From Menidia menidia (lineage: Eukaryota), in assembly GCA_048628825.1 (NCBI GenBank), contig CM109626.1, forward strand, positions 16,957,077 to 17,021,076: DNA of 64,000 bases, read 5' to 3'. This document shows positions 1-64,000 of the stretch, one piece after another (position 1 is the stretch's first letter; the number at the start of each line of letters is the position of its first letter). The notes under the pieces were generated by a model. That model saw only the letters and a list, made by a program, of their open reading frames with translations, made no database searches and had not been told where the DNA came from. Made by a program: the position numbers and the translations under genes.

Positions 1-1516
1 ATGAAGAAGCGTTTCCACCTCGGGGGGAGTAACTTAGACGGGTTTTGTGCAGCGCTGTATCCGTCGCCACGGCGCAGGAATGTGCTGACTGTGCACAAAC
101 ACTCTGACTCAACATGGAAACGAGTGAGTCAGTGCAGCCAAGTCGACGAGAAGAAAGGAAGGCGGGCAAATCTCTCTGAGGAGATATGCAGCTGAAAACC
201 GCCAGTTTGGTATTTGAGTGCCCCAAACCCCCCCTCCTGCTCCTTGCCTTCCTTTAAACGGCCCTCTCTCAGCATTTCACGTGGCCTGGGAGCTCTCCTG
301 GATGATGTACTGTGGGCCTATTGGTCCCCAGAGAGTCGAGCGGCCTCGGTTTCTATCGGAGAAGTCTTCATAAACAAGCCAGACGCAGTAAGAGATATCG
401 GTGGCCGAAGGCCCTGCGCAGCCTATAAACGCATCTGACCGGCTATAAAGAAAGGAAATATTTAGAGATTTCTTTACATATCTATCATTTATCGTCCCCA
501 GGTCTCTTTATTACCCATTTCCCATGTCAAGTGCTATTACATTTAATTTAACAGTCTCTGCTTTCAGCGGAGAAATACAATAAAAGCCAAAATCAATCAG
601 AAGGGCTTTTTGAAACCCAAACTGATATAGCTTACAGATGGCTGTGGCTTCTCGTGGTAATAAAGACCAGGCTTTGTATAGGATTATGTAAACAAAGTGG
701 GCTTTGATATAGTGCGACTGTTGACTGTGCTGCTGTGACTGTGGGCCCGAAGAATTCAGCCCATCTCTGGATTCCCCTCGGAGGCCCCCGAAAACATCAG
801 CACTGACCTCAGCTATAAACATTCCTGTAACGCTGGAAGAACGCAGCTGAGACGTCTGAGCCGTGGAAGGCCAGCGCGGCGCTTTGTGGACGCCGTGTCC
901 AAAACGCTCGGATGATGCATAAGGTTATCGGAGCAGGAGCCGAAGGCCTGAAGGGGCCAAAGGAAACTGCCTCTCTGATCGTATATTGCCGACCCTCATA
1001 CTCACTTCTTCCTGTTCTAACTACAGCCAGCTGCATTTCCTTGCTGTTTACCTGGAATGAGAAGAATTTGGCTTTGAGAGTTTGGGATTATTAGCTCATG
1101 TTTGTCCTATCATGGCGGCGGAGCCACAAGCGCATCAAACAGACAGGAATTCGCTCCCCTCGAGCACTTCTTAAAATAATCAGAGAGGCTGGCTTACTGC
1201 TGAAGTTGCATAAACACAATAATGTGAAGACATGTCAAATCATTCTGTTAAACCTTCTGTTTGGGTCTCGCGTCACTCATTATGGTACGCTTTCTCCTTC
1301 AAAATGTTTAGGAGAGGAGATTGACCCAAATTCAGAACACATAGAAAGGAAGGAGAGTACTGATGAATGGAGGAAAAAAAAACTTGGTCTAAGCTTCAAG
1401 CGAGAGCAGGACAAATTTATGCTGAATTTAGTGACACTATGAAATAAGTGAACAGGTGGCAAGATGAGTACATTTTTAAACATGTCGTCAAACAAAGCTA
1501 AAACAAAATGAATGTG

Positions 1517-1536
1517 TATATATATATATATATATA
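1517..1536. repeat. (TA)10 microsatellite.
   Basis: Read directly from the sequence. Confidence 0.9.
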
Positions 1537-4500
1537 TGTGTACCATAGATGTTGTTGATGGCGTTGATGTTGTAAGCCTGTATAGATATGCTCAACATTA
1601 AGATGATTATTCTTTGGCTGATTGTGGACTGCTTCTTTTTAGACGTGTAATATTTATAGACATGTTTGTTAATGTTGGAAAGTTTTACATTTAATTTCCT
1701 TTGCTATTATTCTTGTTTGGAATAAATCTGATCAAGTAAAACCCCGTTAAACAGAGCTCAAGGGAAGACAGGAGAGTTTCATGTGGAACAATGTGCATTA
1801 TGTGTGCAGATTTTACAACGTTTATCAAACCACAAAAATGCTGACTTGGCCTTTATGAACATTCTTTTACTGGATAGAGTGCCTTTGTTGTCACTATTGT
1901 TCCAATAAAAATCAGTTTACAGGCAAACCTTCAATGACCAAATATTTGACGCCACAATGTCCAAAAGCCAAAGCCCTGCAGGCTCTCAGCTGAATCTTTT
2001 TAGTCTCCCTTATACTTGTATTCTGGGCTAGACAAAATTTGTCTCAGTTTACAACACACACAAGTTCTGTGGCCTCCAACTACCCAATCATTGTGACCAC
2101 AAAGCCATAACTCCATCTCTGGTGATAATGTCTGGTTTATGCAAGAATGTGTAAGCTCATATCACTGCTGGTTTCTGAGCATGTGCTGCTCAGAAATGAA
2201 AGGAGGCAAAGTGATTGCGAATCCCTCAGAGTCGCATCAGGAGAGGATTTTATGGTGGCATCACTCTGCACCGGGATGGATTTCCAAGCAAAGTAGAGCC
2301 TGGATAGTCTCATAAATGGACAAATAAAGGGGTTAAATCCTTCCAACGGACTGCTCGGTAAGCAGATGCAGAGAAGAGCAGAAAACCGTGGTCAGTAAGT
2401 TTTTCACTATTTTTATCTTTGGCAGAAAACAACTGAATGAACTGCCAAAATGAAATCCCATTCAGCTCCTCTGTATCGCGTTGGCAGAAGATATTCCAGC
2501 AGCAGATAACTTGAACCCCAGCCAGAGACCACAAGGAGTAAGTGGGAAAATATGTTTCATTTTTCTTTATTTGTGTTGTAATTTGGATAAACTGATTATT
2601 TGAGTTTGCCTCTTGGTAAATAATCGAATAACATTAAAGTGCACTTCCACTTCTTCCTCAGGAGCAACCTGAGATAAAAATGCGTAAAAAGGGGTCAAAT
2701 GTAGCGGTATGTGTTGACGTCTATTAGGCATCCTATCTGGTAATGTAGCCCAACCCTGGGGAAGAAAAGGAAACCAAGTGCTGTTGTTGCTGCCCACGAG
2801 CAAGACGCTTTAAATCCTTCGGTCCGCTGTAAATCAGTTTCAGTTTCCAGGTGTTTCCAATGAATTGTCTCCATGTGAAGAAGCAAAAACGCCTTTTGTA
2901 ACAGACAAGCTTTAGTCTCACACTCACCGCTCTGGCATGCTGCCCGGGCTGGTCAGTGAAGATATGGGACTGTTGGCGTTAAAGTTTCCCTCCAGGCCTG
3001 GGTACCTGGAGCAGGTGTCTGCAGATGGAGGTAAAAACTCTGGATTCCCCCTATTTTGGGTGGTGCTGCTATTTGAATACAAACCTAAAAAATATGAAAA
3101 AAGGAGAAATTGTAGGTCAAAGATTAATCTCATCCAACAGTGAGAATATGCAGTTTACCGTATTACCTCTGAAACTACACACACATTTCCCTTAAAAACT
3201 ATGTCCCTGTAATCAGCTTTTCCCAAACACCCAGATTTATATCAAAATAGATCAACAATAAATAGCTGGCATCATACTTAGTAGAACAGTTAGTAGCTCA
3301 TTTGTTTGCAATCAGCAATGTAGGAATTCTAACTGTCCAATTATAATGCATTCAGTTTTCAGAGACATTTTGTCCTTCTATTCTTAGGATCTTTAGACAT
3401 ATGAAGAGTTTTAGTGTGCTGCTTTGTAATTTATTATTAGGATTAGCCCTAACTTGCTTTTTCAGTAGCTATTTTTAGCTTTTTTTCAGGCTTTATGAAT
3501 ACATTTTTTACTTTTTCCTCAATAATCAAGATGGAAATAAAAATGCAACATATGTTCTGCCCTTTAAAAATATGTATTTTTATTCCTCTTTGTCTATTCA
3601 GTTGCAAAAATAGCTGCTTGCACATGTGCAAGTAATAATTCTGCTATATCTGATTTATTTTTCCTTAATGGGAGAACTACGTACCTGAAAATACAGCTTA
3701 TTAATTTGGTTTTTAATAGCATGGGCGGTGGTTCTGTCTGAATCTGAAATGCTATTAAACCACAGGTAAATGTTTCTGAACAGTCACCATTTCAGACAAG
3801 ACAAAAAAAAAGAGAAAAAAAAGAACAATGAACATCATTATAAAGAATTTGGCTGTGATTGTTTTGTGGTTTTTAGAGCGTGGTTTAGCTTCTTTCTTTG
3901 GAAATACTTGGCATCATCCGGCTGTTCTTTCAAGCTTTAAAAGCACCTGCTTCGCTCACATCAGCCAAGTGCTTCACACCATAAATGTTGTTTTTTTGTT
4001 GTTCAGTCAAACTCCAACAGTATGCAGCTGACATCCCAAACACTTTGGATTCAAGCACATCAGATGAGCAGCGAACATTTCAGTCAGAAACAAAGTTCCA
4101 GGCTACTAAAATTCATCCATTTTTGATAAGAACAGAGTCCTCCTGGGATACTCTCTGAGTTAAACACTGACATGCTTGTTTCACCCTGAATAAACATAGC
4201 GCTCAGTTTGCCGTTTGAGGCTTTTCCCTCAAAGTCCTCTGGGTAAAACTGCAAGTAGTCTGAAGTAATAGACATGGACAGCTCTCCTGGACGCTTTCTC
4301 CTCTGCTTTGCCAACTGAGCCTCAGTGTACCTGACAGCTTCTTGATCCTAGTTCAGCCATTGAAAGGAGGGGGAAAAAAAGACTTTGGCTGGAAAACCTG
4401 TGCTGGAGAGGCTGAAGGACGGGCGGAGCGAGGCCAACGTGCCCACAGCCAGTGCCCGGTAATTGGACAAGGTAAACACTGGCATGATGAGCTATCACAG

Positions 4501-7500
4501 AAGGAATGATGTAGGAGAGAGGGGAGGAAAAGGAGCAAATGAGGCCATGGGAGAAAATGAAAGACACAACTTAACAGCCCAGGTGTTTGGACAGTTCCCC
4601 TTTTCCTTTGTTTTTACGCACTTTCAGAGCGGCGGCGGAGCGTCAACACAGACACTTGCTACCGTTCCATCTACACAAACCTGCGAAGTCGTGCAAGGCT
4701 GGCAAAGGTGAGCCGTTCTCTTGGTGGGAAGCTGCAGAGCCGTGGAGATGCTGTCCTGCCAGACAATCACTCAAAACATCAGATTCCAGCACAGCGTGGA
4801 CCTTAGCCTGCCAGTAAGACAAAATACAGATGTTCATTTAGATAATGCAGATTTATGGGGCCGTTAGAGTTGTGCGCCGTGTGTTTTAGGATCCCGCATG
4901 TAGGAATGAAAATGACAACGTCAATGCTGCAGCTCAGTTGTTTTCCAAATGTATTCCTCGGTTGGCCGGCACAGCTCCCATGGATCTAAGCTTTAAAAAG
5001 GACTGTTTTCTCCTTTGATTACATTCAGTAGATCAATTGAAAACACAGGGTTTTCTGCTGGCCTAATTTTTCAGATAAATGATGCTTTCACCAGATGCTG
5101 GGTTCCTGTTTCATCTCGCAGGCCAACTTCTCAAAGTACAAAATCCAGAAATGATGTTTGGCAGTCTTATTCCAAAATTTTAAAATGTTAACAGTTAAGG
5201 CAAGATAATTCACTTTATTTTCCATCATTAGCAGAGCATCCCCCGGGATTTTCCAAAACAATTTATTGTCAGTTGAGGCTTGCAAAGGACACCCAGAGAC
5301 CGCAAAAGAACTAAATACATATAATCAGTGAGAAATATTTGCCCAAATTTGTGTTTATGAAGATGCCATCTGCAATAGCTTTAAGAAATATAGGGAGATG
5401 TGAAAGGGCATGTTTGATACTTCGGTCTTATTTAGCTCCAGAGGGTCTGTTGCCCACGTCACAGCTTACAAGCACACGTTGTTCTATTTAAACCAACAAG
5501 GCATTTGAATACACACACAGTCCAGTGTCACTCACGGTCCATAGCAAATAAACAAGGCCCAGATAACACAGAACAATAGGCTCCCTATTCTGACTTCCAG
5601 GGAATGGGCGGAATACTTAGTTTCATCCTAATGAATTCACTCTTTCCTTCTCCTACTGCTTTACATATACTTTCCTCAGAAACAGGGCCTGCAACCACTG
5701 ACGCCTTAAGAGCCTTTTTTTTTTAATAGTGAAAGCTAAAAGAAAGAAAACCAATATCTTTTCCAGCTTTAAGGTTTAAGGGGAACATACTGCACAGTCA
5801 TCTCTCTGGCCTAAAAACGAAAAATTTGACTTTCATCAGAGAATAATGAGAAAATGAAATCAGCACAGGATAAAACAATGTTCTGCTTTTCTTTTTCTCC
5901 GTTTCCATTATTATTTCTAACGTACTGCTTGGGGTCCAAGCAGAACTCGAACAAAAAGCCCCATCTGTTTTCAAAGCTACGACGCATAAATCAATCAGTC
6001 GTTTTTCTATAGCAGATCTCATTTCAGATGATGTTCGGATGGTTCAATAATAACGTGACATGTCAATATACAGATGCTTAATCGTTTCAAGCTGGTGTTA
6101 TTCAACTTCGGAAAACACTTATTTCACTTTTGTTTTTGAGATGTAACTATGAGGCGCACAAAAATGTGCATATTTATGGGGAGGCTGCACCTTCTTGATC
6201 CCTGCCTGAGGCATTTGCTGCATGCTTTCCCTGCTCCCTCTGCCCTTTTTCTGTCAACCTACTTTCAAATAAAGGCCACTTGCACCAAAAAATGTGCATT
6301 TTTATTATGAAACGCTGCGTTTTAAGATGGAAACAGTGACGCAGTTGGAAAAGTAAAACCAGTATGGATGCACCTTAACTGATTGATGTTAGGCCCTGAC
6401 TCCTATCAACTCCAGTTTGTTTTCTGGGGTGCATCGACGGTGTAACTGGCAATGGGCTTATGTTGCATTTGTTTACACAGCATGGGCTGTTATGAACAAG
6501 ACAGTGCTGGCGTTCAATGTGCTTTTCACACGTTTTCACCTAAATATGCATTTTTTCTCCAGATGTCACTCTCACATACTCCAACCCCCCCCCCAGTGGT
6601 TTTGGAAGACTGTCAGATCTTTAGTTGGTGAGACAACTTTAACTGCCCGGTGATGGGAAGTCAACTGTGATGAAATCAGCTGTCAGTGTTGTCAAACACA
6701 TTTTTATCAAAATACATAAAGATGTCGTTTCAGTCAGAGTCCAAGTCGTAATTTTCTAAACAAATTAACTTAATGAATTTTGATTGACAGATTCCCAGAA
6801 ACAGCTGGAGGCTCATTCACCCAGTGAACTCAGTTCTGCTTCTAGCTGCCTCGTTATGGTTGGTTTAATCAGTCATTAATAATAATAATACAAGGATTCA
6901 TAAGAGCATGGCTTCATGGGAAAAAGCTCCAGGTGTTAGCCTGCTTCACAATCCCATATCAGACTCAAATTAAAGAACTTTCCTTGTACATGGTTGGATG
7001 GAAAAGTCTGATATCAAAGGCAATCAGTGTTTTTGCATTGTAGACAATGAGTCATTGAGTGAGGGGAACCAATCAGAGAAGACATAGCTTCTGTTTGTCT
7101 ATAACTTAAAGTCTGTGGAAATTAGAAACATATGTCAGTGAATTATTCGTTGGTTAGAATTAAGTCATAATCACCTGAATATGTTTCAGTCACATTGTCT
7201 GAAGTAGCTTTTATTGATTGTGTCTGATTCAGACAAAGCTTCTCAGTTAAAAACATCAACGTCTTAAAATGCAAATACATTTTTTACTATTTGAAGTTTG
7301 AGTCAACTTTATCCTTGACTCACCATTTATCACCATGTAAAGGAAACATGTTACTGAGAAGAAATGAAGAAATGTTCCCCTAAAATACCTTCCACAACAA
7401 ACTAAAACAGAGCATGCTTTGTCTGGACTAAAAGAAGAATTATTAGTTGATTTCACAATATTCCCACAAGACTTTTACAAGTGTTGGTTTCCTGTTGGCC

Positions 7501-7638
7501 CGGAACAAAGTTCAACACACTTAATGCATCCATTTGTGTACTTTTCTTATCTGACCAATAAAAGCTGAAATATGTCCCAAAAAAATTCCTTTTAACCCAC
7601 CACTAATATTTGCGTGAGTGTGTTTATGGTGGGTTAAA

Positions 7639-7795
7639 TCACGGAGGTGTGTGAGAACCTACAGAAGCTGCAGACGGCCCTCTGAGCTCCCTCTCCTGCA
7701 GGCCTTTGGCAGAATGCGCCTTGACGTGCTTTCGCAGCGAGCTGGGATCAGTGTAGCGCTTGGTGCAGCCCGGGATCTGACAGGCGTACGGCTTC
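7639..7795 (-). CDS. GLIS-family zinc finger protein, exon encoding finger 5 ([30 protein letters not shown]...). The frame reaches TGA at 7639-7641. A gtaggt donor at about 7662 is an alternative exon end.
   Basis: The acceptor is cacag|AAGCCGTAC, in phase with the previous exon (THLDT|KPYA). The finger 5 sequence is diagnostic. After KAHSAK the frame reads [14 protein letters not shown] and then either gtaggt or a stop 8 codons later. Confidence 0.7.
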
Positions 7796-10700
7796 TGTGA
7801 ACAAAACCCAACGAGCAAAGCTCAGAAAAGTCTGAAAGGAATCACAAAAAGAATGTAAAAATGACCATAAAGACATTTCGGACATCGTTTTTCACTTTTA
7901 CAACGAAAAACATGACGTGAAGACAAACAAAAGCTGACAGCAAAATAAACCCAACATTAAGGGATTACAGACTGACACAGAGCAGACTGGATCCTGCTCT
8001 TCATATGCAAAGACACACGATTCATGTAATCTCACTGGCTTGGGATGGGCTATTATTAAAAAACTTTCAGTGCATGATGATGATCGTTAGGTCAAACACG
8101 ATGTGATGCCAGACATTAAACATATTTAGAATGAACAATTCAAGCGCAGCTGAGCCACATCCACCATGCACACTGTACACACAAACATTTGGGATGGATG
8201 TAAATTTGGAGACGACTGAACTAACAGAGAAAGGAAGGATGAGTAGTTATGTCAACATGTTGCATAAGCTGCTCCTCAGCTGAGAATGCAGCAGATATTT
8301 ACCTTACATCTGCAGGCTTAAAAAGAGGAAAAGAGAAGTTCAGCCAGAAAAATAGTCATTCATAACACAAGCTGCGTTCAGCTAAACAATGTGCAGTTAT
8401 TAGCATTTATCTTTCTGAACATGTGAACCTTCAAAAACACTGTTTAGAACAGACAAAGACTCAAATGGAAGAGAATGAGGAAACAAATTAATAAGAATTA
8501 AAGAAGTAAAAATCACTAAGTTTCCCAAACTTCAAAGTGGATGAAAAGAAAAATAAATGAGCTCATTTCTACGAGTCTGATTCCTCACAGATTTCCGTTC
8601 TCCCTCTGCTCAATAACTGACAGCTGGAGCGGGTTAAGAAAAACACACGTGCAGTATTTATTTAGAGGGTCGCACTTCATTAACTGAACCGCTGTTGGTT
8701 AATTGAGTTGAGTTAAAAATGAGAGAATCATGTCCATGAGAAATAAGTGGAAGCAGAAAGTGGCAAAGATGTAGAAAAGTATGTTTTCAAATTAAATAAA
8801 AACTCAATTTAAAAAGGAAGTACTGGTGAAATTGTTTCAGTCTGTTCCTAATTAATTTAAATATTAATCACATATATTCATAGTATATTTATTTAAGGCA
8901 TCTATGTTTAATAGAAATATATATACATGCTCAGGAATACATTCAAAATCTCTAAAAATAAAAATGGATTTAGAGCCAACCAGGTTGCTCGTGACTTTTT
9001 ACAGAAAGTTGGTTTCCGTGTTCTTACTTCCCACCATTTCCACCCTTTATTCTTTTCAGTGTTTTTCCCTTCTGGTCATCAACTCTGCTCCTCTCACCTG
9101 CGCTCCTCTTCCTCAGCTGCTTTCAATCAGTAATCATCCAGGTTTGTATTTGAGCTTTTTCTTTATTAATTCATTTATTTTTTTGTGTTTAAGCTTTCTG
9201 GTTTCTCCTATTTTTTGTCAGCTCCTAATCTCTTCTTGGTGGGTCTGTTCCCTGTCTTACCCCCGTAGCTTCTTGGTCCCTCCCTCGTCTTCATCCACGC
9301 TTGTCTTTCGACTGTTGGAACTCTTTTGTATTTCTGACCTTGCAGCATCTTTTGTTATTATTCTATAAATAAAACCCCGGTTCCTTGGGTCCTCGTAAAT
9401 GCACTCCACAGTGACAGGCTTTGGACAGAGCGGACCAAAGTCCAATGCACAGAAGGCCAAACACCTCATTCATGCTGTCAGCATGGTGGGGGAAGGCTGA
9501 TGATTCGGGCTGGTTCTGCAGCCACAGGACTTGGACGCTTAACAGTCCCTGAGTCCAACACAAACCCCTCTGGGTACCAAAGTATTCAGCTTCAGATTTG
9601 AAGCCATCTATCCCACAACTAAAGCCGTGCTAAAAGTGTCTCATCAACAGGACTTTGATCCCAAACTCAACACCAGTGTGTTGTTCCTCTACACACAATC
9701 AGAAATCTTCACAAAATGGATACTGACTGACTAACGTGTAGAAACCGTAGAAAAAAAGTGAAAAACATAACAAATTTGCATATTTTCCAAGCTGCAAACT
9801 TTAATTTGATTTAGAAACTGAATTTCTGAGTGAAACTGACTTCATTTTAGTAACACAAAACGAGCGGTTTAATCAAACTTCAATAGCCTATCTTGGCTGG
9901 CTGTTACATTCAGCCAGCCTTCCACTGGGCCCCCGTAGCGGCGCCAGATGTGTCTGATTCCTGATTTGTGACGCAACTGCGAAACCGCCATTAGCCAGCA
10001 TGAAACCGCAAAAGGGGACAAAATAACTTCGTACTTTCGTTGTAATAACAGCAGAGCGCACCGTGCAGCTCCATCTCATCTCTGTAATAAGAGCTCTGAT
10101 TTGCTGGATTACTACTAAATCCTCATTGCCTGTCAGCAGGAGTAAAAATAACTTTGGGCTGTAGAATAAATCCACAGGAGGTATGCAGTCTAACCGTCCG
10201 GCTGAATTCAGACGGAACATCAGGCTGCTCTGCAGACAGGGCGGATGAAGGGAGCGGTGGCACTTTAAACGAGTGTCTGCGTGCCCAGAGCTGCACACAA
10301 CTATTCAAATACTGTTTATCAAATAGTGTAAGCAATAAAGTGCACCCTGCTGTAACAGCATATGTTTCAACACTCTGCAGCCATATGCAGACATAATCCA
10401 TAATGTATGTCTACGGCTTCCTAATTCATTTCAGATAAAGGCTCCTGACAACCTTATGATGAGATTGACAGTTATAAAACTGGTGTTTACGGCCTAAATG
10501 TGAAAAAACGAATGACACAGTCAGCCTTATATGTCATGCTATATTATGTTAACCTGACAATTCAACTCGTGGCTATAATCAAAAATCAATCTGACACCAA
10601 AACACTGCTCATCAAAACTTACTTATGAAAATTTCTTAATATATCATCTGTAACAGTCCACCAGAAGACAGGCCTCCGCTCTGTAATATTTAAATCCAAA

Positions 10701-11279
10701 TCAGCTATGCGTATGACAGTTGAACAAATTTTATCTGCAAGCGTCTTTTAGTTTCATCAATCAGTGATTATTCTTTATGTTTTGCAGAATATTTCTGTTT
10801 GACTTTTGTGAATTTATGTAACTGTAGCGCTTTAAATTGCCTTGTGTACAAATTGTGCTCTAAAAATAACCTTGCTTTGGCTACAATTAAAGAACATTTA
10901 ATGGTATAAATAGCAGAACCAATTCTATTTATCCAGCGGATATTTTCTTAGCCAATCTGTCACAAGGATTCAAAGAAACACAATCAGTCACAGCACAGTG
11001 CAAAAGTTTTGAGCTACCCCTCATTTTTTGTATCTTCTTACCAGTAATCAGACTTTCCTGGAATCTTTTAAAGTGATTTTAAAGAATAGCTCTCCAGCCT
11101 TTTCGGTAATTTCTTATTGAAAATTGGCTACTATTCCATTCATTAAGAGTCCAGCGTTGTGTCTGAATGTAACACACAAATCAAAGAAACTCTTTTTATT
11201 ACTCATCTTTAGGCACGTTTTTAGTAGAGTAGTAGACTAATATAGTGTTGCAAATACATGCCGCCTATTTGCATTTTCT

Positions 11280-11560
11280 TAGTCGCACCTAGGAAAAATT
11301 CCAACTACAACAGTTTGACAAACCGTCTTTCCCAAAGAGGGACGAATCCTCCCCAGAGCTCAACATTGTTGAAGCAGTGTGGGAATATCTGACAGAGAAC
11401 GGTGCAAAAGGCAGCCCACAATCAAAGAAGAGCTTCGGGTCATTTGGGATGTACTGAAGGCTGCTACTATTAGTGGTTTCAGTCTGTGTTGTAGAGCTCC
11501 CACCACAAACCTGACTTTCATTAGCTGGAATTGATGAATACTAACCAAGAGCAATCGGAG
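11280..11560 (+). mobile_element. Tc1/mariner-like DDE transposase C-terminal remnant. It is degenerate and has no intact ORF.
   Basis: The plus-frame translation FDKPSFPKRDESSPELNIVEAVWEYLTENGAKGSPQSKEELRVIWDVLKAA resembles the C-terminus of fish Tc1-like transposases (..SPDLNPIENLW..LK..V....P....EL...). It is flanked by related fragments at about 11040-11170 and 25130-25300 that share aatagctctccag(g)c.ttt. Confidence 0.4.
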
Positions 11561-12424
11561 CTATAAGGACTTATAGATTTATGGCAATTCCTTTATATTT
11601 AAACCTAAACTATGACAGTACATACAGAAACTGTTATAAAGGAATAGACCATGAGAAAAAAAGTAATATTTCCCTGAAGTAGATTTTCTAGAATTGTTGA
11701 AAATGATGAAACTTTGTTTGAAGATTGACTTTTGTGCAGTAGCTGAACATGCCCTCTGGCCATGAAAACAACCTCATGGAGAGTCCCAATGCTGGAGTTT
11801 ATTTGCTATCTGGTGCATGGAAATAAAGTGTTCTGTACACAGAAAGAGGCCTGTTTCCTTTGTGCATGAGAAGAAAACATCAGTCTGTCCATTAATCACT
11901 GTTACTGCTGCAGTGACACAAAAGCATGTTAAGATTCATAACTTAAGTGTTCTATCTCAGACTCTGACAGGGATATTAAAGAGTCGATAAATGCCGATGC
12001 TGTGAATGAGCATTTATAGATTCCCATGCTCTCTTCATCAGCAGATTATTTCTTTTTTTTTGCTCCCCACGTCGGCAGAGTCATAAAAAGCTTTCTGTCG
12101 TTTGGGATTTTGTTCTTTAGCTGGCCTGTTCAGTCAAAGAAGGGAAACGGAGAAAAGATCAGGGAAGCAGCTGTGTGTGGCTCTTTGACCTCGCGAGGTG
12201 TTTTTCCTTCGCTGCGTCCTCAGATGTCTTACTGTATAAAACACATCTCAGTTTCAGGCCGTACAGATGTGCTCTCACGCAGCTCTGCATTAAATACAGA
12301 TGCTGCTGTTTAAATCAAAGCGCGGTATCGAGAATACCTCAGAAAACCGTTGTCAGTGAACACATCACTAAGATCAGAAGAAGCAGGTCCAGGGGCGGCT
12401 TTAGAGCGTGAGGCGTTCACTGAC

Positions 12425-12586
12425 CGTGTCCAGGTGCGTGCGCTGGTGTTTGGCCCGGTCGCTGGAGTTGCTGAAGGCCTTGAGGCAGCCGGGGTGCTGG
12501 CAGATGTACGGCTTCTCTCCCGTGTGGCTCCTCAGGTGGATCTTCAGGTTCTCCAGACGAGAGAACGCCTTCGAACATCCCTCAAA
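12425..12586 (-). CDS. GLIS-family zinc finger protein, exon encoding C2H2 fingers 3-4.
   Basis: The minus-strand translation is [54 protein letters not shown]. This is near-identical to the GLIS1/3 finger 3-4 consensus. The acceptor is ttag|TTTGAG and the donor GACACG|gtcagt. The exon is 162 nt and joins in frame to the upstream exon (KC M|FEGC). Confidence 0.85.
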
Positions 12587-15500
12587 CTAAGAAGGTAGAG
12601 AGTTTTCAAACTAGAGAAATACAGGGGGGAAATTCTGTGTATTTCCACAAGAAACGGGATGTTGGCCACACAACACTGGACAATTTATCGTCTATGCAGA
12701 GCTATAATGATAATAACCTCGACTCTGTTGAATGATATAAAGTTTTATCATGACATAAAATTCACAGTAGCCACTTTGACCCTGCAAGTCTGTGCAGGAT
12801 TAGTGTATTTTTTGTGAAAAGGCTGTGTGTGTGTCTACTATATTTAACATTTTTAATACTTCCATAGTGTTTTTTGCCCAACATTTAATTAAACTGCATC
12901 TGAGAATTTGGTCTAAGTTTATCACTCAATGCTAAATTGCTCTGATTTACAGCTTTAACATGATGGTAGTCATGACACAGCAATTCAAAACATGTGTGTT
13001 TGTGTGTGTGTCATTCATTTTATACATATACATTTGAGACGCTTTTCTAAAGGCAATTTGAAAAACTAGCCAATCCAGAAAAACATTTTTTGTAACCCAA
13101 AACTACTTTCTCAGTTACATCTCAGGAGTGGAACACGTGCAGAAAAGCAGGACTTTGTAAGCATTGTGTCATTTTGTCCCTCTACAGTTTTTGGGCATTC
13201 ATTGTGAAACTGCACTGTGGACCGGGCAGTGACTTCTCACCGGTTGCTTATTGAATGAATAAAATAATTGCTCAGATTATAGCTGGGAGGGTTCGAGAGG
13301 CTGAATTTGAAGTATTTTCCCATCGAGATATAACAGGAAAGAAAAAAAAAATAGCTTTGAGGTTGAAGAGTGAGTCAACTCCTTTTAGGTTTGTTGCAAA
13401 TAACAGGGTGCAATACAAACCTCTGCCTTGTATTTATTAGCTGTTAGATGGGCATTACAATGGGAAAGCATAACTATGAACATGGACTGCACTTATAACT
13501 CAGGTTCAGATACAAACAGAAGTTCAAAGCTAAAACGTTCTCACCTAAATGAGATCCATTTACAGGAAGCCCTGACACAGCTCTAGCTCTTCGGGTGCCA
13601 GGAAGCAGGCGCCCGGCTCTCTTTGACGAGCAGATCACAGCGAGCTGCGCTCACAGACATTTTTTTTAAGTGTTTCTAAGAGCATGCAGGCATTTCCATA
13701 ACAAAGTAATGCCTGTTTCTAATGTAGCGCCGAAAGGCCGAAAATAATCTTATACCGATGTCGCCAGCTCCTCTGAGAATTTTTGGGGATATCACGAGCT
13801 GGAGATGAAGACACGTTCTGTTGTCACAGTTTAATGTTGAGCAACATTTTTCTAAAATTCCTCCTGCAGTTTTTTTTTTTAGCTCTGTGCCCACTTTTTA
13901 CTGGGCTGTTACCAATTAACCTAATTAGTTGCATCATGTTGGAGCTGCTTTGTTTGCCAGCCCTCTGCTGCCTCCATCCCACATTCTTTTTGACGCGTTG
14001 TTTTTTTTTAAATGGAAAAACAGCATAATGTTTTCTGTGTTCAATGGTGCTGAAACAGCGGTTCACAAGTCCTGCACATTGGTTTTTTTAATGACAGTTT
14101 TTCAGTGTTATGTTGTGTGAATTACCATGTAAAAAAGGCTAAAGGACACTGCTACAGCCCCAGCTGAAAACGACAGTAAAATCTTCTATTTTTCGTCATT
14201 CAGGAAACCTGGGCCCTCTTTTATTCGTTTGTATTGTTTCAAACTTTGTTGTTTCCTCAACAACCTGATAATTTGAGCCATGAAAAACTATTTGTTTAGG
14301 TGTAGATGACCTGTGTAAGACATCTTCTACTACAAGTTTATTAAAGAACAAGTCACGTCTGTTTATTTTAAACTATAAATTTAGAAATGAAACTTCATTA
14401 TGATATATATAATTTCTAAAAGAAATCTTAACTAAAGAAAATTAAAGAAAAACCCTTTAGGGTCAAAGACTATTTCTATACACGTATAAGACCCCATATA
14501 GGGTTAAAAAAAAGCCTTCCTTTATGAATATCTTTATTAGCATCTTCTTCTGATGATCCAAGTTAGTTCCAACAATAAAAATACTGAAACATTCAGACTC
14601 AGACAACAGAGGCTGTGACAGCGAGTGGAAAATAACACGTGTGTCTTTTCCATAAACACGTTTATTGACAATAACGTCATCCATCTTCCTCCCTTCCCGA
14701 TGAGCTGCAGCCTCTCTCTTTCAGTTCACTTTTCGTCACATGCCGATTCTTTACGCGTTTACCTTGTTGGGCCAGACTATAAACAAAACTGTCCGTTTTC
14801 AGCTAGCACGACTCAGCGGCCGCTTGTGTGTCTCCCGGGTTTTTGAACAATAGAGCTCTGCTCTGCAGCAGCTGTTGCTTTTGGTGTCTTGAAACATAGA
14901 GAATATCGTCACTTCATGTTGTCACTGGGAGACACCACCACTCGGTGGATTTGAAAGACTTTGGCCACTCGTGTTTAGCACCTGTCCACGTTCCGAGCTG
15001 GTAAAAAAAAAAGGCAGAATTCATTAACAAACACTGCCTGCTTTCATGTGAGATATTCGTTTTCCATGGCGGCACCAGGAATGACCTCATTCACATCTTC
15101 AGGTCTGAGAACTTTATGAAAATGAAATCACAGAGCTGAAGTAAGTCGAGTGTGGCCAGTGACTAATTTTTGGTGTTGGTGTTGATTTAATATTAATCCG
15201 TTTGCAGGCGACTCCTCACTGTAACACATTTATGAGCTGGCAGAGGAGAGGGACGCCATAATGAAGTAATTCAGTTAAGCAGGGAGTGCGTGTCCCTGAG
15301 TGAAAACTTCTGAATGAATTATTAATCTGTGTTGTGGGTTGGTGACAGCTGGGAATAACAGAGTGACTCCCTCTTGGGGATGGCCATTTGGCTCAGAGAA
15401 GGAGGTCATCACGGGACAGACGTGAGGAGCCGCGCTTTCGAAGAAGGAGCGATGACAGAAGGGATGGAGGGCGGGATCAAAGGCCACCGCTGGGAGGGTT

Positions 15501-17605
15501 AACGCCACGGGGGCCGCCTTTGTCTTCTCGGGTAATCAAAAAAATGTTTTCAAAGTGAGAATGATTCAGACGGAGAGCACCTTTCTGGCCTGGGGATGAA
15601 ATAACACGCGCGTGCTTGTGTCTTTTGAGCGATCTCCAAGCAAAACCGAATCCCCACTGACCCCGAGAGGAGCAACAATTCTCCTATGAATGAGTATATC
15701 TATCACTGTTTTCAACATGGAAATACACCCAAATCTCTGCAGTGATGTTGGGAGAACACATTTGGTCCTTTGGTCCGTAAACGGGACCTGTGACAGCATC
15801 CTGTAGAGTTGGAGGACGGAAACGTGACTCACATCGGTGTTTCCACATCAGAGCAGACGTCATTCTTTAGAGTTTTTATCTGAGAAACCACAGAGAGCTC
15901 AGTTGGGAGCAGGAGGGGCGTGCGGCACTTTCAATCCGTCATGACGCATGTTTGAGACTAAAATTTGACCCTTTTTTCTCCACTGACTTTTGTTTAGTCA
16001 ACATTACCACCCTTTAAAGTCTGAGGTAGAGAGATGACTTTGATATGGGGCATCCAATGTAAAAATAAATCACACATGACGTTTTTTGGAATATTTAACC
16101 AATTTCTTTAGATTTAAGAGGAAAATTAAACTGAAATACCAGCATAAACAACAGATTTAAAACGTGGAAGGTATCCGGTATATTAAATATAAAGCCAAGA
16201 AGTGTTTACATGAAATATTTATGTTCTACATTTGGATTTAGGTATTGTAACAGATTTAATCCTCCTTTAATCCTCCTACTGCTGCTTAGTTCTGCTTAGT
16301 GGGGTAACTTAACGTTCACAAAGATGAAATTAGAAAAACCTTTTGTTTATCTAAATTGTGTCCATGATTATCAGGGATGGTTTACATCCCTATGGTTGAT
16401 TCACTTTTTTTCAATTGAAAAAGAAATTGCAAGAAGGGGAAATAACAGATTTTTAGAAAAGCCAAAAAAAGGTGTTACACCTTAGGAAATAATTTAAAAT
16501 TCTACAGCCTAGGAAATCATTCTGAAAACTTTTTGAAAACACAACAAAATACTCTAAAAGGCTCTCAAGCAGCCTGTAGCCATTTAATCCCAAATTTGCC
16601 CCTGTATGTGTGTCACTCCGTAGACCTCTCCAACACTTTTTTTTAACTCATTTTTTTCATTTCATGTTAGTTCAATTTGGGAAAAGGGAGGTTTTCTACA
16701 ACTGTTTCCTTTGGGAAACATCAAAGTCTGAATTTTTTCATTTGGCCAACTTGAATTTAGAACAAATATGTGTAACACACCACAACTGGGGGTGGTGAAG
16801 CGCTGTAATCCCTCCATTACATCAGGAACTCCTCTCCCTCAGTAAGCACCTCTGAACTTTTCTAACTCCTTCACACCTGTTAAAGTGATGTCACGCAGAC
16901 GGCGCTATCTCACTGTGCCGAGGGACAGATAACCTCATCAGATCACTTCATCAATAAGGGCTAATTGAGGGGGAAAGGTTATCACGCGTACATGTACACC
17001 CTGGAGGAACTTCTGCGTGTTCAGCCAGACCAGGAATCACACTTGGCCCCTGTCCAAAGTCCACTCTGCTCAGTTTTTGCCGGTCTGATGCAATGACCGT
17101 CATAGTTCTTACATTTACTCTTCTTGGATAGAAAAGCGCACACATCAAAGTAATTTTCATTATATCCGAAAAGACCATTAACAACATATATGTACGAAAT
17201 ATTTCAGTTGTATCTGTTTATTAATAACCTCTTAAGTTCTGTATAATGCAGCTCATTAACCGGTTACCATATAATTCAGGTATTTGCCTACTTACTTATA
17301 CCATTTTGAGCCTGGGCATTTTCATCCAGAAGTGCAGACAAAATAGACCTGGTCATGTGACCATCACACCTCTTACATGTGTGTATTTGTTATATATTCC
17401 TCAGATTTCTGCCAAATCTAATGACTTTTGGTGCTGCAAGATTATTTTTTTTGCTAACCTGTACAGGCCCACTTGTGTACACTACTTCACATATTAAACA
17501 CGTTAAAGCAGTAAAAACATTTGACTTTTGAAAAGCCAACCATTACGAACGTCTGTGATAATTTAGTGGTAAAATGTGTAAAAATGTTTATCACAGTGGA
17601 CTCAC

Positions 17606-18499
17606 CATGCACTTATTGGGCTTTTCTCCAGAGTGAACCCTCATGTGGATGAGCAGCTTGTAGCGGGCGTTGAAGGGCTTGTGTCGGCGGATGCAGCCGG
17701 TCCAGAAACAGGCAAACTCCTCCCCTTTGCGCTGGTCGATGTGCACCTTCTCGATGTGCCTCACCAGCTCCTCCTGACAGCCGTAGGTGGCGCTGCAGTC
17801 GATCCAGTGGCACGACTGCTCCTGCTGGTCCAGCGTGGGGCTCTGCCCCAGCGGCCCGGGGGAGTGAAGAGGTGACCGGGTGCCGTCCTGACCGCTGTAA
17901 CCCTGCAGGGACTGGCCCAGATGGAAGAGTGGCCCCTGCTGGCTGCTCATCTGAACTGGCTCCCTTTTGCACGGTGTGAAATCATCTGCCGGCTCCTGTT
18001 TGATCGAGCAATACTCCTCCTGTGGATTGTGCTGCTGCTGCTGAGACACTTTGTGGTGGTTATCAGAAGCAGGCAAGCAGGAGGTCAGAGGTAAAGAGGA
18101 GGAGGAAGTGGAGAGGGAGGACGGTGGAGAAACGAAAGACGGAGACGTGGCGCAGTTGGTGAGCATGTAGGGGACGGGAAAGGAGGGCTGAGGGAAGCAG
18201 CTGAACCTCTGGGCACCGTTTCTGGGGTCTGTCTGAGCTTTGCTGGCAAAGTCCTCCACAGTCTTTTCTAGGTGGGGTGCCGCGGTCTTACAGCTGAGCA
18301 GCGAGCTGAGGTCACATCCCAGAGAGGACAGGGACAGCGAGGTCCTGGAAAGGCAGCAGAGGCCTCCTGAGCTGATGGATGGCTGGCAGAAGCCACCGGA
18401 GGACAGAGGCGCCTGAAGATCCTCGGCATCTTCAAACACGCTCCCGAAACCAGGAAGAGTCAACTGCACATCTGGAGGACCGAGGTCAGGGGGCCACAT
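17606..18499 (-). CDS. GLIS-family zinc finger protein, 5' coding exon. It carries a Ser/Pro-rich N-terminal region plus C2H2 fingers 1-2, and the first in-frame ATG is at 18499.
   Basis: The 308-aa ORF on the minus strand ends ...CHWIDCSATYGCQEELVRHIEKVHIDQRKGEEFACFWTGCIRRHKPFNARYKLLIHMRVHSGEKPNKCM, which matches GLIS1/GLIS3 finger 1-2 sequences recalled from memory. The donor is ATG|gtgagt at 17606/17605. In-frame stop codons lie upstream of codon 18517, and the first ATG is at 18499-18497. Confidence 0.7.
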
Positions 18500-20089
18500 A
18501 CCGGCCCCCACTAACACCAGCAGATTTTAATAATGGTGATTCTCCGAGAGCAACTGTAGGACTCCACCGGAAATTAAACCATCCACCACTTCTTTTAACA
18601 CTCAAAAGTAAATTGATCTGATGGATTAGAAGCAGCTGGCATCTTTTGGAGGAGCAATCTTCTGTCTTTTGTTCCCAAGTAGCCGGTCATCACTGGAAGA
18701 CTGCGGGAAAAAGACACCAAGGCAACTGAGTCCTCTTAAAAGACAGGAACACATTTCTGAATTTGTAACAGCAGTGTTTATGTTGGCTGAATTTGTTCCG
18801 TGTGTTCAAATAGCAGAAGAAAAGCTTCTGGTTTATAAAGATGGCGAATAAAAAATCCATTCTATAGAGATACACTAAAGGGTGATCACGAGAGCCTTAT
18901 ACATGCAAATAGTAAATAGTAAGTCAATAAAGTTTAACAAAGGTAAAACAAAATCAAAGACACCTATTATGGGCTGCACACGAAAAGCCCTCTGCTGTTT
19001 TTCCTCATGTCACCAGAGTCACCAGAGACATCATTTCCAACTACCTGACAGGACAAATGATCAACATCTGTCCAAAAGGACACATCTGGTCAGTGCAGAG
19101 GGGACAGGAATGCAAAGGTTTTATGAGAAGGGAAAATGCACAGATATGGAAAAATGCAAAGAAAGGATATTATCTTATGTTTTCTGAAATATTAAAGGAG
19201 ACGACTCTCTCTAACCTGTGCTGACTGGAGTATCTGTTTGACGTCAGAGTTGTAAAAGGTGTATTAAAACTGAGACATTAAGGTGACAAATCAGAGGAAA
19301 TGAGCTGAAAGAGCATCTCTGTTAGAACCCCTTTCTTTACACTATTTCTTCAAGCTGAACAGCCAGCCATCCTGATCCGTGTCCCTGACAGATTAATGCA
19401 GGTTTAACATGTGGAAACAGTTAAAAAAGAAGTTGTCCAACATTCACAAAGGATGATGCAGAAGAAGCAGATGGGCCCTCTTTTCCTTCCTGCTTTACTT
19501 GGAAGGCAACACACGGGATGCTGCAAAGTTCAGACAAAGGAATTTGCTCTTCACTCCTCATTTTCAAAGTGATACATTTTACTGATCTCCATCACCAGAC
19601 GTCTTACAACAGGAGCCACGGTGCGTTGAACTGATCCTTTTCTCCTTCAGGTGTGACACCTCGCACACTTTCCACCATAAATCAGCATAAATCGAGTCAG
19701 AATTCACTACGCCTGAACTGACCAGCAGAGAGACTCTGTAGCAGGATTTTTCTTCTGCCAATCAGGATATAAAATGGATCTAAACAACTGCATAAGATTC
19801 TTTTTGATGAAGTTTGAAGTAATTTTTCATCATTCCCGTCTTCTGCCACCTTTTTATCTTTTGCTCTACATAATGTTTAGCTTTTGTGCAGAAAGAGTCA
19901 TAATGAAACGAAACAAGACAGCTATAAAGTATCCGTGTCATTTCCTGTCAGGGAAAGACATTTTCTGCATTATATTAAAGACATTTTCTGCATTATATTA
20001 AAGGTTGCTAAGAAACTAGGCCTGCCATGCTGAGGAAATCCCTTCTTGTCTGACGGTGACGCCGTCATTTCCACTCTGACTTCAGTCGT

Positions 20090-20330
20090 TAGCAACTAAC
20101 GGACCACAGTGACCGGCGGGGAAGGTTCTGGATGGAGTGAAACCCCCCAAAAACCCGAAAGCCCGGGCCTCTGGTGGCGGCGGGTGTGAATTGGAGCTGA
20201 CTCGTGGAGGCCACCCTCGCAGCGAGCGTCCAGGTGCTCTGTGGCAGCCGACCGGCTGAAACCCGCTCCAGATGCTTGCTAACAGATGAGACATTGTGGG
20301 CCACGTCTCGCAGCTCACCACTGATGCAAC
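20090..20330. promoter_or_regulatory. CpG-rich island about 1.6 kb 5' of the GLIS coding start on the minus strand. It is a candidate promoter or non-coding first exon.
   Basis: The stretch is GC/CpG-dense (ccggcggggaagg...cccgaaagcccgggcctctggtggcggcgggtg) within otherwise AT-rich intergenic sequence. Confidence 0.25.
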
Positions 20331-21840
20331 AGCCCTGCTGTGTGAAAGTGTTTTACTGGTTTTCTGGACTTGATCCCTGGCTTTTTTCTTCTTTTTTTTT
20401 TTTCTTTCTTTTTTGCAAACTGTCCAGTATTGATGATCTAATTCACAACCGGATTCCAGCTATGTGTAATTAGTCAACCCAAAGCTTCAATGGGATTTTT
20501 TTATTCTGATGGTGATTTCAAAGGGATGAGTAAGTTCCCCTTCAGCAGTTATATTAGCTGATGAGGGAGTCTCTAAATGTAGGTTCAGGCCCAAAGTTTC
20601 CTGGTATAGTCTGGTTTATAGTTTTATGATTCTTCCCGTAAATCGCTGGAGTTCCCCCCACCGGAGTCATGTAACAGACCAGTCATGGGAACTGTGGTTG
20701 GCTCTTAATTAGAGAGGCTGCGACGTGTCTGTGTGTGAAGGAGCTCGGCAGTATTAATGACACTCGTGTAGCAGAAGTGGTTTGGTGCGGCTTAAGTATG
20801 ATAATTGCAGCCACAGTACCTGCTGGCCCCGAGAGCTGAAACCAATATTAGAGTTTTGAGGGCAAATAAAACAGTCAAAGAAAAATAATTGCCTCGGCGC
20901 TCATCATCACGTGCCCTCTGAAATAAAAGTAAGAAATCCAGCAGTGAGTGCAGCTGCGTCTGTTCTCCAGAAAACACTTTGGTCCCCGTCCAAAAAGAAG
21001 ACTCAGACAGTGAAACTAAGAAAAGTGACCCGCAAAGCCTCTGCCGGGCCAGAGAACGTTATAAAATAGCAGCCTCATCTCATGTGGTGTCTTTTATAGA
21101 CTCACTTGCTGAGGTTAGCTAAACACAGCTGTGGCATTTCAGCACAAGCAAATGTGTACTTATCTCAACAATAAGCACTTTGGTTGTGCAGTTACAAAGT
21201 TTTTTTCTGCGCTTTTCGGTTCAGCTGAAACGTGGGAAAGATAACCTCATTCAAATGAGGAGTGTGAATCCTAGAGAACATACGTTTCAAATTATGGTCC
21301 TTATAAAAAAAAAAAACACTCAGGATTCATGTTAGAGATGTTTGACAAAAAACAAAAAGAAATGTTTGAAAATCCTGGAGAGTGTCACTACAGACCAAAT
21401 TACAGTACAATATATCTACATATGATAATAATATATTTATAAAGAAGTAAAGACTCAGGTTTCCTTAAAATATTGAATATTTTCTTGCTTCTTCCTTATG
21501 TTCATCCAGATTCCTGCAGCTTTACAAGCTGCACTGATCAATGTTTAATGTGCTCCGGACAGACAGTTATCGCCCAGCAGAGAACAGCGAGGCAGCCGTT
21601 TGTCTTTTCAGATGAAGTTCTCTCAGTATTTTTAAGCTTTTCAGTTTTTATATGTCATTCATTTTGTATCTGCATGTGTTTTGTTTTGCGGTCAATTTTT
21701 AGACTTTTTTTTTTTTATTAACTTATTTGTGCCGACTTGGGTTGCTGCCTACATTGGCCTGAAAACTCTTGGAAAATAAAACTTAGAATCTCAAGAATTT
21801 TTCTATTTCTTGGTTATCTAGTTATTCTTTTTTCATGCCC

Positions 21841-21905
21841 GCTTCATACCAGGTCGTGGGGGGGTTGGAACCCGTCCCAGCTGCCATTAGGCAAGAGGCA
21901 GCGTA
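21841..21905. repeat. Fragment of a widespread teleost interspersed repeat (core ggggg.tgga.cc..cccagctg.cattgggc.agaggc.g.gtacacc). A second diverged copy lies at 31058-31115.
   Basis: gtcgtgggggggttggaacccgtcccagctgccattaggcaagaggcagcgtacacc matches gggtcctggggggctggagcctatagtgggtgattggtgggatacacc at 31.07 kb and a motif I recall from many fish genomes. Confidence 0.35.
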
Positions 21906-22267
21906 CACCAGAAACAGATCAGTTCATCAAAAGGCCGATTAAGCATGTACACTCGCTTTCCTATATAAATACAGGTAAATATGTTTTAAATCCCTATATA
22001 AGGACATAATCAAGCCAAGTTGTGAACAGACTGCCACACAATGAGGTCAGAACGTCTTTGAATATCCAGCAAGGGTTTGATTTGGATCTTTTTAGATGCA
22101 AGTTACTGTCACCAAACAGCATGGGAAGCTGATTGAGCCCCATATATTTATCATAATAGGCTTTGATGTTGATCATAGATCTGATTTGTTACCCTGTCAG
22201 AGATTATTGTTTTTCTTGTAGATTACATTTTAATCATTTTTTAAAATATATTTGAAAGCCTGTTTGA

Positions 22268-22288
22268 AATAATAATAATAATAATAAT
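22268..22288. repeat. (AAT)7 microsatellite.
   Basis: Read directly from the sequence. Confidence 0.9.
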
Positions 22289-24469
22289 AGTAAGTATTTT
22301 TCTGGGTAAAACTCCCTCCGGGTTATGGATGTTTCCAGTTTGGACAATATGCGAAGGATCAAAATCCCATAAACTCGTCTGAATCGACATTAAAGAAACA
22401 GGTTTCATAACTGTGTCCCGTGTTTTTAGAACAAACAGAAGAGACCAGAAACGGACAGAGCTGGCTGAAAGCTGAGAGTTTACACTTCTCTGAGTAGGTC
22501 CTCCACCTTCAAAACATGTTAATCCTGGTAAATCAACTTCTTCTGGCATGTGTTGTGAAAATAAGGTCGTCTTTGCTTTTCCAAGGGAAGCGAAATGTCT
22601 TGTGCTTCACCAACAGCAGCCTGTTCGTCATTCTAACAGATAAACACGTTCACACCCAGAAAATTCACCACACATTTGCACAAGAGGCTCCTCACTGGTT
22701 TAATTTGCACAGCTTTGTCTTTCTGAAAATTTTCCGGAAAAAGAAATCTGTAAAAAGAAAAACGTTTGAACGTGTACCAGCGCGTGGCGTCCTTCACGGT
22801 CTGAATCTAGCTTCAGTTAACACATTTTCCCAGAGTGACTTCATGACCACAAAGCAGGCAAAGTCTCTAAGAAATGCAGTGATAGACATCCATTTGTGAT
22901 TCATACTAAATAATATTAGCAGCAAATATGAACCAACCTTAGCCAAAAACAGAAGGGAGTGTTTCTTAATCTTGTTCATTTAGGAAATTGTGAGATTATC
23001 ATTGCTTGTGTGTTCTAATTAAGTTCTGAGAAAAAGAAAACAGACTTCTAAAATTTCCTTGAAAGACTTTGCAGTGTAGACAAATATTAAACATATGTAC
23101 ATGTACATATGTTTAATACGTGTTTTATAACAGCCGCTGGCTGCTACATATCCTCCTCATTACTATAAAAGCAACAAACTGGCTGAAAAACAAAAGAAAC
23201 AAGGTGTTACGACAACTGCTGTTACAGGGCGTCAGAGAGTCAACACTCAGGGCTTTGATAAAGAAAAACCGCCTGGAAAGTTAAACTAAACTGCAAACGT
23301 CAGTATAAATACTGTTCAACCCTCATTCAACAGAAACTTTCAGAAATCACCTGAAGCTAGTTTTTCTGTTCGGTTTAAATAAACTTTTCATTATGACAAG
23401 TGTACACTTTGATACAATGAGGTGAGTATTCACAAAAAGGACTCCGGAGTGAGAGGGCTTTCAAAACTCCACACCTCAAGTGGGCCAAGACCTCAAACAG
23501 GAAGTCAAACCGATGACAGACGATGCAGAAACACCTGAGGACGCCAACAGCGGAGTGCTCTCACACCCCAGGGACATTCGAGCCACTGACGGCTGACCGG
23601 TGCCACCTCCTCTCTGCGTTCCAGTCTCCCTGCATCCAACTCCGAGCGAAAAAAGGCTGCTGAGCGTATTTTTTCCAAACAGAAAACCCCCGAAGCATCG
23701 GCCTGAGCGATCGGCTTAATGAAGGGAGCCTAAAGATGGAGCCCATTTAGGTGACGAACCGCCGATGTCTGTGGAAACACAGCTTGAAGCTGAAGAGAGG
23801 AATGCTGAAGCGCACCGCAGGACCCCAGCAGAGGAGGTGATTACTCTTCCATCCCTGTATATAAAGAAATGCCGGCGGGAATAAGTAAAAAAAACCTGAA
23901 CAAGAGGTGAGCAATCAGTCAAAGACGAGGATGCGTGGCGTGTTGTTGGCATTGCGAACAACCCCACGGCTCAAGTCGTCACGGTGGTCTCGAGGCTTCG
24001 GGACATAAGAAAACACGACCAAACTCAGAGGCAAAGCTACAAGCGGCAGAAACTACGAGGCAGATGTGAAGTGATGCGCTGGGACGGAGCTGCTGTTGCC
24101 ATGGTGACACATAAAGTAACTGAGGTTGACCTCGTCAGAGCTCCTGGAAAATGAGCTCACGCACACCAAAGGTTTGCTTTCAATGTAAAAGTGAACTGAT
24201 TCACAGGCAACTGGGTGGCATTATTCATGAGAAGAGAATCTAAATGAGTAATACGGAATTCAAAAGGCCCAATAAATCTGGTAGAGTAAGCTCAGTCATC
24301 CTGTCAAAAGTTAGTTTAAGCACCACTGATAAAACTCCTTATTTTAACACAAAAAAGGGTCAGTCAAAAGTAACAGGAAAACAGTTTTGTTTCGGAAACT
24401 AAAGGGAAAACTTTAGTTTCTGAACACCCAGCAAGTAATAGGCAAGGACATCTTTCTTTAACATGGCCG

Positions 24470-24813
24470 CCACACTGAAAGCCGCCATTTTGGATCAAGG
24501 GGCAAGTTTTTCCACTGGGAATGTGGTCACATCACATCTTACAGAACTGTCTCAGAAATCGATGACCGCTATTTGAAATATCTCTTCTGGTTCAAAAGTC
24601 AGTCGAAGAAAGTGGCGGCGGCAGCCGGGGTCATTACCTGTGACGCCTAGCTTTTTGGCGTGTTCAGCACCAGGGACAGCACACAAACCCGTCAGCCGGT
24701 GGCATCCATTTCTCAGACAGTATCAGTCTTCTCTGATATGCCACGTGACCTCCTTCCCATTGGAAAAACCTGCCCTTGATCCGATATGGCGGCGTTCAAG
24801 ATGGCGGCCATGT
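24470..24813. mobile_element. Palindromic non-autonomous DNA element (MITE-like), about 345 bp, with terminal inverted repeats of about 60 bp.
   Basis: The left arm aacatggccgccacactgaaagccgccattttggatcaaggggcaagtttttccactgggaa is the near reverse complement of the right arm ttcccattggaaaaacctgcccttgatccgatatggcggcgttcaagatggcggccatgtt. Confidence 0.5.
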
Positions 24814-27800
24814 TCCTGGCATAGACGATAATATAGGCTCCCCCGCCCATTACTTGCTGGGGTTTTCAGTTATGTCATTTCCCCTTTCGTTTCCCCGACT
24901 TTTGACTCACAGTTTTCCCCTTTATTCGTCATTAAATGCTCTTTGGGACGGACTGGCAACCTCTCCAGGGTGTAGCTCAGCTCTTGCCCCAGGGTCGTTT
25001 TCTGTCTTTTGCAGACATGTTTTATGCCCCCTTTTCAAATAAAGCACAAACTGAACAACCCCTCTTTTCATGTTTTTCTTCCAAGTCACTGAGCTTGTAA
25101 TCTTGAAAATCTTGCAATCTGCATCTTGTAAGCAGTCTTGAGCAATAGCTCTCCAGGCTTTCTGAGGATGTTTTTCTGTGAACATTGGCTGCTTTTCCCA
25201 CTTGGTCTTGCGCCAGTCTTTGTATCTGACCATTTTTTTTGTTTTGGAGTTTTTTTTTATCAACTCAACTATGAGATCTTAATACCACAAGTTGAATACA
25301 GGAATCCAACTCCAACTTAGCAAAAAAAATTAAAAAAACATTGTAAATTGTATCTCTATTGCTTTTATTACTCACAACCTGTCACAAAGGCTCATGATTT
25401 TTTCCCATTTCTTTAATTAACTGCATTGAAAAGGCCAAAGATAACACAGTAATCTAATAGGAACCAGTCTGCAGAGGGCTTCCACGTGAGTCCCGTCCCC
25501 TCCGTAGCCTTCGAGACTTATAAAGAGGAAAATGAGATAACAGGGAAGTCCTCTGACAGAAAATGTCTATAGCAGAGAAAAATGTCAACAAAAATCTCAG
25601 CAATGACAGTAAAACGAATAAATCATGTGTATTGAACCACAATTGATCAGATTGGATGAAAAAAGAGCAGGAGGAAAAAAACAATGGAAAGAGCATAATT
25701 CTCTTTCCTGCAATATCGTTTCATTATATCATTAAATTAGACTAATGACAAATGGTAAGTGTTTTAAACATATTTAATCATCCCTTTAATGTTGAAAAAA
25801 CCCATTAGCTGTTACATACTGTGGATTTGTTTTCATTATAAACTAAAATTGAACATCTAAGCATTTCTAAATTGTCTCTGATCCATGGATCTGATGGGTT
25901 AGATCCATTAATATCTAACCCAGGAGGAGGGGAATTAAAAGGCCCATGCAGAGCAGGACCTTTTCGGCGTTTTATTTACACATGATTCAAAAGTGATTTA
26001 AGCTTTAAAACATCAGGTTGTTTGGCTAAACGTACACAGCGAGGGGGGAATAAGGTCCCAGCACACAAAATGCAAAGTAATGACTTTCAGCATGAGCTAA
26101 CTGCTTTATCATACCAGACCAATTTCTAGGCCCATCTTAAGCCAGCTCAGTGACAGAGGACAGACAAGAAGCTTCTTGTTCTTGCAAAACGGGCTCTTTG
26201 TGGCCTGTGGCCATGACGTTGACCCCTATAAACTTGTTAATGTGTCGATCAAAAACCTAGAAAGCTGTCTAGGTTTGGAGCTTAAAGAGTCGACGGGGTA
26301 AACAGAAAGGCCGCCTGTAAACATAAAAAAACACGAGAATCTTTCAGTGGAAAAATGTTCTAATATTTGTTTTGATTGCTACTGGTGCTGATTTCACTTG
26401 TGCACAAGAATAACACAGCACTTAAACAAAAATGTTTCACAGACAACCTGTTAAGGTGTCAACTAAGTTTTCTAAGATACAGCAAAGAACCACAAAGGTC
26501 CAGCCAAAACAATTCAAATAACAGGTGACCAGCAAAAGACAAAGAAAGAGAATTAAAAAGATGCAGCATATGCTAAACTCACTAACCCGGTTTGTGCAAC
26601 TCACAATAAGCATCAAAGAGACGTCTGAAGACAGATTCTTAAAGAGGAGAGAGGCCTCCATGCTGCCTAACTGAACCACGAAAAAAGCTATAGTGTCTTG
26701 GAATTGCTAAAAAGTGTTGGAGTCATATTTAAAATACAAGAAGGGAAAAAAAGAAGAAGTGATGCAGAGAAGTAACAAAAAAGCAAAAAAACCTCACTAT
26801 CATTCATCAAAATGACTTAAATACACACTTAATTTCAGGGTAAATGACACTTTCTCTGTAAAATCTCATCCCGGTCGAGTATTTCTTCCTGTGGCTCCAG
26901 CTGGACCTAACACAGAGTTTGGCCCTGTCTTTAGTCAGCATGCCCCAGCACAAACGAATGTAAAAAAAAAGGTCTCAAATCGCTGCCATAGTGACCACAT
27001 CCCCTCTTTAAAGTGCATTCTAATTGGCTTCTTACGTCCGTGGGATGCCTCCTCCTTGTGTTCTTAGTTTGTCCCTCATTTCTGCAGCTCTATCAGTGGA
27101 ACTCACTGCTCGTTCAGCTCTTGGAATGAATGGACAATAAACTCAGCTGGATCGTACTGATTGTTTGGGGATGTGTATCTTATTCCACAAACTCACTTAG
27201 TTACAAAAACAAGGATGAGGATATAGCTCAACTCTGTTATCTGTCTGAGCAGCATGGCACCCTCCAAGCTGCATTGCTTGATGCGATTTACATACAAACT
27301 AAACAAATTACATTGTGCAATATGGAAGAGGCCATAAAAAGATCCACAACAGTTTTCTGAGTTATATGGATCATGATTGTGGCTTTCCAGCTAGCAATTT
27401 GACTATTTTGTGACACTGCTTTGGGTTGTTCTAGGCTGCAGCATAAAGCTGCTCTCAAAGACAAACCTCAGAGTTTACAATAAACAGTCCCTGTTCAGCA
27501 ACAAAAAGCAGAGAGTTAGCATTTCACCACAAAAGACACAAATGTACTCCCCAAAAGTGGAGGGGGACGCAAAAGAGCCCAAAGGGGGTGGTGAAATCTG
27601 AGTGGATTTAATATTCATGCTAAAAATACTCCGGATTAGGCAGATGTTTATCGGTTTTATGGGGGAACATCTTTTTTTTGTTTGTTTGAGCTTGTTTTGC
27701 TGCTCCCAAGAGGAAAAGAACAAGCAGAAGATATAAAAAAAATACATCTGAGGTGACTTTTTCAGTCTTGAATGAGACTGATTGTCCTTCCAAAACCTGC

Positions 27801-30800
27801 AAAACCCTCAGTGGGTTTTATATTTCCTCACTGTTTTAATGTCATGTAACCAGTTACTTTTTAGCAATTATGTTATTGTAAAGAGAAATATCTTAATGAA
27901 AGATTCAAGCTCTAAAAGCTTCATCTTTTATGTCTGAGTCATTCTCAGAAACCGACACTTTATTATTGTTTTATTAATGTTTTCAAACTAATCTCAGCTC
28001 AAACACACTGCTGGATCTTACACATCCCAAACATCTGGGAAGGTAAACACACGCACACACACACCCAACAGTCAGTGTGGATCTCTAACCTGTGAAAGAA
28101 GGTGTAACTCCTCAGTAAAGGAAGGGGTGGACGTCTGTCTAAGCTCACTGCTGCATAATGAATGACAATGACCCCCACAGACTCTCAGTAAAACATTCAG
28201 CTATTAGCTCCAAATGGGAAGAGTTGATGCTCCATGCAAACGCAACATTTGTTCCAAAAATGCTTCCAAAACCTGGGACAGGAACACGCCTCCCGCTTGT
28301 AGCAGTCCCCTGATATTAACAAGAGTCTGTAAACATCTGGGCACCAAGGTGACCAGATGTGTGTAGTGTGTCGTTTTGTATCATCTTCCTGAAATAGAAA
28401 AGGCCTTTCCTGAAAAATACAACATCTGAATGGGAGTCTTTATGCACTTGTTGGTAGCCTTGCCAGATGTTCACCAGTCTCCAAGTGCACTAATGTGCCC
28501 CCATACCATCAAACATCTGTCTCCTTTTAATGTCCAGAGGATGAGATCCATCATTTTCAAATGGACTTTTGAATTTTGATTCTTCTGACTACAGGTTAAT
28601 TTCCTTTGGTGCCTCAGTCCATTTTGAATTAACTTCAGTCCAGAAAAGACAACACACAGTTTCAGGATCTTTTTCACATTGGACTTCTTCTCAGGATGGT
28701 AGGCCTGATTATGCTGTGATATCCTGGACAGAGTCATCTAAATCAGAGCTGCCTGAGGGCCTAAAGGTCACAGGAATCTCATACTGATTTCTGGAAATGT
28801 TCTTTTTTGCAGAGTTGTGCCTCCAGACTGGATCATTTAAGTTCTTCCAAACTCTCCATTGTGGAACATTATGCAGAAATTGCTCTCCAATCCTGGAGTC
28901 CTGAGCCTCTGCTTATCTTTAAAGACCCTCTGAGCTGCTCTTTTATACCACAATCGTGTTACTGGCCAGTCGCCAAAGATCCTAAGTAGCTGCGACACCT
29001 AAATCCAGCTGTTTCTTTTTAGTAGCATTTACTTTTCTGTTGCCCACCATCTCAATCTTTTCTTAGCATAGTGGAATGTCTCACTTTCAACATTTCCACG
29101 ATCTAATGAGAATAAAACTTTTGTTTTATGAGACTTGGATTCTGTTTATTTAAAGTTTGTTTAAGACTGCAGTTGTGCTTGTAATTCAACAACATTTATA
29201 TTTTAACTTTGAGTGATCGTTCCACAAATGACACTGAATCTGAGAGTCTTTCAGCCCAGATGTGTGGATGTCGACTCAAACCTGAGCACAAGAGGAGGAA
29301 TAAAAACAAGCGTTTGCTCTGCCTATTTTTTTCCTTCATGTATTGTGAACCAAAAAGTGTAGAATTAAAAATCATCATGTAGAGATAATGTACTCTCCAT
29401 GTCTGAACTGGGACTCCTTTAAACCCACAAACTCTCTGGACTGTGCTAAGAAGAAAACCTCTGGGAGTCGACATAATTTGCCAAGTAAACACAATTTATA
29501 AAGACACTGGCCTTCAGCTAATACACACCAGAAACAATGTTGAAACAGTTACCTCCAATGCTTGCAGCGGGTCGTGTTACCCTGCTGTGTCACCCCTGGG
29601 TGTTGCAAAAGAGCAGGTAACCCCGGCCAGGAATAACATTTCTGCACCAAACCAAAATGAGCTCTGCGTATGGGCAGTCACTGTTAATGTCCGTGAAAGG
29701 TATGCGGGGTCCAGGCAGCCGAGAAAAACATGTGACGAGCCATTTCATCAGCGGGCTGCGGACACGGAGCGGCTGTCAGAAAACAGCAGCTCAAACCAGA
29801 CCGACTCCGGGAGTGACAAATCCAGCTTTAAGTGACAAATATCTATACGTGAGGCGGTAAACCCATAGTTGCCAAACACTGATGGATCCCATATGATGTA
29901 TGGGATATGATCAGAGCTGTTTCTCTGTCACTCTGGGCCTTTAATTAAACACATTAGGTCATCCTGCTACGTAATGTAAACATGAGTATTAAAGGCAGCT
30001 TAACAACAAAGCCGTGACTCTAAATGAACTCTGTCGGCGCACCGGCGGGAATAGCCGTAATGAGTCGTTTCCATCCAAACGTTGCTCAAGTTTTTATCAA
30101 ATTTGCAAAGTATTGCGGGTAGAAAAGCTGAATCAGCAGGTTTTTTTTTTTTTTTCTTTCCTCCCGTTGCATTACACAAATATCCAGAAGAGGGCGGGCA
30201 TGTTAGCAAAGGAGGGAAATATCTCCGGAGGCTTAATTTGTGTCCTCCGTACGTGGTGTTTTCCATTCTCTGTGATTTGTGATTCCCGGGTTGGGGGGTT
30301 CATATTAACACCCAAGAGCTGAAACCTGAGTGTCACGGTCAGCACCGACTGGACCTTTCAGAGTGGGGTTTGTTCTCCTACAGCAAACTCAAACTTCCTC
30401 CTACAAAATCGTTTATCTGCAATCCCTAAATTAACCTTTGGCATCTAATTGTGCCTTTAGGGGTCCAGAGAGTCATCTCTGGGGTACCCTCAAAGGTCCT
30501 GCTGTTGTACCCTTTAGTGTACCTTTAACGGCCTCTAAAACTACAAATATGGTGCCTTAGAGTCCAGTTATTTGCCATATAGGCTACTTAAAGTACCTCA
30601 GGAGACGTAAATGTGCCGCTATTGTGTCCCTGTTTTTGCCAGCGTGGTACCCTGCCTGATGCACAACTCTAGCTGCAGCCCCCTTTAAAGCCCAAAAACG
30701 GGCACTTTACAGGCCTCTCGCCCAGATTCATGATGCTGTCATCACGTTTTTTTAGACACAATAAAAACATAAACTTCTCTTAAAGCTGTAATGTGTGACC

Positions 30801-31189
30801 CTATGTCCTGATGCAGCACCAGACTGACTCTAAACCAGCAAAGTCACTGGACATCATGACTTTTATTTAATTCCCCCGTTTGAACCGGTCAGAGACGTCT
30901 GTTTTAATGTTTCCCCGATTTGTGAACAACCTAAAGGAAATACTGGTCAGAAGCTTGGAAAAGGAGTGAATAGAAATACGAAAGATATGATTAATGAATG
31001 AATTCAGCTCCACATTGCTGGTTGATCCATCGCCCATCCATCAATTTCATGCACCTCCTTGTTCCAGTTCTGGGTCCTGGGGGGCTGGAGCCTATAGTGG
31101 GTGATTGGTGGGATACACCTTGGATTGATGCATCAATCCCTCTGATAATAATGTAGATGAAGTGTAAGGGGCCCGCTTTTTCCTCTGAA

Positions 31190-31207
31190 CCCCCCCCCCC
31201 CCCCCCC
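31190..31207. repeat. C18 homopolymer.
   Basis: Read directly from the sequence. Confidence 0.9.
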
Positions 31208-34200
31208 AGGGGTTAATCCAACCATGTTGTAATCCAACGTCGCTCTTTGACTCTGTTAGAAACTTTGCATTAAGAAAACAATCTTCTCAAACTGAAAAGC
31301 TTTTGTTATTCTCTTCCCCTGGTGTGAAACTGAAATGAACGTACGGCGCGTCTGCCAAGCCAAACAAATATTTCAGGTCGACACAAATCTTGGCCGTTTC
31401 CCGCTTGTAGCGCCATGCTTCATCTGAACACTTGACCAAACAATCCCAGCATCTGGTGGAACAATCAGCCGGTCACTGGTATTGATCAACAACACGATCA
31501 ATCTGCCCGTATCAGGGCCGCTCGGAGCTTTTCGAAACAGTGCAAATCTTGTTTATTGGCGTTTTAATAGCCACATATATAAGATTAGATGAAGAAGATC
31601 ATAAAAAGCGGCCTGCACACACCTCTGTGCCACAGCACTGCGAGCATAAACCATGATCCCCCAGCCCACGCTCGGTGCCAGTGATATCATGAGACTAATG
31701 ATTAAAACAAGCCTCCTCATCTGCTGGACTCTCAGTAAGCCAGATTTCCACCCCCTGCGTTGCATTTTTCATTCCAGCAACATTACATAAATCAGTGGGC
31801 TGCGGAGGAGTGGAAAGGAAGAGTCCCATAAGTAATAAGAAGGGGAAAAAAATATCACAAGTAACCATGAGCTCACCACAGAGCAGAGCACCCACTGTAT
31901 TAATTCCTCAAATCTTTGTTGCACAATCAAAACAAGTTCTTGTGTAATCCGTGATATGGAGGTAAAATTAAAACAGACAATAGCTTCATCCTATCACAAT
32001 GTGGAACTATTCTTGTAGTTAGGGATGTTTTTCCTCATTCATCAGAAACAGTTCACAGGTTTCTGCTTAAAAAAAAACCTCCTCCAAACGTCACTTCATG
32101 CCTCAGCTGGGCTTCATTTACAGGAGTCCATGTCTTTTTCTTTTTCTTTTTTTTTTATTTGACCACTTTTCTTATTGTCACATCACAAAAGCCCAAGTCA
32201 TGTCATCACCAGAAAAGGTTCAAATTAAGCATGCAGCGCTCCTGCGTCACGTGGTAACCTGGTCAACGACATTAAATCAGAGTTTCTAGCAGAACAGAGT
32301 TGTTGCTACAGGAGTGGGTTTGCGTCAGGAGCTGTTTCTTACCGTGTTGCGTTCACGATCCGGCTCGCTCGCTGCTTTCCCTCGCGCTGCCTGCACGCGG
32401 ACTGTACTTCCCACTGTCACTGCAGCGCGCTCAGCGCACGAGCAGCACGGGCACGCACTCTAATCCCCCCCCCCCACATCCAGATTCATACCCCCCCTAA
32501 AATTCTAACGATAATAATACTCCCTTGGGTGTGTTTACAGTACCAATAGTACTTTTTAAATCTCTTTCAAACCCACAGCTGTATGTCTCTATTAGTTTTT
32601 TCCCCCCCAAAGAGGATCATCTGTGTTTTATGTGAAAGCGAAAAAAAGAACTAAAATACATGCCAAAGATTTGTTTAAAATGGTTGAAGAGATAAAACAG
32701 ATTATGACAACTTACTGTATGTCTTCACAGGCTGAAAATGTTGATTTGAACAAAGACATATCTATGAATATACAATTGTCTATGCAAGCTCCAATTGGTG
32801 CATGCAGCCTGAGAAAACTAGCAGAAGAAAAAACACTGACTTGATATGAATTTTCATCTGTAATCTTGCTTATAAAAGCACTTTCACTTTTACCTTAAAA
32901 AGTGGGAGAATAAACAGTTAATTTGATATAAGGCACATATTGAATAATCAGTTGTTAGGAATTGTATGAAACTAATCCAATGTTCAGCAGATCTGATGGA
33001 TTCAGGAACATTGTTTCAAAATTAAGAGCTACACCCCCAAAATCTGACTCAGGACTGGAGGACTGGTTTTAAAATAGGAACAGAAATATAAAAATCCTTA
33101 ATCTGCAGCTTCAGAAGCCACCTACTGGAGTCCTGTGTCATTCCACACAAAGACTGAAATGTCATTTATTTCAATAAATAAATGTCCTGTTTGCAAATTT
33201 TAATCCTTACTGCTTGCTTCTGGATCTCTTTGGGGCGACACGCAGAATACCGAGTGAGGCTGGCAAAGACAGAGTTAGAGTAGACTAAGCAAGAGTTTCC
33301 AGAAAGCTGAAAAATAACCTTCATAATGTGAGGTCTGACATCACCATTCACAGTTCAATCAGATTTGACAGAAAAATCCTGGGTGATGATTCTTGTTTTG
33401 CCAGAAAAAGACTAATAATGTTTAATGATTATTTCTAATCAACAGTCACAACAGATCACAGGAATCTTATTTAAGGTATGAAAGTCCAAACTGTATTCTT
33501 CCATGTATCCTGATCATTTGCGTAAAAGGCACTTTAGACTAATGCATCTGCCAAACAAACATGAAATATATTATGATTGTTTCCTCCCAGTACGGTTAAC
33601 CACTATTCCTATATGATAACTGATAGCTGACAGGGCTCATAGGTCCACATGGCATCTCTTCACTTTCTGGTATTTTTATTTCCAGTGGGTTCCCTATAAT
33701 TTTAGCTCTTTAGGTTTGAGGTGCTCGGCACTGACCTCATACTGACCATATTCTGGTTTCTGGTCTGTGCAGTTTCCAGTATCTGCATCGTTTTAAGGTC
33801 TGCACAATTTATTCTGGGGTGAAAATTAATGGTACACATTAACTTCAAATCACTACCCGCTGTGACATGCAGAAGGTGAAGAGCCTCCTTGTTGCTCCCA
33901 CATTTGTATCAGTCACATCAACGTCCAACAGCCTGTCACACATCTGGCCCGTGCACTGCTGAGCCTGTCAGAAACACACAAAGGAGGCAAACAAGCACAG
34001 AAACTTTTCATCTGTGTACAAGACGGTAAAAAAGGCACGTCAGAGTTAGATTTCTGATTCCTGAGATGATGCACAGAGCTATAAACAAGCCCTCTGGGAC
34101 AATGCGCTAAACAAAACCAGATGGGCAAAAACAATTCACAAAAGAACATATTCTCCGTGAAAATTGGGACATAGGGGGTTTTCACTGTTAACTAGATACA

Positions 34201-36729
34201 GAAAACAGCTGGTATCATTCTGTTTTGTTTGCAGTCCCCTTTTCACTGAAATAGGAAAATGAGAATTTAAGCAAGGGGTCACATGAAGCTTAATTCTGAA
34301 ACAAAACACACCTCCTTCAAGGATCTGCGGACCATTTTCATCCCACTTAATGAAGCGAAAGCAAAAGATGTCACAGGGAATTATGTGTTGATGTTAGAAC
34401 TTACTGAACATATTTTTTCCCCCAGATTTACAAGATCTTTTGAGACTTTTTGATATTGAAGGTTTTGTATTTCATGAAGGCTGTAAAGTGGTTTTGACGT
34501 CATTGCCTGCAGAATGGGGCCCACTAAGCGGTTGCAAAATAAATATATGAAAAGTCAAAATATGGTTTACAAGAGGGCAGGTAGAACATCAAATTAAGAA
34601 TAAAACGTTCATGTGCTCAGAAAATTGAACTGATATTAGATCTTGTAAAATAACTTCTTGATGTTTGCCAAAATTATAAACTACTTCTGATATGTTCTAC
34701 TTCACCCTCCAGTTCTCTGAAAATCCTCCCAAAAAGGTCTCAAGGGGGAATTATGGATTTTAAAAATCTTAGTTTGGAGAAGAAGATGTCCTTGCACAGG
34801 TGCCATCTAACTTGAATTTAGCTAAAATGATTGGAAAAACATTACAAATCACAAGCATTATTCATAACACCGACAACTTGTCTGAACCGTGTTTCGTCCG
34901 AACCACTACCTCCAGGTACAGGCCAGACTTTTATCCGACAGGAATAAAAGGAACTCCTGTTGTTCCCCATCAGCACACTGGATGTCCTCATCGAGCGTCC
35001 CCCAGCCATGAGAGGTTGACTTACTTTGCTTTTCTTATAGGGTCCTTTCTATGAATACATTTATTAAACAAACAGTATTTTGTTTTTTATTTATTTGACT
35101 TCAGATACCCTGATTGGGTAACGCCAGCAGCTCCTCTGTCCGACATCCTTAACTCTGCCAGCCTCTTATGTGAGTCCACTGAGACAGAGATGTGGTAATA
35201 ACGGCCCTATGATGTGTTTTTATGCATTGTTTTGAGTTGTTTTCCCTCTTTCTCCGAAGCAGCGGCTGGCTGTTGTTCGGCTTTTCGTGAACCTCTCCTC
35301 CAATTAAGAGACTTTAGCACTGTAGCCTCCGCCATATCCCTCTGCTTCAGAGGAGCTTCAGCTTCAGCTGTCCTCCACATTTATTACTCCAAGAACGCCA
35401 TCTCCTGGTTGGCTTTGGCGATCAGTTCACAGGATCAATTGAGCTTCATTCAAAATACATTTATTAAAGTCCCATCTAAAGATTTATATTCATACATAGA
35501 ACACCAATTAACATACATAAAAACTAGAGAATGGGGGATTCCTCAAATAGCTTCAAAACAATTTAATGTCATGAGATGCCAAAGCAGCAAAAAGATCTAT
35601 AATTATTTTCTTTAACATGTCCTAAGAGTGCCAGAAATTTGACTTGCTCTGACTCTGTAACCCCAAGTGACAATCTCATGATATCATCATAGAGAACTTG
35701 ATGTTTTTCTATAATTTGACACCGGGTATGGAGTCCAAAAGTACATCTGTACATCTACTTAACCTGAGAAGGAGTGTGTTTGATTGTTCTTTAATATTGC
35801 ACTTAAATATGCTGGTCATCCCTAATTTCTATATAATAAACGTCTAAAGTAATTGTTACCGATTCTAAGATTATCAACCAATGAAACACTGTTTTTAAAG
35901 ATATTTTGTGTCTTTTGTTCTACGGATCATGACATTATATTATTTTTATTTGGCCCCACGTGCAGAACTATGACTGAATATATATGATTTTCTGTAATTA
36001 CAACAGTACTTGTCCACAAAACGAGTGGATAGAAATTTTGAGTTAGGGGTTCTAGTTTATCCTAATCTGCAAGAGATTCCCCAAGAGTTTTAAAAAATCA
36101 CCCTGTAGGACTCCACGGGCACCACAATGGAGATCGTCTGCTTCAAATGATAAACATTTGAGGACCATAATAAATAGAACAAACACATCAGAAACACTAA
36201 GAAAGGTACAGCTATGACGCTACGGAGAAATCAATAACCCTGGCTAATAACTCATTACTGTTTGCAGTTTAATAAAGATGGATAAACATCCAATTAGATA
36301 TTTGTGTAACGTAGTTTGAAAAGAAAAAAATAAAGAATGACGCATATAGAGATTTTTTCTCATGTTGGATGCAAAGCGTTGGATCCAACGACACTTATTT
36401 GGTTCGTTGTGGTTACCAGTTTGCACCGGTGGGGCGTTGTTGCACGTTACAGTTCTGTTCCAAACCCCGCCCATCTCGGACTGCTCTGTGGTTCAAAACC
36501 AACACCACCCGCAGTCGTGCCATCGCCCGTGAATGTTAGCTCGTTTGCTAGAAGAAAGCTCGATTGTGCACCAAAAGGACGACCTAAGTAATTTGACAGA
36601 ATTTACCGAAAGCAAGGCATTTTGCTCGTAAAGGTCGTGGTGAGTATTTTGTCCCCAGACATTTTTCATTTTTCCTTCCTTTTTCTTTTCTTTTTGGATT
36701 TTTTTCCTACGATGCTTTTTGGACGTAAT

Positions 36730-37140
36730 GTGCTGGCTAGCGGGGTAGCTAGCTTAGCTAACGTGGAAATGCTCAAAGACATGAATGGTGCTTGTTGTTT
36801 TTATAGACGACGCTTTGGATGCAAATTAGCTACTGTTTCTCCTATTTTTGCAAGTTTTGTCTAGTTTGAATTTTTCTAGCCTTTACTCGGAAGATTTTTC
36901 CTTGACGGGACTGATTTGTTTTTTTTGGCACGCTCTTAGCGCTAGCTAATGGCGTCAGAGGCTCCGTTGCTCTGCTAGCCACAGCATCCTCTCCGATCCA
37001 TGATTGATTTCTGATTATCGGCTGCGTATCTATCTGAATTTTGCAAGTTTTGGTTTTTGCAAGCACAAGAACTGGTCAGATTGCTGTGTATTTTTTCATG
37101 CTTTCCAGTAGTTGGTTGGCTAACGTTAGCCATGCTAGCC
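36730..37140. repeat. Cluster of GCTAGC / GCTAACGTTAGC palindromic motifs.
   Basis: Motif instances are gctagcggggtagctagcttagctaacgtgg (about 36733), gcgctagctaatggcg (about 36940), ctgctagccacagc (about 36967) and ggttggctaacgttagccatgctagccggc (about 37111). Confidence 0.4.
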
Positions 37141-38639
37141 GGCTTTGAGCCCCCGGGCCTGTGGTTCACACTGAAGCCTGGCGGTGGCGCTGTCGCTCTC
37201 CAGGGTGTTGTGGATGGTTTAGGTAATTTTCACTAATAACCACATAAAGAAACAAAGACTGATTTTCACGGCTCGGTCAGCTTTTTTGTGGAGTTCCCCT
37301 CGTTTTTTCCTTTTCCCACGCATGATGAGTGAATTTTTTATTTTTATTTTTGGTCTCAAATTTTTCTGATTTTGGGTGCTCTGGACGGCCAGCGGCCTTG
37401 GCTTTGTTTCAAAACGTCACAATACACATTTGATTAAACGATTTTGTAATAAAGTTTACGACTGCTTTAATGTGTATCCAATTCAAATGGCGAGCGTCCA
37501 CTGCTCTGAAGGCCGCAGTTCACCCCCATGAGCCCCGTTTGTGGCCTGATCCGTTTCAGGCCCTCCTGCTAGCTTTTAGGCTAACCCGTGATTTAAACAT
37601 GTACACAAAATGCCCGGACTGTTGTTTACATCTGAAAAACCTCTCACTCTTGTGAAAGCTTGGGGAGGGTGGCCAGAGGGACTAAATGCTTTCATGGTGT
37701 CTGTGAGGACAATGACGTTCACATTAAATAAAAAATAATTATTTATTTAAGCCAGTGTTGCCAGGTCCTGTTATATAAACGACCAATTGGTGCTCTAAAA
37801 CCTAGCATCCTTGATTCTAGGGCAGTAATAAAGATACAATATTCCTCTGACTGTGAATTTGAATTAAATGGCTGCTTTAATCTTTTTAGTTATTCTAGCT
37901 GGAGAAAATGCCTACAAATTTGAATTGTCCTGAAAAGATATAACCCATTCAAATCATCCTTCCTGTAATCCTCATTAATGTCAGCAATGTTGTTTTTACG
38001 TTCATCACTGTATAAATGTGCATCTCGCCTAGGTCTTTTAATCCAATATTTTATGCATTTCTCATGTCTTTCTCTTTGTATTTGAACTGTAAAATCCATC
38101 CTGTCTAACTGGGGCAAAGAAGACGAGGGGGGTTCTGCTATACAGGAGGACCAATTGGGGATGATGCTATTTCAACAAATGTATATAAATCCATGAAACT
38201 CCAATCTGTACCTGTTGACCTTTTGGGGTGTTTAAAGAAAAAGGGTTAAAGATTATTATTTAAAAAAGAAAGTAGACCTGGCAGCACTGATTTAAAAACA
38301 CCAACCCAAGTGGCTCATATCAGTCAGAGTTGCTACGGAACCATCTCTTACTTTGCAGGAAGCTATTTCCAAAAATAATTAAAGGCAGAAAGTGACACGA
38401 GCTTTAATCGTGGAGAATTAATAAAAAATTACCACATAAATAAAACGACTCGCGGAGGAGTGTGTAGCGGGAAAAACTCCCTCTGAGAAATCTGACACGG
38501 CTCCTTTAACCTGTGGAGCCATTGACCTGTGATTGCTTTCCGTTTGTTCCAAACGTGAACAAAGAAACACTTTTGATGGGTGCTGTGTGTGTGAGAACTG
38601 TCGGTCAGAGGCCTGTGCGTACATCCTCACATCGTGGCA

Positions 38640-38789
38640 GTCTCATCCCACCTGCGTCATAAAGGCTGACCCGTGGTGTGACGTTTGTGGGTCCAAACAT
38701 GCACTAGTGTCTAGTTTTAGCCTCTGAGGGGGGGCGCCGCGCCGCCGTAGCCCCGCCTCGTCACTGACTCCTGCACACACCCCAGCCAG
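38640..38789 (+). promoter_or_regulatory. hnrnpc: Candidate promoter plus non-coding exon 1 of the hnRNP C-like gene. It has a GC box and the donor ccagccag|gtaagac at 38789/38790.
   Basis: The island is CpG-rich (gggggcgccgcgccgccgtagccccgcctcgtcac) and is followed by a consensus donor. The matching acceptor cctctttag|G is at 39659/39660, 98 nt before the ATG. Confidence 0.35.
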
Positions 38790-39580
38790 GTAAGACTTGG
38801 ATGGAGATAACCCTGCCCAGCTTGACTGAGGTGTGTTTTCTGTCACCTCAGTATAAATCGAGAGGGGCGAAGGTCAGGACACCAGCCCACACTGAGCCCA
38901 GCCCCCAGGGTCAAACCTCCGACGACAGCCCTGCACACAGACGCGATGGAGTGAGTGATGAATGTTTAACCCCCCCGTCAGCTCCGTGGGGGGGGTGTTA
39001 CTGTTGATGCCTCTGCTGTTTTCCACATGTCCACGTCTCCATAGTAACACAAGGCTCTTCCTTGTGCCGGAGGAGAGGATTTCTAAGCTGTCGTTGGTCT
39101 CCGGGGGGTTAATTCAGTTTATCGATGAGGGCTCAATGAAAAGGGAAATTTGCCTCTTGTTTAGCGTCGCCTTTCAGAGTAGCTAGAGTAGCGACGTCAG
39201 AGGAAGTGTTGAGGGAATACCGGTGCGCGGATGTGTTCCGGTTTTATTTTGTTTTTGTTAATCAAAACCCCATTTCTGCTAATGTTAACGCTGCTGCATT
39301 TGCATGATTTCCTCTTTTTATTTAACGCCGCCGGCATCCTGCTGCAAAAGCAGAACCTGATGGTGAACTCGTCTGAGGGAAGGCAGCGGAGAATGTCACA
39401 CCTGGTTGTTTTAGGGACATTTTTGAGTTCAGCTGAGGGCTTTAATCGCCCGCTGGTGAATGATTGAGCCGACTAAAGGCCTCTGGACGCACAGCCATCG
39501 AGATTAGGTGTCTCGAACTCCTCGAGGGGCCGCTGTCCAGCAGGTCTGAGCTGTTCCCCCGCTTCCACACTCCTGATTGA

Positions 39581-40258
<678 letters not shown>

Positions 40259-40331
40259 TAGTGTGAACGTCGTGTCCGATCTCGGCCCGGACGCCGCTGG
40301 CCCCCCTCTCTGACCGCCATGTTGCTCCCCA

Positions 40332-40404
40332 GACATCAACCTGGCCGGGGAACCCAAACCGCACCGCTCCAAAACCACCAAGCGCTCAGCGGGCGACATG
40401 TACA
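40332..40404 (+). CDS. hnrnpc: hnRNP C-like, coding exon 2: (D)[23 protein letters not shown].
   Basis: The acceptor is ccccag|AC and the donor TACAG|gtcagt. The exon continues the frame and matches hnRNP [26 protein letters not shown]. Confidence 0.8.
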
Positions 40405-40498
40405 GGTCAGTGCCCCCCCCCCCCACCGGCCGCCGCCGATCCCTGCGGACGCCATGTTTCCTCACAGCCGCTCTCTCCTTTGATCTTTTTCCGTTTAG

Positions 40499-40549
40499 CA
40501 GCTCTTCCTTCGACCTGGACTACGACTTCCAGAGGGATTACTACGACAG
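40499..40549 (+). CDS. hnrnpc: hnRNP C-like, coding exon 3: [16 protein letters not shown](R).
   Basis: The acceptor is the NAGNAG motif tttagCAG, and the donor is GACAG|gtgagt at 40549/40550. The translation is identical to the hnRNP C motif [16 protein letters not shown]. Confidence 0.8.
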
Positions 40550-40626
40550 GTGAGTGCGGAGTTTCTACCGGCTCCACCCCCCATTCGTGGCGGCTCTGAA
40601 AGGCTTGTCTCTCCCTTTCGGCCCAG

Positions 40627-40800
40627 AATGTACTCGTACCCGTCCCGCGTCCCCGCCCCTCCCCCCCCCCCCCCTGTCGCGGGCCGTCATCCCGTCCAAG
40701 CGCCCGCGGGTCAGCCTGAGCGGGGGCAGCAGCCGGCGCACCAAAAGCAGCTTCTCCTCGTCCTCCAAGAGCAGCCAGAGGACCTCATCGTCCAGAGCAA
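40627..40800 (+). CDS. hnrnpc: hnRNP C-like, coding exon 4: (R)MYSYPSRVPAPPPPPP / LSRAVIPSKRPRVSLSGGSSRRTKSSFSSSSKSSQRTSSSRA. As written, the reading frame is broken by one base inside the C14 run at 40661-40674.
   Basis: Both halves match hnRNP C ([48 protein letters not shown]) but lie in different frames. Thirteen or sixteen Cs would restore the frame. The acceptor is cccag|A and the donor GCAA|gtgggt. Confidence 0.7.
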
Positions 40801-41304
40801 GTGGGTGCCCACAACGTAGAGAGCTTAACTCTCATTTCATCCTTCTCAGAAACTCAATGATCATAAAAAATAAACGCAGAAAGCCATAAGCAAACACTAA
40901 ACCTTCAATGAGTCATAAATACATTTTACTTAAAGGACAAAAAACTTGTCAAAAGTCACTTTAGTCTTTACTTTCTGTCTTTCATTATTCACAAACTTCA
41001 TTCAGATTTTATCAGTAAAACTGAACTGACTCTTTTGTTTACAGACAAAACCCGAGAAATCGATTAAACCAGAAAAACTCCCCACTTGCACCCACCAGCC
41101 AGAGCACAAAGCTCTAAACAGAATTCTGTTTATTAACCAGTTTTTACAAAAACAGGCTAATTTGACTCTAAGTTTCATTTGAATTATTATTTTTTTGCTT
41201 CCTCCCAAATGTCTGATGGGAAAAGTTCCTTAGTCTCCTCTGAGAAACCGGTTCAGAGTCCGGGTGTGTCGGTTGTACTGAGGATGATGCGTTTTAGAGT
41301 CTGA

Positions 41305-41332
41305 CCCCCCCCCCCCCCCCCCCCCCCCCCCC
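41305..41332. repeat. C28 homopolymer directly 5' of the exon 5 acceptor of hnrnpc.
   Basis: Read directly from the sequence. Confidence 0.9.
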
Positions 41333-41344
41333 GTGTCCCTGCAG

Positions 41345-41458
41345 TGAGAGTGGACGAGCTGCAGACCATCAAGCGGGAGCTGAGCCAGATCAAAAACAAA
41401 GTGGACGACCTGCTGGACAGCCTGGAGCGCATGGAGAAGGACCACAGCAAGAAGTCGG
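41345..41458 (+). CDS. hnrnpc: hnRNP C-like, coding exon 5 (coiled-coil/bZLM): (M/V)RVDELQTIKRELSQIKNKVDDLLDSLERMEKDHSKKS.
   Basis: The acceptor is ccctgcag|TG, preceded by a C28 homopolymer, and the donor is TCGG|gtaaga. The translation is similar to hnRNP [35 protein letters not shown]. Confidence 0.8.
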
Positions 41459-41544
41459 GTAAGAGGCCGCCCGGCGCCGCCTGACCGCCCCCCCGTTGGT
41501 CCGGCGGGTCGGGGGCTGACCGCCGGCGCCCGTTTTGCCCGCAG

Positions 41545-41702
41545 CTAAGAACGCAAAACCGGAGCCGGGAGAGGTGACGTCGCCCCCACACTCCAGCAAC
41601 AAGAAGGACGAGGGCCTGAAGCGGGAGAGGGAGAGCCAGGACATGAACGACTCGGACGAGGAGGAGGAGGAAGAGGAGGGAGACCTGCTGGAGGAGGAGG
41701 AG
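41545..41702 (+). CDS. hnrnpc: hnRNP C-like, coding exon 6 (acidic region): AKNAKPEPGEVTSPPHSSNKKDEGLKRERESQDMNDSDEEEEEEEGDLLEEEE.
   Basis: The acceptor is gcccgcag|CT and the donor GAGGAG|gtgaga. The frame is anchored by ORF 41535..41792. Confidence 0.85.
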
Positions 41703-41788
41703 GTGAGATCTGAGGAAGCCCGAAGCGCCGCCGTCCCGCCGGGAGACGAGCCCGACAACAGCCTGACGCTCTGCTTTTGTTTTTATAG

Positions 41789-41899
41789 GTGAAGAGCCAA
41801 GAGCGGGAGGATGAAGAGGAGGAGGAGGAAGAGGAGGGGGAGCACGTGGAGGGAGACGAGGAAGAGGCGGACAGCGTGAACGGCGACGACGACTCATAG
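41789..41899 (+). CDS. hnrnpc: hnRNP C-like, last coding exon: VKSQEREDEEEEEEEEGEHVEGDEEEADSVNGDDDS, stop TAG at 41897-41899.
   Basis: The acceptor is ttttatag|GTG. The acidic C-terminus ends ...DDDS, like hnRNP C (...GEDDS). Confidence 0.8.
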   Translation: MKSQEREDEEEEEEEEGEHVEGDEEEADSVNGDDDS

Positions 41900-42016
41900 A
41901 CCGGAGCCGCCCCCCCCCCCCCCGGAGCTCGGACTCCTCTTTTAAACCCTCATGTTGTAGATAGAAAGTCAAACGTACAAACACAAGCATGGCGCGCCCT
42001 CTGTCACACACACACA

Positions 42017-42055
42017 CCCCCCCCCCCCCCCAAAGGTCCCCCCCCCCCCCCCCCC
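42017..42055. repeat. Two C-homopolymers (C15 and C18) separated by aaaggt, in the hnrnpc 3'UTR.
   Basis: Read directly from the sequence. Confidence 0.9.
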
Positions 42056-42326
42056 GCCCTCTCCCTCGTGGTCGTCCAGCATCGCCGTAACGGGACTCGA
42101 TGGCGGCGGGTCAGCAGGAGGAAGGCGGCCGGGTCTGTCCTGATGTTCTCAGAGACGACCGCTCGACGGACACGAGGACAGAGATCCAGCCACTAAAGGA
42201 CAGTTTTTAGCTTCCGTGTGTGTTTTTTTTGTCCATTCCTTTTTTTTTCTCTTTGACCTTTTCTGTGTCCGTATGTTAGTCGGGTTGTTTTTTTTTTTTA
42301 TATACCTCTCAGTTTAACTGTAAAGA

Positions 42327-42342
42327 AATAAATTGCAATAAA
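42327..42342 (+). terminator. hnrnpc: Two AATAAA polyadenylation signals in the hnrnpc 3'UTR, at 42327 and 42337.
   Basis: The sequence is ...aaagaaataaattgcaataaaatatt, about 430 nt after the stop codon. Confidence 0.4.
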
Positions 42343-44413
42343 ATATTAAAATCCAACCAAAAGTTTTACCAGCGTTTGTTTTTTGGGCCGGTTTGGAGGT
42401 GAGTTGATCGGTTTAAAAGCGTCTGGGAGATCGGGGTGGGGGGGGTCTGTACACAGCTGAGCCCGTTCGGCCTGCTGCAGAATAAATAGGTTTAACCTGA
42501 TCTCTGACAGCTTGACCTATAGTCTGTGGTAATAACTCATTAATTACCCGGTCGGCCCCTCAGGCCGAGCAGAAACACGCAAACCGAGCCAAAACCTAAA
42601 CCCGGAGCAGGGTGCCATGTTTGGGCAGGATGAGTAAACGCCTGGTTTACTGCTGGCCTAAACGATATGAAAATGAGACAGAATTCAGCCCGTGTGGTTT
42701 GAATAATACATTTAATGCATTGGGATTAGCGGTTGCACATAAAAGAAGTCAGTTTTTCAAAAACAAACATAATCAACATATATAAATCTATCTGTGCACG
42801 ATTAAAACAAACTGCATTGGACACTTAAAGTCTCCAAGAATAATTTTTTTACATATGGAAATCGGACATTCTCATCCAAAAATCAAATTGGCTCAAATAA
42901 ATGGACGGAATTGGGTCTGCTTGAATAGAAATGGGCATCATTTCAGACTGCTGGTCCTTAATGTGAATCAGCGAATAGTCTGTTCTGCCACATTATGGAT
43001 TCTGGAAGCAGGAAGAGATTAAAAAAGTTATTTAAAAAAAAAAAAAACTTGATTAGCTTTTATCAAATCAGCATGGAGCTGTGAGACACGCCCTCCCCGG
43101 GAGTTACCAGATGGCCAGGTTCTGCGGGCTGTGCCGGGAACTGAGGGGGTGGTTTTTTACCACCAGACACACAAAAACATCCTCCTCCGAGCTGTTCACA
43201 GGTCAGAGGAGGCCTAACCGTACACAAACCAGTCCCAGTCCACTCAAAATAGGAAAGGCAGACCTTATATTTTTCGGTCTGAAGCTCATCGGCCCTGAGT
43301 ATTTATGACGCACAAGCACACTGCACAACCCGAATTGATCAAGTACGATAAAAAAAAAAAGAGAGACTATAAATAGTTTGACACTCAGTTTTTCCCCTGA
43401 TGTGTAGAAACAGCGGCCTGGGGAGCATCTCGGCCGGGTCACAGCCTCGGGTCAGGAGAATCAGAGGGTGGGGAGGAGGCCCAGGGCCAGAAACCCCAAA
43501 AGCAGCAGCAGCCCGGCTGTTAAGGGAGACACCAGAGGAAGGGTTTCATCAGAAATCACCCACAGAAGCTTCACACTTTACATTTGACTCCTCAGAGTCG
43601 TCCCGACCGGAAACAGAGCTGCCCTGTCCTCACTTTCTGGGAACTGTGGCTCATGCCGGTCATGCTGGTTTTAGTTCTGTTTATGTTTTGGGGTTTTAAT
43701 AACATCTAGTTTTGCGACTGAAAACGGAAAGCTCCTCAAATGTCTGAAACAAAGGGTGGATATTTCCAAATTCTAGTGGTGTGTTGTTGTTTTTTTATTT
43801 CTTTATCATCTAACATTTGTTTGAGGCACTAAGATGTGCCATTTATGATACAAACCTACAAGTTTAAATAACTTTTCACTGGTTTTATTCCATGTTCGTT
43901 TGAATATTAATCTTTGAGATCAACTTTGGTCTATTCAAATTTGTTTATTTCTAGTTGAAGAAATTCAAAATATTAAGGAAACAGAACTCCAGTTCATGAT
44001 TTGTATGTTTGCTACCGGGTTGTGCGTGTGAATGTGTGCATTGTTCCAGCTAAAACACAGTTACGACACAGTTACTCACAGTTTGATGATGTTCATTGTT
44101 GTTAATAGAAGCTGTTGTGTGTAATTTTGTATATTTTGTATATATATATTTAATATTGATTGAAGGATAAACTGTTTTTTTTTTTTATCTCTGCCTTCTA
44201 TATTTGTGTGTAGGGTCAATTCTTGCAGAGTTTCAAACTCCAAAAGAAGGTGAAGACAGATAGAGGTGAGTTATTCTCAGATGCTGAACTGGGTGCTTGT
44301 CTGTTGATTCACTGAAACATTTCCCTCTCTGATGTTCACTTTATGGCTCTTTTGAAATCGTTTATGGCTCATTTTTAGAGTTTAACGACCAGACATGGCA
44401 GGCGGATGCTCAC

Positions 44414-44542
44414 CGTGGGCGTGGGGGGCCCCCCCGGCCCCTGACGTGGTGGGCGGCGTGGCCGTTGTGTTGACGTTGCTGCCGGGGTTGGTGAGGTCCA
44501 GGGGGTCGCTGCTCAGGACCACCACGAGGGGCCCAACGCCAT
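44414..44542 (-). CDS. DOMON-domain protein, exon 5 (Thr/Pro-rich stalk): (D)GVGPLVVVLSSDPLDLTNPGSNVNTTATPPTTSGAGGAPHAH(G).
   Basis: The acceptor is ttcctcag|AT, in phase with exon 4, and the donor is CACG|gtgagc. The frame is open and ends in phase 1, so the 3' exons at lower coordinates are not resolved. Confidence 0.5.
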
Positions 44543-44590
44543 CTGAGGAATAAAACCTTCAGATTAAGAGCAGGGCCAGACCTGAGGGCT

Positions 44591-44608
44591 AACCCTAACC
44601 CTAACCCA
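44591..44608. repeat. Short interstitial telomere-like repeat, (CCCTAA)3.
   Basis: The sequence is ctaaccctaaccctaaccca. Confidence 0.7.
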
Positions 44609-44740
44609 GCGGCCTTCAGCTCCAGATACTTGAAAAACTAACAAACATGAAGCTAAAAACGGGACATTTTTCTGACATTTTATGTCATGGAATGTAAAAT
44701 GGCGGCAAAACTGGGTAAAAAAGCAGCGCCCAAATCTGAC

Positions 44741-44882
44741 CGTCAGTCACGTTTCCGCGTCCCAGGAGGACGGAGAAGGTGGTGCTGTGGGAGCTCCGCA
44801 GGGCGGTGGCGTTCAACCCGCCCACGGAGAACAGGCAGCGGATCACGTCTCCACTCAGGGCGCCCTGCACGTCCACGGCGGT
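44741..44882 (-). CDS. DOMON-domain protein, exon 4: TAVDVQGALSGDVIRCLFSVGGLNATALRSSHSTTFSVLLGRGNVTD(G).
   Basis: The acceptor is ggtccgtcag|ACC and the donor GACG|gtcaga, anchored on ORF 44685..44903. It matches the C-terminal DOMON region (..Q.C.F......). Confidence 0.65.
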
Positions 44883-44914
44883 CTGACGGACCAGAGAGAG
44901 CACAGGGCATCAGC

Positions 44915-44946
44915 GGTCAGGGGTCAGGGGTCAGGGGTCAGGGGTC
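44915..44946. repeat. (GGGGTCA)n-like minisatellite of about 5 units in a DOMON-gene intron.
   Basis: The sequence is gtcaggggtcaggggtcaggggtcaggggtcc. Confidence 0.8.
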
Positions 44947-45027
44947 CAGAGCAGGTCCAGAGCCGGGCGAGCGGTGGGTTAGAGTGAGGGCTGTTTCTGA
45001 ACAGCTCCACTGGGCCGAGCGGCTCAC

Positions 45028-45129
45028 CGTGTTCTCTGGTGTCAGCATTTCGTTGGTGTTGTTTCTGCTCATGGTGCGGAAGAAGAAGGTCTCGTTTCTC
45101 TTTCCACAGATGAAGAGCCTGGTGGAGCC
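45028..45129 (-). CDS. DOMON-domain protein, exon 3: GSTRLFICGKRNETFFFRTMSRNNTNEMLTPENT.
   Basis: The acceptor is tgtccgcag|GGC and the donor AACACG|gtgagc. The exon is 102 nt in phase 0 and is consistent with the central DOMON region (Y.C...). Confidence 0.5.
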
Positions 45130-46298
45130 CTGCGGACAGAGAGGCCCAGAGGGTCAAGTTCAGCATCACAGAGCAGAGCAGCTCCTCTACCCTGACCATG
45201 AGTCCGCACAGCCTTGCATGACTTCCTTTTTTTACCCCCGACGCATCATTTTCTTCTTTGAAGCTTCAAGTGTCACTTTTTGAAGCTTTAGGATTCAGGT
45301 TCAGCAGCTTTTAGAATTTGCTTAACAGGATAGAAAAAATCGTCATCACGAGCCAAAAAAAACATTTTGCAAAAGTCTGGAGATTTAATTTCCAGTTTAG
45401 CCGCTCAAGCAGCTTTTTACTGTTCTTCAGTGGAAATAATTTTCTGTCCTCATGCTGCACCTTTGTTTTTTTTTAATGTTACTGTAAACAAAGTTTTCTT
45501 TGACGCAGCAAGTGGCTGAACATTTATTTACAAAAGGAGTTTTTCTTCTCTGCTACTTAAAGTCTGCATGAGAACAAAGGCATCCATTCATTTTCTATAC
45601 AAACACACACACACACTCACAAATTTGAAATTTGAGATAATTTTGTGAAATTCAATTCACAAATTTGCCCATTTTTCTGGTGCAGTAATAAAAAAAAAGA
45701 GTTGCTGGTTTAGCATTAATGATTAAACGGGAGGATACTAAAGCTTCTCTGACATGGGATGCAAATATTTACGTGTGTGGCAAAGCTGTGGATGATTGAC
45801 TGGGCGCAGCTAAACATTTACCCTCTGGATAACCAAGCCAATCTGGTTTGGTCATCCTGAGGACGTCCATCAGAGCTAATCCCCCATTGTTAGCGAAGTC
45901 CAACGTGAATGATGGAGCAAAAGTGGCCGAAGGAACTCGGCTGAAGTCATCTTTATCCTGTTAAAAACACCTGAGCTCATTGATTTTGGGCAAAAAGAAA
46001 AAGATGGACTTCCTGACTCTTATGCTTAAGCAGTTTATTTATGTATTTATTTATCTTTTTGTATTTATCTAGTTTTTTTCCCTACCATCATGGTTTAAAC
46101 TGGTTTAGTTATATGTAGTTTAGTTAAATAAAAATAAGTTATTTAATAGTCAAATATCTGGTTGTCATAAAGACAAGATTCAAGCCAAAAAACACCATTT
46201 TGGTGTATATATTAAAAAAACATCCAACTCTGAGTTTAATCAGTTAATTTCAGCTCAATCTAAAACTGTGCGGCCTTTCGGGGGGGGGTTGTGCGTAC

Positions 46299-46505
46299 CA
46301 CGGTTGCGTTGACGGTGAGGCCCAGCCCGATGTAGCCGGGCGACTGTCCGCTGAGTTCAAAGGACAAGTTGACCCCGTTGGGGGGCATGTGGGGGCCCGC
46401 CGCCACGGATCCAAACAGACAGCTGCTGTTCCCGGAGGGGTCGCAGTCATCCGGCGTCTCCAGGCACAGCTTAGTGAGTCCACAGCCGGTCCTGTTCACG
46501 CTCAC
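46299..46505 (-). CDS. DOMON-domain protein, exon 2: VSVNRTGCGLTKLCLETPDDCDPSGNSSCLFGSVAAGPHMPPNGVNLSFELSGQSPGYIGLGLTVNATV.
   Basis: The acceptor is tgctgcag|GTG and the donor GTG|gtacgc, anchored by ORF 46260..46535. The pattern GCG..K.C...P.CDP....C.F......NLSFELSG...GYI.LG.S matches DOMON domains of FRRS1/FRRS1L, recalled from memory. Confidence 0.75.
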
Positions 46506-47515
46506 CTGCAGCACAAAGACCAACAAACACACCAAAAGTCACTCAGCTTCATATCCCGGGTTCGCTTTCCCTGATATGAGTTTTAAACGTGAGGGCTCAG
46601 CTGGGGTTTGGGATGGTTTCCAGTTTTCGGTTTGTTTAAACAACTCGAACAAGAGGATGTGTTCGGTTTTTATAGCTGGTTGTGTTTAAATGACACCTGA
46701 AACACTGTAAATGAATTACTACTCAGGTTAATCCTGGTTACTTTGAAGCCCCCACAAAACCATCACTTACAACCCGGACAACATCTTTATAGCTTTGTTC
46801 CAATATTTCTGACTAAATCACTTGCTTTTGTCTGCATAATTTGTGTGGATGTAACATACAAAAAGGTTTCCAGTGAAACCTTTGAGGTAAAATGTAGTTC
46901 TTTTTACCCTAATGATTTGAAATAAGTGATTTTTTTTCACAGCAACTTGACCAAGATGAAACCACTGGAAGGCCATGAAAGGTACATTTTAAAACTAATT
47001 TTTGCATCTCAGTGAGTAAAAACACGCTAAACTGAAACTGTATCGTCCTGCAAATGGGAAGGGTGTGGCTCTTACGTGAGAAATTAAGGCCTTGAGGAAG
47101 GCAGCCGAACAGCACCCAGCTCATTTAAAAGCATTTATTAAAATCAATCAAGAAAAAAGAAAAACAGCCTTTACTCATTTTCTGCATTGCAGTTTTTTTT
47201 AGAACAAACAGCACAACATCTTATATCATCAGATAAAAATGATTCAAGTTTCCTCACGAAAATGTTCAAAACTCAGCGATTAGTTGTGAAAAACATAAGA
47301 ACAGGATTCCCCATAAGAATATTTTTTTCAGTTTAGTTCCATGAAACACGAGTATTTCCTCTTCTAAATGCTAACAGCCCAGAGGGGAATCAATGCTTCA
47401 GCCTCTATTTGAGGAAAGATAAAAATGTAAAATGGGGCTGGTAAATAAAGGCGCTCCATATTTCGCAGTCCAAAGGTCACAGTGGCATGTGGTGACCGGT
47501 GAAGTGTGTACCAAC

Positions 47516-47584
47516 CTGAGCCTGGACACCCGGAGCCATGAAGAGCATCACTGAGCTGAGCAGAAGGATCCAAACTTGCTCCAT
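47516..47584 (-). CDS. DOMON-domain protein, exon 1 (signal peptide): MEQVWILLLSSVMLFMAPGVQAQ.
   Basis: ATG lies at 47584-47582. The hydrophobic h-region is followed by AQA-Q. The donor is CAG|gttggt. The next exon continues in phase 0. Confidence 0.6.
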
Positions 47585-50500
47585 TTCTGTTAGGATAACA
47601 CACATTTACACAGAAAGCATGGATAAGAATTAAACAGGGTGGCTAAGCTGTTCACGAAAGGTTAAAAATGGGAAATCTCTGACACTTTGCACTAATGTGG
47701 GCTTCCTTAGTTACAAATATAGCTTTTTTAAATAAAAAATTATTTTAAAAAACACATTGGGTTGAGTAATTCCCCCATTTAACACATTAAACTGAACAAA
47801 AACCATTCAAATTGAATATTTTTCATCTAAACCATGGTATAAAAACCATCAGAATACAGTTTTGTGTTCATATTTAAGCTCTCTAAATTCAACCAAAAAG
47901 CCTCCATCCAACAAAAAGCGTGAGCAGAGTGTGACCAGGTCTCTGAGCTGTCCAGGTGAAGCGTCCAGAGACTCACCTGCTGCTGCGGGGCTTCAGCTGA
48001 GTTTCAGGAAGGCGAGAATGTGTGTTGAAGTTCAGCCGTCTCAGCTCCTGTGAGGATCTGGTCCCTGCCGGGGGGGAGAGGGGGGGGTTATATCAGTTCC
48101 CATGCTCAGCGGTGATGCAGGACCTGCATCCCGGGAGGGGCGGGGCCTCCTCACACCTGTCTGACTAACCGGTGGCTGATGGGCGTGTGCGTCTTTTGTG
48201 TTTGTATCAACAGAGATGTTTCGGCCAGTCACTGCTGGGGGGGGGGGTCTAAACACCTCTCAGTCGTTTTTCTCGCTAGGAAACACTTTTTCCAAGAGGT
48301 TACGCAAGGTTAGTATCAGCAAACAGGCCAATTTAAGTCCTTCCAAAGCCAAACGTTTTGTAACAATGAGCTGAAAAGAAAACCTTTTAGATCAAACTGC
48401 ATAGAGAGAGAAGACACCTTTGTTTGAATACGACTAAGTTTTCAGGCATTTTAAAGCTCAGCAAAGAGAAAAGACAAAGATGTTGTGGTAGGAAGATGTG
48501 CTCTGAAAACTGAATTGACAAAACTGTCAAGAAAAAGAGTTATTGACGTGCTGCATCAGGAATGTGATGGATTGGTGGGAGGTGTCGGCTGAGGCACATC
48601 GTGATCCAGCATTCCTCTCGGGGACCGTGAAACCAAAGCACAGCACAGACCAAGTGAGCAGGAAATGGCATGAAATCAAGCCACATGTCCTGATCGGAAA
48701 CCAGTTTTAATCTTCTTTTTTTTATTTTTTATTTCAAGAGAACAAAAGAACCTGTCTCTTGTCACCCACACCGGGTTTCTGGCATCTTTTGTTATTCCTG
48801 GCATTGTTTAATAAAGGACGTTTGCTTCCCTGTCAGCAGGGGAAACTCAGCTCAATGGGGAATCAATGGACGGCCCTCCAGAAACCAGAGCTCACGAGAA
48901 AGCTCTCACTTGAGCTATTGTTTGTTTTTGTTTTTTTAAATGTAATGAAAGATGTGCTACCGGGAAAATAAGTCACCGCCATGAGTTTTCTTGGTTGAGA
49001 TTGGTCCCCCGGTCTGAGTGGACCACTGTCACACTCAGAGTTTTGACACATCTAACGTTTCATGGCTTTGAGTGTTGATCTACCCGGATCCTCTTTTCTG
49101 ACTTCCACGGGAGCTTTTCGGTTGGGTGCGCAGACACTTCCACATGCGTTCAGCGGCTGAAAGCAGACGCCAGAAACATGAAGCTCATTCATCAGGAGGG
49201 TTTTTACATAGACCGTTCCTCATTTTGTACCTAAAACACCAAAACACAAACATATTCTTACGTCCAAAGAAATTCGGCCTCACCAGTGAGTCTCAGGACT
49301 AAATACACCATTGATTCAGTTGGGATTTATTTACATTTCCTGAAATTGTAAAACCTTAAGTAAAGATTGTAGAACATGTTATCATGGGCCCTGAAGCCTT
49401 CGGGTCCGAGTCCTTTGACACAGTTTAAATAAGCCGTGCCCGGGTAGTCATGTGTTTTTCCATAAAGATCAGCAGAGCAAACACAGAAAACTATGAACAT
49501 TCCCACCGAAGACATTCCTGGTTGCCATTATCACTTTTTGGCACGGAGACGTGGACGATGAAACCACAGACTCCACAACAGGGTTCAGTTCTTCCATCAA
49601 ACCCGGTTTATCCAGATACTAGGCTCCATTTCTTTCTTTTTTTTTTTTTAAAGTCTGGAACCTGCTGAGAAAAAAACAGCCTGGACTTTGAGAAACCAGC
49701 GGTGGGGCCTGAATGGCTGCTTTCTGAGCCTGTGCTGGCTCTGTATTTGAATTCAAACAGTTGTATGATTAATGAACAATGATCCAGTGGGTTATTGACG
49801 CATTTTGGCATGGCTTCGTTTCCTTGTCAGTTTACAGTCGGTGCATTTTGCATCTTCATTCCTCCGATATTTGCCTCTACACTTAAATTTGCATAATGAC
49901 TTTTGTGGGTTTCCCTGTCACAACAAAAGCAGACTTTTCTTCTCTACACGCACCACATACAGATACTTAAAGTCATCTCTCTAAACATGGTGTTTTTTTG
50001 GTGATTTTGTGGAAACAGGTGCTTGAAAAAGTGAGGGATTGGATAAGCTGTGATGTGGTTCAGTTTGCGGTTTGAAATCAGTCACTTTTGCAGACTTTAG
50101 CTGACTAAAACTCGGCTTTTCTGCCTTTCTGTCATGACGCACGCCATCAGTCCCAGATATGAATCAGCACAAACCATAAACATGACGGAAAACATTTCTC
50201 ACTCACTTTCCTTTTAACCCGATGCCGGTCATGCGCTGTGACCCGAACAGGTATGAAAGCACGCAGCCTCTCAGCCCGAGGGCACTTTGCCTGACCAAAC
50301 TTTTTATTGAACCCTTGTAAAGAACCTCATGCACAGTGTTCCATGTTCAGCAGCACAGGCCACAAACTCGCCCAAACCTCTCTGCGCTCAGATTGAAAGG
50401 ATTCAAATCAGCTTCCCCTTAAGCAAATACAGCTCCAGGTAAAAGAAAGGAGTTTTATTTGAGCTCTTCTGGCTACTTTGACGTCAGAGAGACAACAAAC

Positions 50501-52541
50501 AGCCTTCACAGCTCAAACATTTTCTCTTAAAGCTCACATGTGCACGAGATTTCTCTCATCTGACTGTACTCAAATCTATTCACCAGTTCATGTTTTGGCT
50601 TTAAAAGACACCAAACACCTTCATCTTTCTAATAAAGTATCTCACATGTGTCAGAAAAATGTTTTACTCTCATAACCAGAAAAAACTAAGTTTCTGTGAG
50701 TCAGTAAAACTCCGACTGGTTTTAGCTCATGTTAAGCCTGTAATGCCAAATGTATCATATTTGATACATGCAGTTTCTGAAATGTTTTGCGTCTGACACC
50801 TTTTGCATAATTTAATGGTAAAAACTTTGCTCAAAATCCTATTGTACAGAATCAGATATACCTGATAACAGGAGGCAGAAGACTACACAAAAAATAATCT
50901 TGACTTATCGCATAGTAATAAATTATCAAAAATGTATTTCCGTTTTTTCTTTTTACATATTTTGTTAAAAGGCCAAATAAGTCATTCAAACAAAAAGTGA
51001 AAGTAATTTTCTGTTTTGTTTTATTCTTGGATCAGGCTTTAAAGGGTTAAGTTGGATCTTCAGTGATTCTCAAAGTGCTTTAAGTAATCAGCTTATTACA
51101 GTGTTAATATATTAGAGGGTGTTTTACCTTTTTATGTTCGACCAAAATGTTTAACAGTATGATTTCAAAGATAATCGAGGTCCTCACACACTCAAAGAGG
51201 GATGAATAACACATTTTCATCATCGTTATTATCACCATTATTCATGTTATATGACCTCCTGCCGCCCCCCAGAGGTCTGTAGGGGCTAAGGCTTAAAATA
51301 AGTCCAAAACGCAGCTTTTTATTTAGTTTGGTGTTCATTAACAGACAACATCATGTATACTTTCAAGTCGTGGGTGAGGATAGACATTAAACCAGACGTT
51401 TCTGTTTACTCTCAATAATTTATTTGTTCAGTAAAAAACCAGCACCGTAGAAAATAAGTGTTCACCCATTTAAAAAACACAAAAACACATACAAAAATCT
51501 GATTATTCTGCATCAGAAACACCAGAAGTGACGAGACAAAAGCTGCCCGTCAGACGTGGGACGGCGGTTAAAGTGCGACTGGAAAACGTCCCGACGGGCA
51601 GCACGACAACCCGGAAACAAAACAGCCCCTTCAAACGGACCGTTTCAAAGAAAAACAAGAAGATGCTTCCAGAAAGAAAGGCCCTTTGAAAGCCCAGCAC
51701 AGTAACAGACTGACACGTTTCAGGGGCCCGGCCTGAGCTTTTAGACATGGAGGTTAAAGGCAGGAGCCTGTAAAAATATGAAAATCATCATTATGTTTAG
51801 AATGGCGTCAATGGCACTCCACAGAAAATGAACCTGTAGTTTTTAGCAGCTTTGTGGCAAAAAGTAATCGGAAAAATGATTGTTTTGATAAAAAACAATA
51901 AACAGCTTTAGGAACTCCTTAATCTATTACTGATGGTGACAATCGTATTTATTATTTATTTAAAATTCATACAGCAAAGGCTTTTAAGAACGTGACTTGT
52001 AAGAGGAGCAGATTTCTAAATCAGTCTCTGTTCTACCCTGTCAACCTAAGGCAGATTGTGTTTATTCTTTTAGGAAAAGCAAGAGTTTTGAGATAGTTTA
52101 ATGATAACTATAAAAAATGTAATTAACCTGTTTTAAATAAAAAATTAGAAAAAAAAAGCTAAAAATCTTTGGATTAAACCATCTGAAAGACTTATTATCT
52201 GTTGCACATTTAGTGTTCATTTTACAACGTCTCAGCCTTTTCTGTGATGGATGGACCTGACGAGCTGTATTATTGGGGGTATTTGGGCTCCTCCCCTCAT
52301 GAGGAACTCTGTGTGTTCAGATATACCTCCTCAGAGAGGATGAACCGGGCCAGTGGATCGTAAACTGAGATGGTTTTCAACATGTCGGCAGATATTTGGG
52401 TGGAAATGTCTCCCTTTATGAGCTCTACCGGATGGCTAAAGACATCAGTGAGGAGAGCGTTTGTTGCCAAACCTGATGCTCCTGGTGGAGTCCGTTGGCC
52501 CTGGCGATCCCTGCTGAAGGCGCCTCCTCCTGAGGATCCGG

Positions 52542-54164
52542 CTAAATGTTCAGGCCCTCCTCCCGCAGCGCGTCTGACTGGAGGCGGGATCCTCTCCGGC
52601 TGGGCCGGTGTTCCCTGTCGCTGCCCTTCCTCCCGGGCCTCTCCTCCTCCTCCCCTCCTGCTGACTCAAACACCCTCCTGGCGCTCTCCACCCTGCTGCC
52701 CTGTCTCCCCCCTTCCCTCTCCCTGGGCTCCTGGTCCCTCCTGTGGTGACTCCTCTCCGATTCCCTGTCCGTCTCCCTCCTCGTCACCCCCTCGGGACCC
52801 CGGTGGGACTCCTTCTTCCTCCTTGTGCTTCCTTGATGCTCGCTTTCTGTCCCCTTGCTTCCTTGTTTCTCCTCTCTGCTCCTCACCATCTCTGCTCTCC
52901 AGTCTTTTACTCCCCTGTCCTCCTCTCCTTTTCTCCCCCAGCACTCCGACCGGTCCCCTCTGTCTTTGTGGCGGCTCTTCCTCTCCTCATCTGGCTCTCT
53001 CGCTTTATTTCTGTCTCCTCTCTCTCCGTCTTTGCTGCTCCTGCTGCTGCTGTGCCTCCTGGTATGCTCACCTTGCACCCCCTGCTCTTGTTTCCCCTCC
53101 ATCTTCATCCCCCCTCCCTCCTCCCGGCTGCTTCTTTTCCTCTCGCTTTCCTTCTTCTCCCGCGCTGCCTGGGATTTTGAACTCCGGTCATCCTGTTTTG
53201 AATCTCCTGATCTGCTCTGAGCTTCTTCCTTCTCCTTCTTATTGCTCTCCTTCTCCTTCCAGACAGCCGTTCTCTTTGCTCCAGAGTCTTCTTTGGCCTT
53301 TTCGTGCTTACTCTCCTGTTTCTTGTCTTTTTCAGCAGCCAGACGGTTCTCACTTTCTTTGTCTCTCTTGGTTCCTTTCTGAGACTCTCCTGCTATAATG
53401 TCTTTGCTGCTTTTGTTACTGGTGTCATTTTTCTGCTTCTGCTTCTCGTCGGGAATCTTCTGTAGCTTCCCTCCTTCCTCTGCGTTGGTTTCCATTTTCT
53501 CCTGTTTCTCCTGTTTCTCCTTCTTTTCCTCCTGCTCTCCTTTCTCCTTCGTGCTCTTCTCCTCCTTTTTGTCCTTCTTCAGTTTGAAAAGTCCCTTCTC
53601 CGTCTCTTTTTTCTTCTGCGGCTCCACCTCCTCCTTCTTGTCCAGCTTCTCCTCCAGGAGGTCCAGCTCCTGCTCCAGCTCAGCCAGCTTCTTTGGGTCA
53701 GACTCCAAATCGTCGTCCACCTCAACCTCCACCTCCTCGATCTCCTCGTACTCCTCCACCTCGATGCCGTCCATGGTCTTCTGCAGCTGCGTCTTCACCT
53801 TGTTCAGCTCCAGGAGGCCGTCCTGGAGGTCTTTGCACACCTCTCTGATCTTGCCAGCAAACTTGGTTTTGGCGCCCTTTCGGAGCTCGTGGGAGTCCTT
53901 GGCGAGGAAGAAAACGTCCAGAGCCAAGAAGAGGGCGGACATGACACCTGTGGTGACGCTGATGGCCTGGGCGGCCTTGGCGGCGCCGCCCGCGGCGCCC
54001 AGAACCTGCACGGTGCTGATGAGCTTGTCGGTGTTGATCATCAGGGCTTTTCCCGCCCGGCCTCCCTCCTTCATCACGTGCTTGATGTTGTGGTTCATGG
54101 CCTTTTTGGCAGCACTCTGAGAGTACTTCTCAAAATCCCACTCCTGTAGGGTGTCCATACCTTC
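52542..54164 (-). CDS. Apolipoprotein-L domain protein, terminal exon. It encodes the C-terminal APOL region (EGMDTLQEWDFEKYSQSAAKKAMNHNIKHVMKEGGRAGKALMINTDKLISTVQVLGAAGGAAKAAQAISVTTGVMSALFLALDVFFLAKDSHELRKGAKTKFAGKIREVCKDLQDGLLELNKVKTQLQ), then about 400 aa of K/E/R/D/S-rich low-complexity tail, ending at stop 52542-52544.
   Basis: The acceptor is ctctgcag|GAAGGTATG at 54165/54164, in phase 0 with the previous exon. The first 130 aa resemble the APOL1 C-terminus ([61 protein letters not shown]). The tail ORF is uninterrupted, but it lies in a pure purine tract where stop codons are rare, so its reality as coding sequence is uncertain. Confidence 0.65.
   Translation of the reverse strand, partial: EGMDTLQEWDFEKYSQSAAKKAMNHNIKHVMKEGGRAGKALMINTDKLISTVQVLGAAGGAAKAAQAISVTTGVMSALFLALDVFFLAKDSHELRKGAKTKFAGKIREVCKDLQDGLLELNKVKTQLQKTMDGIEVEEYEEIEEVEVEVDDDLESDPKKLAELEQELDLLEEKLDKKEEVEPQKKKETEKGLFKLKKDKKEEKSTKEKGEQEEKKEKQEKQEKMETNAEEGGKLQKIPDEKQKQKNDTSNKSSKDIIAGESQKGTKRDKESENRLAAEKDKKQESKHEKAKEDSGAKRTAVWKEKESNKKEKEEAQSRSGDSKQDDRSSKSQAAREKKESERKRSSREEGGGMKMEGKQEQGVQGEHTRRHSSSRSSKDGERGDRNKAREPDEERKSRHKDRGDRSECWGRKGEEDRGVKDWRAEMVRSREEKQGSKGTESEHQGSTRRKKESHRGPEGVTRRETDRESERSHHRRDQEPREREGGRQGSRVESARRVFESAGGEEEERPGRKGSDREHRPSRRGSRLQSDALREEGLNI
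52600..53650. repeat. Strand-asymmetric polypurine/polypyrimidine tract of about 1 kb. The plus strand is almost exclusively C/T, the minus strand A/G. It overlaps the tail of the APOL terminal exon.
   Basis: Long CT-only stretches (ctcctcc, tctcc, cttcct...) occur on the plus strand. ORFs longer than 100 codons are open on both strands, because stop codons are absent from both purine-only and pyrimidine-only sequence. Confidence 0.8.
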
Positions 54165-54855
54165 CTGCAGAGCGGAGACAGCAGATCAGGGTCAGAGCTG
54201 CCTCTGGGAAGTGATCTCCACCTTTCACATTTTTGTAAACCAATGGAGTAAAACTTGTCGGAAAATAATGTAATTAAACAATTTAAAGGTTCACGTCTCC
54301 CTGAAAGAGGCAGGAAACATCTGTAACCAGGGGGTGATAGATTGCTGTGTTTTCATTTCAACTCTTGAATCATCTCTAAAATGTCCTCCAACAGGATTAT
54401 CTAAACATTGGTTTTGGTTATGTTCTTTTCTCAGAAAACTCCATCTGAAACATCAGAGATTTCCCATGCAGCACAGAGGAAACACCCGTTGTCTTCCAAT
54501 ATAATCATGCATAGAAGAAAACTGCTATCATGTCCAGTGGTGCTGTCCAGCCCAGCATGTCCAGACTGAGGTCATTGTGTTCTGTGATAACGCCGACAAA
54601 CGAAGACGTACACATAGAACCAGGAGGTATAACAAAAATACCACCAACTGCCTGGAACGTTCTTGTTTCTAACAACAACAACGCCCGATATCAACGGTTA
54701 ATTCTGATTGTAACACTCATTTTTACCGGAAACGCATAATCTCACTCAGATTTCAGTTACAGTAAGGGCCTGAAAGCATCTTTAAACATGATAATTTTAG
54801 TTTTAATAGACCTGTTTTTTTCCCTCTCTAGTGACAAAGTCCCCCCCCCTCTCAC

Positions 54856-55270
54856 CTGAACAAACTCCAGACACTCCCTGATGTCTTTGATCTCCTCCTG
54901 GTAGCCCTGGATCATCTTCTCCACCTTTTTGCGGTCCATGTTGGAGTGCACCGTGTCGGTGATGTTGGCCGTGGCCGACGCGATGCTGCCGGCCGTGGCC
55001 ACTCTGATCCCCACCGCTGTGACTATGATGGAGGCCCCGAAGGTGAAAGGGGCCAGGATGAGCCCGGTGATGGTGGCCACGCTGCCCGCCACGCTGGCCA
55101 CGCCTCCGCCCACCGCCGCCGTCACCGTCCTCTTGTGGAACTGGTCGGCGGCGTCGGCCAGAGACAGAAGCTCCAGGATGCGCTGCTGCAAGGACGCCCC
55201 CCGCTGGTTGAAAAGACGCACAAACAGTCGGGCGGCCATGTAGACTCGATCCGCCGCCTGCTCCATCGCC
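54856..55270 (-). CDS. Apolipoprotein-L domain protein (APOL/APOLD1-like), exon encoding the membrane-hairpin region: (R)AMEQAADRVYMAARLFVRLFNQRGASLQQRILELLSLADAADQFHKRTVTAAVGGGVASVAGSVATITGLILAPFTFGASIIVTAVGIRVATAGSIASATANITDTVHSNMDRKKVEKMIQGYQEEIKDIRECLEFVQ.
   Basis: The exon matches the human APOL1 membrane-addressing region ([48 protein letters not shown]...) and APOLD1 (...LVSAVGLGVATAGGAVTITSD...EILSCLEFF), both recalled from memory. The acceptor is tctctgcag|G at 55271/55270 and the donor CAG|gtgaga at 54856/54855, anchored by ORF 54757..55290. An ATG at 55266 is an alternative start. Confidence 0.8.
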
Positions 55271-55515
55271 CTGCAGAGACACCAAACCACGACTTAGACA
55301 GAAGGCACTTTACCCAAACATTTCAGAACCCAGGTACATTTCCCCAGGTAATTAGCATTAAAATTAAGAAACTATATGTACATTTCCTCATCATCTTCCT
55401 GGAAATTGGAGCTCTCAGTCCACTCAGTCCAACCTGGAAAACAGCAACACAACAAGACGATCAGTAAACGGAGATTTAAATGTTTCACTTAAGCACGAAC
55501 GTGTAAAAGCACGAC

Positions 55516-55555
55516 CTTTCACTGTGTTCCACCACTCCATCAGCTCGTCGCTCTC
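55516..55555 (-). CDS. Candidate 40-nt linker exon of the APOL-domain gene, with phase 1 in and phase 2 out.
   Basis: The acceptor is ttgttttcag|GAG and the donor GAAAG|gtcgtg. Its length and phase exactly bridge the upstream 106-nt exon to the phase-1 acceptor of the APOL-domain exon. Confidence 0.4.
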
Positions 55556-55619
55556 CTGAAAACAAGAAAACATGACTTCTGTTAGTTAGCAGGCAAATTA
55601 AGGCCTACGCAAACCAAGT

Positions 55620-55733
55620 GTGTGCAGTGAGCCAAAACACACCGGCGTGGGTTCAGCAGGGTTTTCTTCACTCGGAAAAGCCGCCATCTGCACCGTCTGG
55701 ATCTCCACGGTGCTCTCCTGCTGAACAAACAGT
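55620..55733 (-). CDS. Candidate exon: QESTVEIQTVQMAAFPSEENPAEPTPVCFGSLHTL(+1).
   Basis: The acceptor is ttgttcag|CAG and the donor CTTG|gtttgc. The exon is 106 nt with an open frame. A second frame is also open, so the assignment is tentative. Confidence 0.35.
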
Positions 55734-55996
55734 AACGCAAGAGTAACACAAAGCTGCTTCTGCCCCCAAAGTCAGCCAAGCATTTAATTACAGGTGAAAT
55801 GAGATATATGATAAAGAAAACGACAAAAAGGACACAAGATGAGAAGATGCAAATCAAAAGATTTGCCAAAATCTCATTCAGATCCTGTGAACTTTTAAAA
55901 ACATTGATAGAAAAAAAATGCTATTCTTTATTCCCATTACAGAATGTAAATATCATTTTAACAGGTGGACAGTAAGTGAATTGTCTTGATATTAAC

Positions 55997-56059
55997 CTGC
56001 GGGGCATTCAGATCCTGCAGCTCAACGCTCTCCTCAATGATCGGCATCTTTTCTGAACT
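55997..56059 (-). CDS. Candidate exon: SSEKMPIIEESVELQDLNAPQ (63 nt, phase 0).
   Basis: The acceptor is tccccag|AGT and the donor CCGCAG|gttaat. Confidence 0.35.
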
Positions 56060-56349
56060 CTGGGGAGAAGAAACACACCATTAGTCAGTTCTGAGTGACT
56101 AAAATTAGTGTATTTCTGTTTGGTCAAATCTTGCTTTGTGTGGTAAATAACTCAGACGGCAGAAAATACCTGTGAAGCCTGACCGATTTTGGGGATTTTG
56201 GGAAGAGTTTTCTTGATCCGGAACGACACAACCTGATGAAAACCGAATGTTAACGAAGTCGGGGATGTGGGTTGTTTGAAGTGTTAGCTTGTGTTTTAAA
56301 TCAGGTCTCTTACTTTTACTGTCCCAGTCAATAGAAATAAACAACTCAC

Positions 56350-56421
56350 TCGTCTTTTCTTCTTTATCGTCCTCCTGCGTCTCAGCCCACCTCCCGCCGG
56401 TGCCTCTGTGTCCTCGCCCTC
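56350..56421 (-). CDS. Candidate exon: EGEDTEAPAGGGLRRRRTIKKKRR (72 nt, phase 0), a basic NLS-like cluster.
   Basis: The acceptor is gttgcag|GAG and the donor GACGA|gtgagt. The frame was chosen to keep phase 0 with the repeat array. Confidence 0.3.
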
Positions 56422-56876
56422 CTGCAACACAGATTAAAATAGCAGAGTTTCTGTTTTTATCTGCTGAAATGAAACAAACACATAGCTGTGGAATTAACCC
56501 CCCAAGAAGGAGTTGAGGGGAGCGATGTCTGGGTTTCCCCCCTGAACCTGTTGCTGACCTCAGGTAAAAAATGAACGGATGGACTGTCATAACCGATAGT
56601 TCAACTGATTCAACCTTAGTTAAGCTTGGTGCGACTCTCTGATATAGAATTAAACAATTCTAATACTAATGTAGTTTGGTTGTAAAAACGAGATTTCTGC
56701 TAAGTTGATTAAAAGAATTAAAAAAAAAAAAAAGGTACACAACTAAAAAGAAACTCAAAACAAACATTTTCTCTGGAACATCTCCAGCGTTGACGTGTGA
56801 AAACATTTCAAGTCTGTTGCAGCTGACAGTGTGAATATGTCTACAAATAAATGATTACGATAAACTTTTTCTGTAC

Positions 56877-56936
56877 CTGCTTCTCCGATGTTTTGGGCGT
56901 CCGTCTGAACATCCCAGCAAACCCCATGTTTTTCTC
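56877..56936 (-). CDS. Array exon, A module: EKNMGFAGMFRRTPKTSEKQ.
   Basis: The acceptor is cag|GAGAAAAAC and the donor AAGCAG|gtacag. Confidence 0.6.
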
Positions 56937-57346
56937 CTGTTAAGAAAAATAATAAAATCCTGAGCTGCTTGATGGTGGGCAACAGATATTTAACCTCTAA
57001 CCCTAAAGTCTTCTTTAATTCTAAACTTTGCCCTTTAAGGCTGGTGGGTTATTACGGCTGCAATCGTGGCTGAAACACCCGACCAATGAGAAGCCATGAT
57101 CGCTGCTGTTTACTTGTCTCAAAGAGGATGTTTTGGTCACTGGTTTCAAAGTTGAAATGGTTGTGAAACCAACTAAGGAAGGAAACAAAGGAACCATTGT
57201 AGCTGGCTGCCAAGAGTGAAGGAGCTTTAGAATGTAAGGCCAAACGTATTTAGGATCAAAGAAGTCCGGGTTTCCCCATTCAAGCTCTAATTAACACAAT
57301 AAAGACTGAGGACATACAGATATTGGCTTTACTCACCTTTGAGTTG

Positions 57347-57418
57347 TTCGTGGACTCTGACAGATCCTCTTTACTAGCAGACAGTTGATTCTGGGCTGAG
57401 ACATCGTCCTTTAAAACA
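57347..57418 (-). CDS. Array exon, B module: DDVSAQNQLSASKEDLSESTNNSK.
   Basis: The acceptor is ttttaaag|GAC and the donor TCAAAG|gtgagt. Confidence 0.55.
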
Positions 57419-57667
57419 GTCATTTTAGATTTCAAATAATAAAATCATCATTGCATAATAAAAAACTAATACAAATATTTCATTGGGCAAGAATGAATGG
57501 TCTCAGTTTTCTGAGGCAACTAGTCATGAATTGCTTGTTTCCAGCTGAAGCACTGTTTTTTTTTTTCATGCCTCAGGATCGTGTCAAAAATTCATTAATT
57601 ATCTAAACATTGGGAATATTTGTTCTCAGCAAGTTTTCAAAATGTATTCCCGTATCAAAGATCTCAC

Positions 57668-57730
57668 CTTTCCGAATTCGTTGAGGCTGTCACAGCTGCC
57701 CGACAGCTGGTTTGAGTCACTGAGGGGGTC
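57668..57730 (-). CDS. Array exon, B module: DPLSDSNQLSGSCDSLNEFGK.
   Basis: The acceptor is ttgttcag|GAC and the donor GGAAAG|gtgaga. Confidence 0.55.
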
Positions 57731-58221
57731 CTGAACAAAAAAGCAGCAGTCATTTCCCTTCTTTAAAAACATTAATTAAAGGCATGCAGGACGCTCTTAA
57801 CGTGTGACCAAAAAATGTATAATTAATTACATATTCCAAAAATCAAATAAACATGAGTGATAAAATTAATAGTGCAGAAATAATGACTTTAGTCTCACAT
57901 GAACATGTTTCTTTGTGGGTGTAATCATTGCATCAAAATGATTCTTTATACAGTAGTGAGGAAATTGTACATGTTACGAAAGGATTTTTTTTTCAATTTC
58001 TTTCATATTGAATTTATGTTGAGTTATTAAAAAAAAAGAAAATTATATCCTTAATTCTGTGCCGATGTCCACCTTTTGTTTTGGCTTTTTAAAAAAACAT
58101 TTTGACAAAAAGAGAGAATCATAAATATTTGCTCAGATTAAAAATGAATGGCAGCTTTACTGTATCTCAACACTGCTTTGTCAGTTTGAGATTGAAGTTG
58201 AAAATTTGTTAAATTTGTCAC

Positions 58222-58293
58222 CTGAGTAGCGATTGATCGTGGAGCTGGTTTGGGTGACTTTTTAAAGATTCCTGCAAATCCTCCTGTTTTCTC
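58222..58293 (-). CDS. Array exon, A module: EKTGGFAGIFKKSPKPAPRSIATQ.
   Basis: The acceptor is gtgacag|GAGAAAAC and the donor ACTCAG|gtgaca. Confidence 0.6.
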
Positions 58294-58384
58294 CTGTCAC
58301 AAATAAAACGGCGATAATTAATAACCAGTTACAAAAAATTCTGAATAACAAGCCAATACTGACGCTGACTGGACACATTTGTAC

Positions 58385-58459
58385 CTTTGTGGTGTTTGCC
58401 TCCAACAGATTTTCAGAACTGGAGGATAAGTTGTTGCCCTCGCCTGCTTCACTTGATTC
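58385..58459 (-). CDS. Array exon, B module: ESSEAGEGNNLSSSSENLLEANTTK.
   Basis: The acceptor is gtgttcag|GAA and the donor ACAAAG|gtacaa. Confidence 0.55.
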
Positions 58460-58558
58460 CTGAACACACAAAAAATTAAATTAAACATACTTAAGATGGA
58501 AAAATACAGTGAAATGAATCCTTTTGTTATGTTTTAGCATTCCGTTCCATCACTGCAC

Positions 58559-58612
58559 CTCATCGGCAGGTTTTGGACTTTTCTTGAACATCCCACTGAA
58601 AATATTTTTGTC
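58559..58612 (-). CDS. Array exon, A module: DKNIFSGMFKKSPKPADE.
   Basis: The acceptor is tttttcag|GAC and the donor GATGAG|gtgcag. Confidence 0.6.
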
Positions 58613-58785
58613 CTGAAAAAACACAGAACAGAAAGAAACCATCACGTTTCCTCTCATCACCCTGTCCCTGTGGAAGTAACCAAGGTTTTTAGGGATGTTT
58701 AGGGAAACAAGTTTCACAAAATACCAGGTTTTCTTTAGATAAATCCTGAGTTAAAGTAAATAATCACAAAGCCGTACACACTGAC

Positions 58786-58851
58786 CTCGTCCAACAGGTT
58801 TTCAAAACTTGAGGATCTTTTGAATATTCCCGCCAGGCCTCCTTTTTTCTC
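58786..58851 (-). CDS. Array exon, fused A/B module: EKKGGLAGIFKRSSSFENLLDE.
   Basis: The acceptor is tttcag|GAGAAAAAAGG and the donor GACGAG|gtcagt. Confidence 0.55.
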
Positions 58852-59613
58852 CTGAAACGCAGAAATGTTGACTCAATCAGAGGTGGGAAGTTACAGTTTA
58901 CTGTGAGGTTCACAGCAGCTTATAGCCACCCAGGGTCTCCAACACAGACTATTTCATACGATCAACAACAGAACAAGCAACAAAGGAACAGCCGGAATAA
59001 CAATTCTAAACACATTTGTTATTCTAAGCAGCCAGCAGATCTAAGGTGTGATGGTCATTCCAAATTCAGAACATATTCAAGTTATGAACATGCTGCCAGT
59101 AAACAAGCCGCTCTTCCAAAGACCCCTGTCTCTACTCGCTGGTGTTTGATGGGAACCATTTACATACCAGCAAAAGCCTTTGTCATTTAGGTACATCTTG
59201 TCTTTACAACACAACTAAAATAATTAAGAGACGACACATCTCCGCAGTTTTAGCTGATTTTCATAGGCTCCTTGTTGAATTCAGGTTGGAATTTAAAACT
59301 TAACTGCTTAACCTGCCGTTTCCCCTCTCATGGACACTCCAGAGCACAACACAAATCACTCGTTTACTTCTGTAACAGACTGAAACTACAGACTCAGCAT
59401 GTTGTATATGCGACAAAAACATCTGTGTACACGTCTGACATATGTGAAGAGTGAACACTTATATCCGTTATCTGGCCTACTTTGACTTCTCTGAAATCTT
59501 TAACAGCTGGACAATATCTCAAGTCGACATGACAGGGCAGGTTTCAGTTCATCTTCTCATGACAGAGTCGGCCACAGATGAGACGCCGGGGAAATGCAGA
59601 AGTGGTGTTTTGC

Positions 59614-59679
59614 TCTGAAATACCTTCTGGCCGGTTGTTTCTGTCAGATTCTCACTGCTGCTCTTCAGCTGGTTTTCAG
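59614..59679 (-). CDS. Array exon, B module: ELAAENQLKSSSENLTETTGQK.
   Basis: The acceptor is catgcag|GAG and the donor CAGAAG|gtattt. Confidence 0.55.
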
Positions 59680-59781
59680 CTGCCAGCTCCTGCATGAAGA
59701 AACAGACAAGATTAAAAATGAAAACGTGAAGATTTGCTCTGTAAAAGGAGCTGTGGTCAACATCTGCTGCAGCTGCTGTAC

Positions 59782-59850
59782 CGGCTCGGCTGTGGCGCCC
59801 TCTGCTGGTTTCTGCGGCTTCTTAAACATGTTGCTGAAAATGTTTTTCTC
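59782..59850 (-). CDS. Array exon, A module: EKNIFSNMFKKPQKPAEGATAEP.
   Basis: The acceptor is tttgaag|GAGAAAAAC and the donor GAGCCG|gtacag. It is anchored by ORF 59665..59856. Confidence 0.65.
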
Positions 59851-59936
59851 CTTCAAACAGAAAAGGACGGCGGGGTTAAAAAACTGCCTGTGGCTGCTGA
59901 TGACGCGTGAGCTCCAGGTGTCTGGAGCACACTGAC

Positions 59937-60002
59937 CTTGGTGCTGGGGTTCTCAGACAGATCTTCACTGCTGGCCCACAGCTGCTGCTCTTCTTCTCCG
60001 TC
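59937..60002 (-). CDS. Array exon, B module: DGEEEQQLWASSEDLSENPSTK.
   Basis: The acceptor is gtttcag|GAC and the donor ACCAAG|gtcagt. Confidence 0.55.
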
Positions 60003-60093
60003 CTGAAACAGAAAGTGGTTTTAAAACTTGAAGCGGTTCAAATTATCGGAGAGTTTTGAAACTCTCTGCACATGCAGGAAAACATTTACTTAC

Positions 60094-60168
60094 CGGGGCT
60101 TCGGTCCTTTCTCCTGATGCTTTGGGAGTTTTTTTAAGGAGTCCGCTGAATATACCTTTACCTTTCTC
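60094..60168 (-). CDS. Array exon, A module: EKGKGIFSGLLKKTPKASGERTEAP.
   Basis: The acceptor is gatcag|GAGAAAGG and the donor GCCCCG|gtaagt. Confidence 0.6.
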
Positions 60169-60247
60169 CTGATCAATTACAAAAATAATAACTTTAGGAT
60201 GAGGGATCGGAGTTTAACAGGTTTATTGTGGGTTTTAAGTCACTGAC

Positions 60248-60307
60248 CTGTTTGTTCTCAGATAAATTCTCATTGCTGGCTGAGAGCTCGCAGTCAGACA
60301 GCCCATC
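60248..60307 (-). CDS. Array exon, B module: DGLSDCELSASNENLSENKQ.
   Basis: The acceptor is ccttgcag|GAT and the donor AAACAG|gtcagt. Confidence 0.55.
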
Positions 60308-60604
60308 CTGCAAGGAGACATTAACAGCTTTAAAAGCATGAAAAGGTAATTTGACTTTATTACATCAATACCATGAAAACATTCAAATCTCCTTGTGTGA
60401 ATCAGTACAAACATATTAACATGTTTGGTTTTCATAGAAAGAAAAATGGTCAAAAAGTAACAAACATAACATGAAAAAGCAAAAATCAGCTCATCTTCAA
60501 TCTTTGTGCATCCTGTCAACAACCATAGCTTATTGTAAAGCGAACAGGAACAGAGAGGCTTCTAGCAGAAGCTGGAGTCACTGATCCATGTTACATGGAC
60601 CTAC

Positions 60605-60676
60605 CTCATCAGATTGAGCAGCGTCTGATGATTTAGGAGGCTTCTTGAATATCCCGCTAAATATGCTTCCTTTTTC
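60605..60676 (-). CDS. Array exon, A module: EKGSIFSGIFKKPPKSSDAAQSDE.
   Basis: The acceptor is gtttttcag|GAAAAAGG and the donor GATGAG|gtaggt. Confidence 0.6.
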
Positions 60677-60811
60677 CTGAAAAACACAGACATACTCACA
60701 GTTTTCTCTAAATGACCACATCTAAGATGTAGCTTTAAAATGTGACACAATTAGTTACACCCTTTCCAATCATCGAAGCATCGTAAATAATGCCAAACTG
60801 ACCTTTGAATT

Positions 60812-60880
60812 GGCTGCATCAGACAGACTGTCAGTACTTCCTGAAACATCTCCATGAGCCAGAAGATTCTCCTGGAAAAG
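60812..60880 (-). CDS. Array exon, B module: ENLLAHGDVSGSTDSLSDAANSK.
   Basis: The acceptor is ttttccag|GAG and the donor TCAAAG|gtcagt. Confidence 0.55.

Positions 60881-64000: not shown

Follow-up and report, generated by a model that had tools for sequence, protein, structure and literature searches.

The frameshifted C14 run in the hnrnpc gene of Menidia menidia is most probably a homopolymer-length error of the assembly

In a 64-kb stretch of the Menidia menidia genome (hereafter the window), the gene for heterogeneous nuclear ribonucleoprotein C (hnrnpc) appears to be broken by a single base, and the question that this locus raises is whether the lesion belongs to the animal or to the assembly. 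Positions 40661-40674 hold exactly 14 Cs, bounded by a T at 40660 and a T at 40675, inside a proline-coding tract. An earlier note on the window had claimed that this run shifts the reading frame by one base, and the count of Cs and the frame translation agree on that point. The hnrnpc gene is otherwise free of stops, shifts and splice defects, the C14 run being its sole lesion.

The gene was rebuilt on the + strand as eight exons and seven introns, with GT-AG boundaries in all seven, and its features are as follows.

38946-38950, + strand: end of exon 1, ATGGA followed by the donor gtgagt; source of the 'MD' start in the NCBI model
39733-40001, + strand: exon 2, with the internal ATG at 39758 and most of the RRM; 100% identity with the second assembly (locus L001, see below)
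40333-40405, + strand: exon 3, AG acceptor and GT donor
40499-40549, + strand: exon 4, whose acceptor is a tag/cag NAGNAG pair
40627-40800, + strand: exon 5, with the C run inside; MYSYPSRVPAPPPPP, the C run, LSRAVIPSKRPRVS…, a basic segment with PSKRPRV, and …SSSRA
40661-40674, + strand: C14 homopolymer in the proline tract (CCT plus CCC codons), one base above the in-frame length of 13
41345-41458, + strand: exon 6, encoding MRVDELQTIKRELSQIKNKVDDLLDSLERMEKDHSKKS; matches the hnRNP C tetramerisation helix and is out of frame under the literal C14
41545-41702, + strand: exon 7, AKNAKPEPGEV… and an acidic tract in the repaired frame; in the literal C14 frame a TAA is the second codon
41789-41899, + strand: exon 8, acidic C-terminus …SVNGDDDS and TAG stop

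The gene is compact, with eight exons in about 3 kb, and is probably the single hnRNP C gene in M. menidia. The earlier note had placed the run in exon 4, which is right when coding exons are counted from the ATG at 39758, but the exon becomes the fifth when the upstream ATG exon of the NCBI model (38946-38950) is included. A TATAAA sequence lies at roughly 38853, about 90 nt 5' of the ATG of exon 1, and a (GT)n microsatellite of about 14 units (39696-39724) stands directly 5' of the exon 2 acceptor (39733).

A search of the protein collection with the repaired protein returned 2,837 matches. The top match, at 100% identity, was 'LOW QUALITY PROTEIN: heterogeneous nuclear ribonucleoproteins C1/C2 [Menidia menidia]' (P0001, 317 aa), followed at 99% by "unnamed protein product [Menidia menidia]" (P0002, 307 aa); the best 120 of the 2,837 also comprised 118 non-Menidia fish proteins, which share 81-93% identity with it and almost all bear the name hnRNP C or C-like. 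Translation of the eight window exons minus one C gives exactly P0001, and because a one-C deletion yields identity over 317 aa to a database protein, the hnRNP C match is not a matter of chance. NCBI attaches the label 'LOW QUALITY PROTEIN' to models in which it has edited the CDS away from the genomic sequence. As the exons minus one C equal P0001, the window is the sequence that NCBI annotated, with one base removed at the run by the annotators, and the miscount is in effect already recognised and compensated in the public annotation.

At its N-terminus the protein has one RRM, of hnRNP C type (Pfam RRM_1, E 5e-13; PDB 2mxy, the hnRNP C1/C2 RRM, E 7.7e-50), which also matches the RALY structure PDB 1wf1 (E 1.4e-43). 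In the repaired protein, residues 196-223, which follow the basic region, match the tetramerisation helix (PDB 1txp, 28 aa, E 4e-4), a match that depends on a run of 13 or 16 Cs. Similarity to vertebrate hnRNP C is collinear over the full length, acidic C-terminus included, and the exon layout follows the protein block by block. The conserved block MYSYP-(A/S)RVP-polyPro-(I/L)-(A/S)-RAV-(V/I)-PSKR is one that we take to be common to the Menidia protein and human hnRNP C. To judge from its sequence, this is an ordinary orthologue of vertebrate hnRNP C, every family feature that was looked for being present.

The frame that arrives from the preceding exon (…DYYDR) reads MYSYPSRVPAPPPPPP up to the C run. 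Beyond the 14 Cs this incoming frame continues as VAGRHPVQAPAGQPERG…, without hnRNP C similarity, and it is the next frame 3' of the run that gives the hnRNP C sequence LSRAVIPSKRPRVSLSGGSSRRTKSSFSSSSKSSQRTSSSRA, reaching the GT donor at the exon end (40800) in phase with the next exon, MRVDELQTIKRELSQIK. The observation of the earlier note that MYSYPSRVPAPPPPP precedes the run, while LSRAVIPSKRPRVS follows it in the +1 frame and joins the next exon in the correct phase, was reproduced. Spliced and read from the ATG at 39758, the C14 CDS measures 925 nt (one more than a multiple of three), and the premature stop falls at codon 220 from that ATG or codon 230 from the upstream one. A run of 13 Cs restores 307 aa and one of 16 Cs 308 aa, as had been proposed, and the frame stays broken with 12, 15 or 17 Cs. 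The helix-matching segment (1txp, residues 196-223) would be destroyed if the shift were real, since it lies downstream of the run.

Rescue of the literal frame by alternative splicing was considered and rejected, as the conserved sequence on either side of the run belongs to a single exon and the only alternative acceptor seen, that of exon 4, moves the boundary by 3 nt. This tandem tag/cag acceptor (within 40493-40501) would account for the SSSS and SSS forms of the two protein models: P0001 reads DMYSSSSFD and P0002 DMYSSSFD, one serine apart, a difference consistent with alternative use of the two AGs.

Evidence from another haplotype came from a second M. menidia assembly, GCA_907169785.1, an ENA-submitted, gap-containing assembly in which the comparison locus (L001, scaffold CAJRST010007779.1) encodes P0002. 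A comparison of 231 bases (window 40600-40830) shows a single difference between the two sequences, the run being 13 Cs long in L001 (L001 5881-5893); within the 174 nt of exon 5, the extra C is the sole difference. The C13 run of L001 gives APPPPPL and an intact ORF of 307 aa (P0002). Across the 12 kb shared with the window, identity is about 97%, with about 55 indels in both directions, a divergence that agrees with the heterozygosity of the species (1.3-1.8%) and with its between-population divergence of 2.2% (PMC8214408). Because of this divergence of roughly 3%, and because the window spans runs where GCA_907169785.1 has N gaps, the window derives from another assembly; L001 is a different haplotype and therefore truly independent evidence. 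The published silverside reference was built from 10x/Illumina, Chicago and Hi-C data (PMC8214408; ENA PRJEB43421), and its re-anchored v2 is GCA_965154125.1 (PMC12046131). GCA_907169785.1 is very probably the 10x/Illumina plus Hi-C Georgia assembly of Tigano et al. 2021 (PMC8214408, ENA PRJEB43421), a paper in which the accession is not printed. About 138 bp of AT-rich intron 5 sequence (window 41081-41218) are missing from L001 (6295-6297), reflecting either an insertion/deletion polymorphism or an assembly difference.

Comparison of the two haplotypes also bears on whether the gene is under constraint. Exon 2 is 100% identical between the window and L001, against 90-95% in the flanking introns. 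Ten coding substitutions separate the haplotypes, eight synonymous and two non-synonymous; seven lie 3' of the run, and five of these seven are synonymous in the hnRNP C frame. The sole other coding indel is an in-frame GAG in a poly-Glu tract. This substitution pattern points to purifying selection on the downstream frame in both haplotypes, and such apparent selection excludes an old pseudogene.

The proline tract was then compared at the DNA level in Xenentodon cancila, in Echeneis naucrates and in a third fish, represented by three Logan transcript contigs (SRR17317236-8). All have four prolines in frame, with a longest C run of 5-6, encoded by the codon sets CCT CCC CCT CCT, CCC CCA CCC CCT or CCC CCT CCC CCC. 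Fish proteins vary in the length of the tract, which counts 3 to 6 or more prolines and is always in frame, and Odontesthes protein has five prolines too. Among the species whose DNA was examined, the pure C13 run is confined to M. menidia; that the proline codons became one unbroken C homopolymer is a Menidia-specific and mildly notable piece of biology.

The run does not stand isolated in the window. The 64 kb contain eight C/G runs of 12 nt or more, seven of which fall inside 1.9 kb (40226-42055), in and just past hnrnpc, and six of these seven are runs of C on the sense strand. Besides the coding C14, they are the following.

40226-40251: G26 in the window, G10 plus G17 in L001
40413-40424: C12 in the window, C13 in L001
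41305-41332: C28 in the window, C8 in L001
41910-41923: C14, after the stop codon
42017-42031: C15, after the stop codon
42038-42055: C18, after the stop codon

The last three presumably lie in the 3' UTR; past the stop codon the C14 of the window contrasts with a C33, an N gap and a C23 in L001. None of the seven clustered runs was found in the Xenentodon or Echeneis orthologues. The C/G runs at hnrnpc are thus either very hard to size or very unstable, and for that reason a single extra C in the coding run is unremarkable. The C28 run ends twelve bases 5' of the exon 6 AG acceptor (41345), at the position of the polypyrimidine tract, where L001 has only 'cccccatt' and C8 (L001 6391-6398), so that the splice-site context of exon 6 differs greatly between the haplotypes or assemblies.

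Other putative coding sequences are visible elsewhere in the window. Two long ORFs on the minus strand (52545-54158 and 54760-55290) match Pfam ApoL (apolipoprotein L; E 2.5e-8 and 5.7e-21, respectively). The former continues as a low-complexity tail of about 400 aa, rich in Lys, Glu, Arg and Ser; this tail explains the strong AT and GC skew at 52-54 kb. A 308-aa ORF, also on the minus strand (17594-18517), has a C2H2 zinc-finger motif at its end (Pfam zf-C2H2_15, E 1e-17) and is probably an exon of a gene for a zinc-finger transcription factor, a neighbour of hnrnpc.

Database searches were also carried out for the shifted product and for other Menidia alleles. With the tail that the literal C14 would encode, a search of 5.8 billion proteins revealed no protein with the shifted exon-5 segment; its two matches were both spurious out-of-frame ORFs over exon 6 from other fishes. 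The genomic ORF that spans the run (window 40554-40889), searched against the protein collection, gave exon-level matches from other fishes only and no ORF from a Menidia read set. These two null searches amount to weak negative evidence only, since Menidia read assemblies are apparently absent across exon 5.

How should the fourteenth C then be read? Long mononucleotide runs are hotspots of slippage, and the extra base could be a real +1 slippage allele, of germline (and then probably heterozygous) or somatic origin, in a coding poly-C of high mutability, in which case the assembler would have picked a genuine null allele. The C/G runs in and near the gene do differ between assemblies both ways, in-frame variation of the proline tract from 3 to 6 or more fits repeated slippage at the site, and the species is exceptionally polymorphic (PMC8214408). 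We nevertheless consider a real allele unlikely: the shift would remove the helix-matching segment and the acidic tail of a highly conserved protein, the haplotype is otherwise unblemished and apparently constrained, and GCA_907169785.1 keeps the frame. The best 120 of the 2,837 matches include a single M. menidia locus, and homopolymer miscalls are a priori much commoner than a null allele that ends up on the sole reference haplotype. Of the alternative raised in the earlier note, a genuine slippage-prone site, one part survives, as the pure C tract is lineage-specific and the neighbouring C/G runs vary between assemblies; a real allele in the sequenced fish is reduced to a minor rival. The broader proposition that a hypermutable C tract of Menidia segregates null frameshift alleles in a hyperdiverse wild population or, less likely, that polymerase slippage corrects the run at the RNA level, is in our estimate highly improbable. 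A genuine fourteenth C would be of minor interest, as a null allele in a coding microsatellite peculiar to the lineage, within the gene of an RNA-binding protein that is otherwise highly conserved.

Two further explanations accept the 14 Cs at face value. A decaying pseudogene or redundant duplicate, with the frameshift as its first disabling mutation, would present the disrupted literal CDS and the premature stop at codon 220 that are seen here, but it is scarcely credible for a locus with one lesion, seven GT-AG introns and their splice sites kept, and eight synonymous against two non-synonymous changes. The contrast between an exon 2 without differences and introns at 90-95%, the intact locus in GCA_907169785.1 and the absence of a second M. 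menidia hnRNP C locus among the best 120 matches speak in the same direction. Alternatively, the 14 Cs might be true and the frame mended in expression, either because RNA polymerase II slips on the C run or because ribosomes shift frame at the CCC codons. Formally, slippage could occur at a homopolymer, and the frame beyond the run is unbroken, but a programmed event would be expected to be conserved. The second M. menidia assembly, with its C13, is in frame, and so are Xenentodon, Echeneis and the three transcript contigs, which have interrupted codons and C runs of 5-6. A conserved housekeeping gene would hardly be expected to depend on a broken frame; mending in expression has, in our opinion, next to no chance of being correct.

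We therefore return to the assembly. Miscalls of homopolymer length are the commonest residual error at long homopolymers, and it is very likely that the fourteenth C is a +1 error of this kind and that the true length is 13; we infer that sequencing or assembly, and not the DNA of the fish, is the source of the extra base. In M. menidia, CCC codons make up nearly the whole of the short proline tract and so form a pure C homopolymer, in which the true in-frame run would be 13 (CCT CCC CCC CCC CCC C/TG, giving A-P5-L), and the consensus count of 14 would have arisen as a +1 miscall during sequencing or consensus polishing. The frameshift would then be an artefact, and the fish would make a normal hnRNP C of 307/317 aa with RRM, basic segment, tetramerisation helix and acidic tail. 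What is found at the locus is a one-base change in a long mononucleotide run as the sole defect of the gene, together with the in-frame length in an independent sequence of the same species (GCA_907169785.1, C13). The C13 of L001 comes from a roughly 3% divergent haplotype, so it establishes a working allele and does not speak for the sequenced individual; real indel polymorphism is, moreover, abundant in a species with 1.3-1.8% heterozygosity (PMC8214408). The preference of the earlier note for an assembly error is nonetheless strengthened by the C13 run with an intact 307-aa ORF in the independent assembly, by the identity of the LOW QUALITY NCBI protein to the window translation minus one C, and by the combination of an otherwise lesion-free gene, a conserved downstream frame and no database protein with the shifted exon-5 tail. 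The frameshift is almost certainly not a biological feature, and belongs to the familiar class of homopolymer indel errors.

The practical consequence is one of quality control only: literal use of this assembly would lead to hnrnpc being miscalled as truncated in the Atlantic silverside. The C14 run of hnrnpc is a clean case of a coding frameshift to be repaired rather than interpreted, and population indel calls at this locus, with its many long C/G runs, are untrustworthy.

Compared with known systems, the locus most closely resembles the homopolymer consensus errors patched by NCBI, with which it shares a one-base change in a long run of a conserved and otherwise intact gene, a frame restored by independent sequence, and a LOW QUALITY protein equal to the genome minus one base; no difference from this class was found. 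Coding poly-C/G or poly-A tracts are hit by slippage in mismatch-repair-deficient cells. With coding mononucleotide microsatellites that have slippage frameshift alleles, hnrnpc shares a long pure coding run in which a change of ±1 truncates the product, and length-variable neighbouring runs; it differs in that the only independent observation is in frame, a frameshifted allele in an animal being without support here. The encoded protein resembles vertebrate hnRNP C1/C2 (HNRNPC, of the RALY/hnRNP C family) in its RRM, its 1txp-matching segment and its acidic tail, and differs in the tract itself, where Menidia encodes five prolines as an uninterrupted C13 whereas three other fishes encode four with mixed CCT/CCA/CCC codons.

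Follow-up and report, generated by a model that had tools for sequence, protein, structure and literature searches.

The window analysed in this study, a 64,000-nucleotide stretch of Menidia menidia DNA, carries an apold1a-like gene on its minus strand. The last coding exon of this gene (52542..54164; 540 codons plus TAG, with the sequence and splice sites read directly) has a CAG acceptor upstream and stands in phase 0 relative to the preceding exon at 55270-54856. Upstream exons of the same gene were modelled on the minus strand within 54856..56927 (56927-56877, 56421-56350, 56232-56170, 56059-55997, 55720-55643, 55555-55516, 55433-55382 and 55270-54856); the resulting model has GT-AG boundaries and an 818-aa frame without a break, and fish orthologues reach 100% query coverage of it. 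The main portion of the ApoL domain lies in exon 55270-54856 (75.6 bits against the Pfam ApoL profile, E = 5.9e-21, profile positions 48-171), while its C-terminal part (EGMDTLQEW...LELNKVKTQLQ) occupies 53781..54164 of the last exon (34.2 bits against PF05461, E = 2.5e-8, profile positions 222-297 of 298). Both exons score above the Pfam cut-off of 25.9 bits (gathering score) and thus belong to the ApoL family, which is the only Pfam domain found in the protein.

The closest protein is P0001 of Leuresthes tenuis, with 77% identity, 100% coverage and co-linearity over the full length; by tblastn it is co-linear over 63171-52545 of the window, N-terminal repeat exons included, and the last exon is co-linear with the last exon of that species (L001:16078-17745). 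Fish ApoL proteins make up the best 120 of 452 matches, many of them spanning 95-100% of the query, and full-length co-linear similarity to annotated members places the gene in the apold1a / si:rp71-1g18.13 orthogroup, whose fish proteins Ensembl/UniProt and NCBI label "apolipoprotein L domain containing 1a". Searching the assembly collection for the exact sequence of the window's 538-aa open reading frame gave no match. The feature itself is ordinary and is annotated as coding in many fish.

Layout and predicted structure of the tail

The initial annotation described an APOL C-terminus continued by a long polyampholyte open frame in a polypurine/polypyrimidine tract (52542-53650). The C-terminus and the open frame hold, the minus-strand frame being open from the acceptor at 54164 to the TAG at 52544-52542. 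Directly after the end of the Pfam domain (...LELNKVKTQLQ, 53781) follows a tail of 412 codons (53780-52545, minus strand) composed of 20% Glu, 15% Lys, 11% Arg, 10% Ser, 8.5% Gly and 7% Asp, with a charged fraction of 0.53, a net charge of 0.0 and a kappa of about 0.12, a value that indicates well-mixed charges. The first 50 residues (53631..53780, minus strand) are strongly conserved, with most positions unchanged in 80% or more of 56 orthologues, and consist of an acidic patch, TMDGIEVEEYEEIEEVEVEVDDDLESD, followed by a conserved, amphipathic predicted helix, PKKLAELEQELDLLEEKLDKK (53625-53696, minus strand), that adjoins the ApoL domain. This acidic-plus-helix segment is kept even in the short-tailed orthologues of cyprinids and eels. 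The Lys/Glu-rich middle of the tail (53061..53630, minus strand) is poorly conserved and can hardly be aligned across orthologues; it includes a short tandem repeat, KEKQEKQEK (53496-53521, minus strand; 9 nt x 2.9 by TRF), and a single weakly conserved island, KRDKESENRLAAEK. The distal tail (52545..53060, minus strand) is rich in Arg, Ser, Glu and Gly and contains short conserved motifs, among them RGVKDWRAEM (52887-52916), GSRVESARRVFESAGG (52653-52700) and the C-terminal EGLNI (52545-52559), all on the minus strand, as well as RRHSSSRS, KESHR, RKGSDREH and RRGSR. The same motifs are found again in orthologous proteins of fish ranging from salmonids to percomorphs.

The exon product (540 residues) was modelled with AlphaFold2 on an alignment of 39 sequences. 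The model has a mean pLDDT of 46; in the tail, pLDDT stays below 50 and no secondary structure is predicted outside two helices, at exon residues 157-180 (the segment adjoining the domain, pLDDT 62-84) and 422-428 (DWRAEMV). On the basis of this model the tail is predicted to be intrinsically disordered save for the one conserved helix and the one short helix. A single alpha-helix (SAH) domain was also considered and was rejected on the same model, in which everything outside these two helices is coil. The description of the tail as RS/KE-like stands as far as its richness in Lys, Glu, Arg and Ser is concerned; an RS domain was rejected, as the tail's 15 RS/SR dipeptides are isolated (longest run 1). 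The distal 175 residues, used as query in an exhaustive phmmer search, gave four matches, three of which are ApoL-domain proteins matched at their C-terminus; the fourth, the bacterial TPR/FGE-sulfatase protein P0121, was matched in eight short stretches and was rejected as compositional.

The end of the tail, ...REEGLNI*, is the same in the window and in Leuresthes, and the C-terminal Ile is invariant in the 39-sequence alignment, in which Leu-538 is at least 90% conserved. Among 112 orthologue tails of fish, 67, from eels to percomorphs, end in [LFYI]-x-I after 110-485 residues, with variants such as GLNI, GLYI, GLDI, QFYI and PLSI. The L-N-I-COOH end has the hydrophobic-x-hydrophobic pattern of class II PDZ ligands at a free C-terminus, and by this pattern it is a candidate class-II-PDZ-like ligand. 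In cyprinid orthologues the tail comprises just 60-86 residues and is without the distal motifs, so the family can do without a long tail.

Conservation of the reading frame

The initial annotation did not decide between a translated tail and an untranslated low-complexity 3' region. It proposed comparing the tail across species for frame conservation and dN/dS, and this comparison, run against Leuresthes, decides for translation. When the last exons of the two species were aligned as nucleotides with MAFFT, and hence blind to codons, they were 82.7% identical and differed by nine gaps (18, 6, 3, 27, 3, 6, 6, 9 and 3 nt), every one of which is a multiple of three, an outcome with a chance probability of about (1/3)^9 = 5e-5. 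All nine indels fall in the tail, mostly in its middle and distal parts, and none in the ApoL part of the exon. Tail dN/dS is 0.31 (Nei-Gojobori, 403 tail codons, dS 0.55), ranging by quarter from 0.17 in the first to a maximum of 0.44, against 0.015 for the ApoL portion of this exon. Comparisons with Odontesthes gave similar values, and dN/dS for the distal tail (52545..53060) is 0.27. The TAG stop (52542..52544, minus strand) is at the same position in Leuresthes, and a blastn search of 2 kb past the stop against 3 kb past the Leuresthes stop found nothing similar over roughly the first kilobase beyond the TAG. The sole match in that search is an 80-nt block (51414..51493, minus strand; 82.5% over 80 nt) with an AATAAA (51424-51419) at the equivalent place in the window and Leuresthes, and this hexamer is probably the poly(A) signal, implying a 3'UTR of about 1.1 kb. 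The exon thus bears the marks of coding sequence: in-frame indels, dN/dS below 1 and similarity that ends at the stop codon. Transcript support comes from related fish. The Logan contig L002 (SRR14563179; 2758 nt, with Illumina adapter sequence at its start) is without introns at the intron junctions of the window (MEWWN..VKG|WTEW, ..EQM|AMEQ and EFVQ|EGM), and when read base by base it continues, unspliced, across the entire tail as far as ...DGLNI*, followed by 643 nt of 3'UTR. In L003, a second cDNA-type contig (4743 nt), the 1118-aa orthologue is a single uninterrupted open reading frame.

Taken together, these results make it highly likely that the tract forms the 3' two-thirds of the final coding exon in a teleost apold1a gene and that it encodes a translated, disordered polyampholyte tail of 412 residues on a membrane-associated ApoL domain. 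The opposite reading, in which a poly(A) site or splice donor further upstream makes the protein end near the ApoL domain and low-complexity, purine-rich 3' sequence reads open by accident, can draw on the scarcity of stop codons in purine-rich DNA (the longest open run under a first-order Markov null averages 172 codons on the minus strand), on an AATAAA at 53009-53004 within the tail, on a donor-like AAGGTGAG at 53074 and on the cyprinid orthologues, which stop about 60-86 residues past the domain. However, neither the internal AATAAA nor the donor-like site is conserved in Leuresthes, the stop position and the C-terminal motif are conserved across orders with similarity lost right past the stop, L002 crosses the tail unspliced, and L003 carries the orthologue as one uninterrupted frame; with nine of nine indels in frame and a constrained dN/dS, this reading is already contradicted by the comparative data and is very improbable. 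A frame-disrupting indel in an orthologue, which the initial annotation had named as evidence against translation, is present in one assembly, that of Odontesthes bonariensis, where a 2-nt frameshift lies in the middle of the tail and a TGA stands 13 codons ahead of its end; constraint nevertheless persists downstream of the frameshift (dN/dS 0.37), so the frameshift either arose very recently or stems from an assembly error. Accordingly, the Odontesthes lineage may be able to do without the distal tail, or its assembly may be at fault. It is also conceivable, if rather unlikely, that the tail is translated and is partly removed by splicing within the exon (an "exitron") or by alternative 3' ends, giving long- and short-tail isoforms. 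Numerous isoforms of orthologues are listed at NCBI, which may differ in either the N-terminal repeat exons or the tail; in some models the tail is shorter or ends differently (215 aa in Parambassis X3; 156 aa in Hippocampus comes versus 376 aa in H. zosterae), and the donor-like site at 53074 could serve such splicing. Against this, L002 keeps the tail intact, the L003 frame is uninterrupted, and errors of annotation or assembly may have produced the shortened models.

Strand asymmetry and the open plus strand

No other kilobase of the window is as strand-asymmetric as the tract (plus-strand C+T 0.79 versus a window mean of 0.51). Its plus strand had been described as pure CT; over 52542-53650 it is in fact 77.7% C+T (6.5% A, 15.8% G), so that 22% of positions, about one per 4-5 bases, are interruptions, and the longest pure pyrimidine run is 22 nt, compared to runs of up to 34 nt elsewhere in the window. 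For the H-DNA or triplex structures that the initial annotation proposed, the tract was searched for perfect mirror repeats made of pyrimidines only, with a spacer of at most 8 nt and arms of 10 nt or more. None was found, the best one (53223-53240) having 8-nt arms, and this proposal is consequently unsupported. Much of the asymmetry follows from the protein: codons for Glu, Lys, Arg (AGR), Gly, Asp and Ser (AGY) are purine-rich, which makes the coding strand 77% purine, and the amino acids alone lead to an expected 71.8% against the 76.7% observed. The tail favours AGR and AGY codons, with AGR used for 36 of 47 Arg residues compared to 9 of 21 in the remaining coding sequence, and purines occupy 69% of its 4-fold sites compared to 48% in the remaining coding sequence (p = 3e-4). 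A synonymous purine excess is likewise seen in the related cDNA L002 (p = 0.006). This excess is left over by the coding argument. Selection at the nucleic-acid level on the synonymous sites, giving a dual protein and nucleic-acid constraint, is an improbable explanation; possible causes of such selection are a purine-loaded unstructured mRNA, binding of a purine-recognising factor, or an R-loop- or triplex-prone tract. Another possible source of purines at synonymous sites is inheritance from slippage-expanded GA-rich repeats.

A stronger version of the nucleic-acid argument, in which the tract is kept primarily as an H-DNA- or triplex-forming, replication-fragile DNA element and coding is secondary, would account for the exceptional asymmetry, the synonymous purine excess, the small tandem repeats in the tail and the restriction of indels to the tail rather than the ApoL part. 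The chance that it is correct appears very slight, as pure runs are shorter than those elsewhere in the window, mirror arms stay below 10 nt and the amino acids dictate 71.8 of the 76.7% purine; in addition, the indels are all in frame and lie in low-complexity repeats, as slippage filtered by protein selection predicts. The tract had further been described as open on both strands, and both frames are indeed open, the plus strand carrying the described Pro/Ser/Leu open reading frame of 342 codons (52370..53398), which starts with ATG and extends about 170 nt past the stop codon of the tail. These same features, its length, its start codon and its extension beyond the tail, are what might recommend it as a real overlapping antisense gene. 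However, the pyrimidine-rich complement of the tail is poor in stop codons and therefore reads open by chance: when the order of the tail codons was randomised, antisense stop-free runs were 250 +/- 74 codons long, compared to 283 observed (P = 0.28), and a first-order Markov null gave P = 0.14 for the plus-strand open frame. Antisense frames are broken by 4-7 stops each in Leuresthes (longest open run 233 codons) and by 2-3 in L002, a search of the antisense frame against Pfam matched no family, and the pattern of substitutions agrees with constraint acting on the minus-strand frame. The openness of the plus strand is thus compositional; the antisense frame is a by-product of composition and not a gene, and the probability left to an overlapping gene is close to nil. 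For the minus-strand frame, openness across the whole tract has P = 0.002 on composition alone, and the cross-species comparison supports this frame much better than the composition null does.

Proposed role and relation to known systems

For the translated tail, the sequence patterns suggest an arrangement in which a flexible, highly charged tether is attached to the membrane-associated ApoL domain and offers short linear motifs to partner proteins. In the layout of the tail, the acidic patch and amphipathic helix adjoin the domain, the Lys/Glu-rich part is a fast-evolving spacer whose length changes via in-frame slippage, and the distal Arg/Ser/Glu-rich part bears the short conserved motifs and the conserved hydrophobic-x-Ile end. 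Candidate motifs are the basophilic-kinase-type RRxS sites, the DWRAEM and SRVESARRxFE islands and the class-II-PDZ-like C-terminus. The main value of this analysis is a clean negative, namely that a lopsided kilobase open on both strands is the expected look of any gene with a disordered Glu/Lys/Arg/Ser-rich tail; what tells a coding tract from a non-coding one is in-frame indels, dN/dS, a conserved C-terminus and the loss of similarity past the stop. The uncharacterised apold1a-type proteins of fish are large, with 650-1430 residues, and combine N-terminal repeats, an ApoL membrane domain and a conserved tail that bears motifs; the tail motifs and hydrophobic-x-Ile end provide concrete handles for their study. 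A literature search for fish apold1a / rp71-1g18.13 found no paper, with APOLD1 and zebrafish together yielding only incidental mentions. APOLD1 is an ancient, conserved branch of the APOL family, whose fish genes are left untreated in the APOL evolution paper that describes it (PMC8557400).

Compared to the neurofilament-M/H tails, the titin PEVK region and other K/E-rich disordered regions, the tail is likewise highly charged (0.53) at zero net charge, with a kappa of about 0.12, predicted disorder and in-frame gain and loss of repeats; it differs from them in that ApoL is the only Pfam domain here and that, in the exhaustive phmmer search, the distal tail occurs only in ApoL-domain proteins. 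Automatic names given to orthologues include "neurofilament medium polypeptide", "titin homolog", "myb-like protein X" and "nucleolar protein dao-5-like"; such names reflect composition only and are misnomers. With the RS domains of SR splicing factors the distal tail shares its Arg/Ser richness and RRxS-type sites, but its 15 RS/SR dipeptides per 412 residues are never consecutive, and the tail is joined to a membrane-type ApoL domain rather than to an RRM. The tract in PKD1 intron 21 is an H-DNA-forming polypurine/polypyrimidine mirror repeat. The tail tract resembles it in its pronounced purine/pyrimidine asymmetry between the strands, here over about 1 kb, and differs in being 22% interrupted, in having a longest pure run of 22 nt, in lacking mirror repeats whose arms reach 10 nt, and in being coding rather than intronic. 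Human APOLD1 is short (about 280 residues) and is not known to have an N-terminal repeat region or a long charged tail; the fish gene takes its name from mammalian APOLD1 (VERGE), with which it shares an ApoL-type domain. The nearest relatives are the teleost apold1a / si:rp71-1g18.13 proteins (such as Leuresthes P0001, Cottoperca gobio P0002 and Gasterosteus aculeatus P0028). They vary in tail length (110-485 residues when long, 60-86 in cyprinids), and they have in common the ApoL domain, the acidic-plus-helix segment, the tail motifs RGVKDWRAEM, GSRVESARRxFE and RRGSR and a GLNI-type C-terminus, with the same exon layout in Leuresthes, the sole orthologue whose genomic locus was compared for layout.

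Gene model and family assignment

The window DNA is teleost, and the charged tail belongs to the last exon of an apold1a-like gene on the minus strand. The exon is open from 54164, after a CAG acceptor, to a TAG at 52544-52542 and continues in phase 0 from the exon at 55270-54856; together with seven further small exons, which have GT-AG borders and extend up to 56927 on the same strand, the two large exons give a continuous frame of 818 residues. Each of the two large exons hits the Pfam ApoL profile (PF05461; E = 5.9e-21 for 55270-54856 and 2.5e-8 for the last exon), with the match ending in ...LELNKVKTQLQ at 53781. Using the 818-residue model as a query returned 452 proteins, the best 120 of which were all fish ApoL-domain proteins named apold1a, 'apolipoprotein L domain containing 1a', si:rp71-1g18.13, or by misnomers driven by composition. 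Such misnomers on orthologues include 'titin homolog', 'myb-like protein X', 'neurofilament medium polypeptide', 'nucleolar protein dao-5-like', 'eIF3 subunit A-like', 'myosin-1' and 'Altered inheritance of mitochondria protein 21-like'; ApoL is the only Pfam domain in these misnamed proteins. The feature is a member of the ApoL family and of the teleost apold1a orthogroup, with every defining feature open to testing present. Dozens of fish genomes already carry the tail as annotated coding sequence; a literature search found no papers on these fish apold1a-type proteins.

The closest match among the best 120 of the 452 is an uncharacterised Leuresthes tenuis protein of 1287 aa (77% identity, 100% coverage). 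Orthologues range from 650 to 1430 residues, the extra length being N-terminal and made of KEKGGxFSGMFKKSPK-type repeats. Approximately 17 short exons at 57671-63171 (minus) align by tblastn with the N-terminal repeats of the Leuresthes orthologue (P0001), whose units have the form KEKGGxFSGMFKKSPK...LSASNDSLSE. Because repeat exons are encoded up to approximately 63171, the start codon modelled at 56927 is probably internal; the full-length protein probably comprises about 1200-1300 aa. Two database models, P0092 (Chanos) and P0118 (Myxocyprinus), run on into unrelated sequence (Pfam PF03351 in P0092), which looks like annotation read-through. Elsewhere in the window, a long minus-strand exon at 17591-18517 that looks GLIS/ZIC-like contains a Ser/Pro-rich region and then C2H2 zinc fingers at its end (Pfam zf-C2H2_15, E = 1e-17), and a plus-strand exon at 39677-40261, which appears by eye to be hnRNP C/RALY-like, encodes an RRM domain (E = 3e-13) and follows a (GT)n-type microsatellite that reads CVCVCVCV.

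Evidence for translation of the tail

The initial annotation described an open, highly charged frame beyond the ApoL domain and left undecided whether it is translated. The frame and composition are as described: the 412 codons at 53780-52545 (minus) comprise 20% E, 15% K, 11% R, 10% S, 8.5% G and 7% D, with a charged-residue fraction of 0.53, a net charge of exactly 0 and a kappa of approximately 0.12, indicating well-mixed charges as in shuffled versions. The undecided question can be answered in favor of translation, to which six independent lines of evidence point (frame, dN/dS, shared end, CDS/UTR boundary, transcripts and specificity). When the last exons of the window and the Leuresthes genomic locus were aligned as plain nucleotides without codon awareness, they were 82.7% identical, and all nine alignment gaps (18, 6, 3, 27, 3, 6, 6, 9 and 3 nt) were multiples of three, an outcome with a chance of about 5e-5 if gap lengths were unconstrained. 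The tail dN/dS against Leuresthes is 0.31 (Nei-Gojobori, 403 aligned codons, dS 0.55), with values of 0.17-0.44 per tail quarter compared to 0.015 in the portion of this exon that encodes ApoL.

Both species share the final residues ...SRRGSRL.S.ALREEGLNI and the stop codon. A hydrophobic-x-Ile ending is found in 67 of 112 anchorable orthologue tails, after 110-485 residues, taking the form GLNI, GLYI, GLDI or GLHI (percomorphs and gadiforms), QFYI (salmonids) or PLSI (eels and bonefish). The terminal Ile never varies across a 39-sequence alignment, in which Leu-538 is at least 90% conserved. That a C-terminal motif has stayed in frame behind some 400 codons of low complexity in this many lineages requires selection on the reading frame. 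Similarity to Leuresthes stops at the stop codon, a pattern expected of a CDS/UTR boundary, with a single blastn match in the next 2 kb (51493-51414, minus; 82.5% over 80 nt). Within this block, an AATAAA at 51424-51419 (minus), with an equivalent position in Leuresthes, is likely the poly(A) signal; the poly(A) site would then lie about 1.1 kb downstream of the stop, giving a likely 3'UTR of about 1.1 kb.

Two RNA-derived contigs also carry the orthologue. The Logan contig L002 (SRR14563179, a related fish, 2758 nt), which has Illumina adapter sequence at its start, is contiguous at three exon joins where the window has introns and is unspliced across a 360-residue tail to ...DGLNI and its stop, followed by 643 nt of 3'UTR; L003 (4743 nt) encodes a 1118-residue orthologue in one uninterrupted ORF. 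In an exhaustive phmmer search against 1.84 billion representatives, the distal 175 residues were confined to the C-terminus of ApoL-domain proteins, bar one TPR protein rejected as spurious.

Strand asymmetry and the antisense frame

The initial observation is real in part. No other kilobase of the window is as strand-asymmetric as the tract at 52542-53650 (C+T 0.79 versus a mean of 0.51); however, its plus strand is not the pure CT originally described, being 77.7% C+T (A 6.5%, G 15.8%) with a longest unbroken pyrimidine run of 22 nt, compared to up to 34 nt elsewhere in the window. A 34-nt G-rich purine run after the RRM (40218-40251) exceeds every run in the tract. The suspected H-DNA failed an explicit test: the tract contains no pyrimidine-only mirror repeats whose arms are 10 nt or longer and whose spacers are 8 nt or shorter, the best mirror repeat having 8-nt arms (53223-53240). 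What stands of the suspected instability is the presence of nine tail indels relative to Leuresthes and none in the ApoL part of the exon. All are in frame and within low-complexity repeats, which fits replication slippage filtered by selection, without any need for triplex structures.

The plus-strand ORF at 52370-53398 (342 codons) does exist, and an antisense gene there is rejected. E, K, D, G, R (AGR) and S (AGY) are encoded by purine-rich triplets, and the antisense frame is open because TAA, TAG and TGA are scarce in the pyrimidine-rich complement. Its length is expected from composition, with a stop-free run within the tail of 283 codons versus 250 +/- 74 when tail codon order is shuffled (P = 0.28; P = 0.14 under a Markov null), the Leuresthes orthologue has 4-7 stops in each of the three antisense frames, and the ORF has no Pfam match.

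Given the codon usage seen elsewhere in the gene, the amino acid content of the tail alone predicts a sense-strand purine content of 71.8%, compared to 76.7% observed. Purines occupy 69% of 4-fold sites in the tail but 48% in the remaining CDS (Fisher p = 3e-4); Arg is encoded by AGR in 36/47 cases (9/21 in the rest of the CDS) and Ser by AGY in 27/40 (12/25). This excess, which goes beyond the amino acid requirement, also occurs in the cDNA of the related species (L002, 160-2115; p = 0.006). The excess is most simply read as inherited from GA-rich repeats that expanded by slippage; selection at the mRNA or DNA level is a less likely alternative. A translated charged tail is an ordinary feature, leaving synonymous purine loading as a small curiosity.

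Organization, variation and possible role of the tail

The translated tail is disordered and polyampholytic, carries conserved short motifs and a conserved C-terminus, and changes length by in-frame indels. Its first 50 residues (53780-53631, minus), nearly invariant even in cyprinids and eels, consist of an acidic patch, TMDGIEVEEYEEIEEVEVEVDDDLESD, and then PKKLAELEQELDLLEEKLDKK, which AlphaFold2 models as a helix (exon-product residues 157-180, pLDDT 62-84). The middle (approximately 190 residues; 53630-53061, minus) is Lys/Glu-rich and weakly conserved, with small tandem repeats (e.g., 9 nt x 2.9 at 53496-53521). The tail ends in an Arg/Ser/Glu/Gly-rich distal part of 172 residues (53060-52545, minus), which contains the conserved islands RRHSSSRS, RGVKDWRAEM (52916-52887, minus; a short predicted helix), KESHR, GSRVESARRVFESAGG (52700-52653, minus), RKGSDREH, RRGSR and the terminal GLNI. 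Model pLDDT is <50 outside these two helices, and no secondary structure is predicted there. Cyprinid orthologues have tails of 60-86 residues that keep the acidic/helix segment alone, which argues that the long distal part is a lineage-variable addition and not a core requirement.

The last exon of Odontesthes bonariensis (L004:4552-6167, GCA_027942865.1) has a net 2-nt frameshift mid-tail and a TGA 13 codons ahead of the conserved ...GLNI end. Since all other gaps relative to Leuresthes are multiples of 3, the downstream frame is otherwise intact, and dN/dS against Leuresthes past the shift is still 0.37, either the truncation is very recent or the assembly is in error. Optional processing within the tail may also occur, as the tail is shortened in some database models of orthologues and a donor-like AAGGTGAG is present inside the coding tail at 53074 (minus); this site falls in a 9-nt stretch missing from Leuresthes, and an AATAAA hexamer in the coding tail (53004-53009, minus) is likewise not conserved there.

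The conserved, translated tail could form a charged and flexible tether, attached to a membrane-associated ApoL domain, that presents short linear motifs to partners. Its RRxS/RKxS sites (RRHS, RKGS and RRGS) fit candidates for basophilic kinases, and the L-x-I-COOH terminus fits the class II PDZ-ligand pattern. An RS domain is rejected on the basis of 15 isolated RS/SR dipeptides, never two consecutive, and a single-alpha-helix (SAH) domain failed an explicit test on the AlphaFold2 model. The apold1a tail resembles other charged disordered tails in behavior only.
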